Source: an uncultured bacterium (GTDB lineage Bacteria; Fidelibacterota; JAANXI01). Taken from it: DNA of 64,000 bases. A program made the position numbers and the translations under genes. Below, piece after piece: positions 1-64,000 of this stretch (position 1 is its first letter; each line of letters opens with the position of its first letter). The notes below the pieces were generated by a model that was given only the letters and a program-made list of their open reading frames with translations, did not search any database and was not told the DNA's origin. Location of the stretch: assembly GCA_964413425.1 (NCBI GenBank), contig CAYPST010000007.1, positions 10,987 to 74,986 on the forward strand, written 5' to 3'.

Positions 1-416
1 TGTTGGCGGCTGAATATATCTTATCCCACGGCAACTATGATGTTATGCTGTGTGAACGCGGCATAAGAACATTTGATTCTAAATATACCCGAAATACTCT
101 TGACATCAATGCTATTGCGGTATTAAAAGAAGTATCGCATCTTCCGGTCATTATCGATCCCAGTCATTCAACCGGCAAGTGGGAGTACGTAAGTGCTGCC
201 TCCCGAGCGGCTGTGGCCGCAGGAGCGGATGGGTTACTCATCGAAGTGCATCCCAATCCCACCAAAGCCTTATCTGACGGCAGACAGTCGTTGCTACCCG
301 AGAATTTCGATCAATTAGTGGCACAGATCCAAGTCATCGCGCAGGCAATTAATCGAAATGTCGATTTCACGGGGCAAGAAACCGATGTGAAAGAGAACCC
401 ATTGATGCAGGAATAA
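1..416 (+). CDS. aroF: DAHP synthase (type I-beta), C-terminal part; 5' end lies outside the window
   Basis: Motifs [17 protein letters not shown] and [18 protein letters not shown] are typical of 3-deoxy-7-phosphoheptulonate synthase. Confidence 0.9.
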
Positions 417-417
417 A

Positions 418-601
418 AGTTCTTCCGTCAGCGGGGACGACAACCAGGGGGTGGATCGGGCCAACGCCTGTTAGCTGCAGGGTGAAAACCGATACGTAAA
501 GTTGAGTCTTACACCCCTCCGCCGGCCCAGTGCAAACCCGCACTCCCCAGGAAATCTCGCAGGTACAATCGGGCTTCCTTCGATTGTGGGCAGGGAATTT
601 C
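418..601 (+). ncRNA. Candidate structured RNA or leader of unknown family upstream of leuS
   Basis: GC-rich intergenic block with several stems: GGGGTG/CACCCC, CGGGC-CAAC-GCCTG, GGT-GAAA-ACC, AGTGC/GCACT, ACAATCG/CGATTGT. The two ends pair with G-U pairs on the + strand. No known family recognised. Confidence 0.35.
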
Positions 602-752
602 ACAGAAAAGGAGAGAGAAAATTATTACCTTCTTATTCTATTGAGCTGCAGTGGAGTCAAAAGACTGTTCTCACCGGGGGAAAGGCTTTCATTCTATTGT
701 TATTACGTATAAATTTGGAAACAGAATAAGCGAGCAGTGTACGAGGTGAAAT

Positions 753-3206
753 ATGCAGGAGAGAAAAATACAAGAGGATACTGAGCATTATCCGCATAGG
801 CACGTTGAAAAAAAGTGGCACACTTATTGGCGGGAGAACAAACTCCACGAACCCGATCTGGATAATCCCGGGGAGAAATTGTATACCCTGGTCATGTTTA
901 GTTATCCATCCGGAGATAAACTTCACTGTGGGCATTGGTATAACTTTGGTCCCACCGATACCTGGGCCCGATATCAGCGCATGCAGGGCAAGGATGTCTT
1001 CGAACCGATGGGATTCGATGCCTTCGGCCTGCCGGCAGAAAATTATGCGATTCAACATGGCATCCATCCCCATGAGAGTACCCAGGCGAATATCAAGTAT
1101 ATGCGTAAGCAGCTGCGAGAAATTGGTGCCATGTATGACTGGCGGAACGAGGTGGATACCAGCGATCCGGAATATTATCAGTGGACCCAGTGGATTTTCT
1201 TACAGTTGTACCATATGGGATTGGCCTACAAACGGAAATCACCGGTGAATTGGTGTCCGAGCTGCGAGACCGTTCTGGCAAATGAACAGGTCATTGAGGG
1301 AAAATGTGAACGCTGTGATGCCCCGGTTGTGAAGAAAAATCTGGAGCAATGGTTCTTCAAGATCACGGAGTATGCCGATGAATTGCTGGAAGGCCTGGGG
1401 CGAATCGACTGGCCTGAAAAAACCAAAGCCATGCAGCGCCACTGGATAGGGAAGAGCGTGGGCGCTGAAATATTCTTTCCACTCGCGGGCAATGAAGATC
1501 AGACCATCCGAGCCTTCACGACGCGTCCGGATACCATATTCGGGGCCACTTATATGGTGTTGGCCCCGGAACATCCTCTGGTAGAAGAGATTACGATTGG
1601 AGATCAGCATGAGGTGGTTCAGGACTACATGATGAAGGCGGAGAAGGCGAGTGACATTGAGCGATTGGCTGAAGATCGCGAAAAGACCGGTGTGTTCACC
1701 GGAGCTTACGCAATCAATCCGTTTACGAAAGAACAAATGCCAATATGGATTGCCGATTACGTATTATATACCTACGGAACCGGAGCCATTATGGCCGTAC
1801 CTGCCCACGATGAGCGCGATTTCGCGTTCGCCCGGAAATATAATTTGCCTATCCGGGAAGTGATCTCGCCGGATAGGGAATCACACGGAGCAGACGAGTG
1901 CTACACGGAGTACGGGATTCTTCTGAATTCCGGGAAGTATACCGAGATGACCTCCCGGGACGCGATGCAGCGAATTGCCGAGGATTGTGAACAGAGAGAC
2001 ATTGGCCGAGCGAGCGTCCAGTATCGGCTGCGCGACTGGCTTATATCGCGGCAGCGGTACTGGGGTGCACCGATTCCCATTGTATACTGCGACAAGTGCG
2101 GAACCGTCCCGGTTCCCGAAGAGGATTTGCCGGTAGAATTACCACAGGATCTGGATATCAGTGATACCAGAGAAAGCGGGATCGCCCCGCTCGGTCATTC
2201 CGAAGACTTCGTTCACACCTCCTGCCCGGAGTGCGGGAATCCGGCCAAACGGGAAATTGATACCATGGATACTTTCGTTGATTCCTCCTGGTATTTCCTG
2301 CGCTACGTCGACGCCCACTATGATGAGGGGCCCTGGAATCCGGAGCGGGTGGAAACCTGGCTGCCGGTGGATCAATACGTCGGTGGCGCCGAGCATGCCA
2401 CGATGCATTTACTCTATGCCCGGTTCGTTATTAAAGCACTGCATGACAGAGGCCTGCTGGGTTTCGATGAACCCTTTACCCGATTGCTGCACCAGGGCAC
2501 AATCACCAAGGATGGGGCCAAGATGTCCAAATCGCGCGGCAATACGGTGAGCCCGGACGAATTTATCGATCAATATGGCTCGGATATTTTCCGCATGTAT
2601 CTGATGTTCATGGGACCATACGAAGAAGGCGGCGATTGGAGTGACAAAGGAATCGTCGGTATCAACCGGTTTGTGAACAGAATCTGGCGCTTGGTCCGGA
2701 ACTTTACTGCAATGAAGAAAAAAACCTGTGAAGATGATACCTTACTGCGCCTGATGCACAGCACCATCAAGCAGGTCAGGGAAGATACCGAGGCCTTTAA
2801 ATTCAACACGGCCCTCAGCCGTATTATGGAATACGTCAATGCTCTTTATAAAGCAGAAGAGACCGATATCGCCCGGGAAAATCTGGAAACACTCGTCCTG
2901 CTCTTAGCCCCATTTGCCCCGCATTTCACCGAGGAATTGTGGGAAATGCTGGGGCATGCACCATCAATCTTCGAACAACAGATCCCCGACTATGACGAAC
3001 AGTATCTGCAACAGTCGACGGTGAATATGGTAGTCCAGGTGAATGGGAAAGTACGCGATACCTTTGATATCGCCGCCGACAGCAGTGAAGAGGAAGTCAA
3101 ACAAGCCGCTCTGTCCCTGGAGAAAATCCGCAACTACATTGATGGGAAGGATGTCGTAAAAACAATCGTGATTCCAGGTCGATTAATTAATCTGGTGGTG
3201 AAATGA
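753..3206 (+). CDS. leuS: Leucine--tRNA ligase
   Basis: 817 aa; HIGH-like motif (LHCGH), GFDAFGLPAEN, TTRPDT editing domain, DWLISRQRYWG and KMSKS. Confidence 0.98.
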   Translation: MQERKIQEDTEHYPHRHVEKKWHTYWRENKLHEPDLDNPGEKLYTLVMFSYPSGDKLHCGHWYNFGPTDTWARYQRMQGKDVFEPMGFDAFGLPAENYAIQHGIHPHESTQANIKYMRKQLREIGAMYDWRNEVDTSDPEYYQWTQWIFLQLYHMGLAYKRKSPVNWCPSCETVLANEQVIEGKCERCDAPVVKKNLEQWFFKITEYADELLEGLGRIDWPEKTKAMQRHWIGKSVGAEIFFPLAGNEDQTIRAFTTRPDTIFGATYMVLAPEHPLVEEITIGDQHEVVQDYMMKAEKASDIERLAEDREKTGVFTGAYAINPFTKEQMPIWIADYVLYTYGTGAIMAVPAHDERDFAFARKYNLPIREVISPDRESHGADECYTEYGILLNSGKYTEMTSRDAMQRIAEDCEQRDIGRASVQYRLRDWLISRQRYWGAPIPIVYCDKCGTVPVPEEDLPVELPQDLDISDTRESGIAPLGHSEDFVHTSCPECGNPAKREIDTMDTFVDSSWYFLRYVDAHYDEGPWNPERVETWLPVDQYVGGAEHATMHLLYARFVIKALHDRGLLGFDEPFTRLLHQGTITKDGAKMSKSRGNTVSPDEFIDQYGSDIFRMYLMFMGPYEEGGDWSDKGIVGINRFVNRIWRLVRNFTAMKKKTCEDDTLLRLMHSTIKQVREDTEAFKFNTALSRIMEYVNALYKAEETDIARENLETLVLLLAPFAPHFTEELWEMLGHAPSIFEQQIPDYDEQYLQQSTVNMVVQVNGKVRDTFDIAADSSEEEVKQAALSLEKIRNYIDGKDVVKTIVIPGRLINLVVK

Positions 3207-3264
3207 TTCGACCGCCTTTCAATACCCGCACCCCGGAAACCGGGGCGGAGAGCGAGCGACAAAA

Positions 3265-4266
3265 ATGGGCCTGAAACAGGACTATGATGCTCTCCTGACT
3301 GAGAATAAACAGCTCTTCGATGACAGAGATTATCAGGGGTATCTGGAAAAGGGGAGCAAGCAGACCACATCCGACGTGTTTCTGCGGATTGGGGAAGGCC
3401 TTGCTCATCTCAGAGAGCGTCTTGAAAAACGCGCAAGTATCATTGCGCAGGAACACTCTCTATCGACATTCAATCTGTTTAACGAGATGATCGAAAACCT
3501 GAATCGGATATCCAGCCAATTCTTGCAGGAATCAGAATACTCTTTCTATCTAATTCCCGAAGTGCACTTACGGGGGTGTATTGAGATATTACAGTCGGAT
3601 CGGGATCTGATACAGCGCTCCTCTGAATTTCAGACAAAAGCGGGGCGGATCCTCAATAAAGCGGAGATTACTGAACAGGATATCCAGGAGTTGGAAAAAA
3701 GGTGCCGGAACCTATTGGAAGCAGCCACCAACCGGCAGCAGCGAATTCAGGAACTGGGTGATAAATTCAGGCATCTGGAAGAAGCAGCCGGCCGGATCGG
3801 AAAGCTTATTGATGAGCGCGACCTGAACGAAGCGCGGCACATTGCCGGCACTCTCTTCGAGCAGAAAAACGGGTTTTTAAAACCATTTTTGGATTTAATT
3901 GAACAGTTTAAAGATCGTAAATTATTTCATACCAGACGAGTGGAATCCGGAATGTATCGGGATGAACAATCCCTGAAATTCTTTGATTTATACGTGGATG
4001 TGCTATCTCACTTAAACCAGATTCTTGATGAACAAGCCGAAAATCTCGAACTTTCGCCCTTCAAAGATAAAGCGAGCCAGGCGGCGGCGAAATTAACTGC
4101 CCTTGAAGACCAGCGGAAGGAGTTGTATGAGCAGGCTGCTCCCAGAGAATCGGAGGAAGAAGGTCAACGCGACGTTGATGAGTCCGCTTGGTCTAAGATT
4201 CCTCTGATAGCCATCACGGCACTGATCATTCTGGTGATTACCGTCATTATAGTCCTCGTGCTTTAG
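3265..4266 (+). CDS. Hypothetical alpha-helical/coiled-coil protein with a C-terminal transmembrane anchor
   Basis: 333-aa ORF rich in E/L/K/Q; ends in the hydrophobic IPLIAITALIILVITVIIVLVL; no signal peptide seen. Confidence 0.75.
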   Translation: MGLKQDYDALLTENKQLFDDRDYQGYLEKGSKQTTSDVFLRIGEGLAHLRERLEKRASIIAQEHSLSTFNLFNEMIENLNRISSQFLQESEYSFYLIPEVHLRGCIEILQSDRDLIQRSSEFQTKAGRILNKAEITEQDIQELEKRCRNLLEAATNRQQRIQELGDKFRHLEEAAGRIGKLIDERDLNEARHIAGTLFEQKNGFLKPFLDLIEQFKDRKLFHTRRVESGMYRDEQSLKFFDLYVDVLSHLNQILDEQAENLELSPFKDKASQAAAKLTALEDQRKELYEQAAPRESEEEGQRDVDESAWSKIPLIAITALIILVITVIIVLVL

Positions 4267-4492
4267 TATAATCCATGATGTAAAGTGTACTTAAAAGAAG
4301 GTCTGCAGAGAGTTCGTATCCTTCGACGTGTGCGCATGATGCGCATCAAATGGACATGGAGAATGGAAGGAGGGAGGATCGAAGAAAGGATCGTATGTTG
4401 ACGGTAATTACATTAGTTTACATAATCTATCTTATCGGAACATTTATATTGAACTCATCACAACCCAAACCAGCCATACTTTCCGGTTGTTC

Positions 4493-5533
4493 TCACTCTG
4501 GGTGTGAGATCGACTTCCCGCTGGCGATGGCTTCTAACTTCTCCAAATTATCCCGGTCTCCGATACAAATTAAAATGTCTCCGGCATTGATAACCATATC
4601 CGAGGCAGGATTGAACTGCATTTCATTGGAACTATCCAGGATGGCGGTGACAATCGTATCGAACCGGCTGCGAATTGGTGTATCGATCAGTGCCGCCCCT
4701 GCCAGTTCTGACTGTTCATAGACTCGAATCTGATCAATGACCAGATTCAGCTTCTTCTGCCTGGAAACAATTTCGATAAAATCATCAACATGCGGCGATA
4801 ACATCATCTGGGCCATTTTATGCCCGCCGATTTCGTATGGGTTTACCACCTTATTTACGCCGGCCGCCCGCATCTTCGTCTGGGTGCCCTCCTCACTACA
4901 GCGTGTCAGGATAAAAAGGTCCGAATTGAGTTGACGTGCTGACAGAGCAACAAACAGATTATCCGCGTCGGTCGCCAGGACAGCCACTAACCCTCTTGCC
5001 CGTTCCACACCGGCTTTTCTCAGTACCGCATCCTCAATGGCAGAGCCCTCGATATAGGTAAACCCGGATTCGGCAAGTGTACTCACGGCGTCGGGATTGT
5101 TTTCGATGATCACGACATCCTGATGTCGCCGGTGGAATTCTGCGGCGATGACCCGTCCCATCCGACCGTATCCACAGATAATATAATGATCTTTCATGGC
5201 ATTAATCCGTCGTAGTAATGTTCGGTTTCTCCAGAATGGCACTTCGATTAAAAATTGAGCGACTTGAGAGACACCGGTATAGGCCAGGAGGCTAATCCCA
5301 AAGATAATGAGAACAAGGGTCCATGCCTGTCCCATGGGTGAAAGCGGCTTCACTTCCCGGAATCCGACCGTGCTCAGCGTGATGATCGTCATATAAAAGG
5401 ATTCCAGAAGCGTCCAACCCTCAATGAGTGTGAATCCCAGGGTACCAGAGATAATCAAAGTGAGAAAAACAATAAGGATGCGGCGGATATTGCGAGATCG
5501 CGGGGATAATCCTGTCTGATTCGCTGTGATCAT
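4493..5533 (-). CDS. Two-TM potassium channel with RCK (TrkA-N/TrkA-C) domains
   Basis: Pore region YMTIITLSTVGFRE, Rossmann motif IICGYGRMG and a C-terminal TrkA-C-like region. Confidence 0.9.
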   Translation of the reverse strand: MITANQTGLSPRSRNIRRILIVFLTLIISGTLGFTLIEGWTLLESFYMTIITLSTVGFREVKPLSPMGQAWTLVLIIFGISLLAYTGVSQVAQFLIEVPFWRNRTLLRRINAMKDHYIICGYGRMGRVIAAEFHRRHQDVVIIENNPDAVSTLAESGFTYIEGSAIEDAVLRKAGVERARGLVAVLATDADNLFVALSARQLNSDLFILTRCSEEGTQTKMRAAGVNKVVNPYEIGGHKMAQMMLSPHVDDFIEIVSRQKKLNLVIDQIRVYEQSELAGAALIDTPIRSRFDTIVTAILDSSNEMQFNPASDMVINAGDILICIGDRDNLEKLEAIASGKSISHPE

Positions 5534-7776
5534 GCACCACGCTCTGGTTGATCATCCCGGGGTTCTCGGGCCGGTGGTTCCGAAGTATGGTGCGGAGATG
5601 GTTGGTTGGAAAAAATACTCCGAAGCACCTCAATATCATTCTGGCTGTCAATTTTCAAGTGTACATCGCGCTGAGGAAATGGAATCCCGATTCCTTTCTC
5701 CTGAAACGCCTGATGGATTTGAAAATTAATATCACTCTTGATATTGTTCACACCTTCCTGGGGATCATTGATCCAGATTAAGAGCTCGAAGTCCAGTGAA
5801 CTTTCGCCGAATTCCTTAAACCAGATCCGCGGCCGCGGAAGAGCAAGCACCCGCGGATGGGCGTCTGCAATTTCGAGCAGAACCTCCTGTACCCATTCCG
5901 GATTGGTGCCGTATTCCACTCCGATTGGGACGTGCACTCGGGTCGGGGTATTATTCAGGCTCCAATTGATCACCGTTTTTTCAATAAAGTCCGAGTTCGG
6001 AACGATGATGGCAATGTTATCCCGGGTCAAAATCGTTGTGCTGCGCGCAGAGATCCGGGTGACCGTCCCCAGAATTTCTCCCACCTGAACGAAGTCTTTA
6101 CTCTTGATGGGTCTTTCAAACAGAATAATCAACCCACTGGCAAAGTTATTGGCGATGTTTTGCAGTCCAAATCCAATACCGAGTCCCAACGCGCCTGCAA
6201 AGATCTTTAACGTGGTTAGCTGAATTCCCACGCTTTCGACAGCCACCACCAGACCAACCACCAGGATAAGGTAATGCGTGATGGTCAATACTGCATGGCG
6301 TGCGCCGATGTCCAGCTTCGTCTTTCGGAGGACGCTGGATTTTAAGAAATTTCTCACCAGCCGGGACACATACAGGAATAACCCAAAGATCAATATCGCC
6401 TTGATAAGTGACCAGATGGTAATAGGCGTGTCCTGCACGTTAAATAACCGGAACGTGAAAAAAGCGAGGATTGACTCCCCTATCGATTGTTCGCCCATCA
6501 GCCACCAGGATTTTGCAATCAGGACTGCCCCAATGAGAATAAGTATGGCTGAACTTGTGAACTGTGCAATGGTATACACACGTTCCCAGAATTGGGCTGC
6601 TCTATCTTCTTCATCTTTCCGCTGCCGTTTTTCGTCAGGCAGAACCCAGTTCAGTGCATCATAAAGAATACGATTGACCAGTATCCCAAGCAGAACAATA
6701 GTAATGGTATAGAAGACGCGACTGAAGATAAAGCCGGATAACTGCACATACCCTAAGACGGATAAAAGACCTCCAACTACAAGAATGAGATATGTGGGGT
6801 AATATAATTGTTTCAATATGCGCAATAAACTGCGGTAGAACCTATTCTGTGTTTCCGGGAACAGCGAGAGGGTGAAATCTCTTCTGGCAAACAAAAGCGA
6901 AAATACAACAATGGCTCCCACCCTGTAGACAAATTGCACCAGATGAATCACATTCTCATGCAGCTGGAAAAACCGCAAGAGGAACAGAAGAATTACATAC
7001 AATAACGTCCACTGAAACAAGACTCGAGCCAGGTAGGAAAAATACTTTGCTATTCTGGTACTACACGGAATTAATCGCTGGCGCTTCCCATCGGGTGCGA
7101 AGAGGATTTCCAGTAACCAGCGTGAAAATTTATAGAGAACCACGGCAACGGCAACATTAAAAATGGTATTATTAATCTGTGTCGGGAATTGTAATACCAA
7201 GGCAGTCACCCAGACACCAAATGTCAGAAAAAGTGTTGGCAGAACCCGGAGTAAAATTTCCAGAATATATCCGGCCGTGGTGATAGCCAGTATTTTCCGG
7301 TCAGCACAGTCATCTCTGAGTCCTTTCAAGTACTGCTTTATAGGACGGTATGAAAACGCTAATATTCCAGTGATGAATAAGGCAACCACCAGATACAGAA
7401 GATATTCCAGACCGGAAAAATGTCTCCGGAGCGATTCTTGTACTTGTCGAATGGTTGCATTATCACCCCGGATCACGCCGGAAACATCCTGCCATAATTG
7501 CGCAAAGGTCTGGCGGGATACCGGAATCTCCTCCCGCTCAACCAATTGACTATAGCGTTCTCGAACGAATTTCAGACTATAGGCTGCGGAAGTATCTACG
7601 GTTGATTGGGTGACACTCGCGTCGTCGGTTTTTTCCTGGTTCGGTGCAGGCGTTGATCGGATGGGCTGCCGGGTGTCAAATGGGACGGGAAACGGATTCT
7701 GAGAAACACCTGATTGTGGGGCGATAACCAAAAAGAGCCCGATCAGCAAATACTCAGGAATTCGTCGGAATTTCAT
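5530..7776 (-). CDS. Large MscS-family (MscK-like) mechanosensitive channel
   Basis: Signal peptide, many TM helices and the MscS core GALGLGIGFGLQNIANNFASGLIILFERPI ... IPFPQRDVH. Confidence 0.92.
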   Translation of the reverse strand: MKFRRIPEYLLIGLFLVIAPQSGVSQNPFPVPFDTRQPIRSTPAPNQEKTDDASVTQSTVDTSAAYSLKFVRERYSQLVEREEIPVSRQTFAQLWQDVSGVIRGDNATIRQVQESLRRHFSGLEYLLYLVVALFITGILAFSYRPIKQYLKGLRDDCADRKILAITTAGYILEILLRVLPTLFLTFGVWVTALVLQFPTQINNTIFNVAVAVVLYKFSRWLLEILFAPDGKRQRLIPCSTRIAKYFSYLARVLFQWTLLYVILLFLLRFFQLHENVIHLVQFVYRVGAIVVFSLLFARRDFTLSLFPETQNRFYRSLLRILKQLYYPTYLILVVGGLLSVLGYVQLSGFIFSRVFYTITIVLLGILVNRILYDALNWVLPDEKRQRKDEEDRAAQFWERVYTIAQFTSSAILILIGAVLIAKSWWLMGEQSIGESILAFFTFRLFNVQDTPITIWSLIKAILIFGLFLYVSRLVRNFLKSSVLRKTKLDIGARHAVLTITHYLILVVGLVVAVESVGIQLTTLKIFAGALGLGIGFGLQNIANNFASGLIILFERPIKSKDFVQVGEILGTVTRISARSTTILTRDNIAIIVPNSDFIEKTVINWSLNNTPTRVHVPIGVEYGTNPEWVQEVLLEIADAHPRVLALPRPRIWFKEFGESSLDFELLIWINDPQEGVNNIKSDINFQIHQAFQEKGIGIPFPQRDVHLKIDSQNDIEVLRSIFSNQPSPHHTSEPPAREPRDDQPERGA

Positions 7777-8536
7777 AACTCATGCCGTCTTTTGCGAGAA
7801 GGATCTCACCTTGATAGTACTGGTGTGCTGTACCGACAATGTCTTGTTGCTCCATGATTGGATAGAAATGGGTGAACATGGTGGTTTTGGCCCGGGCCAA
7901 TGCGGCCATTTTGCCGGCTTCCGATGGTGAAAGATGCTTATCATACTCCGTGGATTCCGGGACGGCACATTCCAAAATCATGAGGTCGGCATTTTTACCA
8001 AAGTCGGCGAATGCTTCGCTGTAACCGGTATCCCCGGCATAGACCAATACGCTGCCGGACTCATCCTCAATCCGGTAGCCAATGCTATGCTCTGTGTGCC
8101 TGGTCTCCCCCGTTTTCATTCTGGCAAAACCCAGGTCAATTTCTTCCCATGGATCGCATTCGTGAATGTCAAGAAGAATTTGATCCGAGTCAATCCACTG
8201 TCCGTAAATTTGATGTAACTTGTTATAATATTCAACAAACCCTTTCGGTGCAATGACCTGGATCGTGAAAGAGCCTTCCAGAGAATAATCATTTTTTATG
8301 GCAAACAGGAACGGAATAAAATCAATTGTGTGATCCGGATGGAGATGCGTGTACAGTATATGGTGAATTTCGGAATAATCGTATCCATAATTTGCCACCT
8401 GCCGAAGCGCCCCTGCGCCACCATCAAGAAGCAGAAGATGATGTTCGATCTGGACAAGATATCCGGGATTTCCACGATTCGGGTACGGAATACACGTGCC
8501 GGATCCAAGCACTGTTATTTTCATTGTTGAGTCCAA
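7754..8536 (-). CDS. MBL-fold metallo-hydrolase (RNase Z/BN-like)
   Basis: ITVLGSGT, THLHPDH, GDTG and THFYP motifs. Confidence 0.85.
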   Translation of the reverse strand: MDSTMKITVLGSGTCIPYPNRGNPGYLVQIEHHLLLLDGGAGALRQVANYGYDYSEIHHILYTHLHPDHTIDFIPFLFAIKNDYSLEGSFTIQVIAPKGFVEYYNKLHQIYGQWIDSDQILLDIHECDPWEEIDLGFARMKTGETRHTEHSIGYRIEDESGSVLVYAGDTGYSEAFADFGKNADLMILECAVPESTEYDKHLSPSEAGKMAALARAKTTMFTHFYPIMEQQDIVGTAHQYYQGEILLAKDGMSYEIPTNS

Positions 8537-8617
8537 TACATTGGTGATTGTACTCTTGGTTCAGCGGGCCTCATCTTTGCAATTGTTTCTGAATATCAGT
8601 TAATTGTAAAGCATAAG

Positions 8618-10393
8618 TTAAAGTGTTTGTCCCAGTGTCAGATGAATATTTGCCGGGCTCTCCCCTGCTCTTGGTTTTACTTTGAATCCGCAATCAACCC
8701 GAACCATTCCAAGAGGTGTATTATATCTTAATCCGGCACCAATTCCAATCCGAATATTCCCTCGGTTTAAGGCCGGACTTTTTTCCCACACATTTCCTGC
8801 ATCAATGAATACAGCGCCCTGGAGTTGTTTATACAGTTTAATACGAAATTCAGTCTGAGAAATCAACTTCGAATACCCGCCGACAGGCTTCTCATTGCGT
8901 TGTGGTCCGATGGCTCGATCCCCATACCCGCGCAGTGAGTAATCCCCACCTGCAAAAAATCGTTCATAGATGGGAACCGCCGGCGTCGGACCGACTTCGA
9001 AGAGCAATCCGGAAGAAAATTTCGTTGCCAGGGTAAATCCAGGAGTGAGCGGGATATATCTGATATAGTTTGCCGTCAGTCTCAGATACGAGTTCGTGCC
9101 CCGAAATATCTGTCCGGCGAAGAGACTCGAGAGATCGAAGTAACTCCCCTCATCCGGATTAAATAAGTTATCTCTGGTATCTCGGGTGAAGGTCAAACTC
9201 ACACTCCGAATCCGGTCATTGGTGGAATCAGCCACCGAGGCGGTATCGATCCTGGTAAACGTATTATTTTCGATTCGCATTGAGGAAGATAATCTGCAAT
9301 ACTGAACAAGTTCCCTCCCAATCGTCGTCTCCGTGCCCACACGATTGACCGAATAGTTTGTTTCCATCTCCCGGCGAAAATAAGAGGTGTTATCAAATCG
9401 AGATTTCCAGAGAAAAAAGTGCGGCGCAGTATAGACTCCCTCCAATCGTATTTCTCTGAAACTCAGTCTGGTTCGGAATCCGATTTTTTGTCCGGTACCC
9501 TGAACATTCCCCTGTAACAGTTCGGTCGACAATCGAATTCGTTCGGCAGAGCCGTACCCAAGACCAAAATTGAGCTCGCCTGTTTCGGCTTCCATTACCT
9601 GGATCTCAACGTTTCTGAGCGGTCCGTTCCCTGCCGAATCTCGTTGCGGTGTAATAAGCACACTATTAAATAATCCTGTTTTATAAAGATTGTGTTGACT
9701 TTTTACCACCTTCTGATGGGTGAATAAATCACCGGGTTGAAGAGCGAGTTCTCGTTTGATGACATTCACATTGGTTTTCTCGTTTCCGGAAATAATCACA
9801 GAATCCACGTACACCGGATGTCCTTCAGTGATGTGGAAAGCAACGTCAATGGTATCCTGCATCCTGTCAAGGCGGGGATCCACTTGCGCGTCGATATATC
9901 CTATTTCCGCATATCTGTTCACAATACTCCAGGTAGATTCACTCACATTCAAAAAGCTGAACGGCGCATGCTCCCGGAGACGAATGAAACTGCGCAAGTG
10001 AGTTGTGGTCAGGGCATGATTGCCCCGGAATACAATATCACCGACGCGGGATCTGGGACCTTCTGAAATGGTGATGTTTATCTGTACCCGGTTTGTCTCA
10101 ACATAGGTGGTATCCCAGGATTGGATTAATGATTCCAAAAATCCACGATTATTGTATAAGGTGATTATCGCCCGCAGATCATCCTGAAAGATCTGCGGTT
10201 CAAACCGATGCCTTCTCCACCAATGACTCTCTTTGGTGAACATCACCTGTTTAATCGTGCGCTCGGAGAGATGCTCATTGCCCGAAAACCCGATTGCTTC
10301 TGTAAGTGGCGCACCGGCCTGGTTGTTCTGCGCCAGTACTATCTCTCCGAAAAGGAAAAGACACCATAGTATCGGTAGAAAGCGTGTTCTCAT
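8618..10393 (-). CDS. Omp85-family outer membrane protein (TamA/BamA-like, about 3 POTRA domains)
   Basis: Signal peptide, POTRA-like repeats (FSGNEHLS, FRGNHAL, ISGNEKT), barrel motifs ERFFAGG..SLRGY and GAGLRYNTPLG; directly follows tamB. Confidence 0.88.
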   Translation of the reverse strand: MRTRFLPILWCLFLFGEIVLAQNNQAGAPLTEAIGFSGNEHLSERTIKQVMFTKESHWWRRHRFEPQIFQDDLRAIITLYNNRGFLESLIQSWDTTYVETNRVQINITISEGPRSRVGDIVFRGNHALTTTHLRSFIRLREHAPFSFLNVSESTWSIVNRYAEIGYIDAQVDPRLDRMQDTIDVAFHITEGHPVYVDSVIISGNEKTNVNVIKRELALQPGDLFTHQKVVKSQHNLYKTGLFNSVLITPQRDSAGNGPLRNVEIQVMEAETGELNFGLGYGSAERIRLSTELLQGNVQGTGQKIGFRTRLSFREIRLEGVYTAPHFFLWKSRFDNTSYFRREMETNYSVNRVGTETTIGRELVQYCRLSSSMRIENNTFTRIDTASVADSTNDRIRSVSLTFTRDTRDNLFNPDEGSYFDLSSLFAGQIFRGTNSYLRLTANYIRYIPLTPGFTLATKFSSGLLFEVGPTPAVPIYERFFAGGDYSLRGYGDRAIGPQRNEKPVGGYSKLISQTEFRIKLYKQLQGAVFIDAGNVWEKSPALNRGNIRIGIGAGLRYNTPLGMVRVDCGFKVKPRAGESPANIHLTLGQTL

Positions 10394-13300
10394 TTAAACC
10401 TGATTCGATATTTTAAATCCAGACCATATCGCTGTTCTTGATTTGTTTCAGTCACCAGATACCAATGATCCGACAGTTCATAATTAATCCGAATCCCCTG
10501 TTGGTTTGATTGACCGATGGAAGTGGAGTAAGTTAACGTGAGCCGGGGAGAAATACTTTTTGCCGCCGTGAAGGTAGGCGTATGTCGCCCGGAGAGCTGG
10601 AACAAATTCCCTTCGATTGCAACCCGGTCCAGATCAAAAAGCCGCCCTACTCTGTATTCAACCACAGAAGCGATCTTCTCACTTGAGATGCGACTCGCCT
10701 GTCTGATGAAAAATTGGCTTAAATTGCCTTCTCCGGAAACCCCGGAAAACTGATCTCGCGGACGCCCCACTGCCAGTATTCCCAGAATATCACTCTGGGT
10801 AAGCGACTCATTCGTGTGCGGCCTGGTTGCCGGTTTGGAAGCGAACCGGACCTGGGGATTTCGTAACGTATTGGTAATATTTAAAACTATTGTATAGTCT
10901 ATATCATCTACATTTTGATAGGCAGGGATAGTAGTCGTTGCCTGGATATCCAGTGTGGGATTCAGTTCCGGACCTCCCGTGAAAAGTACAGTTCCGTTTT
11001 CGATTTGAAAATTTCTCCCGACATATTTGATGTATCCCTTTTCTGCCACGATTCGTCCGGTAAATCGTGGCTGAAAGAGTGGACCGGTAGATTGCACATC
11101 CGCGGTAAAATCGAGTGAGGCCAGGTTATTATTCACTTTGATATTCTTTAATGCTTGTATGGCAACATTGAGCTGGATATTCTGGAACATCTGTTGTGGC
11201 AAGCGAGGCGGTCGTACCGTCCGAGTTCCGATGAAGGATAACGGCTGAAGGTTGTGAATTGGCTTCGTATAGGTGAAGGAGGCCACAATGATATTTCCGG
11301 TAAGTAATGAGGTTTGGCCGGAGGTGGTGGTGATACGGAGTTTGGATGGAGCGATAGTTATCGCCACCTCCCCCGGACGCGTCAGATCAAATTGTTCACT
11401 GTGCACTGTGATATCATATTGCAGTGGTGCGTGAGGTACTATATCAATGCTTCCTGATATAGTAAGAGGATTCTCATCGATATCGACGTGCATATTGATT
11501 AAACGTATTGTAGAGCCGGTGAAATCAGCCCGGAAATGTCCGTTCCGCAAGTGTTGTTCGAAGTACGGCAAGTCAGATTCAAATCCGGTTATTTCCACCG
11601 AGCCCTGTATACTGCTGCCTCCTGGGACGGTTTTCCGGTACGCCATGTCAGCGCTTAAATCTCCGGATATATTGTAATCTCTTCCGGAAAGGGCTCCCAG
11701 GGATTCCAGCGCGAATCCGCGCGCTTGCAGTGATAAAAATATCTCTTCGCCTATCAACCCCAATGAGAATGTGTCCAGGTCGAAGATGGCCGAGATATTC
11801 CCGGTGCCTCGTACGAATGAGGCTGCATTGGATACAAGCAGCGTATCCAGAACAAACTGCTGGTTACTGTAGTGAGAACGGAAATGAGCCTCAGGAAAAG
11901 CCAGCTCTCCGAAGGAGAGATTATCGGCTTGTCCGTTCATTATGAGCGTTGGTTTTTGTCGTGATCCGGATAACCGGAGGGAAAGGTTGAGCTGGCCTTG
12001 AATTTCTCGTGGTGTTTTGAGCATTGTTAAGAACTGTGATAAAGGTATGCTGGAGACAGAAAGATGACCTTCCAGAGAATCTGTTGCCTCATCATGATAC
12101 AAATTCACCCGGAAAGGCGCTGTTTCGTTAAAAGATCCCGATATCCCGGCCTGTAAATATTGACCTCTATCATACTCAAATTTACCATCAAGAGTGATCG
12201 AATAATCGTTTATATAGGTGGCAAACTGCCGTATCAGGGTACGTTCATTTTGAAATTCTATATGCAACTGCCCCCGTGACGTCTGCCATTTCCGGAGTGG
12301 ATTATTCAAGGCGATATCAGTTCCGCGGAGGCTCCCCTGAATATTCGGGGCTTCGAGTCCCCCGCTAAGATATACATCCGCATTGAGTCTTCCCGAGTTC
12401 GCACGGACAAGGGAGGTGAATTGATTGATTATGGAAATCGGAAAATTAGCGAGGGAGAAGGCAACAGACGCCGAGTCCCCGGACGATGATGCAGTGGAAT
12501 CGTTGTTTACGAGTGCAGAGAGTGGCAGTTGGCCTGTGATGGTCATGTTTCCGCTATCTGCTGCACACGCAAAGTGTCGTAGAGTAATTTGATTCTCTGA
12601 GTAGGCAACATTCCAGTCAATCTTCCAATCGAGAGGAGTCGGATTCATTGTTGGGAGAAGGTATCCCCGGCTGTTCAGAGAGAGTCGATTCTCAATGACT
12701 CCGGCCGCCTGGAAATCTGCCGTCAGTGCACCACTGGCAGTGTAGTTCTCAGGAATATGGTCCTGCAAGATCTGTAAAGGGATATCCAGCATCTGAACAG
12801 AGGCTGTGTCTGACTCCCGAGCATAAAAGATACTGATTTCACCGGCGGGCCGAACATATATCTTTCCTTGAAAATCGGGTTCCAGGGTCCCTTTCCCGGT
12901 AATATCGATTGGATAACTCTGATATCTGAATGCAAGTTTCCGAATCTCAAATTGTTTGCCCTGAAAGATGATCTCTCCGTTGAGTGCTTCCACAGGCGGT
13001 TTGGTATCCTGCCATTGGACGTATCCGGAATCAATACGAATCCCGCCGGTTATACTCGGTCTATCATAGTAACCAGTAATTCGAACAGACGGCGTGATTG
13101 TACCATCGACATCCCAGGAGGGAGGAAGAAACGGGTTCAGAAGATCAATGGGCCAATTATGCCCGGAAGCCTGAACATCTAGAACATTACTTGAATCGAA
13201 TGGCAGGAATCCCCTGATTTCTGCAGCAATTGTTCGTGTTCGTGATACAGCCATCCCTCGTTCCACTGTTATCCCCTCTTTTTGTACCGAATAATCCAGG

Positions 13301-15237
13301 GATGCCGAATCAATGGACGTAAGACCGAATCGAACTCCCTGCACCGAAAGGTTCCCTCCGCCAGTAATCGAATCAGGAGTCATCAGAAGGTTATTTTTTG
13401 AATTGACTATTCCCTGCAGGTCATATTTCATCCGGGGAATGACCGCACCCCACCTGCTCAACGATACATTGGATATATCAAGTGAGCTCTGAAGTGATTT
13501 ATCGAATTTACTTGATATTCTAAGAAGAATCTTGCCGGATAGGGGGCGATCGGTATCCGGTTGTGGAATCGCCGGTTCATCTACTACAAGCTCCGCAGAC
13601 AGGGAAGGCGAGAATCGGACCTTGCCCGAAACCTGCGCGGGTGTTAACGAACTGACAGCCAACTCCCCCTCATCCAAGATGAGTGTATCTCCTTGCCATG
13701 CGTAAGCCAACTGAATATCTACCGGCAGTTCCATGAATCGATAATTCAGATGAGCCTGCATCCTGCCCGATAATTTGATGGGATCGCCCTGATCCCCAAT
13801 TGTTCCCTGGAATGTTGAAGAGAGTCTCGGAGTGAAGGCGGTGCTGATGCCGGTATTTATCTCTGAAATATCTGCCAGCTGAAGCGTTCCGGTAAATTCC
13901 ATTGGCCAGTCACATCTCCCCACCAAAGCAATCCGGTTCACATCAGCCGGCGTTCGCTGGATGACTTCCAGCCTTATTTCTCCCCCCCGTATGCGGAAAT
14001 CAGCCAGTACGTGTGATAATTCGTGTACATTATATTGTGGTTTAACGAGCAGTATCCTCCCCTGTCCCGCAGCTCGGGATAAATTTTCATACGGGATCAT
14101 GCCTGAAAAGCGGATCTCTACCGGTGTGTCAAGCGGGTAATTCTCCATACGAAGCATCTGTTGAACATATTCAGTTGAGGAGAGGAAGGAGACCACATCG
14201 AGCCGGATGAATTTCTGCTGCCAATCAAAGGTACCGTGCAGTCGTATTGTATCCAGTCCGGACGGAAGCTCCGTATAGAATTGCGAGATCTGCAGACTAT
14301 CGGTGCTCCCTGAAAATTCCGCCCGGAGATTCTGCACTTGTAATGTATCGAATACAGCACCCGGAGCCTGGACTTTCCCCCGATAGGCTATCTCTGCGGG
14401 AGTAATATCCACGCTTCCCTGGAGGGAGAGAGAATCAGTATGCAACTTTTGCTTCAAGGCTTCCGGTAGAAACACCTTCAGGAAATCGGTGAAGTCCCTG
14501 GCAAGGTGAGCCTCTACATCCCCACGAACGGCATTTCCCCCAGCCTGTGATTCTATAGAACCGGATGATCGGAGCTTCGAAGTTGGACTCTGTAACATGA
14601 GATTCGAGATGGACAAACCCGACGACGAATGCCTGCCATAAACTTCAAGGGTGGCCTGGTTTATCACCGAAGATTTGTACGCAACAGAATCCAATGACTG
14701 AATACTGGTATGGAAAGTGTCACCGACGGCATAGTGAACATCCGTTCCCTTTAATCGAATATACAGCGGAAGTTCCGGATGAGAATAGGTCAGATTGGCA
14801 TCAACTACCTGGATGTATCCGAGCTGGAATTTCCATCCTCTGCCTCCTCCAATCCCTGTCGCAGAAGATTTTTGTCCCGAAAAAGCTTTCAGCATCCGGT
14901 TATTGAGCGTAATATCCAGGGACGAAGAGATCAGTGAATCAATTTGGACTGTGGTGCGAAAGAGCGGAAAAAGACTATAATTAATTGAGATTCTATTGAT
15001 ATATGCACTTCCGCCGGTTGCATCATCCCGGATACGAATCGTAATTAAACTTGCTTTTGACACATAATTGGTTACCAGTTTCTCGATGGCAATCTCATAT
15101 CCGGTTGCGTCTTCAGCGGCGGTGATGATTTTCGACAATACATAGGATTTCCCGGACGCGGAATACAACCACAGGATCCCGGCTATGAGTGCAACCAGGA
15201 CTGCTCCTATTACACTAATTATCATCCGACGCTTCAT
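10390..15237 (-). CDS. tamB: Translocation and assembly module TamB-like protein
   Basis: 1615 aa; N-terminal anchor, beta-rich repeats and a DUF490-like C-terminus ending GLDLKYRIRFK; overlaps the Omp85 gene. Confidence 0.82.
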   Translation of the reverse strand: MKRRMIISVIGAVLVALIAGILWLYSASGKSYVLSKIITAAEDATGYEIAIEKLVTNYVSKASLITIRIRDDATGGSAYINRISINYSLFPLFRTTVQIDSLISSSLDITLNNRMLKAFSGQKSSATGIGGGRGWKFQLGYIQVVDANLTYSHPELPLYIRLKGTDVHYAVGDTFHTSIQSLDSVAYKSSVINQATLEVYGRHSSSGLSISNLMLQSPTSKLRSSGSIESQAGGNAVRGDVEAHLARDFTDFLKVFLPEALKQKLHTDSLSLQGSVDITPAEIAYRGKVQAPGAVFDTLQVQNLRAEFSGSTDSLQISQFYTELPSGLDTIRLHGTFDWQQKFIRLDVVSFLSSTEYVQQMLRMENYPLDTPVEIRFSGMIPYENLSRAAGQGRILLVKPQYNVHELSHVLADFRIRGGEIRLEVIQRTPADVNRIALVGRCDWPMEFTGTLQLADISEINTGISTAFTPRLSSTFQGTIGDQGDPIKLSGRMQAHLNYRFMELPVDIQLAYAWQGDTLILDEGELAVSSLTPAQVSGKVRFSPSLSAELVVDEPAIPQPDTDRPLSGKILLRISSKFDKSLQSSLDISNVSLSRWGAVIPRMKYDLQGIVNSKNNLLMTPDSITGGGNLSVQGVRFGLTSIDSASLDYSVQKEGITVERGMAVSRTRTIAAEIRGFLPFDSSNVLDVQASGHNWPIDLLNPFLPPSWDVDGTITPSVRITGYYDRPSITGGIRIDSGYVQWQDTKPPVEALNGEIIFQGKQFEIRKLAFRYQSYPIDITGKGTLEPDFQGKIYVRPAGEISIFYARESDTASVQMLDIPLQILQDHIPENYTASGALTADFQAAGVIENRLSLNSRGYLLPTMNPTPLDWKIDWNVAYSENQITLRHFACAADSGNMTITGQLPLSALVNNDSTASSSGDSASVAFSLANFPISIINQFTSLVRANSGRLNADVYLSGGLEAPNIQGSLRGTDIALNNPLRKWQTSRGQLHIEFQNERTLIRQFATYINDYSITLDGKFEYDRGQYLQAGISGSFNETAPFRVNLYHDEATDSLEGHLSVSSIPLSQFLTMLKTPREIQGQLNLSLRLSGSRQKPTLIMNGQADNLSFGELAFPEAHFRSHYSNQQFVLDTLLVSNAASFVRGTGNISAIFDLDTFSLGLIGEEIFLSLQARGFALESLGALSGRDYNISGDLSADMAYRKTVPGGSSIQGSVEITGFESDLPYFEQHLRNGHFRADFTGSTIRLINMHVDIDENPLTISGSIDIVPHAPLQYDITVHSEQFDLTRPGEVAITIAPSKLRITTTSGQTSLLTGNIIVASFTYTKPIHNLQPLSFIGTRTVRPPRLPQQMFQNIQLNVAIQALKNIKVNNNLASLDFTADVQSTGPLFQPRFTGRIVAEKGYIKYVGRNFQIENGTVLFTGGPELNPTLDIQATTTIPAYQNVDDIDYTIVLNITNTLRNPQVRFASKPATRPHTNESLTQSDILGILAVGRPRDQFSGVSGEGNLSQFFIRQASRISSEKIASVVEYRVGRLFDLDRVAIEGNLFQLSGRHTPTFTAAKSISPRLTLTYSTSIGQSNQQGIRINYELSDHWYLVTETNQEQRYGLDLKYRIRFK

Positions 15238-15354
15238 GAATTTTCCATCAGTAGATGCTTGTAACCATTACAATACAGTAACGGAAACGTCCTGTAATTC
15301 TGAACGTAAACTGCTACTGCGAGACCAAACGCGTCAAAAAACGCGATCCCCGGT

Positions 15355-15687
15355 TTAAGGTGATTTGGTTTCCTCGGCCAACCAGTCGAGATACTCTTTG
15401 GAGCCCTCCACGATAGGCAACGCGATTATCTCCGGCGTTTCATAGCTATGCAGCTTCCGGACTTCTTCGACAATCTGATGAAACACAGACCGACGACTCT
15501 TCGCGATGAGAAGCACTTCGGATTCGTGTTCAACGTTCCCTAGCCATTGAAAGATAGAATTCACCCCAGGCAGAATGTTTCCGCAGGCAATGAGGTGTTG
15601 TTGGACCAGCGATTCGGATATTGTCTCGGCTTCCGATGTATCTTTGCAGGTGATAAATAGTACGATGGGTTGGTAGTCATTTAACAT
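15355..15687 (-). CDS. cutA: Divalent-cation tolerance protein CutA
   Basis: LIACGNI, SIFQW and HSYETPEIIALPI..G...YLDWL motifs. Confidence 0.93.
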   Translation of the reverse strand: MLNDYQPIVLFITCKDTSEAETISESLVQQHLIACGNILPGVNSIFQWLGNVEHESEVLLIAKSRRSVFHQIVEEVRKLHSYETPEIIALPIVEGSKEYLDWLAEETKSP

Positions 15688-16022
15688 GTGAGGTGTAATG
15701 CAGCTCCTGTCTGCTCTTTGTTACTGGAATTATAAAGTTCACAGGCTTGATTCGTCCTGGTAGCGACAAACTCGACGCCCTGTTCACGCAGCCATTGCCG
15801 GGTAGATTCCGGGACGTTCACTCTCCCGTACTTTCCTGTCCCGATAATGAGTTTTGAGGGCAGGTTGGGCAGGTAACTTTCCAGGTCCGCAGGAATTAAA
15901 AAATGCCCGGACTCCCGCCACCAATTATCGATGAGAGTCTGAGGGTGCATGATCACATCGTTTGTATATACCGTCCCATCGATTTCAATGCGTTTGAATC
16001 GATAAGAATCGATGTGTGCCAC
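15681..16022 (-). CDS. Mth938-like domain protein
   Basis: IDSYRFKRIEIDG, LIIGTG and C-terminal GAALHLTC. Confidence 0.85.
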   Translation of the reverse strand: MAHIDSYRFKRIEIDGTVYTNDVIMHPQTLIDNWWRESGHFLIPADLESYLPNLPSKLIIGTGKYGRVNVPESTRQWLREQGVEFVATRTNQACELYNSSNKEQTGAALHLTC

Positions 16023-16098
16023 GGTTCATGCAGCTCCTTCCACTCTCATTTTCCCGGCGAACTGTACAGGCGCTGATCCTGAAATCAGCTCCATTGCC

Positions 16099-16320
16099 CT
16101 ATTCTCGCTGGGACCAGTTTTGCGGCAGAATAAAAATGATAGCACACACCACAGCATCGGCAATTAAGATGGTGCCGATAAATGCGAAGTGTCCGGTGCG
16201 GCCCCAGAAGAAATCAAGAGAATTAGTGCCATAGATAAACATTATCAGCACAAAGGCCAGGAGATTCAGGAAAAACATCGCCGCACTCAGCGCCTGCATT
16301 GCCCATTGGGTACGATTCAT
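16099..16320 (-). CDS. Small two-TM hypothetical membrane protein
   Basis: 73 aa with two hydrophobic segments; co-oriented with its neighbours. Confidence 0.45.
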   Translation of the reverse strand: MNRTQWAMQALSAAMFFLNLLAFVLIMFIYGTNSLDFFWGRTGHFAFIGTILIADAVVCAIIFILPQNWSQRE

Positions 16321-16460
16321 ACCGGTACTTTCTGGTTTTCCTCATATTCTGTCAAATTTAATATACGAATCCTGGCCACTTCTGAAAACGCAAAATCATC
16401 ATTGGAAGAACAGGAAATCGAATAATAATGGTGGAAACGGATCGCGTCTGGCAGGACACC

Positions 16461-19400
16461 TCAGGTGTGGACAAGGTCTTGTTGATAATGTTCCTGCAGG
16501 GAGCGGACGACACGTTTATCATTCCGGCGGAGAGCACGCACCGAGGCTTGCGCTCCGGAGAGCGTGGTAATGGTCAGGATACCCTTTCGTATGGCGGCTT
16601 TCCCGATAGCTTCTTCATCATAACGCGATTGCGGACCGAGCGGCGTGTTGATCACCAGGGTGATTTCGCCGTTCTTAATGCCATCGACCACATTGGGCCT
16701 TCCCTCTCCTACTTTGTAGATGGTTTCCGCCTGAATTCCATTGCGGCGAAGTGCCCGTGCGGTGCCGGAGGTCGCGATGATGTCAAAACCCATCTCGCGA
16801 AAATCTCGAGCGACTGGAATTATCCCCAGTTTGTCATTGTCATTGACGGAAACAAAGACTTTGCCGGACGCAGGCAGTGAGTTACCTGCAGCAATAACCG
16901 CGCGGGCGAACGAATCGGCAAAGGTGCCGGAAATCGCCATGGCTTCCCCGGTGGATTTCATCTCCGGCCCCAGATAGACGCGTTCATTCGGAAACTTGTT
17001 GAATGGTAACACTGCTTCCTTCACTGAGACCCGGTTACCGGAATCCCAGGAGGCCAGATGAAAGTCGCGCAATTTCTTCCCCGCTGCCAGCTGCGCAGCG
17101 ATTTTGGCCAGCGGAATATTGGTGGCTTTGCTCACGAACGGCACAGTCCGGCTGGCCCGCGGATTTGCTTCCAGTATATACACCTGGCCATCCTTATAGG
17201 CAAATTGCAGGTTCACCAGGCCCACCACTTCTAATTTCAAGGCAATTTGTCGGGTGATTTCGGTGATTTCTTCCAGAGCCCGGGAAGTAATCATGTAGGG
17301 CGGTAATACACAGGCGGAATCGCCCGAGTGAATGCCCGCCTCTTCAATATGCTGCATAATGCCGCCGATATGCACCGCTTCGCCGTCAGAGAGCCCGTCA
17401 ACATCAAATTCGAAGGCATCCTCAAGAAACGCATCGATATAGATGGGATGCTCGGCAGTCACATCGGAGGCTCGTGACAGATAATCCACCAGCTGATCGG
17501 TGGAGTACACGATTTCCATCGCCCTGCCGCCCAGCACGTAACTGGGCCGGACTAACACCGGATAGCCGATATTTTCGGCGACCTGAATCACTTCTTCCAG
17601 GGTTTTTCCGGTGCCGTAATCAGGCCGGGCCACACCGATCTCATCCAATAATTTCCCGAATTTTTCTCGATCCTCGGCCAGATCAATATGCCTGGGTGAC
17701 GTCCCGGCAATCGGTACACCGGCATCCTGCAGGGCATTTGCAATTTTTAGCGGCGTCTGGCCACCAAACTGCACCAGAACTCCATCGGGCTGTTCCAGCT
17801 CCACAATGTTCATGACATCTTCGAAGGTAATGGGTTCAAAATACAGCCTGTCAGCCAGATCGTAATCGGTGGAGACCGTTTCGGGATTACAGTTCACCAT
17901 AATGGTTTTGTTCCCCATCTCCCGCAAACCAAACACCGCCTGAACGCAGCAGTAATCAAACTCGATACCCTGGCCGATACGGTTCGGGCCACCGCCCAAA
18001 ATCATGTAGGTATTGCTACCGAGAGGTTCGACTTCATTCTCCTCTTCAAAGGTTGAATAGCAGTATGGTGTTTTTGCAGAAAACTCCGCTGCGCAAGTAT
18101 CGACCACCTTGTAGGTAGTGCGCAGATCATATTTCAAGCGCAGTGCCCTGACATCAGATTCAGATTCACCAGTTTTGCGAGCAATCTGCCTATCCGAGAA
18201 ACCGTTCTGTTTCAGAAATTTGAAGTGCTCGGGACCGAGATTATCCGGGATCTCAATAGTCGCCAGCTGCTGAATATGCCGCAGGAACCAGGGATCAATT
18301 TTGGTGAGATTGTAGACTTCCTCTACACTCTTTCCTTCCTGAAACGCATGCCAGATTTTCAACAATCGGAATGCCGTGGGGAACCGGAGCTTGGTCATAT
18401 CCAGATATCGTTTTCTCGATATCCCGGATTCCAGTTCTTCGCTCTCTTCATTTTCGGAGGGCTTTTTGGGCTCCAGACCGTCCAGGCCCACTTCCAGAGA
18501 ACGGAATGCTTTCTGCAGAGATTCCCGGAATGTCCGCCCGATCGCCATGACTTCTCCCACCGACTGCATCTGCACTCCAAGATGGCCTGATGCGGAAGGA
18601 AATTTTTCAAAGTCGAATCTGGGGACTTTGGTGACAACATAATCGATGGTCGGCTCAAAGGCTGCCAGAGTCTGTCCAGTGATATCGTTGGGCAATTCAT
18701 CCAGCGTATATCCCACTGCCAGCTTGGCAGCTACCTTGGCAATGGGAAAACCGGTTGCTTTCGAGGCCAGTGCCGAAGAGCGGCTCACCCGGGGATTCAT
18801 CTCGATAATCACCATCCGTCCGGACTCCGGATCGACAGCGAACTGCACATTCGATCCGCCTGTTTCAACGCCAATAGTCCGAATACACAGAAGTGCCCAG
18901 TCCCGCATCTGCTGATACTCTCGATCCGTTAAGGTCATGGCAGGTGCGACGGTGACTGAATCGCCGGTATGGACTCCCATGGGATCGACATTCTCAATGG
19001 AGCAGACGATGATCGCATTATCCGCTTTATCCCGGATAACCTCCAGTTCGTATTCCTTCCACCCCACCAGGTTTTCTTCTATCAGTACTTCTGTGATAGG
19101 ACTCTGGGATAATCCGGAATCCACCAGATCCTCGAATTCTTCGGCGTTATAGGCGATGGATCCGCCAGTGCCTCCCAGAGTGTAGGACGGACGGATAATC
19201 ACCGGGAACTGCATCGAGGTAAGCAAGTCTTTCGCTTCCGCCATGGACCCGACAAATCCGCCCTGGGCCGTATCAATTCCCGCAGCATCCATGGCATCTT
19301 TGAAGCGTTCCCGGTCCTCGGCTTTCTCAATGGCGGAAATCTGCGCCCCAATGAGCTCGACACCATATTTATCCAGGATGCCCTGATTCTGCAGATCAAC

Positions 19401-19697
19401 CGCCAGGTTCAAGGCCGTTTGTCCTCCAACGGTTGGCAAAATGGCATCCGGACGCTCCTTCTCGATGATATCAGTGACGTAATCTACGGTCAGTGGTTCA
19501 ATGTACACCGCATCGGCTAAGTCCGGATCGGTCATAATGGTCGCCGGATTGGAATTCACCAGGATGATCCGGTACTGCTCATCTCGCAGCGCCCGGATCG
19601 CCTGGGTGCCGGAATAGTCAAATTCACAGGCCTGTCCGATTACTATGGGACCGGCTCCAATAATTAGAATGGAATCAAGATCTGTTCGTTTTGGCAT
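16461..19697 (-). CDS. carB: Carbamoyl-phosphate synthase large subunit
   Basis: Starts [27 protein letters not shown]; duplicated ATP-grasp domains and C-terminal MGS domain; 1078 aa. Confidence 0.99.
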
Positions 19698-20828
19698 TTA
19701 ATTCGAATGGTCTCTCATGAGTTCAATGAATTCATCAAACAGGTATCGGGAATCATGCGGGCCCGGGCTGGCCTCCGGATGATATTGCACGGAAAATGCC
19801 GGGATATCCTTGCAATAGAGCCCTTCCACTGTGTTATCGTTCAGATTCATGTGAGTAATTTCAATGTTGGAAGGGACACTGGCGTCATCAACGGCAAATC
19901 CATGATTTTGACTGGTGATTTCAACCTTGCCGGTCCGCATATTCCTTACCGGGTGATTGATACCCCGATGCCCGAATTTTAGCTTAAATGTTCTGGAGCC
20001 CACCGCATGGGCCAGAAGCTGATGGCCCAGACAGATACCAAATATCGGTTTCTTTCCAAGGAGTCGTTCAAGGGTCTTAATCGCATAGGTTACTGCTGCC
20101 GGATCTCCGGGACCATTCGAGAGGAATATCCCGTCTGGATCCATGGCAAGAATTTCCTCCGGGTTGACATCCGCCGGGAAGATGGTAATGTCGCAATGAC
20201 GCTGAGTGAGCAGGCGCAGTATATTATGCTTTATCCCGTAATCGATCGCAGCCACCCGCCATTCCGGGCGAGAATCCGAACCGCCGTTCGAGACCATACC
20301 CGGTGAATCCCAGCGATGTTTCTGGCGGCAGGTCACCTCCATACAGAGATCCAATCCCTTCATACCTGGCGCTCGATTCAACTTCTCCCGAAGGCTCTCG
20401 AGATCGAAATCGTCGGTAGAGATGATCCCGTTCATTGCGCCCTCTTCACGAATATGCCGCACCAGTGCACGGGTATCGACCCCCTGGATTCCGACCACAT
20501 CATACTCTCGTAGATAGTCACCGATACTCATCGTCGCCCGCTGGTTTGATGGGATCACGGTTTCTTCCCGAATCACAAAACCGGCCACCTGAATTCCCCC
20601 GGATTCGATATCGTCGGGATTCACACCATAGTTCCCGATATGCGGGGTCGTCATGGTCACAATTTGTTTATGGTAGGATGGATCGGTTAAGATTTCCTGA
20701 TATCCGCTCATGCCGGTGTTAAAGCAGACTTCACCGATAGCCTCCCCTCGGGCACCGAAGGCCTGTCCCCGGAAAATTCGTCCGTCATCCAACAGCAGTA
20801 TGGCTGGTTCGTACTCCAGAGATGCCAT
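19698..20828 (-). CDS. carA: Carbamoyl-phosphate synthase small subunit
   Basis: GEVCFNTGMSGYQE, LSNGPGDP, GICLGHQ and QYHPEASPGPHD. Confidence 0.99.
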   Translation of the reverse strand: MASLEYEPAILLLDDGRIFRGQAFGARGEAIGEVCFNTGMSGYQEILTDPSYHKQIVTMTTPHIGNYGVNPDDIESGGIQVAGFVIREETVIPSNQRATMSIGDYLREYDVVGIQGVDTRALVRHIREEGAMNGIISTDDFDLESLREKLNRAPGMKGLDLCMEVTCRQKHRWDSPGMVSNGGSDSRPEWRVAAIDYGIKHNILRLLTQRHCDITIFPADVNPEEILAMDPDGIFLSNGPGDPAAVTYAIKTLERLLGKKPIFGICLGHQLLAHAVGSRTFKLKFGHRGINHPVRNMRTGKVEITSQNHGFAVDDASVPSNIEITHMNLNDNTVEGLYCKDIPAFSVQYHPEASPGPHDSRYLFDEFIELMRDHSN

Positions 20829-21018
20829 GTTCGTTTCTCTTTATTTTTTCCATTCCGGTAAACTATAAAAACTTCATCTCACCGACAACCGGAATTCCGG
20901 CCCATCGTGACGGTCTTCCAATCGCTTCCGCATTGTGATTTTTCGTCGATGCTTTATCCGAATATTCCAGAAAAAATCCAGCCTGTCTGGTGCGGATAAA
21001 CTTCACTCCAGCAGCGCT

Positions 21019-21513
21019 TTACCCGGATTCCTGTTTCACAGCCCATGCTGGTTGAATATCTTCAATGGTAAAGGAAAGATGCTTATCAGGTTTTTTGATT
21101 TCTACTTTCTCTCCTACTTCCTTCCCCAGCATTGCTCTGGCCAGCGATGATTTATAGGTCATTATATTCGGGTAATTCTCCAATTCATACTCAGCCGGCC
21201 CAACCACACAATATTCCAGGCATTCACCGCTCTTGTTGTCTTTCAGGGTCACCGCTGTGCCGAAAGAGACCGCTGCCGTATCGATGTCTTCCTCATCGAA
21301 GATCTCCACGTTCATATACTGCTCTAATTGCTTTAATTTATAATGGAGCATACCCTGTCGTTCTCTCGCAGAGTCGTACTCTGCATTTTCCGATAAATCA
21401 CCAAAACTGGCTGCCTCGGAAATATCTTCCGAATTCGCTTTGATCGTTTTCCGCAGTTCATTTATCTTTGCACGAAGTTGTTGATGGGTGTCCCTCATAA
21501 TGGCTATCGGCAT
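21019..21513 (-). CDS. greA: GreA/GreB-family transcription elongation factor
   Basis: GDLSENAEYDSA acidic-tip motif and C-terminal S.LARAMLGKEVGE. Confidence 0.85.
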   Translation of the reverse strand: MPIAIMRDTHQQLRAKINELRKTIKANSEDISEAASFGDLSENAEYDSARERQGMLHYKLKQLEQYMNVEIFDEEDIDTAAVSFGTAVTLKDNKSGECLEYCVVGPAEYELENYPNIMTYKSSLARAMLGKEVGEKVEIKKPDKHLSFTIEDIQPAWAVKQESG

Positions 21514-21763
21514 GTCATTTCTCCTCTCATAATTGCCGCAGAATTATTTATAAAAGGCATAAATCCAATCAAGGATAACTATTGAATTTCTTTCTCTCAA
21601 TTATCGTTTGATAAGATACATACTCCCTCCCGTTTCTGCAATGGAAAGCATGGATCACCAGGCCATTTACCTTGCAGAGAACATAGCACTGAACCTCGCA
21701 GCAAATCGAGGTGTCCGACACCACATTTCCGGAAAAATCCTTTCGAAAATAAAGTATTACTTT

Positions 21764-22017
21764 GAGTCTATTTAGAAAACGCCTCGCCCGAAGGGATGCT
21801 ACGAAGTCCCGGAAGGTCCAAGGGACTCCTTCGGAGGATCCCGTTGGGGGAGTCTCTTCGAGGCCTTTGGCAAAGAGATCCCGTGACGACGGGACAAAGA
21901 ACCAATGAATAATTGTCTCCTGTATCCCGAAAAACATGTGGGAACTATGTTCTGCATATACTCCATGGAAGCCGGGCGCAACAGTCTGTAGAGACTTACT
22001 GTTTTCTAAACACTCTC
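21764..22017 (+). mobile_element. MITE-like element, copy 1 (141-bp core plus 113 nt of nested hairpin modules)
   Basis: TIRs GAGTCTATTTAGAAAAC / GTTTTCTAAACACTCTC; perfect 8-bp flanking duplication ATTACTTT at 21756-21763 and 22018-22025. Confidence 0.88.
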
Positions 22018-22642
22018 ATTACTTTGGGGATGATCCCTGGTCCGCCCTGATATAATCTGAACGCTATTTGTATTACTCTGACGAGATGTCAAAATCATCC
22101 AAAGCAATTCTTCGTAATCAACGGGTAGAGATCCGGAAATTCCCTTCAAAGGAAAATTGTGACTATTCAAAAGCTTTTCCGGATGATATCCCGCTTGACA
22201 ATTGGTAAATGCCAGCTCCGTCAGACTGCACTTTTATCTGAGTGAAACCGAATTTAATTGCGAACCCCTGATACAGGTATCTGTATGACTTTTAGTTATT
22301 TAACGATAGTCAATATATTGGTCATCCATAATTTATCTACGTTTAACTAAGCCTTTATTTTGTTCATTCTTCTCTTTAATTATGAATGTCTGTGGAACAT
22401 GAGCCTGACTTGATACCATGCGCAGATATTCACGTCTTGGCAGCAAATGAAGTGGTTTCATTCAAATATTCCCATTATACTGCATTTAAGTATTACTTGA
22501 ACTCTGTTCACCGGCAATAGTATATAGTGAAGAGGTCTAATTAGAAAAGCAGGCGGGAAGGAATCCGAAATGGATTCGAAGCTTTTGATTACTATTTGGA
22601 ATTCCTGACTTTTTCGGTATTTTTGATTAACGAAAGGTGACA

Positions 22643-23146
22643 ATGAGATTATCGTATATTTCGTCCTTCATTATTGTCGGTGCTCTCTCATCACTCGCTC
22701 TGGTTACCATGCAATGTGATGATAAGACCGTATTCGGTTCGGAACGCACCATTGATATCCCGGGCAAATCAATTTCAGTACGTCTTAAAAAGGAAACCCA
22801 GCAGAGCGGAAATTCAACATTAAATATTCTGGTAAAAGGGCTGATCGGTACCGATCAGATAGCGGCAATCCTGGTCGGGAATACGCCGATTAATGTGTTC
22901 TTGGTGACGAATCAGGAATTCGTTCCGCAGGATACGGTGTTTCTGAACACTTTTGCGGAACGAACGGAATCCACGTATGAATCCCAGATTCGCTACAATA
23001 CCACGGCAGACAGCGCTCAGCTCCTGATTAATCTGAATAACGAGATAGTGTTTGACAGACACATCTTCATTCAACGTGGCGACCTGTTAAAAGAACAATT
23101 CAACTTAAATTTAGCTGAATCAAAGGCACTCCGCCGCTTGTATTGA
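22643..23146 (+). CDS. Hypothetical exported protein, possible lipoprotein
   Basis: Hydrophobic N-terminus ending ...LVTMQC; AAAGG upstream; beta-rich mature part. Confidence 0.6.
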   Translation: MRLSYISSFIIVGALSSLALVTMQCDDKTVFGSERTIDIPGKSISVRLKKETQQSGNSTLNILVKGLIGTDQIAAILVGNTPINVFLVTNQEFVPQDTVFLNTFAERTESTYESQIRYNTTADSAQLLINLNNEIVFDRHIFIQRGDLLKEQFNLNLAESKALRRLY

Positions 23147-23623
23147 TTGGATCAAAACCAATGTCTTCCATTGGTGCCAGTCCGGGGATGCATCCTCACT
23201 GGGCGCTGAATTGTAGTCCGACAATTATCCCGGGGATCTCTCAAATAACGAGTTTAACTTTGTTCTGACCATCCTTCCGTTCCTTTATTGCTCTATTAGA
23301 ATGATCCGGAACATATACTGTGCCTCTCACACTCATGCACAAAGCATTAGCCTTTGTTTCAATGGCCTTATCCTGACCTCACAAGCAGATACCTTCACGT
23401 CGCCTGTCCGATTCTTCTGCCGAATGCAAAGTTACACCGGTATCTCCTGCAGGCATTATGCTCGCTGCACATGTATCATTTATGGATTTCCGGCAATGCG
23501 CAAACCCTCAGAGAGGGATTGCGCAAACCGGATGTGATAGAATAGACATTGCACCCTTAGGTATATTTTTGCTCCCACTTCGAATCGGATTCGATCCTGT
23601 GTCTTAACCCACTTCTTTTTTAG

Positions 23624-23793
23624 GAGTCTATTCAGAAAACGCCTCGCCCCCAAGGGATGCCTCTTCGGGGCAAAGAACACATGAACAATTGTCTCCTGCA
23701 TCCCGAAAAATATTCGGGAAATATGTTCGGTATATACTCCATGGAAGCCGGGCGCAACATTTTGTAGAGACTTACTGTTTTCGAAACACTCAC
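23624..23793 (+). mobile_element. MITE-like element, copy 2 (141-bp core plus 29 nt)
   Basis: Same TIRs, slightly decayed; 3' part is collinear with copy 1 (CTCCATGGAAGCCGGGCGCAACA...GTAGAGACTTACTG); no clean TSD. Confidence 0.82.
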
Positions 23794-24289
23794 TTTATAA
23801 ATATATGCCTGTGGATAAGTTGTGACCTAAGTTGAGCGATACGAGTGCCCCACTCTGGGGTCCCTCTGGGACAGCGAAGTATCGCTGTACTTCGGTAGAA
23901 CCCCGACTGAGAAAATGTGTGTTTTCACCGAATGGGTGCGGAACGTCCCGACGCCGTTTTCGGGGAGGGGAACACGTATGCCGAAGGCATTCTTCGAACA
24001 TTTTGGTTGTGAACAAATCAGGATATTGATGACTGCTGATAGGTCATATTGGTTCATGATGCTTGTATTAGACACCAGTGCCTGTGCATATAAATACCTA
24101 TTTTATTGCCACATTAAAACATTTATGCACTAAGGGCTGGCATACTTTTTAGGTCATATTTGTCCTCAATTACTGTATACTATTATTTCCGGGGCTTCTG
24201 AGACAGCAACAAGTATAAATACCTGTTACGCAAACAGCTCGTTAAGTATTTATTGAAGTTTATATGACATCCAAAAATCAAATTTATTA

Positions 24290-24318
24290 TTGACAATACA
24301 AAATTATTTAGTAAATAT
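24290..24318 (+). promoter_or_regulatory. Putative sigma70-type promoter for the 24377 gene
   Basis: Perfect TTGACA at 24290-24295 followed by an AT-rich -10-like region (TAAATAT). Confidence 0.4.
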
Positions 24319-24376
24319 TAGATATAAGTTATGCACTATATATGTTCTTTGAATGCGGTTTGCAGGTGTGAATAAC

Positions 24377-24892
24377 ATGGATAAATATGGGTTTGCAGAA
24401 ATTGAGGCAATGAGAAAAATAGCAGAAGCATTAACCGGACTTGAACAAAACGCAATAAAACGGGTTCTCGCGTGGGTAAATGATAAATATCAATTTATCC
24501 CTTCCGGAAGAAAATTTGGGGCGTCCCATGGGATGGAGCCAGAGGGGGTTACAGCCGAGGATTCAGATAAAGCTCCTCCCCAACAGCTGGGAGAATTTTA
24601 TGCCCTAACCTCCCCTGCTACGGATGCAGAGAAAGCATTAGTGGTAAGTTATTGGCTGCAATTTTATAAACATTATGAAGAATTTAATGCTGCCACCATC
24701 AATGCGCATTTAAAAAATCTGGGTTATCTGATTACAAATATTACCCGGGCGTTCAGTCATCTCCAGTCGAAGAAGCCCCAACTCGCCGTTCAAACCAAAA
24801 AATTGGGACACACCAAGCAGGCCCGCAAAAGATACCAGGTGACAGACGCCGGAAAACGGTATGTAGAGGAAATGCTGAAGAAGGATGCCTAA
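24377..24892 (+). CDS. Hypothetical protein with a probable C-terminal winged-helix domain
   Basis: ATG after AGGTG; C-terminal RYQVTDAGKRYVEEML resembles a wHTH wing and terminal helix; AT-rich context. Confidence 0.7.
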   Translation: MDKYGFAEIEAMRKIAEALTGLEQNAIKRVLAWVNDKYQFIPSGRKFGASHGMEPEGVTAEDSDKAPPQQLGEFYALTSPATDAEKALVVSYWLQFYKHYEEFNAATINAHLKNLGYLITNITRAFSHLQSKKPQLAVQTKKLGHTKQARKRYQVTDAGKRYVEEMLKKDA

Positions 24893-24985
24893 ATGGAGTA
24901 TCGCGCGGGCAATTGCCTGAAACCAAGACGACAAATGATTATACCAAATCATTGAATCCGATCATCAGGATACTGACCAAACTAT

Positions 24986-25115
24986 GAGAGTGTTTGGAAA
25001 CAGTCCTTTGCAGTCTTGGCGAACTTTGCCCTGTCCCACTCCGAAGGAGTCTCTGTGAGAACGGGTTCTCAGTGCCAAAGGCATCCCCTGGGCGAGGCGT
25101 TTTCTAAATAGACTC
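24986..25115 (-). mobile_element. MITE-like element, copy 3 (short variant)
   Basis: GAGAGTGTTTGGAAAC ... GGCGAGGCGTTTTCTAAATAGACTC, with internal hairpin modules. Confidence 0.8.
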
Positions 25116-26154
25116 AAAATATATAGTTGTCGCAAGACGTGTTCATGCCGCTTCATTCAGCAATTGCATCTCCTTGAACCTGCAGAACAACTCTACTTCC
25201 TCTGTTATATTCCCATAGCAAGTAACACGATGCAACCCGCTGGCCCAGTTTTTCCATAACCTGTTGATGTTACCATCGACTTTCACTGTCATTTTGGTCC
25301 GGCACCCGCGATCATGTTTCCGGTACGTCAATAATTGTCCCGGTGAAGTATCGCAGGGTATCCGTTCCAGCGATTATTGCACTGGTAACCGGCTGTCGGA
25401 GGCGCATTCGTACCTGCGGGACTGCCCCTTCCCGACGCTCCATAATTGTGCGGAGCTGGTAGGGGGCAGCCGGGCCGTCCGGCCCATCCATTTTGGTCGT
25501 TCCCAAACAATGTGCCAGAATGATGGAATCAATGGATTCATCCACCGTGGGATCATTGACGAAACCCGGATTCCCTGAGAGACCCTGAAATAGTATATGC
25601 GTCATCGCAGATTGGAGATCAGATTCACAGATACCGCCGAATCCCATATCGTTGAGCCGGGTAAATCCTATACAGGGATATGCGTATTTGCGGCAGAGTG
25701 GTTCATACATGGTCCCGTAACAATCCACGGTTACCACTGTCGCCTGTTCCTCGTGTAGTAATTGCTCAAGGGCTAAGGCCATGCGGCAGGAACGGCTGAT
25801 CTCATCTTTGGAAGGCTCAACGACCCGGACGGCTTGATTCATCCATCGGGCCGTTTCTTCCGCCACCGTTCGATCATCAATGGAGTGGTATTTATTTACA
25901 ACACGGTCAAGAGAAACCGGAATAATTTCGGTACCGAATTTACTTCGTACGGCAGAAGCATATTCATCAAAAGAGCGATTCGTCACGTTCAAAATTCTGG
26001 CTTCGCGGAGATGATGCACTGCCCGAATCGGCCGAATCGCCAGAATGAGTTTGCTGTAATCGCTTGTTAACATACACCCTAGTGTCATGTCAATCTTGTA
26101 ATATCGCAATAAATGACGTACATTTTCTTCATAATCAGCCCAGGAGGTTTGGCT

Positions 26155-26601
26155 ATGAAGAAATACATTGTGACCCTGACGGCCGAAGAGCGAGCGCACC
26201 TGGAAACCTTGATATCCAAAGGGAAGCACCGATCCCAGGTGATCTTGAATGCGCTGATTCTGCTCGGGTGCGATGCCGGCGAATGTCAGCCCCACCGATC
26301 CACCAATGCCGAGCTGGCCACGGTCTTGTGTATCAGTATGCGCAAGATCGACCGGCTGAAGAAGCGCTTTGTGCTGGAAGGGCTGGAGGTGGCCCTCCAT
26401 GGGACCAAGGGCCAGCGGACGTATCCCAAGAAAGTGGACGGGGAGGTGGAAGCCCATTTAGTGGCGTTAAGCTGCAGCGAGCCGCCAGCCGGATTTCATC
26501 GCTGGTCCCTCCGGCTGTTAGCGGAGAAAATGGTGGAGCTGGGGTACCTCGAGAGTGTGTCTCACGAGACCGTCCGTCGCGTATTAAAAAAAACGAATTG
26601 A
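26155..26601 (+). CDS. IS630 transposase OrfA (HTH part)
   Basis: MKKYIVTLTAEER...RWSLRLLA...VSHETVRRVLKK; GGAGG ribosome-binding site. Confidence 0.9.
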   Translation: MKKYIVTLTAEERAHLETLISKGKHRSQVILNALILLGCDAGECQPHRSTNAELATVLCISMRKIDRLKKRFVLEGLEVALHGTKGQRTYPKKVDGEVEAHLVALSCSEPPAGFHRWSLRLLAEKMVELGYLESVSHETVRRVLKKTN

Positions 26602-27287
26602 AGCCCTGGCAACGGCACTGCTGGGTCATTCCCCCGCAACAGAATGGCAGTTTTGTGGCCCAGATGGAACAGGTGTTAGCGGTGTATACGCGCCCGTACA
26701 ACGCCGCCTTCCCGGTGGTGTGCATGGACGAAGCGCCGAAACAACTCATCGCAGAGACCCGCCTCCCCATTGCGGGGGCGCCAGGCCAACCAGCGCGGTA
26801 CGATTACGAATACCGGCGTTGCGGGGTTTGCACGATTTTTCTGGCCTGTGAACCCTTGGTGGGCCATCGGATGGTGCGGGTAACGGTCCGGCGCACCAAA
26901 CCGGTGTGGGCGTGGTTTCTCGCAGAGATTAGTGCCCACTATCCCACCGCAACGAAAATCACGCTGGTGATGGACAACCTGAATACGCACACGCCTGGTT
27001 CCCTCTACGAAACGTTCCCCCCGGAGATAGCCAAAGCCCTCTGGGATCGGTTTGAATTTGTGTATACGCCGAAACATGGGAGCTGGTTGAACATGGCCGA
27101 GATCGAGTTGAATGTGCTCACGGGACAGTGTTTGAATAGACGCATCGACGATATAGAGGTGGTCAGGCAAGAGGTACAGGCATGGCAGGTACATCGAAAC
27201 AACAAAAATGCCCGAGTGCATTGGCAATTCACCACTGCGGATGCCCGGATAAAGCTCTCCCGGCTCTATCCGACACTTGAGAGTTGA
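26586..27287 (+). CDS. IS630 transposase OrfB (DDE domain), reached by a -1 frameshift
   Basis: CMDE, VMDNLNTH and HGSWLNMAEIE catalytic motifs; A8C slippery run at 26586-26594. Confidence 0.9.
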   Translation, partial: KKNELKPWQRHCWVIPPQQNGSFVAQMEQVLAVYTRPYNAAFPVVCMDEAPKQLIAETRLPIAGAPGQPARYDYEYRRCGVCTIFLACEPLVGHRMVRVTVRRTKPVWAWFLAEISAHYPTATKITLVMDNLNTHTPGSLYETFPPEIAKALWDRFEFVYTPKHGSWLNMAEIELNVLTGQCLNRRIDDIEVVRQEVQAWQVHRNNKNARVHWQFTTADARIKLSRLYPTLES

Positions 27288-27883
27288 CGTGACACTAGTC
27301 CGGACCCCGATGATTGCTTCTGGAGTGCACCAAAATTCACCCATTCATGGCCAGAATATGGGTCGGCGAATACGATGGTGGGTTTCTTCAGCTCCAGGAT
27401 CTCCTCCAGAATAGGCTGAATACCGATGTTAAAATGAATGGCCAGAATGCCGTCAACAGTCTGCAGTTCATCGTGTAATTGAAGGATGTCTTCCGGAGAG
27501 GTCACCAGCTGATCAATGGAGAAATCGACATCAGATAATTCTTCGCCATACTTTGCAAATTGATTTTCATAGAACTGAATTTCCTTCTGGAAGTCAAGTT
27601 CAGGCTTCGGCCATAATCCATGGGAAGTCCCCATATAGAGTCTGGCCACTTTGACTCTGGACGTTCGGCACCCGGGACTGATCAGCTGAGAGTCACCGGA
27701 ATTGCTGGTGGCAGCAGCAAGAGGTACACCACTCAGCAGCATCACACCGCCTGTCGTGGCCAACTGTAAAAATTGTCGTCTGTTCAAGTGCGTGGTCATC
27801 TCATTCTCCTGTGATGGCTAACATTGGTAGAAAACGCCTGATATATTTCAAAGCATTCAGATCGCAGCTGACCCCGGATTCTC

Positions 27884-29101
27884 TTACTCCTGACCACGGC
27901 TTTCCAGCAGATTATCGACTATGGATCGATCCAGTTTGTGATAATCCCCTTCCACGTCAACCAGCAAATTATCCGAGAAGAGTATGCGGGTACTGGCTTC
28001 ACCGACAACTTCCACAGATTTCGGACGGACACCGGCAAACACATTCCCGTCCAGGGCAATATTCGAGGTTTCCAGGAGGGTAATACCTGCTGCTTCCCGA
28101 TCATCTTCGGCACGCATGAGTTCGCCTTCACCGACATAACTGTTCGAAAAATTATTTCCGGTCACCGTAATACGGCCGCTTCCCTTTGCAATGCGAAGCG
28201 CATGGGTTTTCATAATTGTAAAGGTATTGGCACTCACCGCACAGCCGTGGGCATCGCGCAGATCCACCCCGCCTCCGTTGTGGGCGATAACGTTTGAGCC
28301 GATAGTAATCCCGTAACAATTCCGATCCAGGATTATGGCCATACCACCGCACTCTTCAATCATATTGCCTGAAATCACCGAGCCGTATGTGTTCTCAAGA
28401 ACTACTCCGTCTTGAATATGATCATCAAGATTATTCCCCACCATACATAAATTAAATCCGTCCAGACAGTGAAGCGCATCTCCGTTTTCCTCAAATTGAT
28501 TGCCATTCACCACAATATCATGGCAACCTCTGAGATACAGACCGGTACCCTGGTTATATGTAATCAGTGAGTTGCATATGCGCGGATCTTCATAACAATC
28601 TTCCAGGTGGATCCCGTCTCCCCCATGATAATTGATGGTAATACCGTCCAGATACAGTTCATTGATATCCCTGGCAAGAATACCATGGCCGCTTTTCTCA
28701 TTCCCGGATACCCGAAGATTTTCCAGTTGTATCCTCCAGAGTGCTGATTCTCCATCGGGTGTCTCTCCTTCCGCTCGAATCCTGATTGCCGGTTGCCCCG
28801 TACTGTCAATATTTTTGATATGGGTTGCGGTTCCCGCTCCCTGCAAAAGGATATCATTCTGCGAAATCACCAACGGTTGAGTAATCTCAAATACTCCGGG
28901 AGGCAGCCGGACCATCCCGCCTTCCGGGGGTACTTGATCGATGGCTGCTTGCAAAGATGGATATAACCTGGCATCTACTACCGGTCTGGCTCCTGGCAGC
29001 CGGGCAGTCTGTCCATGAAGATTTCCGTTATTACGCACATAAATCACCAGTACAATGAGTGTAATAATTAAGGCTGCAGAAGCAATAATACAGCGACGCA
29101 T
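27884..29101 (-). CDS. Right-handed parallel beta-helix repeat protein (pectin-lyase-like fold), exported
   Basis: N-terminal hydrophobic anchor, SLQAAID...GGMVRLPPG start and repeated I.GN.I / GI.L units. Confidence 0.85.
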   Translation of the reverse strand: MRRCIIASAALIITLIVLVIYVRNNGNLHGQTARLPGARPVVDARLYPSLQAAIDQVPPEGGMVRLPPGVFEITQPLVISQNDILLQGAGTATHIKNIDSTGQPAIRIRAEGETPDGESALWRIQLENLRVSGNEKSGHGILARDINELYLDGITINYHGGDGIHLEDCYEDPRICNSLITYNQGTGLYLRGCHDIVVNGNQFEENGDALHCLDGFNLCMVGNNLDDHIQDGVVLENTYGSVISGNMIEECGGMAIILDRNCYGITIGSNVIAHNGGGVDLRDAHGCAVSANTFTIMKTHALRIAKGSGRITVTGNNFSNSYVGEGELMRAEDDREAAGITLLETSNIALDGNVFAGVRPKSVEVVGEASTRILFSDNLLVDVEGDYHKLDRSIVDNLLESRGQE

Positions 29102-29268
29102 GGCTTCCTCCCTGGAGTATTAATATGTTTAATTTTAATTCCACGTAAGGCCATTTTCCGATCATTCTATGACCGGAATACATAAACCTGACATACCGGC
29201 TCAGGCTGTTTTTCATACCAGAAAGTCCGCAATGTACAACAAGACAATCGGCGGCTTCCCTCACTGAA

Positions 29269-30135
29269 TCAAGCCGCACCCAATCCGGTCAGCTCTTCAC
29301 TGATCTCCCATAAGCGGGCTGCTGCCTGAGGATCATATGATTCCTCCGAAGAAGTTGCCGGCTGTTTGTCGATAAAGTACGTTCCACTGATGCCCTCAAC
29401 CTCCGGTGAAGAAGCAAGATATATACTTGTTTGAGCGCCTTTTTCCGGACTCTTTGCAAACAGATGTAACACAGGCATGACGACTTTCCCCAACAATCCG
29501 GTGTTCTTCCCAAAGTTACTGGCAACAAAGCCTGGATGAAGTGCATTCACGGCGAGAGCGTCGTTTTCAAGCCGCCGGTCGAGTTCGTATGTAAATAAAA
29601 TATTTGCTAATTTGGATTGTCCATACGCGTGCATCGGAGAGTATTTTTCTTCACATAACAAATCATCAAAATTGATGGAGACGCCTCTATGGGCTTCTGA
29701 AGATACATTGATAATTCTACCTGATGCGCTCTGCTTCAGAAGATCGAGGAGGAGATTGGTGAGCAGGAAATACCCCAGATGGTTCAGGGCAAATGTCATT
29801 TCGAGGTCCTCCTGTGTCTCCTGGCGGGAAAAGAAAATGGCGCCAGCATTATTAACCAAGATATCCAACCGAGCGTATCGTTCTTTATAATTTGCAGCGA
29901 GTCGTCGAATATCCTCCTGTACAGATAGATCAGCAAGCAGGTAGTCCACCCGGGGATTCCCGGTTTCTTGTTGTATCTGCTCTACGGTGCGTTCACTTTT
30001 CTCCTGATTCCGTCCGACGATTACCGCAGACGCACCCTGGGCGGCCAGCTCTGTGGCAGTCACTTTGCCAATGCCCGAGGTCGCGCCGGTAACAAGACAT
30101 TCTTTATCTACTATATATGGATTTGATTTCATCAT
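29269..30135 (-). CDS. SDR-family oxidoreductase (retinol dehydrogenase-like)
   Basis: TGATSGIG, NNAG, YGQSK and LHPGFV motifs. Confidence 0.93.
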   Translation of the reverse strand: MMKSNPYIVDKECLVTGATSGIGKVTATELAAQGASAVIVGRNQEKSERTVEQIQQETGNPRVDYLLADLSVQEDIRRLAANYKERYARLDILVNNAGAIFFSRQETQEDLEMTFALNHLGYFLLTNLLLDLLKQSASGRIINVSSEAHRGVSINFDDLLCEEKYSPMHAYGQSKLANILFTYELDRRLENDALAVNALHPGFVASNFGKNTGLLGKVVMPVLHLFAKSPEKGAQTSIYLASSPEVEGISGTYFIDKQPATSSEESYDPQAAARLWEISEELTGLGAA

Positions 30136-30426
30136 ATCCCCCTTCCGTCATCGACAGCTCAGGGAATTCATATTCTACCCATTCATCAGAACAAAGAATC
30201 AGTCCGACTAAAATATAGAGGTTCCTGTCGACTTTCGGAAGACTCCTTTTCTGCAGATATTCACCACAAAGACATTGTACCACTTATTGCTTCAACTGAT
30301 GAAATCCTTCATGGAGCAGAAGCGTTCCTTCTGTCTATGGTAGCCCGGAGGATGATAATCGTGTACAAAGATAAACTGCTGTTATCCATTTCAGGGATAA
30401 CAGCAGCAACGTATGAAAGGATTGAG

Positions 30427-30500
30427 TACGCCCAGCAGGATTCGAACCTGCGACCTTTGGAACCGGAATCCAACGCTCTATCCAGCTGAGCTATGGGCGC
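30427..30500 (-). tRNA. tRNA-Arg(CCG)
   Basis: GCGCCCATAGCTCAG...TTGGA-TTCCGGT-TCCAA...GGTTCGAATCC...TGGGCGTA; CCA not encoded. Confidence 0.96.
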
Positions 30501-30672
30501 ATTATTTGTTATAATATACAATGAACAGGGACAGTTGAAAACATGAATTTACTCATTATCACGGTCTTTTTTATTTATTGCAACAAATTTAAATTAGAAT
30601 AGATAAAAGGAGAACACGAATGTTGCATTCTCTGGATAGAGATAATCTATAATTATAACAAGGAGTGAATCA

Positions 30673-32937
30673 ATGCTCATCGATTTAGAACCAATCGAGA
30701 GATTGTATAGTTCTCTTCATGAGGTGCACGAGAAAGCCAGAGATTTGTTTGGCAGATCATTATCTCTTGCTGAGAAAATATTATACTCTCATATGGTCGA
30801 TTTTGGCTCGAGTGATGTCAAACGCGGCGAGAGTGACGTCTATTTCGCACCGGATAGAGTTGCTATGCAGGATGCGACCGCACAGATGGCCCTGCTGCAA
30901 TTCATGCTCGCCGGTCGTGACAAGGTTGCTGTCCCCACGACAGTTCATTGTGATCACCTGATTCAGGCATATGAAGGTGCCGGGGAGGATTTAAAACGTG
31001 CGTTGTACGAAAATAACGAAGTCTACCAATTTCTCCAGTCAACTTCGAAGAAGTATGGGATAGGTTTCTGGGAGCCTGGTGCCGGTATTATCCATCAGGT
31101 GGTGCTGGAAAATTATGCCTTCCCCGGTGGTATGATGATCGGAACGGACAGCCATACACCCAATGCCGGTGGACTCGGAATGATTGCCATCGGTGTCGGT
31201 GGTGCCGACGCTGTTGATGTTATGGCAGGTCAACCCTGGGAGCTTCGCATGCCGAAGCTGATCGGATTCCACCTCACCGGCGAATTGACCGGGTGGACGT
31301 CGCCGAAAGATATTATTTTAAAAGTCGCAGATATTTTAACGGTCAAAGGCGGGACAGGCAAAATTATTGAATATTTTGGTCCGGGGACCGAATCAATCAG
31401 CTGTACCGGAAAAGGGACTATCACCAATATGGGTGCCGAAGTGGGCGCCACAACCTCTATTTTTCCCTTTGACGATCGCATGGTACAGTACTTACAAGCG
31501 ACCGAGCGGGAAGCCGTTGCCGATCTGGCCAACAAATACAAAGAATATTTGCGTCCCGATGAAGATGTTGAGCAAAATCCGGAAGAGTATTTTGATGAGA
31601 TCTATGAAATCAACCTCAGTAAGTTGGAACCGCATGTGGTTGGTCCCCATACCCCTGATCTGGCAAGACCCATCTCGAAGCTCGCACAAGATACCGATGA
31701 CAACAAGTATCCCTCAGAAATCAGGGAGGCCCTGATCGGCAGTTGCACCAATTCATCGTATGAAGACCTCACCCGGGCCGCCTCAATTGCACGACAAGCT
31801 GCGGAGCGCGGTTTGCGGACCAAATCCGGCTTCATGGTAACCCCGGGATCCGAACGGGTGTATCAGACCATAAAACGGGATGGTATTCTGGAAGATTTTG
31901 AAAAAATTGGCGGGACAGTACTCGCCAATGCCTGCGGTCCCTGTATCGGTCAGTGGAAGCGTGATGATATTGGCGAAGACGAACCGAATACCATCATCAC
32001 CTCATTTAACAGGAATTTCAAGGGGCGCAATGATGGCCGGGCTTCGACCCACTCCTTCATCGGGAGCCCTGAAATCGTCGTAGCCATGGCCTTCGGCGGT
32101 GATTTGCACTTTAATCCACTCACCGATGAACTGGCCACCGGGAATGGCGCACCATTTAAATTCGAGCCGCCAGTGGGCGAAGAGCTCCCTTCCCTGGGAT
32201 TTGAATCCAAAGACAGCGGCTTCATCCCGCCCGCCGAAGACGGCGAAGATGTCGAAGTCATTGTCGATCCCGACAGTGACCGGATCAGTCTACTGGAGCC
32301 GTTTCCGAAGTGGAATATTCCTGACGATTTCGAAAATTTAGTGATGCTGGTGAAAGCGCATGGGAAATGCACCACGGATCACGTTTCCCCGGCCGGGCGA
32401 TGGCTGAGATTTCGCGGTCATCTGGATAACATCAGTAATAATATGTTTATTGGCGCAGTCAATGCGTTTACCAAAGAAACGGGTACCGGATTCGATGTGC
32501 TCGACAATGAGCGAGGGAAGTCGTTTTCGGACATTGCCCGGCATTATAAAAACGAGGGAGTTGGGTGGATTGCCGTTGGCGATGAAAACTACGGCGAGGG
32601 CAGCAGCCGGGAACACGCAGCCATGGAACCCCGACATCTTGGATGCCGGGCGATCATCGCACGCAGCTTCGCCAGAATCGCTGAAACCAACCTGAAGAAA
32701 CAGGGAATTTTGCCCTTATGGTTTGCGCATAAAGCCGATTACGACAAATTAGACGAACAAGATCGAATTACCCTCCTGGGGCTTGATCAATTGCAACCCG
32801 GCCAGCCGGTGACCGTGCGGCTGCAACATACCGATGGGTCAACTAATGATTTTGAAACGACTCACACGCTCAGTGACAAACAGATTGCATGGTTTTACGC
32901 CGGATCGGCTCTGAATTATATCAGAGAAAATACCTGA
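30673..32937 (+). CDS. Aconitate hydratase (mitochondrial-like type)
   Basis: [40 protein letters not shown] and [12 protein letters not shown]. Confidence 0.96.
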
Positions 32938-32996
32938 TTGAGTGTGATGAGAGTTGCACATGGAACGGTGTTCATCATATTCCTTCCCATGTGTGT

Positions 32997-33878
32997 TTAC
33001 GTCCGCTCCGCTGCCCAAATTGTGTTATGGAGCAGCATAGTGATTGTCATTGGTCCCACTCCTCCAGGCACGGGGGTGATAAAATCAGCAACATTTTGAG
33101 CCTTCTCAAAATCCACATCACCAACCAGCCGGTATCCCTTCTCGGTTGAGGGATCTTCTATCCGATTCACACCAACATCGATAACGGTTGAATGCGGTTT
33201 AATCATATCCGCCTTGATTGCCTTCGGTGATCCGGCGGCTACAATGAGCAAATCAGCGCGTCTGGTGTGCTGCGCGAGATCCGTTGTTCGCGTGTGACAA
33301 ATCGTTACGGTCGCATTCCCCATCCCGGTATGCTTCTGGTAGAGTAAGTTGGTTATCGGTTTCCCCACTAAATTGCTGCGGCCGATCACCACCGCGTTTT
33401 TTCCCTCGGTGTCGATTTTATAATATTCCAGGAGTTTCAGGATTCCATGCGGAGTACAGGGCACGAATCCTGCTTCTCCCAGCACCAACTTTCCCACATT
33501 CATAGGATGCAATCCATCTACATCTTTCTGAGGATCGATTGCCTGAATGATCACGCTGGAATTGATGTGATCAGGCAGCGGCATCTGAACCAGGATCCCG
33601 TGATACCGGTCGTCCTTGTTTAAATCATCGATCAGATGCAATAACTCTTCCTGGGTCGTCTCAGCAGAGAGGGTAATCGTCTCTTCTGTGATCCCTAATT
33701 TTTTGCATGCTTTGCCTTTCATGCGCACATAGACCTGGGAAGCGGGATCTTCCCCCACCATTACAACGACCAGCCCCGGGCTCTTCCCCTTCGCTTTGAG
33801 TGCGTCAATTCGATTACGTATCCCCTTTCGTAATTCATTTGCGACGTGCTTCCCATCGATAATTTTTGCCTGCGCCAT
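32997..33878 (-). CDS. folD: Bifunctional methylene-THF dehydrogenase/cyclohydrolase
   Basis: KDVDGLHP, PCTP, GRSNLVGKP and ITPVPGGVGPMT. Confidence 0.98.
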   Translation of the reverse strand: MAQAKIIDGKHVANELRKGIRNRIDALKAKGKSPGLVVVMVGEDPASQVYVRMKGKACKKLGITEETITLSAETTQEELLHLIDDLNKDDRYHGILVQMPLPDHINSSVIIQAIDPQKDVDGLHPMNVGKLVLGEAGFVPCTPHGILKLLEYYKIDTEGKNAVVIGRSNLVGKPITNLLYQKHTGMGNATVTICHTRTTDLAQHTRRADLLIVAAGSPKAIKADMIKPHSTVIDVGVNRIEDPSTEKGYRLVGDVDFEKAQNVADFITPVPGGVGPMTITMLLHNTIWAAERT

Positions 33879-33902
33879 CCTGCTCCTTTCCAGCTCCAGA
33901 AC

Positions 33903-35453
33903 TTATTTTGCATAACTCACGGACCTGTATTCACGAATGATCATTACTTTCACCTGTCCGGGATAGTTCATTTCTTCCTGAATTTTATTTGCAATATCCT
34001 CAGCCAGGATATCCGCTTGACCATCTGTGACCGAATCCGGCTCGACGAGAACTCGTACTTCCCGTCCGGCTTGAATTGCATAGGAGTTCGAGACGCCGCT
34101 GAAATTCTCGGCAATTTCTTCAAGTTTCTCCAGCCGCTTGATATAGCTCTCCAGAGTGTCACCGCGAGCACCGCGTCGGGAACCGGAAATGGTATCGGCC
34201 GCCTGCACCAGCGAAGAAACCGGATGGGTCATTTCTACTTCTTCATGATGGGACTCAATAGCATTGACCACAATAGAATTTTCTTCGTACTTCCGGGCGA
34301 TTTCTCCGCCAATCAACGCATGTGTGCCGCTGGTATCCCGGTCCACGGCTTTCCCGATATCATGGAGAAATCCTGCCCGCTTGGCAATTTCACCATCAAA
34401 TCCCAGCTCCGCAGCCATTAATCCGGTAAGCCACCCGACTTCAATCGAATGCTTGAGGATATTCTGGCCGTAGCTCGTCCGGTATTTCAACTTCCCGACC
34501 AGATGCATGAGTTCTGAAGGAAGTGGCGAGACTCCAAGCTCATTAATCGCTTCTTCTGCAGCCTGCATAATAGAATCTTCAACTTGCTCAGATGCCTTTC
34601 CATACATCTCTTCGATGCGTGACGGGTGAATCCGGCCATCTGCAATGAGCGCTTCCAGAGCAATTCTGGATTTTTCCCTCCGTACCGGATCAAAGCTGCT
34701 GAGCACCACAGCTTCCGGGGTATCATCGACGATTAACTCCACACCAGTGAGTGCTTCGAAATGTCGAATATTCCGGCCTTCACGCCCAATAATACGGCCT
34801 TTCATGTTATCGTTAGGGAGATTCACCACTGACACGGTGGTTTCTGCCGTATGATCAGCTGCGGATCGCTGTATTGCAGATACAATCACTTTTTGTGCCT
34901 CTCTGCGGCCTTCTCTCACTGCATCATCCTGAATACGCTTAATTTCACGGCTGGCAGCCTCACGGGCTTCATCCAGAAGGTTTTCCAAAAGCAGGCTCTT
35001 TGCCTCTTCTTCAGTCATCCCGGCAATAGCTTCCAGACGCTTGTTCTGCTCTTCTATGATTTCATTCAGCCGATGGTCTTTCTTATTGACCCGCTGAATT
35101 CGCTCATCCAGACTTTTATCAAGCCGTTTCAGTTCACCTTCCCTTTTCTCGATCAGATCGGCTTTTCGCTCAATAGATAACTCTCTCTGGTTTAACCGTT
35201 TTTCTACACTCCCCAATTCCTCCTGTTTTTTCTTGTACTGCGCTTCGGCCGCTGCTTTCAGTTTTTGTATTTCTTCTTTGGTCTCTAACATCCGCTCTTT
35301 GGTAAGTGTATCCGCTTCCCGGACGGCATCCTGAATAATACTATCGGCTTCCTCAGATGCCTTCCGGAGCCGAGATTTCTGAATGAGTAAAGCGATACCG
35401 GAACCGATGAGCAAACCCAATACGGCGGTAGCAATCCAAATTGGTATATTCAT
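33903..35453 (-). CDS. rny: Ribonuclease Y
   Basis: N-terminal TM, coiled coil, KH domain (KGRIIGREGRNIR) and HD domain (LHDIGKA). Confidence 0.98.
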   Translation of the reverse strand: MNIPIWIATAVLGLLIGSGIALLIQKSRLRKASEEADSIIQDAVREADTLTKERMLETKEEIQKLKAAAEAQYKKKQEELGSVEKRLNQRELSIERKADLIEKREGELKRLDKSLDERIQRVNKKDHRLNEIIEEQNKRLEAIAGMTEEEAKSLLLENLLDEAREAASREIKRIQDDAVREGRREAQKVIVSAIQRSAADHTAETTVSVVNLPNDNMKGRIIGREGRNIRHFEALTGVELIVDDTPEAVVLSSFDPVRREKSRIALEALIADGRIHPSRIEEMYGKASEQVEDSIMQAAEEAINELGVSPLPSELMHLVGKLKYRTSYGQNILKHSIEVGWLTGLMAAELGFDGEIAKRAGFLHDIGKAVDRDTSGTHALIGGEIARKYEENSIVVNAIESHHEEVEMTHPVSSLVQAADTISGSRRGARGDTLESYIKRLEKLEEIAENFSGVSNSYAIQAGREVRVLVEPDSVTDGQADILAEDIANKIQEEMNYPGQVKVMIIREYRSVSYAK

Positions 35454-35523
35454 TTTTTATACTCCTTTCATTTTCATAATCATCTTGCGAAGGAATCTTT
35501 TTCGATTCACCTCATCTGAGTTT

Positions 35524-35600
35524 AAAAAAAATCCCTGCAAGAAATACATTGACCCGGAATTCACCTTCCATGGCCTGAAATGAATTTCCCGCAGGGATTG
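35524..35600 (-). ncRNA. Long irregular hairpin plus U8 tract between zapA and rny: candidate minimal 6S-like RNA or terminator/attenuator
   Basis: AATCCCTGCGGGAAAT pairs with ATTTCTTGCAGGGATT; internal bulged stems; TACAAT -10-like box just upstream. Confidence 0.4.
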
Positions 35601-35651
35601 CGGATTTACCGAATTGTATACGATTATTCTACGGCAATATGCGTAGAACCG

Positions 35652-35969
35652 TCATTCAAAGATTTCTATTGAATGTTTTTTCAGCGCTTCTTCAATAACG
35701 TTCGTCAATTCCGTTGTTTTCAAATCATACGTCTGCTTTAATTCGTCCGCTTCTTTACGGAGTTCAAAGAGCTCATCTGCAATATTCATGGCTGCTAAAA
35801 TGGCTATCCGCAACGTTGGTTGACTTGGCGGCAAGTTCTTGGAAATTTCCCGCATATGCCGGTCAACGTATTTTGCGATGTTTCGCAAATAGGATTCCTC
35901 AGCCTTACTTTTCACAGTATATTCTTCGCCAAAAATTGTGAGACGAATTAAATTTTCTTCGTTATTCAT
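35652..35969 (-). CDS. zapA: Cell division protein ZapA
   Basis: LTIFGEEYTV...IAKYVD..M...RIAILAAMNIADEL. Confidence 0.92.
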   Translation of the reverse strand: MNNEENLIRLTIFGEEYTVKSKAEESYLRNIAKYVDRHMREISKNLPPSQPTLRIAILAAMNIADELFELRKEADELKQTYDLKTTELTNVIEEALKKHSIEIFE

Positions 35970-36037
35970 TCAAAATTCCAGTGAAAGTCTACTATTCCAT
36001 TCATTCCAGGACACCAGGTGTACTATGTGACGCGACG

Positions 36038-36248
36038 TTATATGTCCTCCAGGAGGTATAGCATTGTTTGAACTTTCGTCCGAATAATTTCACGACTCAC
36101 AGAATCCATATTTTCATCCTTTTTCTTCTTACGTATTGCATTTAACTCAGTTCGTAGTTGTTGATTCTGCTGCGACATCTGTTCTAATGTTTTCACCAGC
36201 TGATGCACCTTCCGTTCCAGAGAATTTATTTTGAGATACGTATTCAAC
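36038..36248 (-). CDS. Small coiled-coil protein (ZapB-like position); start uncertain
   Basis: Heptad-like LERKVHQLVKTLEQMSQQNQQLRTEL, lying between pheT and zapA. Confidence 0.6.
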
Positions 36249-36254
36249 TGCTCT

Positions 36255-38648
36255 TCACTCTTCTCTGAGATAGGCGTTATGGTTTTTCGCAGCACGGTCC
36301 AGTATTTGCCGAACCACAGAATCCACTTCCTTTTCTGTTAAGGTCCGTTCTTCCGAGATGAACCTCAATGAATAAGTAAGTGATTTTTTGTCTGCAGGGA
36401 TTGGATCACCTTCATACAAATCATAGAGAGTGATGTCCGCAAGTAACTCACCACCGGCTTTCTGCAGAGTTGTTCCCAGTTTAGCTTCTTCCAATTCCTT
36501 GGGCACAATAAAACTGAGATCACGTTCAACAGCCGGATAATCTGAAGGTTTTTGATAATCGAATTCTTCCGGAACGGCTTCACTTACCACATCCAGATCC
36601 GATTCAAGTCCGAACAGTTTCTCCTCTATATCAAATTTCTGCAGGAATGTTTGATTAATCTGGCCACCTGTTCCGGTCAACTTCCCATTAACAGAGAGTG
36701 TAAATCCCGGCTGAAATAAATCCGAGTCTAACCTGTCGAAAGAATACTCACTTACCCCTACCATCTCCAGCATTGATTCAATATATCCTTTGAACTCATA
36801 GAAATCAATTTTTTTCTGTTCGGCACTCCAGGTACGAGGGGCGGTATGACCGGAGGCGATTACCGCAAGATGCTTGTATTCATTTGCCTGCGTGGCGACG
36901 TCCGGGTTGGCGTTAAATACGCGTCCGAACTCAAATAACCGGATATCGACTTCCTGCCGGTTGAGATTCTTCTGCACTCCTTCCACCAATAGCGGCATAA
37001 GAGTCGTCCGCAGATACGCCATCTCTTCACTCAGCGGATTTCTGACTTTCACCGGTGTTTTCCCGGTCACTTCAGGAAAACAATATTCCTGCTTCACCAG
37101 ACTATTCGAGACCGTCTGATTGAATCCAAAGCCTTTCCAGAGATTTGCCACCCGCCGGGTGAGACCGGTATCGCCGGATTGTATCTCCTGGGTATGATAT
37201 TGGAAAAGGTCCGGAGAGGGAACGTTCTCCATGCCGTAGAATCGTACTACTTCTTCGATCAGATCAACTTCGCGTGCCAGATCCAGCCGAAACATCGGGA
37301 CAGAGACCCGGAGACTGTTCTGATTCTCTTCAATGATTCGACATCCCAAGGGGGTCAGAATATCACCGATCTCTCCCGGAGAAATATCAACCCCGATAAG
37401 TTTGCTTGTTCTGTCCGCACGGATTACAATTTCTCGTGGGGTGATCGGTGCCGGATACTGGTCGAGGATTCCTTCTACCACCTCACCGCCGGTCATTTCC
37501 TGAATGAGCGAGGTGATGCGATTCAGCGCATAGATCACTCCTTCCGGATCGGCACCTCGTTCAAACCGTTTACTCGCTTCGGTGGACAAGCCCAGATATT
37601 TTGAGCCGCGCCGGACAGCGGTAGGATTGAAATACGCGCTCTCGATCAGAATATTGGTCGTATTTTCGGTGACTTCTGGGTTTGCTCCCCCCATAATACC
37701 TGCGATAGCGACCGGATTGTTCGCATCACAAATCAGGAGCACCTCTTCACTCAGTTCTCGTTCTTTGCCATCGAGCGTGGTGAACAACTCTCCATTCATG
37801 GCAGACCGCACTTCGATGGTATTCTCAGCTAACTTCTCCAGGTCGAATGTATGAAGCGGGTGGCCGGTCTCCATAAGGACATAATTCGAGAGATCAACTA
37901 TGTTATTGATAGGACGAAGGCCAACCGCCATTAAGCGTTGTTGCAGCCACAGCGGAGAGGGCTCTATCGGCACATTCTTGATAATTCGGGCAGCATATCG
38001 CGGGCATTTCTCCGGTTCGTGAATGACGATCTTCGCAAGGCTGGTGATGTGTTCCGTGCTTTCGTTAATGTGAAGCTCCGGCCGCCGGAGTTCGGCCTCA
38101 TACATCGCACCCACTTCTCGTGCAATACCGAGATGGCTCATACAATCCGGCCGGTTCGGGGTGACCTCAATATCTAAGCCGGACCAGTACTGCTCCAGAT
38201 AACTCCAGAATGATTGCCCAACCTCCGCCTCCTCCCGCAGCACCATAATTCCTGCATGGGAATCGCTTAATCCCAGCTCGCGTTCCGATGGAATCATCCC
38301 ACGGGAATCCACACCGCGCAGGGTCACTGATTCGATTGTATTGCCATCGGGTAAAGTCGTCCCCGGATGAATCACCGGGACCTTCTGATCAGGTGCTACA
38401 TTGGGAGCACCGCAAAGTATTTGACGAGTTTCCTCTTCACGAACTTTTACCCGGCACACCAGTAATTTATCGGCATCCGGATGTGGTTCGACAGACTGCA
38501 CCTGTCCGACGGTGACAGCCTCAAAAAAATCACTTTTTTCCAGTAAGGGGACCGACTCAAGGCTGGTCAGTGTAAGGCGATCTGCTAATTCGTGAACAGG
38601 TGCATCGAAATCGACATAATCATGCAGCCAATCAAGATTAATTCGCAT
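36255..38648 (-). CDS. pheT: Phenylalanine--tRNA ligase beta subunit
   Basis: HPDADKL, VTPNRPDCMSH.GIARE, RFERG and C-terminal FDX-ACB domain; 797 aa. Confidence 0.98.
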   Translation of the reverse strand: MRINLDWLHDYVDFDAPVHELADRLTLTSLESVPLLEKSDFFEAVTVGQVQSVEPHPDADKLLVCRVKVREEETRQILCGAPNVAPDQKVPVIHPGTTLPDGNTIESVTLRGVDSRGMIPSERELGLSDSHAGIMVLREEAEVGQSFWSYLEQYWSGLDIEVTPNRPDCMSHLGIAREVGAMYEAELRRPELHINESTEHITSLAKIVIHEPEKCPRYAARIIKNVPIEPSPLWLQQRLMAVGLRPINNIVDLSNYVLMETGHPLHTFDLEKLAENTIEVRSAMNGELFTTLDGKERELSEEVLLICDANNPVAIAGIMGGANPEVTENTTNILIESAYFNPTAVRRGSKYLGLSTEASKRFERGADPEGVIYALNRITSLIQEMTGGEVVEGILDQYPAPITPREIVIRADRTSKLIGVDISPGEIGDILTPLGCRIIEENQNSLRVSVPMFRLDLAREVDLIEEVVRFYGMENVPSPDLFQYHTQEIQSGDTGLTRRVANLWKGFGFNQTVSNSLVKQEYCFPEVTGKTPVKVRNPLSEEMAYLRTTLMPLLVEGVQKNLNRQEVDIRLFEFGRVFNANPDVATQANEYKHLAVIASGHTAPRTWSAEQKKIDFYEFKGYIESMLEMVGVSEYSFDRLDSDLFQPGFTLSVNGKLTGTGGQINQTFLQKFDIEEKLFGLESDLDVVSEAVPEEFDYQKPSDYPAVERDLSFIVPKELEEAKLGTTLQKAGGELLADITLYDLYEGDPIPADKKSLTYSLRFISEERTLTEKEVDSVVRQILDRAAKNHNAYLREE

Positions 38649-38747
38649 AAGGATCTCATACTCAATTATGGATAGTTTTCATGCCTGGATAACAGAAAAC
38701 GTCCGACGATTCAGGAAATACTGAACGAGAGGGGTGGAAAAAAGGTG

Positions 38748-39767
38748 TTAAAATTGCCGCAGGAATCTCAGATCACTATCGTAAAAGAGGCGGATATCAT
38801 TGATACCGTATTTGTTCATGGCGATACGGTCCACTCCCATGCCAAACGCAAATCCGGTATATTTTTCTGCATCATAGCCAACATATCCATATAAATTAGG
38901 ATCCACCATTCCTGCGCCCAGAATTTCCACCCAGCCCTGGTATTTGCACACCCGACATCCGCGCCCACCACAGATGACACAAGAAACGTCAACCTCGGTA
39001 CTTGGTTCCGTGAACGGAAAAAAACTGGGCCGAAAGCGGATTTTCGCAGCAGAACCGAAGAAGCGATGGGCGAACTCTTCCACCGTCCCTTTCAAATCGG
39101 CGAATGAGACGTCCTCATCTACATACAATCCTTCCACCTGACTGAACAGACAATAACTCCGGGCACTGATTGCCTCATGGCGATACACGCGCCCCGGCAC
39201 TATAATTCTAACCGGTGGCGGATACTGTTCCATCACCCGGATTTGTACCGGTGATGTATGGGTACGCAACACAATGTCATCATCGATATAAAAGGTGTCC
39301 TGCATGTCACGCGCCGGATGATCCTTGGGAATATTTAACGCCTCAAAATTATAGTAATCTGTTTCCACCTCCGGTCCTTCGACCGTCGCGAATCCCATGG
39401 AGGTAAAAATATCCTCCATTTCCTGAAGCGTCAGAATCAGCGGATGATCATGGCCTACATATTGTTTCTTGCCCGGGAGGGTAACATCAATATCAATCGC
39501 TTGTCTTTTGGATTCCGCCTCAGCTGCCTGCTTCGATTCTTCCAATGAGTCCGCGATGTAGTTTTTCAGATCGTTCAGCGCTTTACCGATTTTGGGACGC
39601 TCGTCAGGTGCCGCTTCTCCGATGAGTGAAAAGAGTTCCTGCACCTTCCCTTTTCGGCCAAGATATTTGATACGCAGTTCTTCCAGCGCATTCAGATCGC
39701 TGTCAGCCGACTGCAGTGCGTCTGAGAATTCCTCCTGTATTTCCTGAATATCTTCGAAAAGTGCCAT
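38748..39767 (-). CDS. pheS: Phenylalanine--tRNA ligase alpha subunit
   Basis: HPARDMQDTF, LRTHTSPVQ, FRPSFFPFTEPS and GFAFGMG. Confidence 0.99.
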   Translation of the reverse strand: MALFEDIQEIQEEFSDALQSADSDLNALEELRIKYLGRKGKVQELFSLIGEAAPDERPKIGKALNDLKNYIADSLEESKQAAEAESKRQAIDIDVTLPGKKQYVGHDHPLILTLQEMEDIFTSMGFATVEGPEVETDYYNFEALNIPKDHPARDMQDTFYIDDDIVLRTHTSPVQIRVMEQYPPPVRIIVPGRVYRHEAISARSYCLFSQVEGLYVDEDVSFADLKGTVEEFAHRFFGSAAKIRFRPSFFPFTEPSTEVDVSCVICGGRGCRVCKYQGWVEILGAGMVDPNLYGYVGYDAEKYTGFAFGMGVDRIAMNKYGINDIRLFYDSDLRFLRQF

Positions 39768-39772
39768 CGATG

Positions 39773-40117
39773 TTACGACACTTCTTTCACTACGGCTTCA
39801 AATCCCGCCGGATCCCGAACAGCCATATCAGCCAGCATTTTCCGATTGAGCTCGATATTGGCTTCCTTTAATCCATGCATGAACGTGGAGTAATTTAAGC
39901 CATGTTGTCTGACTGCTGCGTTAATCCGGGTAATCCAGAGCTTCCTGAACTCCCGTTTTCGCTGCCGGCGATCCCGATAACTGTACTGCAGTGCCTTATC
40001 CACGGCATCTTTGGCAGTGCGATAGAGCCGGGAACGAGCACCATAATACCCCTTGGCTTGTTTCAATATTTTTTTTCGGCGACGTTTTCTGTGGACTGCA
40101 TTTTTCGCACGTGGCAT
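39773..40117 (-). CDS. rplT: 50S ribosomal protein L20
   Basis: AKGYYGARS...[22 protein letters not shown]. Confidence 0.99.
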
Positions 40118-40132
40118 AGCACTCTTCCTCTA

Positions 40133-40324
40133 TTATTGAATCATTCGCTTCACACGTTTCTCATCCGTCTTATCAACCAATTTCGGTCTCCGTAACCGAC
40201 GTTTCTGGTCGGACGACTTATGGGAAAGTAAATGGCCGGCATAGGCGCTGTGGCGCTTCACCTTCCCCTTGGCTGTTTTTTTAAATCGTTTTCTGGCTCC
40301 ACGGTTGCTTTTCATTTTCGGCAT
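40133..40324 (-). CDS. rpmI: 50S ribosomal protein L35
   Basis: [17 protein letters not shown]. Confidence 0.98.
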
Positions 40325-40339
40325 AGAATATCACCTCAA

Positions 40340-40852
40340 TCATTTGTGAATTAAATACATTACCATTTGACGACCTTCCATGTCGGGCGCCCGGTCCACT
40401 TCTGCAATATCTTCCGTTTCTTCAACAACGCGATCCAGCAGTTCCTCTCCAAATTCCTTATAATCCATTTCCCGCCCGCGAAAGAAGACCGTCACTTTAA
40501 TTTTATCTCCGCCTTCCAGAAACTTGCGGATATGTCCCAACTTGGTTTGAAAGTCATGTTCTTCTATCTGAGGACGAAACCGGACTTCTTTGACCTCGAT
40601 GGTATGCTGCTTCTTCTTGGCTTCTTTTTCTTTTTTCTTCTGTTCGTAAAGATATTTGCCATAATCCATTATCTTTACCACCGGTGGATCAGCCTGCGGG
40701 GCCACTTCCACCAGATCCAGACCCCGATCCTCGGCTGTCCGCAGAGCCTCATCGATGTCAACGATGCCGATTTGCTCGCTGTCGTTATCAACGAGTCGTA
40801 CCTGGTTCACTCTGATTTGATCATTCACACGTAATTCGTCCTTCACACTAAT
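40340..40852 (-). CDS. infC: Translation initiation factor IF-3 (ATT start at 40852 or GTG at 40846)
   Basis: LDLVEVAPQADPPVVKIMDYGKY, KEVRFRP and FRGRE. Confidence 0.97.
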   Translation of the reverse strand: MSVKDELRVNDQIRVNQVRLVDNDSEQIGIVDIDEALRTAEDRGLDLVEVAPQADPPVVKIMDYGKYLYEQKKKEKEAKKKQHTIEVKEVRFRPQIEEHDFQTKLGHIRKFLEGGDKIKVTVFFRGREMDYKEFGEELLDRVVEETEDIAEVDRAPDMEGRQMVMYLIHK

Positions 40853-42807
40853 TCGTCCTCCCTTAGTACCTGCGTTCGGGTTAGTTTTCTCTCAATTTCG
40901 TCACACAATTTTTGTGTGAGTTTGTCAAGCGATATTTCCCCATGATCCCCGACTCTGTGCTCCCGCAAAGCAACAGTTCTGTTATGCACCTCCCGCTCTC
41001 CGACAATCCCCATATACGGAATTTTTTGGAGCTCGGCCTCGCGAATTTTCGCCCCGATGGTTTCACTCCGGTCATCGATTGCCACCCGAAGCCCCGCGGA
41101 CTGCAAGGCCTCTTTGACTTCTCTGGCATATGGTTGCTGACTGTCCGTGATGGGAAGAACCGAGAACTGGACCGGAGTCAACCATAACGGAAATTCACCC
41201 GAGGTATGCTCGATAAGTATGCCGATAAACCGTTCCAGTGAACCGAGTACAGCACGATGAATCATCACCGGCTGCTCTTCGTTTCCGCTGGCTGCTGTGT
41301 ACGTCAAATCGAATCGCTCAGGCATCATAAAATCCAGCTGGACGGTCCCCAGCTGCCAATCCCGTTGCAGAGCGTCCTTGACGATAAAGTCTATTTTCGG
41401 CCCGTAAAATGCCCCCTCACCTTCGTTAATTGCATAGGAATAACCTTGATCATCCAGCGCTTTTTTCAGAATCTGCTCTGACTCTTCCCAGGTTTCCACG
41501 TCACCGATGTGTTTCTCCGGCATGGTGGAAACCTCAATCTCCACCTCTTCGAATCCGAGCAGACGGTACGTATTAAGAATAATTTCAACGGCCTGAAGCA
41601 CCTCAGCTTCAATCTGATCGATGGTACAGAAGATATGCGCATCATCCTGAGAGAATGATCGTACCCGGGTGAGACCGCCGGTGACGCCGGCCCGCTCATA
41701 CCGGTGCAGCCGCCCGAAATCTGCGATGCGAAGCGGCAAATCCCGATAGGAGCGTTTATGGGCTGAATATATAAAGGTGTGGGTCGGGCAGTTCATGGGT
41801 TTTATCGCATATTCTCGCTTCTCCTCCTGGGGAGCGGTGAAATACATATTTTCTTTATAATTCTCATAATGCCCGGATCGATGCCAGAGATCGACATCCA
41901 GTATCTGCGGGGTAATGACTTCCTGGTAATTGTATTCCCGATATAAGTCCCTGATATATTCCACCAGCTCGTTATATATAATGGTTCCCTTGGGATGAAA
42001 AAACGGGTTGGCAGGGGCTTCCGGATGAAAACTGAACAAATCCAGTTCTTTGCCAATTCTTCGGTGATCCCGTTTCCGCGCTTCTTCCAGCAACTCCAGA
42101 TAGTTGTCCAGTGCCGCCTTCGTGGGCCAGCTGGTTCCGTAAATACGCTGCAGCATCTGATTATTTTCATCGCCCCGCCAATAGGCTCCTGCAGTTTTCA
42201 GCAGCTTGAAATGCCTGATCCACCCGGTGCTGGGAGCATGGGGCCCACGGCAGAGGTCCACAAAATCCCCCTGCCAGTAAATGGACGCAGAGTCATCCCC
42301 GTTTTCGTTCCGAATTTCTTCCAGAAGTTCGGTCTTGTATTGTTCATTCCGTTCCGTAAATAGATCAACCAGTTCATCAATCGGTCGTACTTCCCGGCGC
42401 ACTTCGAGGTTTTCGTCGGCAAGCTGAAGCATCCGCTGTTCAATTTTCTCCAGATCTTCTTCTGTAAAGGGTTGTTCAACATCGATATCATAATAAAAGC
42501 CGTTTTCAATAGCCGGCCCGATCGCGATCTGGGCATCCGGATATAGCTGTTCGACGGCTTGGGCCATTAAGTGAGATGTACTATGCCGCAGAATTTCATG
42601 ACCCTCTTCGGAATCAATAGTAATAATTTCGACGTGCGCATCCTCGTAAACCGGACGGATAACGTCGACTAATTGATCGTTGACGCGGGCGGCAATAGCA
42701 TCTTTGGCAAGTTTTTTACCAATGGAACGGGCTATATCTAAAGGCATGACCCCGGCTGGATAGGATTGCTTCGAACCATCTGGCAGGGTAATTTGTATTT
42801 CGTCCAT
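40843..42807 (-). CDS. thrS: Threonine--tRNA ligase
   Basis: TGS domain, RHSTSH, DLCRGPH, KPMNCP, FYGPKID and HRAVLGSLERF. Confidence 0.99.
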   Translation of the reverse strand: MDEIQITLPDGSKQSYPAGVMPLDIARSIGKKLAKDAIAARVNDQLVDVIRPVYEDAHVEIITIDSEEGHEILRHSTSHLMAQAVEQLYPDAQIAIGPAIENGFYYDIDVEQPFTEEDLEKIEQRMLQLADENLEVRREVRPIDELVDLFTERNEQYKTELLEEIRNENGDDSASIYWQGDFVDLCRGPHAPSTGWIRHFKLLKTAGAYWRGDENNQMLQRIYGTSWPTKAALDNYLELLEEARKRDHRRIGKELDLFSFHPEAPANPFFHPKGTIIYNELVEYIRDLYREYNYQEVITPQILDVDLWHRSGHYENYKENMYFTAPQEEKREYAIKPMNCPTHTFIYSAHKRSYRDLPLRIADFGRLHRYERAGVTGGLTRVRSFSQDDAHIFCTIDQIEAEVLQAVEIILNTYRLLGFEEVEIEVSTMPEKHIGDVETWEESEQILKKALDDQGYSYAINEGEGAFYGPKIDFIVKDALQRDWQLGTVQLDFMMPERFDLTYTAASGNEEQPVMIHRAVLGSLERFIGILIEHTSGEFPLWLTPVQFSVLPITDSQQPYAREVKEALQSAGLRVAIDDRSETIGAKIREAELQKIPYMGIVGEREVHNRTVALREHRVGDHGEISLDKLTQKLCDEIERKLTRTQVLREDELV

Positions 42808-42897
42808 GTACAATTTGATTCTGCATTTTCTTAATTAGCATTGTTCACAATCATTCGCATCAGCCTTCTCGTGCGGAAGACTGTATTACGCGCTGTG

Positions 42898-42972
42898 TGG
42901 GCGATACTGGATTCGAACCAGTGACCCCTAGCGTGTCGAGCTAGTGCTCTGAACCGGCTGAGCTAATCGCCC
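42898..42972 (-). tRNA. tRNA-Val(GAC)
   Basis: GGGCGATTAGCTCAG...CTAGC-TCGACAC-GCTAG...GGTTCGAATCC...ATCGCCCA. Confidence 0.94.
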
Positions 42973-43065
42973 ATACTCTTTACTTGCACCATACAAGCTA
43001 AAGTGTAAAAAGGTATAATATTTCTCAGACCAATGTCAAGTATAAAAGCCGTCCACAGCCTTCTG

Positions 43066-44730
43066 TCACTGAGCGGTGTCCACGAAGCCGAGCTGTTCGA
43101 AGTACGTGGTCTCGTTTTGCAGTACATCAAGTGCTCTTTGGATGGTTTCATCATAGGAAATATTTATCTCAATTCGCGCCTTATTGCCGCCATAGACATT
43201 CGCCATTTCCTGCCCCAGACTCCGGCGTATCCAATATTGGGTATTCGATTGTTGTTTCCAATGATTCCGCTCTTCCAGGTAATGAGCGATTTCTGCCCTG
43301 GCGTCAGTCAATCCGTTCTGTGCAAACTCTGCAGAGTCCACAGAAGCGACAAACTCATCGAATAACTGAGCACTCCTGGTCTTATAGGTAAATCCCCGGT
43401 GGTCCAGGTAATTGATAAAATTGTCTTTTATCGCTGCCGTGATATCAAACGGCCATTCCCGTTCCGAGTGGCGGTTGCGAAATTCCACTGCATATTGAAA
43501 GAAATGGTTTTTCGCCCACATGAGTTGAACCGGTTCGGGCATGGTATCCTTCTCAATAATGATATCCGGTGTAATTCCGCCGCCACCGTATACGGGACGT
43601 TTGTTATGGGTATAATAAACACTGTCTCGCTCAAGGTCTACTTCGATCACCTCCCGGTTGAAATAATCTTCTTTCTGAATCAATCTCCCGCTGGGAATAT
43701 AATATTTCGCCGTGGTGATTTTTATGGACGCATCCCTGCTTATTGGCAAAACCGATTGTACCAGACCTTTCCCGAATGTTTCTTTGCCAATGATGACGGC
43801 CCGGTCCAGATCCTGTAAAATGCCTGCCACAATTTCACTGGCAGACGCCGATCCGTTATTGACCAGTATGGCCATGGGAATATCCGTTGAGATTATTGGC
43901 CGGGTTTGGGCATGAAAGACCTTATTTACCTTCTCGGTCCTGCCTTTCGTCGAGAGGATTTCCGCACCCTCGTCTACGAATAAATCCGCCACCTTGAGTG
44001 CCGTGGAAAGTAACCCACCGGGATTATCCCGAAGGTCAAGAATGAGGGACTGGATATTCTCCTCACCAATTTTCTGAATAGCCGCTGTGAGTTCATCTGC
44101 TGAATTCTTTGAGAATGACGTAATCTTGAGATAGGCTATGCCATCGGAAATCAGATCTGCGTAGGCCAGATCGTGAATAACGATGTTCTCTCTCTCCAAC
44201 GCGAATGGAATGCGATCCATAATTCCCGGACGAATCACGGTGATAGTCACCAGAGTACCGGGCTTGCCTCGCATAATGCTGGCGGCTTCGGAAAGGCGCA
44301 TTTCGATCGTGTTGAGGGTATCTATCTGGATAATGCGGTCCCCGGATTTCACGCCCGCACGGGCAGCCGGGCCCCCTTCCATGGGCGCAATCACTGTCAG
44401 GGTATCGTTCCGGACCCCGAGACGGATCCCGACACCACCGTATTCGCCTTCAGTCAAGGTTTGGATCCCCTGCCGATCCTCCTTCTCAAGATAGACGGTA
44501 TACGGATCGAGTTCATTCAGCATCCCGTTAATACCTGCTTCGATGAGGGCTTCCGGATTAACCTGATCCACATAATTCACGACGAGTTTCTTGTATAATT
44601 CATTGAAAAGCTTCAGCTGTGTACTGATATCCCGATAATAATCCGCGAAGGCGAAATACGCTACACCAAACGTGAGAGTAATTATCGACAGGACGGCAAT
44701 TACGCCCCGATTTCGAAATTTTCTATTCAT
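43066..44730 (-). CDS. S41-family carboxyl-terminal processing protease (CtpA/Prc-like)
   Basis: LDPYT, PDZ domain, LDLRDNPGGLL, SASASEIVAG and TFGKGLVQ; the ATG at 44730 overlaps the tmk stop. Confidence 0.95.
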   Translation of the reverse strand: MNRKFRNRGVIAVLSIITLTFGVAYFAFADYYRDISTQLKLFNELYKKLVVNYVDQVNPEALIEAGINGMLNELDPYTVYLEKEDRQGIQTLTEGEYGGVGIRLGVRNDTLTVIAPMEGGPAARAGVKSGDRIIQIDTLNTIEMRLSEAASIMRGKPGTLVTITVIRPGIMDRIPFALERENIVIHDLAYADLISDGIAYLKITSFSKNSADELTAAIQKIGEENIQSLILDLRDNPGGLLSTALKVADLFVDEGAEILSTKGRTEKVNKVFHAQTRPIISTDIPMAILVNNGSASASEIVAGILQDLDRAVIIGKETFGKGLVQSVLPISRDASIKITTAKYYIPSGRLIQKEDYFNREVIEVDLERDSVYYTHNKRPVYGGGGITPDIIIEKDTMPEPVQLMWAKNHFFQYAVEFRNRHSEREWPFDITAAIKDNFINYLDHRGFTYKTRSAQLFDEFVASVDSAEFAQNGLTDARAEIAHYLEERNHWKQQSNTQYWIRRSLGQEMANVYGGNKARIEINISYDETIQRALDVLQNETTYFEQLGFVDTAQ

Positions 44731-45377
44731 CGTGTCACCACTCTTTTGGATTGTTTGAGCCGTTGCATTACCTCTTTCCAAATGGCTTCGTGCAGGAGTT
44801 CAATCGACTGCTCGCCCCGAAGTAAAACGACGCGATCCGCTGACTCTTTTGCAATTCTGCGATATCCTTCTCGTACACGCATTTTGAACCGTCTGGTCTC
44901 CCCTTCTAATCTATCAGGAGATTGATTATTCTGCAAGGAGCGGTTTTGAGCCGTGTTCATAGCAACGTCAATTATAAACGTGATATCCGGGAGAATGTTC
45001 TGAGTTGCCCGCAGATTTGTCCGCTGAATAAATGTTTTGTCTACCCCGCGCCCGAATCCCTGGTATGCGAGCGAAGAATCGATATATCTGTCACAGATGA
45101 TCACCTTTCCCCTGTCCAGTGCGGGTTTGATTTTCTCAGACACCAGCTGTGCCCGGCTGGCGGCATACAAGAGAAATTCCGTGGTCGCCGCCATCCCCGT
45201 GTGTTGAGTATCAAGAAGGATGGTGCGGATCTGCTCCGAAAGATCGGTGCCCCCCGGTTCTCTGACAATCAGTGACGAATACCCTTCGCGTATGAACCGA
45301 TCATACAGCATGGTGGCCTGGGTCGATTTCCCGGACCCATCAACACCTTCAAAACTCACAAAGAACCCTGAATTCAT
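44727..45377 (-). CDS. tmk: Thymidylate kinase
   Basis: FEGVDGSGKSTQ, REPGGT and DRYIDSSLAYQG. Confidence 0.98.
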   Translation of the reverse strand: MNSGFFVSFEGVDGSGKSTQATMLYDRFIREGYSSLIVREPGGTDLSEQIRTILLDTQHTGMAATTEFLLYAASRAQLVSEKIKPALDRGKVIICDRYIDSSLAYQGFGRGVDKTFIQRTNLRATQNILPDITFIIDVAMNTAQNRSLQNNQSPDRLEGETRRFKMRVREGYRRIAKESADRVVLLRGEQSIELLHEAIWKEVMQRLKQSKRVVTR

Positions 45378-45454
45378 ATCCGGGCAGACATCTGATTCAT
45401 TATCGTCATATTCGTACTAAAATGTAGTAATTCTTTGGGAAAATGCACGGAAAA

Positions 45455-46117
45455 TTATGTTGCACCGGCGAGAACGATCACAAACTCTCCTTTCACCGGG
45501 TGGTGCTCGTAATACTCCAACACTTCAGAACACGTCCCTCGGACGAATTCCTCGAATTTCTTGGTGAGTTCTCGACCGATCACCACCTGACGATCTCCAA
45601 AATATTCTCGAATATCCTGTAAGGTTCGTTGTATCCGATACGGGGACTCATAAATAATGATGGTTCGGGATTCGCTGCTTAGTTCGGTCAGACGGGTATG
45701 GCGCCCTTTCTTCTTCGGCAGAAATCCCTCGAAGACCCATCGATCGGTGGGCAGACCGGAGCTGACCAGTGCTGAGACCGAAGCAGTAGGACCTGGAATC
45801 GGAATGACCCGGACGGCATTCCGTATCGCCTCCCGGACGAGGTAAAACGCCGGATCACTCACGCCCGGAGTGCCTGCCTCGCTGACAATCGCAATATTTT
45901 TCCCTGCCACCAACTGATCTATGATCTCCGGGGTTTTTTGCTCTTTATTAAAGTCATGATAGCTGGTCATGGGCGTATCAATGTGATATTCCGACAGCAG
46001 AATGCCGGTCTTCCGGGTATCCTCTGCGGCGATAAGATCGACCTCACCGAGGATCCGAACCGCCCGGAAGGTGATGTCTTCAAGATTTCCGATGGGTGTT
46101 GCGATAATATAGAGCAT
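45455..46117 (-). CDS. rsmI: 16S rRNA C1402 2'-O-methyltransferase
   Basis: LYIIATPIGNLEDIT.RA, AEDTR, YESPYR and RELTKKFEE. Confidence 0.97.
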   Translation of the reverse strand: MLYIIATPIGNLEDITFRAVRILGEVDLIAAEDTRKTGILLSEYHIDTPMTSYHDFNKEQKTPEIIDQLVAGKNIAIVSEAGTPGVSDPAFYLVREAIRNAVRVIPIPGPTASVSALVSSGLPTDRWVFEGFLPKKKGRHTRLTELSSESRTIIIYESPYRIQRTLQDIREYFGDRQVVIGRELTKKFEEFVRGTCSEVLEYYEHHPVKGEFVIVLAGAT

Positions 46118-46236
46118 AGAGGCTCTCTTTTCCTGTGTCTCTCCGGGACTCTTTTATAAACACTCTCATTCCTGAATATTTCCAGACAGGCCTCCAGTGA
46201 TCTCTATCCATGAGTGCATCATGATGAGCATTATTG

Positions 46237-47550
46237 TCAGAGTTCCGATAAAGCTCGGTCTATAATACGCATCCCGGTATCGATCTCTTCTCTTCCGATA
46301 TTCAAATGCGGCCGGAATCGGATAGTTCGGGTACCACATCCCAGCATAAGGGCACCATGTTTCCGAATCAATTGGAGCAGCCGATCTCGCTCTTCGGGAG
46401 TTGAGAGGTCGAATGCACACATCAGGCCCCGCCCCCGCGCGTTCGAGACTATCCGGGGATACTGTGCCTGGACTTCCAGAATTTTCTGCAGCAGGTACTC
46501 CCCCTGCTCTGCGGCCTTTCCCACTGATCCTTCCTCAGCAATCACTTCCAGATACATAATCATACGAACCATATCTACCAGATTGCCTCCCCAGGTGGAA
46601 TTCAACCGGTTCGATTCGTGAAACACATTCCGTTCGACCTCATCGATGCGTTCCGAACACATGAAGCCACAGACTTGCGTTTTTTTCCCGAATGCGATCA
46701 TATCCGGCGTAACCGAAAAATGCTCATAAGCCCAGAATTTCCCCGTTAATCCTACCCCGGTTTGAATTTCATCCAGGATAAACATGATTTCCGCTTCGTC
46801 GCAAATGGTCCGGAGTGCGTACATGAATTCCGCCCGGAAATGATTATCACCGCCTTCGCCCTGAATCGGTTCAATGATTAAAGCGGCTATGCGATCCGGA
46901 TTGTCGTGAATGGCCGCTTTAATCTCATTGATTGCCTGTTTTTCCAATGATCGCACCCGTGCCAGATTCTCTCCCAGGGGAAACGTGATCTTGGGATTGG
47001 GGATTCGCGGCCAGGAGAATTGCGGAAAATACTGGGTTTTGCGAATATCCGGGGAATCTGTGATAGAAAGTGTATAGCCGGTACGGCCATGAAAAGCCTG
47101 TTTAAAATGAACGACCTGCAGATTCACCTCTGCAGACTGCCCCCGGACAAGCCGTTTACGCATTTTCCAGTCGAAGGCCGCTTTCAGGGCATTCTCAACT
47201 GCGAGACCTCCGCCACTGATGAAAAAAAGATAGGAAAAGTGATCCGGTTTTGCGATACGTGCGAATGTCTCTACAAAATCCGCCATCTGGGTGGAGTAAA
47301 TATCAGAGTTCGATGGTTTGTGTACTGCGGCCACAGCAAGCTCAGCCCTTCTCGAGAGCACCCGGGGATGATTCCAGCCAACAGGCATACTGGCAACGCA
47401 GGAAAAAAGATCAAGGTATTCTCGCTCGCTGATGGGATCGTAGATCCAGCTGCCATGGCTTTTCTCGAGATCCACAATCTGGTCGAATCCGTCGGCCAAC
47501 ATATACCGGGACAGCACATCATGCACATTGTCTGGCGGGGTCAATGACAT
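46237..47550 (-). CDS. lat: L-lysine 6-transaminase (class III aminotransferase)
   Basis: HKPSNSDIY, LAVENALKAAFDWK, EPIQGEGGD, AFGKKTQVCG and STWGGNLVDMVR. Confidence 0.9.
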   Translation of the reverse strand: MSLTPPDNVHDVLSRYMLADGFDQIVDLEKSHGSWIYDPISEREYLDLFSCVASMPVGWNHPRVLSRRAELAVAAVHKPSNSDIYSTQMADFVETFARIAKPDHFSYLFFISGGGLAVENALKAAFDWKMRKRLVRGQSAEVNLQVVHFKQAFHGRTGYTLSITDSPDIRKTQYFPQFSWPRIPNPKITFPLGENLARVRSLEKQAINEIKAAIHDNPDRIAALIIEPIQGEGGDNHFRAEFMYALRTICDEAEIMFILDEIQTGVGLTGKFWAYEHFSVTPDMIAFGKKTQVCGFMCSERIDEVERNVFHESNRLNSTWGGNLVDMVRMIMYLEVIAEEGSVGKAAEQGEYLLQKILEVQAQYPRIVSNARGRGLMCAFDLSTPEERDRLLQLIRKHGALMLGCGTRTIRFRPHLNIGREEIDTGMRIIDRALSEL

Positions 47551-47858
47551 CAGAACACTCCTTATTTCATAAGAAGATCGTTAGCAGCTTTCCGGGAGCT
47601 AAAAATTATGGAGGCGAAACGCGGACTACGTCATCCCAAAGTACCAGCGGTAGGATAATATTTTTATGATTAAAAGAGACGTTGTTTCTTTGTTATCGAT
47701 CACGCATGTATCCTGCACAGAGAAGCAGAAATTTTATCCCATTTAGAGTGCTTTCCGGATCCGGCAACGCATACACCCTTCTTTTTCAGGCGAACCAACT
47801 TAAGCAATGGCCCAATATCATCGCCAGGAAAGAATTCCATGACACAAGGAACATGCGG

Positions 47859-48299
47859 TTATGACTCCTCGGCTTGCAGCGCCCGGCCGATTCGAGCGAG
47901 CAAGTCATCGCCTGACTCCCGTTCAATGAGCGGGAACACTTCTCGCTCCTCAAGACGGATATGATCCTGCAGCACTGAGCCAAGCCGATTCAGGACTCCG
48001 GCGGCCGGGGCCTCCTGCAGCAGAAGGACATCCCGTCGAATAATCACATGCTGTTTCAGCATCTCCAGAATGGAGTCCGAAAGGCTGACTCCTGTTCTGG
48101 CGAATAGAGGAAGAAGAATTTGTTCTTCTTTTCGGAAATGGGGGTTGATTTCGGAATGCCAGACCGGCATAAATGCATCAACAAGATCCTGCGTTTCATC
48201 AGCGGATATCTCTTCCCGGACATTGCGAAACCGTCTTGACCAGATAAGTCCCTGATGATGTTCGTCTGAGAGCGGTACCAGGGCTTCATGCCGCTTCAT
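47859..48299 (-). CDS. Hemerythrin-like domain protein
   Basis: MKRHEALVPLSDEHH, HFRKEE and HIRLEEREVFP motifs. Confidence 0.85.
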   Translation of the reverse strand: MKRHEALVPLSDEHHQGLIWSRRFRNVREEISADETQDLVDAFMPVWHSEINPHFRKEEQILLPLFARTGVSLSDSILEMLKQHVIIRRDVLLLQEAPAAGVLNRLGSVLQDHIRLEEREVFPLIERESGDDLLARIGRALQAEES

Positions 48300-49411
48300 T
48301 ACACCTGCACCCGTCGATCGAATTGCCGGAGCATTTCATCGTTGGAACTGGTTTTTTCAATCAAATTCAGCAGCGTTTCCAGGGCTTCTCTGGGGCTGTA
48401 CCGACTCAATTCCCGCCGGAGTCGCTGATGTGCGGTCGTCATTTTGCCGAACAGTTTCTCCTCCTGGCGGGTGCCGGATTCCAGGATATTCACCGCCGGA
48501 AATATTCGCTGCTCTGCCAGGGCGCGATCCAGTACCAGTTCCATATTGCCGGTGCCTTTGAATTCTTCAAAAATGTAATCGTCCATTCGACTGTTCGTTT
48601 CGACTAATGCGGTGGCGATAATAGTCAGAGACCCTTCGTCTTCAATTTTCCGGGCGGCTCCAAACAAGGCGCGGGGAAATTCCATTGCCCGGATATCAAT
48701 ACCGCCGGTCATGGTTCGCCCGGAACTTTTCTGGGCCGCATTCGCTGCACGTCCAAGGCGGGTCAGCGAATCCACCAGCATCACCACATCTTCTCCCAGT
48801 TCTGCTTTCCGTTTGGCATAGCCAAGCGTGAGCTCTGCTACTCGAATGTGATTCTGCGTGGTTTGATCTTTGGAGCTGGCGAAGACCTCCCCTTTGACCG
48901 ATCGCACCATATCCGTAACCTCCTCCGGTCGCTCATCCACCAGCAAGACTATCAGCCGGACTTCCGGATGATTCCTGGCAATGGATTTGGCGATATTTTT
49001 CAACAACACTGTCTTTCCTCCACGAGGAGGCGCAACGATTAGAGACCGCTGCCCCTTTCCTATCGGCGAGATAGCATCGATGATTCTTCCTGTTTTATCC
49101 TTCGGACTGCGTTCCATCCTAAAGGATTCAATCGGCGAAATCGGCGTGCCTTCGCTGAACCGCCGAATGAAGCGCCACTCATCGACCGGAACACCATTGA
49201 CCGTGAAAACCGATTTCACCTGCAAACCACTTTCGCGGCCGGGTTCTGTATCACCAGTGACCCGGCACCCCTGCCGAAGCTCGTTATCCAGTATGATATT
49301 CGGTGCCACGAAGATATCATCATTGGTTCGCCGCCAATCCAGCGACTTTTGCCTGATAAAACCGTACCCCCGATCTTCCATTTCCAGTATCCCTTCAAAT
49401 TCCTCACTCAA
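48299..49411 (-). CDS. rho: Transcription termination factor Rho, short form
   Basis: GYGFIR RNP1-like motif, PIGKGQRSLIVAPPRGGKT, DERPEEVTD and EEFKGTGNMEL; TTG start after GGAGG. Confidence 0.93.
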   Translation of the reverse strand: MSEEFEGILEMEDRGYGFIRQKSLDWRRTNDDIFVAPNIILDNELRQGCRVTGDTEPGRESGLQVKSVFTVNGVPVDEWRFIRRFSEGTPISPIESFRMERSPKDKTGRIIDAISPIGKGQRSLIVAPPRGGKTVLLKNIAKSIARNHPEVRLIVLLVDERPEEVTDMVRSVKGEVFASSKDQTTQNHIRVAELTLGYAKRKAELGEDVVMLVDSLTRLGRAANAAQKSSGRTMTGGIDIRAMEFPRALFGAARKIEDEGSLTIIATALVETNSRMDDYIFEEFKGTGNMELVLDRALAEQRIFPAVNILESGTRQEEKLFGKMTTAHQRLRRELSRYSPREALETLLNLIEKTSSNDEMLRQFDRRVQV

Positions 49412-49828
49412 TGCAACTATCCTCCATTCTACTTTATGATTTGTTCATTTTTGCCATGCAACGTGACAATACTATTTTCCAGCATCGTCCCTGAACACTG
49501 GCCTCCGGATCACTCTGCAAAACACAGCCCGCTTCAATTAAAAGATGAGCCCGACGGGTGGCTGAAACAGAGAATCTCCCGGTGCGATGCCGGAACACAA
49601 CTGCGGAAGTCTGTGGTACCAGTTATCATTTGTGTGCTATGGCTCTCAGATTTATGAATGATTCAGACAATAACGCAATTGTATTACATCAGGAAGGTTG
49701 ATAAACCGAGATCATCTGTGGTTGTGAATATCTATATTCGTTCTTCCCAATTCATCGGAGTTTAATAAATCCAATAAATGTATAAAGATTTATTTTAAAA
49801 ATAAACCACCGATTGGTCGTATTGTTGT

Positions 49829-52027
49829 TTACCATATGATAGTTAATTTTCTGACTTCCTGCCGATTTCCCTTTCGAACTACAAAGAGATACATACCACT
49901 ACTCACACGCATCCCGTGCTTATTTGTTCCATTCCATTGGACGCTGAACGGTCGGTTCGGTTCGAGAACCGGTCTGTCATAAATGCGTTTTACTTGTTGT
50001 CCAAGGATATTCAACACATCAACCAGGACATCACCGGGTTCCTGAAACACCAGAATTAACGAAATAGTGTTCCCGTGTTTTTCACTGGACATAATCCAGG
50101 GATTGTGGCGCCAGGCGTACGAATCCCTGATGTGCGTGCCGGTGTCCGGGTAGGCGATCTGCAGCCGCATCTTCCAATTTGCGTCGAGGGTTCCGCCACC
50201 CTTTAAAGTCAAGCGGGATAATTGACGAAATTCTGTTTCGTCTTTAAACCGATAGAAGCTGTTGCCGGTGCCTGCGGTCAGGGAATCGAATGCCACGGCG
50301 TTCCTATCTGATTGTACCTGCACACTAACGTTGGTGAACCCCTGTCCCACCTGCTGCGGCTGCCAGGTATTCCAGCCCGGAGTCGGATTTCGTAACCGAA
50401 TGCTGTCTAGTAACACCCCTCGGAGTGAATCTCTTAAACTTAAGGTGACCGGTGCGTTGTTTGACAGATTCACTTCAGCCTGCAGAATTTGCGTATTGAG
50501 GTTCGGCAGGTCAAAGACAGTGGCAGCGGTTCCTTCGTTTAATAATAAATAAGTATTGACAGTTTCTCCGGAGCTGTAATCCAGTGTTTCGACAACCTGT
50601 CCGCCGGATCCGAAGAGACTCAGTGTATAGTTGCCTGATATGGTTCCGGAAGGATCCTGGGGCGCATACAGAATCATCCAGGCATTGTCGTAAAGGGTAT
50701 ATCTTGAAAAGTCGGGGCCGTCACCATTGACGTTATTTTTCGACACGATGTCATACTCGCTGCCATCCGAAAGCAGCAGCACAGCATTCATATACAACGG
50801 GGTATCGCCACTGTTCAGCAGGGGAGGATTGATCTCCGCATCCGAGATCATGCCATCGTAGAGCCGGACATAGGAAGCGGCGTAATTTTTTATCACGCTG
50901 CTCTTATCGATGGCAGGGAATTGAGAAATGGTCAGCGCCGGTTCAGCGGACGGGACACTGAAGTCTCCGTAATGATATTCGGGGACGCCTTCCGGCAGAT
51001 AATTATGCCCTGCATTCGCAATAACCCAATTGGTGAACACCTCATCAAAAGAAACAAAAATATTCTCAGATTCGAAGAACGCTCTTTCCAATCCGCTGAC
51101 CCCCTGCCCGTCTTCTCCGCCGGTCTGGACGACAGTCCGTAAAAGATCTTCTCCGTACTGCACATAGAGATAGAATGTCCACAGCCCCACTTTCGCATAG
51201 TCATTTATGACGTCTTCTGCCTCGTAATCGAAATGAGTTAGTGTCCGGGTGGGGTTCGAGAGGAAATGCGAAAAGCTCCGTGCCCGGAGCCCGAACAGAT
51301 GAGCGGTGACTTCCGACATCCCTTCGTTCACCCAGATTTCTTCCTGAGGGTCCGCCCCATAATGCAGTAAATGCTGGAGTTCGTGCGCCGCCGTGGTAAT
51401 GGTTTGTTCAAAGTCTTGGCTTAGTCCCGGATCGGTGTCAATATACAGGATGTTTGCATGATTATCTGAGCCGCCTTCTCCTTTTGGAATCTGATCCAAC
51501 GGATCAAAATACCCGGCTATGTAATTGCCGCCGGTTTCCGGGTCGTAGGTGTCCTGAATATCCAGGAGAAGAATATAAACTTTCCCTTGATTCCTCACGT
51601 CGCCGGGTGGTTCCCCGAACAGTTCTATTTCATTATAATAAAAGCCCTGCTCCTGGTTGTATAAGCCATTGGGGGTGCTCTCAAACATCCTGGTTTTCAA
51701 TTCTTCAATCAGGTTTTGAACTTTTTCCGTACCGAGGTCCTCTAATTCATCCCTTCCGACAAAAAAGATCGCCTCGGTATATAAGGAATCAAAGGGCACG
51801 AATGCTTTTCCTTCGAATTCCGGGTCATCGGCTTTTAAATCCTTCCTGATATTAAATACCAAGTCAGTTTCCGCAGGCTTTTCCAGCAAGGGAATATGCA
51901 CCACCGACTCCACCGGCCGGTTGGTGAACGGGAAACCGCACACGGGTTCCTGGGCGGAAATTCGACCGAGCGGCAGAACACTCAGTACTATCAAAACCAG
52001 GATTGCAGGCAGGGTATATTTTGTCAC
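49829..52027 (-). CDS. Secreted zinc metallopeptidase (HEXXH) with a FlgD-Ig/T9SS-type C-terminal domain
   Basis: Signal peptide, AGYF, AHELQHLLH and WVNEGMSE; C-terminal NILGQQVK...WNGTNKHGMRVSSGMY...KLTII. Confidence 0.8.
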   Translation of the reverse strand: MTKYTLPAILVLIVLSVLPLGRISAQEPVCGFPFTNRPVESVVHIPLLEKPAETDLVFNIRKDLKADDPEFEGKAFVPFDSLYTEAIFFVGRDELEDLGTEKVQNLIEELKTRMFESTPNGLYNQEQGFYYNEIELFGEPPGDVRNQGKVYILLLDIQDTYDPETGGNYIAGYFDPLDQIPKGEGGSDNHANILYIDTDPGLSQDFEQTITTAAHELQHLLHYGADPQEEIWVNEGMSEVTAHLFGLRARSFSHFLSNPTRTLTHFDYEAEDVINDYAKVGLWTFYLYVQYGEDLLRTVVQTGGEDGQGVSGLERAFFESENIFVSFDEVFTNWVIANAGHNYLPEGVPEYHYGDFSVPSAEPALTISQFPAIDKSSVIKNYAASYVRLYDGMISDAEINPPLLNSGDTPLYMNAVLLLSDGSEYDIVSKNNVNGDGPDFSRYTLYDNAWMILYAPQDPSGTISGNYTLSLFGSGGQVVETLDYSSGETVNTYLLLNEGTAATVFDLPNLNTQILQAEVNLSNNAPVTLSLRDSLRGVLLDSIRLRNPTPGWNTWQPQQVGQGFTNVSVQVQSDRNAVAFDSLTAGTGNSFYRFKDETEFRQLSRLTLKGGGTLDANWKMRLQIAYPDTGTHIRDSYAWRHNPWIMSSEKHGNTISLILVFQEPGDVLVDVLNILGQQVKRIYDRPVLEPNRPFSVQWNGTNKHGMRVSSGMYLFVVRKGNRQEVRKLTIIW

Positions 52028-52029
52028 GT

Positions 52030-52728
52030 CTATAGAAACTGGTTCGTGAAGTTATTAATCGCTTCCTCTTTGCCAACGATGATCAGAATCGTGTTTTCCT
52101 CCAGCGCTGTTCCGCCGTGTGGTATTGCTACTTTCGTTACCTCCTCGACAGACTCCTTATCATCGTCCTGTGTCACCACTTTTTCATTGATGCTGATCAC
52201 ATTCACCTGATAATTTCGGCGCAAATCGATTTCAGATAAGCTCTTTCCGATGAATTCCTCCGGTGTTTCCACCCGGATCATCTTATAATCCTCAGTCACC
52301 TCCAGATAATCTACCAGGTGAGGTTTGAGCAGCCGGTGGGCTGTTTTCCGGCCGATCTCGTCTTCCGGAGAAATGATCTCATCTGCGCCGATGCGCTCCA
52401 GTATGCGCCGGTGGATGGGATTGGCGGCCCGGGTGATGACCTTCCCGATCCCCATTTGCTTCAGGTATGCCGCTGTCAGGAGGTTGGCTTCGAAATTTTC
52501 CCCGATGGCCACCACGGCAGCATCCATATCCTTCAGTCCCAGGGACCGGAGCGAGGCCGGATCGGTGGAATCCAGTTTCACGGAATAGGCAACGTAGTCG
52601 TGGATTTCTTCGACTTTTTCCATGTCGGCATCCACGGCAATGACTTCCGCTCCTTCCTGCGCCAGGGTCAGGGCGACCTGCCGTCCGAATACCCCCAAAC
52701 CTATTACCACAAATTTCGCCATTCCCAT
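52030..52728 (-). CDS. Ktr/Trk potassium uptake RCK subunit (KtrA-like)
   Basis: FVVIGLGVFG, DAAVVAIGE, IGADEIISPE and TrkA-C region. Confidence 0.92.
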   Translation of the reverse strand: MGMAKFVVIGLGVFGRQVALTLAQEGAEVIAVDADMEKVEEIHDYVAYSVKLDSTDPASLRSLGLKDMDAAVVAIGENFEANLLTAAYLKQMGIGKVITRAANPIHRRILERIGADEIISPEDEIGRKTAHRLLKPHLVDYLEVTEDYKMIRVETPEEFIGKSLSEIDLRRNYQVNVISINEKVVTQDDDKESVEEVTKVAIPHGGTALEENTILIIVGKEEAINNFTNQFL

Positions 52729-52734
52729 TTCTCC

Positions 52735-54513
52735 TTATCCTAGCATAATCGATTCTTCCGGATATTCATAGAGTTGTTTTTGGAGTTTGCTGCCCAGGGC
52801 GATGGCAAAGGCTAACGGACCCACCCGGCCTGTATACATCGTGGCAATGATGATATATTTCCCCAGTGTGGACAGTTCAGGCGTGGCTCCCATGGAAAGG
52901 CCCACTGTCCCGAATGCGGAAAATGATTCAAACAACAGGGCCATGGGATTTTGTGTTTCAACGATAGTCAACAGGACAAAACTGAGAACCACCACGAGCT
53001 GGGATCCCAGGATGAGCAGCAAACTGCGATAGAGCAGGTGACTCGGGATGGTCCGGTGTCGATGTTCAACTGCGGGAAGACCGCGGAGTCTGGCCCACAT
53101 GGCCCGAATCGATAAATAAAAGGTGGTGGTTTTGATTCCGCCTCCGGTGGATCCCGGGCTGGCACCGATAAACATGAGAATCATAATGCCCAGAAGGGCC
53201 GGCAGTGCGAGACTCCCGATATCGATGGTATTAAAACCGGCGGTCCGGGCAGTAATGGACTGGAAAAAACTGTGGAGAATGATCTGATAGTTCACCTGTC
53301 CCATCCCGGTGTGGATAAAGTGAGACCACCAGATCCAGATCGCGCCGGCAAGAATCAGCAGGCCGGAAATCCAGAGAACAATGTGGGTCTGCATCCGGAC
53401 ACGCAGCTGCTTTTTGCCGAACGGTCCGGTTGTACCAAAAAACCGATGGCCGAGCAAGTTAATGAGGACCGGAAAGCCGAGCCCTCCGACAATAATTAAT
53501 CCGGCAAAAACGGCCACCAGCAGCCCGTGGTCTGCAAATTGAACCAGACTATCCGAATACGTGGAAAACCCGGCATTGCAGAACGCTGACACTGCGTGAA
53601 ACAAGGAGTTAAAGAGCCGCCCGCCCCGGGCAATCGCATCCTGCGGGAAGAGATTGTAAAAAGCCACCACCCCTATAGCTTCAAAGAAAATGGTCAGGCC
53701 GAGTATCTGCCACAGGGATTGTCCGATTTTCTCCATACTTTCACCTGCCAGCAGATCCCGCATGACCATTCGTCCGGTGACACTCATCTGGGTGCCCAGG
53801 GCAATAGCGAAAAAGGCTGCCATGGTCATAATGCCCAATCCGCCCGCCTGAATCAGCAGCACAATAATCCAGTGGCCTAAGTGAGAGAAGTAAACCCCGG
53901 TATCCACCGCAATCAATCCCGTCACACAAGTGGCACTGGTGGCCGTAAAGAGTGCATCCACAAAACTGATTTGCTCATAGGCGGTTGCCTTTGGAAGCAA
54001 CAGTAATCCGGTTCCGATGAAAATTATAATCGCAAAACTCCCCAGAAGAATCGTTATCGGTCGGAAATCAGCGAAGACAAACCGCTGTCCGAATTTGACA
54101 GCCGTAAAGAGCGCAGCCAATAAAATGGATACCTGCGTGATGGTGATATACAGTTTGGCGATTTGCCGCATGGGAACCTGCTCGAGATGATCCGCAAAAT
54201 GGACCACCTGCCAGAGAGGATTGTACAGCAAGAGAAACAGGAATAATAACCCGATAAAAGTAAAATCCAGCCGATGGGTCCTGAGCAGTTCGGCCTTATC
54301 GCTCACCAGGAAAAGTTTGGCGATATTGTGGGCGACAAAGTAAAAGAGCACCGAATAGTCGAAATAGTGGAGAATTCGGAAGGTATCTGCCGGAATATAG
54401 AAACCATACTCCATCAACAGTGATACAATCACGCCGATCCCCAGCAGCAGCATGAGGGTATCAAGGAGGTTTATAATCCTCTGGGCCGGAACCGAATTCA
54501 TTGCGGAAGGCAC
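52735..54513 (-). CDS. Ktr/Trk potassium uptake membrane subunit (KtrB/TrkH-like) with an N-terminal extension
   Basis: Four pore motifs: SATCVTGL, SAFCNAGFS, RTAGFN and SAFGTVGLS; also GASPGSTGGGIK. Confidence 0.93.
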   Translation of the reverse strand: MPSAMNSVPAQRIINLLDTLMLLLGIGVIVSLLMEYGFYIPADTFRILHYFDYSVLFYFVAHNIAKLFLVSDKAELLRTHRLDFTFIGLLFLFLLLYNPLWQVVHFADHLEQVPMRQIAKLYITITQVSILLAALFTAVKFGQRFVFADFRPITILLGSFAIIIFIGTGLLLLPKATAYEQISFVDALFTATSATCVTGLIAVDTGVYFSHLGHWIIVLLIQAGGLGIMTMAAFFAIALGTQMSVTGRMVMRDLLAGESMEKIGQSLWQILGLTIFFEAIGVVAFYNLFPQDAIARGGRLFNSLFHAVSAFCNAGFSTYSDSLVQFADHGLLVAVFAGLIIVGGLGFPVLINLLGHRFFGTTGPFGKKQLRVRMQTHIVLWISGLLILAGAIWIWWSHFIHTGMGQVNYQIILHSFFQSITARTAGFNTIDIGSLALPALLGIMILMFIGASPGSTGGGIKTTTFYLSIRAMWARLRGLPAVEHRHRTIPSHLLYRSLLLILGSQLVVVLSFVLLTIVETQNPMALLFESFSAFGTVGLSMGATPELSTLGKYIIIATMYTGRVGPLAFAIALGSKLQKQLYEYPEESIMLG

Positions 54514-54528
54514 CGAAAAAACGGCGGA

Positions 54529-55578
54529 TTACATGGAATGCCGTTCATGGACGGGATCTCTGCTCATGAGATCACGGACGGCTTTAATGGGTTTTTTGTC
54601 GTGGAAAAGTACGTGATATACTTGCTCGGTTATCGGCATGTCCACCTCATATTTCGCAGCCATCTCATGGACCGATTCTGTCGTCCGAACGCCCTCTGCC
54701 ACCATCTTCATCTGACTGAGGATTTCAGAAAGTTTTTTACCCCGGCCGAGTTGTTGGCCCACATGCCGGTTGCGGCTGTGTTGACTGAGACAGGTGACAA
54801 TCAGATCGCCGATGCCCGAGAGTCCTGAGAAGGTGACTTCCCTGGCACCGAGCGCCAGACCGAACCGGGTGATCTCGGCAATTCCCCGGGTCATTAACGC
54901 GGCTTTGGGATTATCGCCGAACGCAAGGCCATCCAGGATTCCGGCAGCAATCGCTATAATATTTTTTACAGAACCGCCAAGCTCGGCCCCGATGATATCC
55001 GTGGTTGTGTAGACGCGAAAGGTGGAGTCATTGAATAACTGCTGAATGGCTTCAGCTGTCTCCAGCGATTCAGAGGCGGCGACCACGGCCGTTGGAATAT
55101 CCTTACTCACTTCCTCGGCATGACTGGGTCCGGTGAGTGTTGCGATTTGGGAGGATTGTATCCCCTCCAGCTCTTCCAGGATCACCTGGCTCATGCGCAA
55201 AAACGTCTCATTTTCGATGCCTTTTGCCACGTTCACAAGATACTCCGGCTGCACCCGGCTTTCATTCATCTGCTGCACCACCGACCGGACTCCATGGGAA
55301 GGCACGGCCATGACTGCAATGGGAATATCTCTCAACTCAGTAAACGATTGCGTGAATTGTACCTGTTCCGGCATTGAAACGCCGGGCAGGTAATCCGTGC
55401 TGCTGCGGTTTTCAAGCAGCTCCCGGAATTCCTGCTCCTCGTACACCCACAAAGTTACCGATTTCCCTTGATTTGCCAATTTCCGGGTCAGGGCCAATCC
55501 CCAGCTTCCGGCTCCGATCACTGCGACACGCTTTTGCACTTCTGTTCCCCTCCTGCACTTATCTGATTTATTTTCCAC
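54529..55578 (-). CDS. gpsA: NAD(P)H-dependent glycerol-3-phosphate dehydrogenase
   Basis: IGAGSWG, GPSHAEEV, KNIIAIAAG, GDLIVTC and SRNR. Confidence 0.97.
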   Translation of the reverse strand: MENKSDKCRRGTEVQKRVAVIGAGSWGLALTRKLANQGKSVTLWVYEEQEFRELLENRSSTDYLPGVSMPEQVQFTQSFTELRDIPIAVMAVPSHGVRSVVQQMNESRVQPEYLVNVAKGIENETFLRMSQVILEELEGIQSSQIATLTGPSHAEEVSKDIPTAVVAASESLETAEAIQQLFNDSTFRVYTTTDIIGAELGGSVKNIIAIAAGILDGLAFGDNPKAALMTRGIAEITRFGLALGAREVTFSGLSGIGDLIVTCLSQHSRNRHVGQQLGRGKKLSEILSQMKMVAEGVRTTESVHEMAAKYEVDMPITEQVYHVLFHDKKPIKAVRDLMSRDPVHERHSM

Positions 55579-56584
55579 TGCCGGAATCCGCCACGATCCG
55601 TCCGATGATCACCGGATGCGACTGATATCGCTCAAAATGATCCAGTATGTTCTCCGCTTCGGAGGCAGGGACGATAACCACCAATCCGATACCGAGATTG
55701 AAGGTACGCCGCATTTCCGCATCGGGAATGTCCCCTGTCTCCCGGATAAGAGTAAAAATTGCCGGGACCTTCCAGGATTCCCAATCCACACGAAGCCGGA
55801 AACCCTCCGGAATGATTCGTGCCGTGTTTCCCAGTAACCCGCCACCGGTGATGTGCGCTATCCCCTTCAAACGAGGGTCCCCGATTAAGGGTTGTATTTC
55901 CCGGAGATACGATTTGTGAATCGATAAGAGTTCCCGGCCGACTGTATTGGATAATCGGTCCACCTGAGCGTTGACATCAAACCGTTCAAGCAGGACTTTT
56001 CTGGCCAGGGTGAATCCGTTGGTATGTAATCCGGTCGACGCCAGTCCGATAGCCACATCTCCTTCTGTAATGTTCTCCCCGTTGATAATATGTTCTCGTT
56101 CCACCACGCCCACAATAGTCCCGGCGATGTCATATTCACCGGGATGATACAAGTCGACCATTTCCGCCAGTTCTCCGCCGATGAGCGCGCAGCCATTTTC
56201 CCTGCAGGCGATGGAAAGCCCCCTTACGACCTCGGCAACGATGCCTTCTTCCATTTTACCCAATCCGATATAGTCGAGAAAAAACAGCGGAATCGCTCCG
56301 CTGGTGAGGATATCGTTGACGCAATGATTTACCAGATCCTGCCCGATAGTGTCGTGGATTCCGGTGAGAAAGGCCAGCTTCAACTTGGTACCAACCCCAT
56401 CCGTCGAGGAAACCAGGATCGGATCAGCGTAATCATCCCTTGGAAATGAAAAAAACCCGCCGAATTGTCCCACATCACTCAAGACATTCGGCGTATAGGT
56501 CGAGCGCACTGCCGCTTTGATACGATCAACCGCGCGTTCTCCCGCTTCAATATCGACTCCGGCTTCTTTGTAAGTCTTGACCAT
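55568..56584 (-). CDS. purM: Phosphoribosylformylglycinamidine cyclo-ligase (AIR synthetase)
   Basis: TYKEAGVDI, STDGVGTKL, GLHTNGFTL and AHITGGG. Confidence 0.98.
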   Translation of the reverse strand: MVKTYKEAGVDIEAGERAVDRIKAAVRSTYTPNVLSDVGQFGGFFSFPRDDYADPILVSSTDGVGTKLKLAFLTGIHDTIGQDLVNHCVNDILTSGAIPLFFLDYIGLGKMEEGIVAEVVRGLSIACRENGCALIGGELAEMVDLYHPGEYDIAGTIVGVVEREHIINGENITEGDVAIGLASTGLHTNGFTLARKVLLERFDVNAQVDRLSNTVGRELLSIHKSYLREIQPLIGDPRLKGIAHITGGGLLGNTARIIPEGFRLRVDWESWKVPAIFTLIRETGDIPDAEMRRTFNLGIGLVVIVPASEAENILDHFERYQSHPVIIGRIVADSGSGK

Positions 56585-56623
56585 ATGAATTCACCCATTT
56601 CTTCACGTATGCATTATATATTT

Positions 56624-56840
56624 GAGAGTGTTTAGAAAACATGAGCCTGATGCACGATGCTAAATTTAACTTATGGTTATTATTTATATAACATATATAC
56701 AAAATGTATTTCGGTATTTAGGCATATATAATTTATTTTTTCTTTGCGTTCTTTGTCCCGAAGGGATCCCGTTGGGGCGGCCTCTGCGATCTTTGTCCCA
56801 TCGTCACGGGATCTCTTCGGGGCGTTTTCTAAATAGACTC
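56624..56840 (-). mobile_element. MITE-like element, copy 4 (168-bp core plus 27- and 22-nt modules)
   Basis: GAGAGTGTTTAGAAAAC ... GTTTTCTAAATAGACTC; both flanks carry ATATTT. Confidence 0.85.
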
Positions 56841-56895
56841 ATATTTACTGAAAGATCAAAATAAAATAGAGAATTTTTGCAGAGATCCGTAGCGG

Positions 56896-56921
56896 TATTC
56901 CAATCTGATATTCCAATCTGA
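56896..56921. repeat. 13-bp perfect tandem duplication TATTCCAATCTGA x2
   Basis: Read directly from the sequence. Confidence 0.8.
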
Positions 56922-57177
56922 TTCGTTACACCCAGACACCGTCAGTGTACAATAATATTTCTTGCCCGAAATTCTATGATGAACGGAGTGGCTTCAAGCA
57001 GATTTGTTCCGGTTGCGATTACCGGATAATGTCGATCGACAGGATGCCGGAGGGTTCTGAAGACAGTTCTGTAAGCACGTCCGGCATATAAGATACGGTC
57101 AATCTGAATTTCTCCGGCACACCCGGCACTGCCATCCGTGGTGAAACCGACAAATCAATGGCTGCATTGCTTTTTAT

Positions 57178-58974
57178 TCAGGAATCCTGGTACATCGATT
57201 CGATCAAGTCATGGTATTCCTCTTCCACAACCCGGCGCTTGATTTTCAGAGTCGGCGTTAGTTCCCCGTTGCCAATTGTAAACTCTCGCGGAATCAAACG
57301 GAATTGTTTCACCTGCTCGTATCTGGCAAAATCCTGAGTCCGTTCTTCGAGTTCCTCCCGGAAGAGCGTATTCACCTCGGTGAGCTGAATGAGTTCCTCC
57401 TGTGTTCCGTAGTAGAGTCTGTGCTTATTCGCCCACTGTTTCAGGTTTTCAAAATTGGGGACGATCAGGGCACTGATGAAATTTCGTCTGTCCCCGATGA
57501 GCAAGATTTGTTCAATATACGGGCTGTTACCCAGGGCGCCTTCGATTGGCTGGGGTGCGACATTTTTTCCTCCCGAGGTCACGATCAGATTCTTCTTGCG
57601 GTCGGTCACACTTAAATAATGTTCTTCATCCAGCATCCCGATATCACCGGTATGGAGCCATCCCTGTTCATCTATTGCTTCTCTGGTGGCCTCCTCCTGT
57701 TTGTAATATCCTTTCATAATGTGAGGTCCGCGGGTCAATATTTCGCCATCTTCAGCGATTGTAACCTCGACATTATAGATGGGCGGCCCCACCGTACCGA
57801 TTTTATATTTGTCCAGCGGATTCACTGCGATAACGGGCGAGGTTTCGGTCAGGCCGTATCCTTCCAGAATAATGATGCCGGCCCGTTCGAAAAAGCGCGC
57901 AATATCAGCCGAAAGGGGTGCCCCGCCGGAAACAAAGAATCGCAGCTTGCCTCCGATTCTCTGATGCAATTTTGAAAACACCAGCCGGTGAGCGAGCGCG
58001 TATCGTAGTTTTGTCAGTGAGGAGATTGCGCCCTCCTTCTTCTGAGCCACATATTTTTCACCGACCCGGAACGCCCACTGGAATATCCGTTTTCGCAATG
58101 CAGAACCCTGTTCCACGGTTTCATTCACCCGCATATACATCTTTTCGTATAATCGCGGCACGCTGGTCATAACCGTCGGGCTCACCTCTCCCATATTTTC
58201 GGGCACGGTTTCAATACTTTCCGCATAATAAATTGCACTGCCGGCAGTGACCGGGAGGAAATGCCCCGCCATTCTCTCAAAGCTATGGCTTAATGGCAGG
58301 AAAGAGAGAAATCGATCCCCCGGGCCAACCTGGATCCGCGCCAGTCCGCCCTCCACGTTGGTGGTGAGGTTGCCATGCGTCAGCATCACGCCCTTCGGCG
58401 CTCCGGTGGTCCCCGAAGTATAAATAATAGTCAGCAAATCCTCAGACGTTAGATTCTTCCAATGATCCTCAAGCTGAAAATTTTCTTTCGCCTGGAATGC
58501 CCTTCCCCGTTGTATGAACTCGTCCCATGTGATCACATACTCTTGATCAAACTCCGCATCCGCATTCATGAGCACGATATATGTGAGCATATCCAGATCA
58601 TCATAGATTTGCAGGAGTTTCTCGACCTGCATGCGGTTTTCTGCAAAGACGGCTTTCACATCACCATCCTGCAGTATATATTTGATCTGTTTTGGGATGA
58701 GCGTCGGATAAACCGGGACAGAGATTGCCGACAGAGAAAGAATGGCATAGTCGGCAAAGGCCCATTTGGGATTATTATCCGACAAGATAGAAACCTTATC
58801 GTTCGCAGTGGTATTCAGTGCTGCAAGACCCTGTGCGGTTTCTCGTACCTGCGTGGCAACATCTCCATAGGAATAGGTAGTCCACCCCGCCGTTGTTTTA
58901 AAATTCAGACAGGGATGATCCCGATACTCTTCCACATTATGCCAGAACATTTCGGGAATTGTTGAGAACGTCAT
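57178..58974 (-). CDS. Long-chain fatty acid--CoA ligase (AMP-binding)
   Basis: IIYTSGTTGAPKG, EGYGLTETSP, WLHTGDIG and GELTPTLKIKR. Confidence 0.95.
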   Translation of the reverse strand: MTFSTIPEMFWHNVEEYRDHPCLNFKTTAGWTTYSYGDVATQVRETAQGLAALNTTANDKVSILSDNNPKWAFADYAILSLSAISVPVYPTLIPKQIKYILQDGDVKAVFAENRMQVEKLLQIYDDLDMLTYIVLMNADAEFDQEYVITWDEFIQRGRAFQAKENFQLEDHWKNLTSEDLLTIIYTSGTTGAPKGVMLTHGNLTTNVEGGLARIQVGPGDRFLSFLPLSHSFERMAGHFLPVTAGSAIYYAESIETVPENMGEVSPTVMTSVPRLYEKMYMRVNETVEQGSALRKRIFQWAFRVGEKYVAQKKEGAISSLTKLRYALAHRLVFSKLHQRIGGKLRFFVSGGAPLSADIARFFERAGIIILEGYGLTETSPVIAVNPLDKYKIGTVGPPIYNVEVTIAEDGEILTRGPHIMKGYYKQEEATREAIDEQGWLHTGDIGMLDEEHYLSVTDRKKNLIVTSGGKNVAPQPIEGALGNSPYIEQILLIGDRRNFISALIVPNFENLKQWANKHRLYYGTQEELIQLTEVNTLFREELEERTQDFARYEQVKQFRLIPREFTIGNGELTPTLKIKRRVVEEEYHDLIESMYQDS

Positions 58975-59055
58975 ATATCGCTCCTGGTAGTTATTGTTCG
59001 GTTACTAAAAGCTCCTTTGAGTTTCTTTTTTCGCTTGCTATATTATTCGTGCTAT

Positions 59056-59141
59056 GCCGAGGTGGTGAAACTGGCAGACGCGCCGGACTCAAAATCCGGT
59101 GGGGTTTACACCCCGTGCGGGTTCGACTCCCGCCCTCGGCA
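59056..59141 (+). tRNA. tRNA-Leu(CAA)
   Basis: GCCGAGG...CCGGA-CTCAAAA-TCCGG, long variable arm GGGGTTTACACCCC, GGTTCGACTCC...CCTCGGCA. Confidence 0.96.
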
Positions 59142-59468
59142 CTGCTCTTTTCCTGTTCTTTTGTTCCTCCCTTTACTCCTCTCTCCAATGTCTATCCCGT
59201 GCTTCAATGTGTTGCCGGGTCTGTGTTCCACCCTCATAATCTTATCCTCTGCAGATGCCGATTCTTGTAGGGTGCGTCACCTGTACAATCTGCCGACTTC
59301 GTCTCTATATCGCAGGTAATGGAAAAGGAATCCTAATAAATTCAGATTACTTTAAGAAATTTTTTCGTGGGTTCCAAGTCAATTTTCATGCCGGGTATTT
59401 TCTCCTCAAGCAGCCTCCATTTTACGAACAGATAACCTCCATCGCAGGAAAGAAATTTCTAACAAGGT

Positions 59469-59729
59469 GAGAGTGTTTAGAAAACATGAGCCTGATACAA
59501 GTTGGCGGACTTGGCCTATGTTTATTATGGAGATAAGATATAAGCACAATGTATGACGCTATTTGGACGGATATATTCTATATTTTCTTTGTCCCAGAGG
59601 GATCTCTTCGAGGCGTTCTTTGTCCCAAAGTTATACCGTTGGGGCGACCTTCGCGATCTTTGTCCCGTCGTCACGGGATCTCTTTGCCGAAGGCATCCCT
59701 TCGGGGCGAGGCGTTTTCTAAATAGACTC
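59469..59729 (-). mobile_element. MITE-like element, copy 5 (168-bp core plus 93 nt of modules)
   Basis: Same TIRs; perfect 8-bp duplication AACAAGGT at 59461-59468 and 59730-59737. Confidence 0.9.
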
Positions 59730-59890
59730 AACAAGGTGTTTTTATTTTGACAGATTTATGAATAATCATTAAACTTGATTTGTTAGAAATTATAATCCAC
59801 TGACAGAAAACCTTTTACTGCAGTGGTAACCGGAACGCAGATGCTTCTCTATCCATTCATTGAATGCAAACTCTGACAAGGAGGAAGAGT

Positions 59891-61225
59891 ATGGCAGAGC
59901 AGGATATCAGAATAACCAGACGTGAATTTCTATCCCGCAGTTCCCAGGCGGCTGCCGGTGTGATCGCCGGAAGTGCACTGCTCCCCTCATTCGTTCAGGG
60001 CTCCCAGGTGCTCGGAGCGAATGATCAGATTAATCTGGCGGTCATCGGTATTCGCGGGCGCGGCGGAAGCCTTGCCCGGGGCTTTGCGGAGAAACAGAAT
60101 GTTCGGGTAAAAACCCTGGTTGACATCGACGAACGAGTATTCCCGGATCGGGTCAAACAAATCCAGGAAATCCAGAATTCCGAACCCGGCACTGAAGTTG
60201 ATATGCGCCGCACCTTTGAGGACCCCGATATTGATGCGGTGGTGATCGCCACACCAAACCACTGGCATTCGCTGGCAACCATCTGGGCCTGTCAGGCCGG
60301 GAAAGATGTGTATGTAGAGAAACCGGGCTCCCATAACGTGTGGGAAGGCCGGAAAATGGTGGAAGCCGCACGTAAATATGATCGGGTCGTGCAGCATGGA
60401 ACCCAGATTCGGAGCAGTGTAGGCATTCAGGAGGCAATACAACATATTCGTGACGGGCTCCTGGGCGAAGTATACATGGCAAGAGGCTTATGTTACCGCT
60501 GGCGCGGTTCCATTGGAAAAGAGCCGATTAAAGCGCCTCCGAAAGAAGTCCATTATGATCTCTGGCTGGGTCCGGCGCAGTACGAACCCTACAGCGAAAA
60601 CCGGGTCCACTATAACTGGCACTGGCAGTGGGAATACGGCAACGGTGACATCGGCAATCAAGGTGTTCATCAGATGGATATCGCCAGATGGGGTCTGGGC
60701 GTCGAGCTGCCCAGCCGGGTAACCTCCATGGGAGGCATGTTTCTCTGGGATGACGATAAGGAAGTTCCCAATGTGATCAACACCTCCTTTCTCTACCCGG
60801 ATGCCGGTGAGAAAGGAAAGATGCTGGTATTCGATACCCGTCCCTGGATGACCAATGACGAAAAAGGCGCCAAAGTCGGCGTAATTTTCTATGGCTCCGA
60901 AGGGTACATGGTGATTGACAGTTACAGTCACTATAAGACCTATCTCGGCCGAGATGAGGAACCGGGGCCGGAAAACGAAGCGGGCGGTGATCACCAGGCT
61001 AATTTCATCGAAGCGATGCGATCACGAAATCGCCATTTGCTGACTGCTGAAATCTACGAGGGGCATCTCTCCTCTGCGCTGTGTCACCTGGGATTGATTG
61101 CCACTCGTCTGAACCGGAACCTGGAGTTTGATCCCGATATCGAGCGGTTCATCGGCAGCGAAGATGCCAACGCTATGTTGAAACGGGACTATCGGGAACC
61201 ATTCGTCGTTCCGGACAAAGTGTAG
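59891..61225 (+). CDS. Tat-exported Gfo/Idh/MocA-family oxidoreductase
   Basis: ITRREFL Tat motif, IGIRGRG, ATPNHWH, YVEKP and GDIGNQGVHQMD; ATG after GAGGA. Confidence 0.93.
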   Translation: MAEQDIRITRREFLSRSSQAAAGVIAGSALLPSFVQGSQVLGANDQINLAVIGIRGRGGSLARGFAEKQNVRVKTLVDIDERVFPDRVKQIQEIQNSEPGTEVDMRRTFEDPDIDAVVIATPNHWHSLATIWACQAGKDVYVEKPGSHNVWEGRKMVEAARKYDRVVQHGTQIRSSVGIQEAIQHIRDGLLGEVYMARGLCYRWRGSIGKEPIKAPPKEVHYDLWLGPAQYEPYSENRVHYNWHWQWEYGNGDIGNQGVHQMDIARWGLGVELPSRVTSMGGMFLWDDDKEVPNVINTSFLYPDAGEKGKMLVFDTRPWMTNDEKGAKVGVIFYGSEGYMVIDSYSHYKTYLGRDEEPGPENEAGGDHQANFIEAMRSRNRHLLTAEIYEGHLSSALCHLGLIATRLNRNLEFDPDIERFIGSEDANAMLKRDYREPFVVPDKV

Positions 61226-61250
61226 TTTCCGGAGAAATGCAGGAGAAAAT

Positions 61251-61286
61251 GCGGCCGGGCCTCTGCAGATGGTCCGGCCGTTTTTT
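61251..61286 (+). terminator. Intrinsic terminator
   Basis: GCGGCCGGGCC / GGTCCGGCCGT stem followed by a T tract, 25 nt after the stop codon. Confidence 0.75.
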
Positions 61287-61322
61287 CATGTCCCTTCGGA
61301 TGCCCCGGAACCCTAAGATACT

Positions 61323-61486
61323 GAGCCCGCTCAGAAAACGTAAAGGTCGCAGAAACCGGTAGAGGACACAAAGTGAAAATACCCTCCTACTCTAAACAAA
61401 TTCAGGCATGTCTGATCAATATATAATGGATCTGTCTGTTGCGGCGAGCATTGTATGTAAATTTCCTGGTTTATTTAGACACTCTC
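61323..61486 (+). mobile_element. MITE-like element, copy 6 (decayed, module-free, 164 bp)
   Basis: GAGCCCGCTCAGAAAAC ... GTTTATTTAGACACTCTC; flanks AAGATACT / AATATGCT match 6/8. Confidence 0.65.
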
Positions 61487-61823
61487 AATATGCTGGACAC
61501 TTATTCTGCCTTCGACATTTCATTCCTGTTTTATGACGCATGTATTATCCGGGGAGTCAAATGAGTTCATTGATGACACATCTGCATTCCGAAGGTAATT
61601 GAGACAATCTGATATTGCCTTTACTGCCGGTGTCTGCTCCGTGGATATATTTTCCAAAACAATGACTTTCAGTGAATTTAACTTTGATTAAAATTTCAGA
61701 TTTCATTACTTTTAGTTTCAGAGGGGATTATTGACTGCAGCATACTATCCATTGCTTCTCATCCAGAAGGATAGATACTGAAGAATAACTAATTGTCAGA
61801 GCAAGTGATAAGGAGGTAAGAAC

Positions 61824-62738
61824 ATGCCAGATAAATCTAAAGCCTTGACCCGGCGGGAATTTATCACCAGGGGATCGAAACTGGCTGCAGGTGTGGTTGG
61901 TGCAACGTTGACAGCCCGTTCTGCGCAGCAGGCGGTAAGTACTCAATCATCTTCGGATACGGCCATGCAGTTCGGTTTGGTCACGTATCTATGGGGTAAA
62001 GATTGGGAGCTGCCTGAACTGATCCGAAACTGCCAGACTGCCGGTGTCTACGGTGTAGAACTTCGGGTTGATCATGCGCACGGCGTCAGTCCCAAATTAG
62101 ATTCACGAGCACGATATGAGGTCCGCCTGCGTTTCGAACACAGTCCGGTGGAACTGGTCGGGTTCGGAACGAATTATGAATTTCATTCCCCGGACAAAGA
62201 CGAATTACAGGCGAATCTTCACGGTGCGAAAGAATATGTCCGCCTCTCACATGATGTCGGCAGCAGTGGCGTAAAGGTCAAACCGAATACACTTCCGGCT
62301 GATGTACCCGTTGAACAAACCATCGAACAAATCGGCACTTCACTCAATGATCTCGGAGAGTATGCGGAAAGCCTGGGACAGGAAATCCGGGTGGAAGTCC
62401 ACGGTCGGGAGACATCCCGGCTTCCTGTCATGGCCCGGATCTTCGAGCATGTCACCCAGCCGAATGTGGGTGTCTGCTGGAACTGTAATGACGTGGATCT
62501 GGAGGGGGAAGGTCTGGAGTATAACTTTAATCTGGTTAAAGACGATTTCGGCCGGACGGTCCACACCCGGGAGTTCAATATCGGTGATTATCCGTATCAA
62601 CAGCTGTTCAATCTTTTTGTTGACATGAATTATGCCGGCTGGATTCTGCTGGAAGCCCGCACAAATCCGGGAGATCGGATTAAAGCGTTGCAACAGCAAA
62701 AACAGCTGTTCAAAGAGATGGTTTCCAAAGCCGGCTAA
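61824..62738 (+). CDS. Tat-exported sugar phosphate isomerase/epimerase (xylose-isomerase-like TIM barrel)
   Basis: LTRREFI Tat motif; GVELR, RVEVHG and YAGWILLE; AAGGAGG ribosome-binding site. Confidence 0.85.
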   Translation: MPDKSKALTRREFITRGSKLAAGVVGATLTARSAQQAVSTQSSSDTAMQFGLVTYLWGKDWELPELIRNCQTAGVYGVELRVDHAHGVSPKLDSRARYEVRLRFEHSPVELVGFGTNYEFHSPDKDELQANLHGAKEYVRLSHDVGSSGVKVKPNTLPADVPVEQTIEQIGTSLNDLGEYAESLGQEIRVEVHGRETSRLPVMARIFEHVTQPNVGVCWNCNDVDLEGEGLEYNFNLVKDDFGRTVHTREFNIGDYPYQQLFNLFVDMNYAGWILLEARTNPGDRIKALQQQKQLFKEMVSKAG

Positions 62739-62832
62739 ACGCCGATACGAGAGCCGGAGAGAACGAAACATGCGAATCATATGAACCAAAGTATCAGAAA
62801 TCTCAATGAAGACTAACTGAGGAGGAAGTATT

Positions 62833-64000
62833 ATGGCTTCAAAACCAGAAGGAATGACGCGACGGGAATTCCTTGCACGCAGTACGATGGCCGCTGCCGG
62901 AGTGGCCGCAGCCAGTTCCCTGGCTGCGCCACGGAAGAATGTCCTGGGGAATCAAATGGGCGCGAACGAAACCATTAACATGGCCGTGATGGGAATCCGG
63001 GGCCGGGGACAGTCCCTTATCAACAACTTCGGGGAGATGGAGAATGTCCGGATAAAAACCCTGTGTGACGTGGATGAGAAGTTGTTTCCGGACCGGGTAA
63101 AGATGACGGAAGAAGTGCAGGGATCTCGTCCGGGCACGGAATACGATATTCGCCGCGTCCTGGAGGATCCGGATATTGATGCGGTGGGAATGGCGACCCC
63201 GAATCACTGGCATGCCCTGGGAACCATCTGGGCCTGCCAGGCCGGAAAACATGTCTACTGTGAGAAACCGGCCTCCCATAATATCTGGGAAGGACGCAAG
63301 ATGGTTGATGCCGCTCGCAAGTATAACCGCATAGTCCAGATCGGATTCCAGAACCGATCCAGGCAGAACACCAACGCCGCCATGAAATTTCTCCACGAGG
63401 GCGGTATAGGTGAGGTGTACATGGCTCGCGGTCTGTGCTTCAAGCCGAGAGGTGATATCGGCAATCCTCCGAATCAGCCCGTACCGGAAGGGCTCCATTA
63501 TGATCTCTGGCTCGGTCCGGCTCAGGAACGGCCGTTTAATCCGAACTATGTGCACTATAACTGGCACTGGCACTGGGCGTTCGGGAACGGTGATACCGGG
63601 AACCAGGGCCCGCATCAGTTCGATATCGCCCGCTGGGGTCTGAACAAGGAAGAAGCCCCCATTAAAATCAGTTCCAAGGGCGGCTACTACGTCTACGATT
63701 CGACTCAGGAAACGCCGAATACCCAGACTTCCATCTATGAATATGCCGACGGAAAGGTTCTGGAATTCGGAACCCGCGGCTTGTTCACCAACAGCGAAAG
63801 TGAACAGACAATTGGGGACATTTTCTATGGCAGCGAGGGATGGATGGAGATTGATGCCGGTGGAAACTGGAAGACCTACTTCGGCCGCGATAATGAGCCC
63901 GGTCCGTCCTCGGAGGAAACCGATGAAGAAGAATATGATGCCATGGATCTCATCGGCGCCGGCGGTGGTGGGCACTTCGCGAACTTTATTGCAGCGGTTC
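62833..64000 (+). CDS. Second Tat-exported Gfo/Idh/MocA-family oxidoreductase; runs off the window end and is missing from the ORF track
   Basis: My translation from the ATG at 62833 (after GGAGG): MASKPEGMTRREFLARS...INMAVMGIRGRG...ATPNHWH...YCEKP...GDTGNQGPHQFD. Confidence 0.9.
   Translation, partial: MASKPEGMTRREFLARSTMAAAGVAAASSLAAPRKNVLGNQMGANETINMAVMGIRGRGQSLINNFGEMENVRIKTLCDVDEKLFPDRVKMTEEVQGSRPGTEYDIRRVLEDPDIDAVGMATPNHWHALGTIWACQAGKHVYCEKPASHNIWEGRKMVDAARKYNRIVQIGFQNRSRQNTNAAMKFLHEGGIGEVYMARGLCFKPRGDIGNPPNQPVPEGLHYDLWLGPAQERPFNPNYVHYNWHWHWAFGNGDTGNQGPHQFDIARWGLNKEEAPIKISSKGGYYVYDSTQETPNTQTSIYEYADGKVLEFGTRGLFTNSESEQTIGDIFYGSEGWMEIDAGGNWKTYFGRDNEPGPSSEETDEEEYDAMDLIGAGGGGHFANFIAAV

What the first reader, a model, noticed from the sequence alone, without database searches (positions are those of the whole stretch)
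59591..59710. A ~22-nt twin-minihairpin micro-element that inserts into MITEs and into itself
Seen in sequence: read in one orientation, copy 4 has GAACGC^AAAGA where copy 5 has GAACGC-CTCGAAGAGATCCCTCTGGGAC-AAAGA, an extra 22 nt at 59591-59612. Copy 5 has a second 22-mer (CCCCGAAGGGATGCCTTCGGCA, 59685-59706) in the loop of another module. Removing the modules brings copy 4 (217 bp) and copy 5 (261 bp) to exactly 168 bp each, and copy 1 (254) and copy 2 (170) to exactly 141 bp each. The typical module is a 3-bp stem with 3-nt loop, an A, then a 4-bp stem with 3-nt loop. Stem changes are compensatory: CCC-GAA-GGG-A-TGCC-TTC-GGCA, CTC-GAA-GAG-A-TCCC-TCT-GGGA, CCC-AAC-GGG-A-TCCC-TTC-GGGA, CTC-ACA-GAG-A-CTCC-TTC-GGAG. 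Several are flanked by the same single base (C..C, T..T), like a 1-nt target duplication. Established: d(cGNAg) triloops form unusually stable DNA minihairpins (GAA/TTC loops put one on each strand), and HUH enzymes such as RAYT/TnpA-REP act on short ssDNA hairpins. Inference: this is a very small, structure-defined mobile unit moved in trans by an enzyme not encoded in this window.
Basis: partly seen in the sequence, partly recalled or inferred. Interest (0 to 1): 0.85.

Follow-up and report, generated by a model that had tools for sequence, protein, structure and literature searches.

The report
22-nt twin-hairpin mobile micro-element
The two 22-base stretches are copies of a tiny two-hairpin DNA module that has been inserted precisely into larger repeats, into itself and occasionally into genes; one version is letter-identical in many Bacteroidota-related bacteria, and I found no description of it.

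Summary
59591-59612 and 59685-59706 are exact 22-nt presence/absence differences between paralogous MITE copies. Copy 5 equals copy 4 plus 2 x 22 nt.

In an unbiased genome-wide indel scan, non-tandem indel lengths peak at 20-23 nt (37, 64, 110, 64 events). 169 of those 275 are twin hairpins, against 10 of 291 at other lengths. There are 134 filled sites in about 44 site types, 42 of them with empty paralogs at least 95% identical in their flanks. Nesting reaches four levels (window 21787-21872).

One subfamily, TCCCGAAGGGATGCCTTYGGCA, occurs letter for letter in at least 116 stretches of MAGs labelled Bacteroidota, Ignavibacteria, Calditrichota, Chlorobiota and Balneola (about 0.5 expected by chance). 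It interrupts heptamer arrays in perfect phase (22 nt in 8 of 8 cases), has no target duplication, and frameshifts a small ORF.

The best reading is a non-autonomous micro-element moved in trans without target duplication. It resembles cyanobacterial SDRs and mitochondrial double-hairpin elements. The enzyme is unknown: the Y1/RAYT link is weak and reverse transcriptase shows no association.

The 1-nt duplication is not supported. The geometry is better described as two 11-nt units with 4-bp stems.

The parts
59591..59612 (-). 22-nt module (minus strand CTCGAAGAGATCCCTCTGGGAC), inserted at a CGC^AAAG 9-mer unit of MITE copy 5 and absent from copy 4
   Evidence: (C7:70577, 22 nt, ambiguity 1)
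59685..59706 (-). 22-nt module (minus strand CCCCGAAGGGATGCCTTCGGCA), a member of the subfamily found across phyla, sitting inside the CTC-GAA-GAG hairpin of copy 5
   Evidence: (C7:70670-70672)
59622..59643 (-). degenerate 22-nt module (CCCAACGGTATAACTTTGGGAC), the counterpart of the intact module in copy 4
   Evidence: (C7:70608)
59662..59678 (-). longer-loop hairpin TCCC-GTGACGAC-GGGA that together with CTC-GAA-GAG forms the basal unit at the MITE A end
59469..59729 (-). MITE copy 5 (261 nt), with terminal inverted repeats GAGTCTATTTAGAAAAC / GAGAGTGTTTAGAAAAC
   Evidence: absent at the syntenic place of the same-genus genome G001
59461..59468 (.). left copy of the 8-bp target-site duplication AACAAGGT of MITE copy 5 (the right copy is at 59730-59737)
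59730..59737 (.). right copy of the 8-bp target-site duplication AACAAGGT
56624..56840 (-). MITE copy 4 (217 nt)
   Evidence: absent at the syntenic place of G001
56755..56776 (-). 22-nt module CCCAACGGGATCCCTTCGGGAC in copy 4, at a CGC^AAAG 9-mer unit
   Evidence: (C7:67741)
21764..22017 (+). MITE copy 1 (254 nt)
21787..21872 (+). four-level nest of modules. The outer 21 nt are 21787-21799 plus 21865-21872. Level 2 (22 nt) is 21800-21806 plus 21850-21864. Level 3 (23 nt) is 21807-21816 plus 21837-21849. The innermost 20 nt are 21817-21836.
   Evidence: each level is matched by copies elsewhere that lack the inner level
23624..23793 (+). MITE copy 2 (170 nt), with a single degenerate module in a 25-nt block
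24986..25115 (-). short MITE copy 3 carrying the module CTCACAGAGACTCCTTCGGAG (25039-25059, minus strand)
23848..23871 (+). 24-nt module CCCCACTCTGGGGTCCCTCTGGGA in the hairpin loop of a different repeat family of about 80 copies (CCTAAGTTGAGCGATACGAG...)
   Evidence: (C7:34834)

Best explanation
The 22-nt stretches are copies of a family of non-coding insertion modules 20-23 nt long, most often 22. Each is built from two adjacent 11-nt local palindromes of the form (T/C)SCC-NNN-GGS(A/G). The 5' loop is A/purine-rich and the 3' loop T/pyrimidine-rich on either strand, so the whole unit has pseudo-dyad symmetry.

Shown here: the modules appear as exact presence/absence differences in otherwise identical DNA, they nest inside one another, and they create no target-site duplication. 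They sit preferentially in hairpin loops, in short tandem arrays (heptamers, or the 9-mers nnCGCAAAG of this MITE) and at AT-rich TTN^NAA sites.

Inferred: they are copied or cut and pasted as DNA by an enzyme encoded elsewhere that recognises the two small palindromes, most simply as extruded or single-stranded hairpins. The identical 22-mer in several phyla would then reflect what that enzyme tolerates, horizontal spread, or both. The MITE in the window is only one of several carriers.
For: Indel lengths. In the unbiased paralog scan, non-tandem lengths peak at 20-23 nt (37, 64, 110, 64), against 6 at 19 nt and 18, 6, 4 at 24-26 nt. A second peak at 42-45 nt fits double modules.

Structure of the inserts. 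169 of 275 indels of 20-23 nt are twin hairpins, against 10 of 291 at 12-19 and 24-40 nt.

Filled and empty sites. There are 134 collapsed filled sites in 44 site clusters. In 42 of them an empty paralog is at least 95% identical over +-40 nt, and in 6 it is 100% identical.

Nesting. Up to four levels are seen, and each level has copies elsewhere that lack the inner one.

Other genomes:
- The exact 21-mer lies in at least 116 stretches of a one-genome-per-species collection. About 0.5 are expected under equal base frequencies (my arithmetic).
- 115 of 119 instances have unique flanks.
- In 8 of 8 heptamer-array cases, removing exactly 22 nt restores the period, and in 7 of 8 the boundaries are T|CCC...GGCA|.
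- Period-7 continuity across the junction is seen in 10 of 115 instances, against 0.6 (maximum 3) in shuffles.
- Removing 22 nt restores a complete 60-aa YHS-like ORF in L050.
- A 21-nt in-frame copy lies in a mutS-like ORF (my reading of the translation) in L035, and a second lies in another long ORF there.

Within the phylum. The pattern occurs in 51 of 251 genomes, patchily, and the reversed-pattern control gives 0 in all 251.

Covariation of the outer stem pairs.

Not phage-borne: 1 hit in the viral contig collection.
Against: - No mobilising enzyme was found.
- No orthologous filled/empty allele at module level was obtained. The only same-genus genome is about 81% identical and lacks the whole MITE copies at these sites. 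The metagenome contigs laid on the region were dominated by paralogs.
- Many filled/empty pairs are copies of the same few events carried along by MITE transposition, so 134 sites are not 134 insertions.
- Precise loss of a palindrome by slippage could produce some of the 'empty' paralogs.
- DNA folding gives no excess stability for twin minihairpins: z is about 0 for two of the three modules tested, and the third prefers one 7-bp hairpin.
- Flank preferences differ between the nested sites of this genome (RAAG^G) and the cross-genome sites (TTN^NAA).
Confidence: 0.7

Rival explanations
1. The modules are REP-like substrates of an HUH Y1 transposase (RAYT or IS200/IS605 TnpA), cut and joined as single-stranded hairpins.
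For: - There is no target duplication, as for IS200/IS605.
- The left flank is partly conserved: A, T, T at positions -4 to -2 in 52, 71 and 87 of 115 copies.
- Hairpin loops and tandem arrays are the preferred sites.
- 45 of 51 module-bearing genomes have Y1_Tnp, against 111 of 200 without modules.
- One intact Y1_Tnp gene is present in this genome.
Against: - Y1_Tnp is common in the phylum (156 of 251 genomes), and the comparison is confounded by relatedness and genome size.
- 6 module-bearing genomes show no Y1_Tnp, including G045 (8 pattern matches, 92% complete) and G043 (7 matches).
- The gene in this genome is flanked by different, longer hairpins that have only 6-9 copies.
- The modules lack the GTAG/CGTC tag that PMC3733652 (abstract and passages seen) describes for REPs.
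- The modules have pseudo-dyad symmetry, whereas IS200/IS605 ends are asymmetric (the latter is recalled).
Confidence: 0.2
2. The modules spread through an RNA intermediate and reverse transcription. This was proposed for cyanobacterial SDRs (recalled from the Elhai 2008 abstract) and for Allomyces double-hairpin elements (PMC2800124, passages seen).
For: There is no flanking duplication, which is the argument used for Allomyces. Stem pairs covary and include G-T pairs on one strand.
Against: - RVT_1 is found in only 10 of 51 module-bearing genomes, against 36 of 200 others.
- 6 of the 9 richest genomes (G002, G041, G125, G155, G114, G039) show none.
- 3-nt loops and pseudo-dyad symmetry fit DNA better than RNA (inference).
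Confidence: 0.12
3. The modules are not mobile. The pattern arises from recombination or gene conversion between repeat copies, slipped-strand events at palindromes, and selection for a host function such as a protein-binding site or an RNA structure.
For: Most copies in this genome lie inside repeats that can recombine (136 'repeat' and 123 'mixed' contexts among 476 descriptor hits). Different empty paralogs give different apparent boundaries at the same site.
Against: - Clean 22-nt interruptions of heptamer arrays and of ORFs occur in unrelated genomes with unique flanks.
- The same 22-mer is found in several phyla.
- Different repeat families carry modules.
- The flanks are T-rich 5' and A-rich 3', the opposite of an intrinsic terminator (the terminator layout is my own knowledge).
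Confidence: 0.08
4. A 22-bp duplex, excised from another copy by a nuclease that cuts at the base of the double palindrome, is captured at blunt double-strand breaks in TTN^NAA-type sites.
For: Both the element and its preferred target have dyad symmetry, there is no duplication, and there is no microhomology.
Against: This is purely inferential. No nuclease or end-joining system was examined, and the nested sites in this genome do not fit TTN^NAA.
Confidence: 0.08

Closest known systems
Small dispersed repeats (SDR1-8) of heterocyst-forming cyanobacteria (Elhai et al. 2008, Genome Res 18:1484)
   Same: As recalled from the abstract, SDRs are 21-27 nt and are precisely inserted. They are often embedded in tandem heptamers or in miniature transposons, and some sit inside copies of themselves. 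Three families share a secondary structure supported by compensatory changes. All of these traits were found here. Precise insertion of SDR5 within HIP1 is stated in PMC4390886 (passage seen).
   Different: The host range differs. SDRs were reported only in Nostocaceae (PMC5861425, passage seen), whereas these modules are in Bacteroidota-related lineages and Calditrichota. The 2008 paper is not held, so SDR sequences and their fold could not be compared.
Double-hairpin elements (DHEs) of Allomyces mitochondrial DNA and related mitochondrial hairpin elements and GC clusters
   Same: Both consist of two adjacent G+C-rich stem-loops, are dispersed, lack flanking duplications, and are occasionally found in genes (PMC2800124, passages seen). 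The same holds here.
   Different: DHEs are in organelle genomes and are 26-79 nt long (size recalled from Paquin et al. 2000, not seen). The modules here are in bacterial chromosomes, are 20-23 nt, nest deeply, and include a subfamily with identical sequence across phyla.
REP/BIME/REPIN elements with RAYT transposases
   Same: Both are short dispersed palindromes at high copy number, are non-coding, and are presumed to be mobilised in trans. Other elements insert into their loops.
   Different: - The modules have no GTAG/CGTC tag.
- They are two 4-bp stems rather than one 20-40-nt imperfect palindrome.
- The RAYT-like gene of this genome is flanked by other repeats.
- Co-occurrence with Y1_Tnp is incomplete.
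MITEs
   Same: The 130-261-nt carriers in the window are ordinary MITEs. They have terminal inverted repeats and an 8-bp duplication, 243 termini are present in the genome, and the sites are empty in a congener.
   Different: The 22-nt module itself makes no target duplication and is about ten times smaller. It could be seen as two 11-bp inverted ends with nothing between them.

Membership tests
REP / REPIN-RAYT | A conserved GTAG or CGTC tetranucleotide at one end of a 20-40-nt palindrome (PMC3733652, abstract and passages) | tested here: not met
   None of the 29 distinct 22-nt inserts, nor the cross-phylum 22-mer, carries GTAG or CGTC at an end.
REP / REPIN-RAYT | The RAYT gene is flanked by the same repeats that it disperses | tested here: not met
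   The intact Y1_Tnp gene (G000:C144:5470-5814) is flanked by GAAGCCCGCAGGGCTTC / CAACCCGGAACGGGTTG-type hairpins that have 6-9 genomic copies. Modules occur nearby only as inserts in other hairpin loops.
REP / REPIN-RAYT | Co-occurrence of the repeats with Y1 transposase genes across genomes | tested here: inconclusive
   45 of 51 module-bearing genomes have Y1_Tnp, against 111 of 200 others. 6 carriers lack it. The genomes are related and some are incomplete.
Cyanobacterial SDR | 21-27 nt, with precise insertion | tested here: met
   Modal length is 22 nt, and the indels are exact.
Cyanobacterial SDR | Embedded in tandem heptamers or mini-transposons, with self-nesting | tested here: met
Cyanobacterial SDR | Sequence or fold identity with SDR1-8, and Nostocaceae hosts | not testable with these tools
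   The paper is not held. The hosts here are not cyanobacteria by record title, and this genome encodes 8 T9SS tail domains.
Mitochondrial double-hairpin elements | Two adjacent stem-loops kept by compensatory change, with no flanking duplication | tested here: met
Mitochondrial double-hairpin elements | Resident in an organelle genome | tested here: not met
   The carrier is a bacterial chromosome with housekeeping genes.
MITE (applied to the 22-nt module) | Target-site duplication | tested here: not met
   The flanking bases are identical in 11 of 107 copies, and heptamer phase is restored by removing exactly 22 nt.
MITE (applied to the 130-261-nt carrier) | Terminal inverted repeats, a target-site duplication, many copies, and empty sites in relatives | tested here: met
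IS200/IS605-type minimal element | Insertion 3' of a fixed tetra- or pentanucleotide, with asymmetric ends (recalled) | tested here: inconclusive
   The left flank is A-T-T-N in 45-76% of copies, not fixed, and the element has pseudo-dyad symmetry.

The most novel reading that the evidence does not exclude
This is a class of mobile DNA only 22 nt long and shared across phyla. It would be among the smallest transposable units known, and would be moved by a dedicated, still unidentified structure-specific enzyme in Bacteroidota-related (FCB-group) bacteria. The enzyme's recognition requirements would keep one 22-mer letter-identical across Bacteroidota, Ignavibacteria, Chlorobiota, Balneolales and Calditrichota. 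The element remodels other mobile elements, tandem arrays and occasionally genes, through in-frame 21-nt or frameshifting 22-nt copies.
Probability: 0.35. Interest if true: 0.9.

Novelty: new variant of a known kind. Interest (0 to 1): 0.78.

Why it matters
If it is mobile, this is one of the smallest units of transposable DNA, and it is present in a large and ecologically important group of bacteria where I found no description of it.

It offers a tractable route to the mechanism that has stayed open since the cyanobacterial SDRs and the mitochondrial double-hairpin elements were described. The signature is sharp: 22 nt, no duplication, and an exact cross-phylum sequence. Carriers by record title include Melioribacter roseus and Chitinophaga pinensis, species I recall as cultured. 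There are also hundreds of natural filled/empty pairs.

It matters for annotation as well. The modules inflate and diversify MITEs, interrupt small ORFs, and add 7-residue in-frame inserts to proteins such as the mutS-like one.

Tried and rejected
- Known RNA families. The window at gathering thresholds and 56400-59900 at E up to 1 gave only tRNAs.
- Literature. No held paper prints the 21-mers or their reverse complements. Searches for nested or palindromic repeats in Bacteroidetes found nothing relevant. Elhai 2008 is not held, by PMC id or by DOI, so SDR sequences could not be compared. Supplements were not consulted.
- An outer stem enclosing the module. 6 of 115 copies have one, against 2.0 (maximum 6) in shuffles, and flank positions show no covariation. 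Rejected.
- A 1-nt target duplication. Rejected.
- Replication-strand bias. Four named genomes carry only 6-22 copies of the asymmetric subtype each, spread over several contigs. One 1.9-Mb contig shows +++ then ---. This is too little to conclude anything.
- Single-copy carriers G015 and G020. The ORF lists around the module gave no lead and were not followed.
- Orthologous module-level alleles. The same-genus genome lacks the whole MITE copies and its intergenic DNA is too diverged.
- Sequencing runs. No RNA holder is listed. Four DNA metagenome runs were laid as contigs, and their joints come from paralogous copies, so they say nothing about alleles.
- Taxonomy through the protein atlas gave no placement.
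- First periodicity filter. The thresholds were too strict and it returned 0 cases. It was replaced.
Full report
WHAT IS AT THE COORDINATES

The window holds five copies of a miniature inverted-repeat element (MITE): 21764-22017 (+), 23624-23793 (+), about 24986-25115 (-), 56624-56840 (-) and 59469-59729 (-). The termini are GAGTCTRTTTAGAAAAC and GAGAGTGTTTAGAAAAC. The genome (4.40 Mb, 195 contigs, 50.8% G+C) has 243 such termini, and my strict pairing recovered 46 whole copies.

Copy 5 is flanked by an 8-bp duplication, AACAAGGT. Copies 4 and 5 are both missing at the syntenic places of the only same-genus genome, G001:C151, which is about 81% identical in the flanking genes. The carriers are therefore ordinary, recently active MITEs.

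Read on the minus strand, 59591-59612 is CTCGAAGAGATCCCTCTGGGAC and 59685-59706 is CCCCGAAGGGATGCCTTCGGCA. Copies 4 and 5 have heads of 20 nt and tails of 122 nt. Their module blocks are 75 and 119 nt, a difference of exactly 2 x 22. Copies 1 and 2 have heads of 23 nt, tails of 122 nt, and blocks of 109 and 25 nt.

The block of copy 1 is a four-level nest of 21 + 22 + 23 + 20 nt (21787-21872). It is followed by the basal CTC-GAA-GAG / TCCC-GTGACGAC-GGGA unit. For each level, other MITE copies exist that lack the inner level.

The A end of the MITE is basically a short array of 9-mers, nnCGCAAAG. Some copies have only that array (for example C132:2637 and C35:24966). Modules sit at CGC^AAAG.

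IS IT MORE THAN CHANCE?

It gives 491 and 506 hits on the two strands, against 293-326 in three Markov-1 simulations. A CC/GG-cored twin descriptor gives 476 against 126 and 105.

The decisive test used no structural criterion. For every repeated 12-mer I asked whether another copy has the same 12 nt to the left and, after a gap, the same 12 nt to the right. Of 1664 events, the non-tandem ones number 19, 19 and 6 at 17-19 nt; then 37, 64, 110 and 64 at 20-23 nt; then 18, 6 and 4 at 24-26 nt. A second peak lies at 42-45 nt (46, 23, 19, 38). Heptamer-array slippage was flagged separately.

Twin hairpins make up 169 of the 275 events at 20-23 nt, but only 10 of 291 at 12-19 and 24-40 nt. My note gives that denominator as 246; 291 is the correct sum of the rows.

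Collapsed, there are 134 filled sites. For 42 of them an empty paralog is at least 95% identical over +-40 nt, and for 6 it is identical. They fall into 44 site clusters, a few of which are the same site read on opposite strands. The clusters lie in at least three unrelated repeat families, in heptamer-like arrays (CCGTCTG, CACGAAT) and in loops of longer hairpins (for example CCCGGGAT..ATCCCGGG).

The 134 sites are not 134 events, because many were carried along when their host repeat transposed.

STRUCTURE

I took the 22-nt events that fit NNCC-3-GGNN twice in an allowed phase: 46 of 110 events, 29 distinct sequences. The CC/GG core is imposed by this selection, but the outer pairs are not. 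Those outer pairs are Watson-Crick in 22, 27, 24 (+4 G-T) and 29 of 29 sequences. Shuffle means are 14.8, 16.4, 15.4 and 21.8, with maxima of 21, 23, 24 and 26. The second pair switches between C-G, G-C and T-A.

The 5' loop is A/purine-rich and the 3' loop T/pyrimidine-rich. This property survives reverse complementation, so the unit has pseudo-dyad symmetry (my reading of the list).

Nearest-neighbour DNA folding does not single out twin minihairpins:
- 59685-59706 folds on both strands as one 7-bp hairpin, CCGAAGG/CCTTCGG, at -7.6 kcal/mol with z of -3.2 and -4.3.
- 59591-59612 forms one 4-bp stem at about -2 kcal/mol with z about 0.

The long hairpin cannot be the shared feature. Most variants have non-complementary loops, and the covarying positions would be unpaired in it. 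That d(C-GNA-G) triloops are unusually stable is my recollection (Hirao and colleagues). I did not check whether the tool's energy model includes them.

BEYOND THIS GENOME

About 0.5 are expected under equal base frequencies (my arithmetic).

The 80 rows printed are MAGs titled as follows: Bacteroidota/Bacteroidetes, Chitinophagaceae, Saprospiraceae, Bacteroidales, Cyclobacteriaceae, Prolixibacteraceae, Rikenellaceae, Mariniphaga, Ignavibacteria and Melioribacteraceae (including Melioribacter roseus), Calditrichota, Chlorobiota, Balneola and Halalkalibaculum. One is titled 'Patescibacteria group' and two 'uncultured bacterium'.

115 of 119 usable instances have unique flanks, and the preceding base is T in 107 of 115. 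The unit is therefore TCCCGAAGGGATGCCTTYGGCA, two 11-nt halves each with a 4-bp stem.

- Tandem arrays. In all 8 instances that lie in heptamer arrays, the deletion length that best restores the period, among 17-28 nt tried, is 22 nt. In 7 of them the boundaries are exactly that 22-mer.
- Flanks. They prefer A-T-T-N on the left and N-A-A on the right. Opposite flank positions do not covary, and the bases at -1 and +1 are identical in only 11 of 107 copies. There is thus no enclosing stem and no target duplication.
- Genes. In L050, removing the 22 nt restores a complete 60-residue YHS-like ORF. In L087 and L116 the same insertion lies in a RibD_C-like ORF whose downstream part looks degenerate (both family names are my reading of the translations). 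In L035 two 21-nt copies lie in frame inside long ORFs, one of them mutS-like, where the insert adds seven residues (naming the gene is my reading of the translation).
- Phage. Only one viral contig among 2.9 million holds the 22-mer.

Within the window's own phylum, the looser pattern CCCNNNGGGATSCCNNNGGSA occurs in 51 of 251 genomes. The distribution is patchy, for example 14 of 22 in one genus and 0 of 20 in a genus with genomes of about 1 Mb. Loads reach 64+64 hits, with symmetric variants matching both strands. The reversed-pattern control gives 0 in all 251 genomes.

The phylum is not named to me. This genome has 8 T9SS C-terminal domains, which fits the Bacteroidota-related (FCB) group.

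WHO MOVES IT?

This is not settled.

- Y1_Tnp (PF01797) is present in 156 of 251 genomes. Of the 51 module-bearing genomes, 45 have it, against 111 of 200 others. G040, G043, G045, G129, G180 and G222 carry modules but show no Y1_Tnp. Relatedness and incompleteness confound this comparison.
- The single intact Y1_Tnp gene of this genome is flanked by longer REP-like hairpins of its own, present 6-9 times in the genome.
- RVT_1 shows no association: 10 of 51 against 36 of 200, and 6 of the 9 richest genomes show none.

I therefore commit only to a DNA-level element, mobilised in trans, that makes no target duplication and is recognised through its two small palindromes. I rank the HUH route as the leading specific candidate, without real support.

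COMPARISON WITH WHAT IS KNOWN

The closest described things are the following.

- Cyanobacterial small dispersed repeats. Their abstract is recalled. The restriction to Nostocaceae and the precise insertion of SDR5 in HIP1 were seen as passages in PMC5861425 and PMC4390886.
- Mitochondrial double-hairpin elements. PMC2800124, passages seen, states that they lack flanking duplications, that an RNA intermediate has been suggested, and that they are not removed from transcripts.

The traits match remarkably well: size, heptamer and mini-transposon contexts, self-nesting and compensatory changes. The hosts differ. I found no description for these lineages and no Rfam family.

The modules fail the REP/RAYT tests I could run. 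The module itself is not a MITE, because it makes no duplication.

VERDICT

It is wrong on the 1-nt duplication and unproven on the enzyme. Novelty: a new variant of a known but rare kind. Interest: 0.78.

Noticed in passing
G000 contigs, e.g. C2:106991, C2:90161, C3:32439, C4:28500: A second micro-insert of 23 nt, AATCAT(T/G)TGGGGTAACATACAAG, is not a twin hairpin. It has 19 copies (up to 3 mismatches allowed). All four printed examples, and the copies seen, lie at CCGAAG^GGAT inside the GAA loop of a module. It is bounded by a 3-nt AAG repeat. It uses the same site as nested modules and is unexplained.
   Followed up: partly
window 21764-22017, 23624-23793, 24986-25115, 56624-56840, 59469-59729: A MITE family with 243 termini genome-wide, terminal inverted repeats GAGTCTRTTTAGAAAAC, and an 8-bp target duplication. 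Copies 4 and 5 are absent at syntenic sites of the same-genus genome. Its autonomous partner was not sought.
   Followed up: partly
window 23830-23900 and about 80 places in G000: A second repeat family (CCTAAGTTGAGCGATACGAG ... CGAAGTATCGC) forms a hairpin whose loop is a recurrent module site. Several different inserts are found at that same site.
   Followed up: partly
G000:C39:23036-23449, C82:2448-2765, C10:28703-29284: A third element with ends TATGACTATTAA.../...TTAATAGTCATA (119 end matches) is itself inserted inside MITE copies. It carries a CCCGGGAT..ATCCCGGG hairpin with module presence/absence, and some empty paralogs have flanks 100% identical.
   Followed up: partly
G000:C144:5470-5814 (L125 1492-1937): An intact 148-codon Y1 transposase-like gene is bracketed by repeated blocks of three longer hairpins, which resembles a RAYT with its own REPs (6-9 copies in the genome).
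   Followed up: partly
L035 (both strands), L050, L087, L116: Module copies lie inside coding sequence in other genomes. Two are 21-nt in-frame copies, one of them in a mutS-like ORF. A 22-nt copy frameshifts a 60-aa YHS-like gene. A further 22-nt copy is shared by two Chitinophagaceae MAGs in a RibD_C-like gene.
   Followed up: partly
L020, L028, L040, L059, L093, L096, L098: Intergenic heptamer arrays (e.g. CTACAGC, ACTCCAA, ATAATTC, GGAATTT) are found in several Bacteroidota-related genomes. In L020 several diverged modules alternate with array units.
   Followed up: no
window 60082-60381 vs 63027-63326, and 60605-60697 vs 63550-63642: Two neighbouring paralogous genes are 73-80% identical at the DNA level. 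The first has a twin-arginine-like N-terminus and may be a Gfo/Idh/MocA-type oxidoreductase (my reading of the sequence, not tested).
   Followed up: no
window 59056-59141: A tRNA gene lies about 330 nt upstream of MITE copy 5.
   Followed up: no
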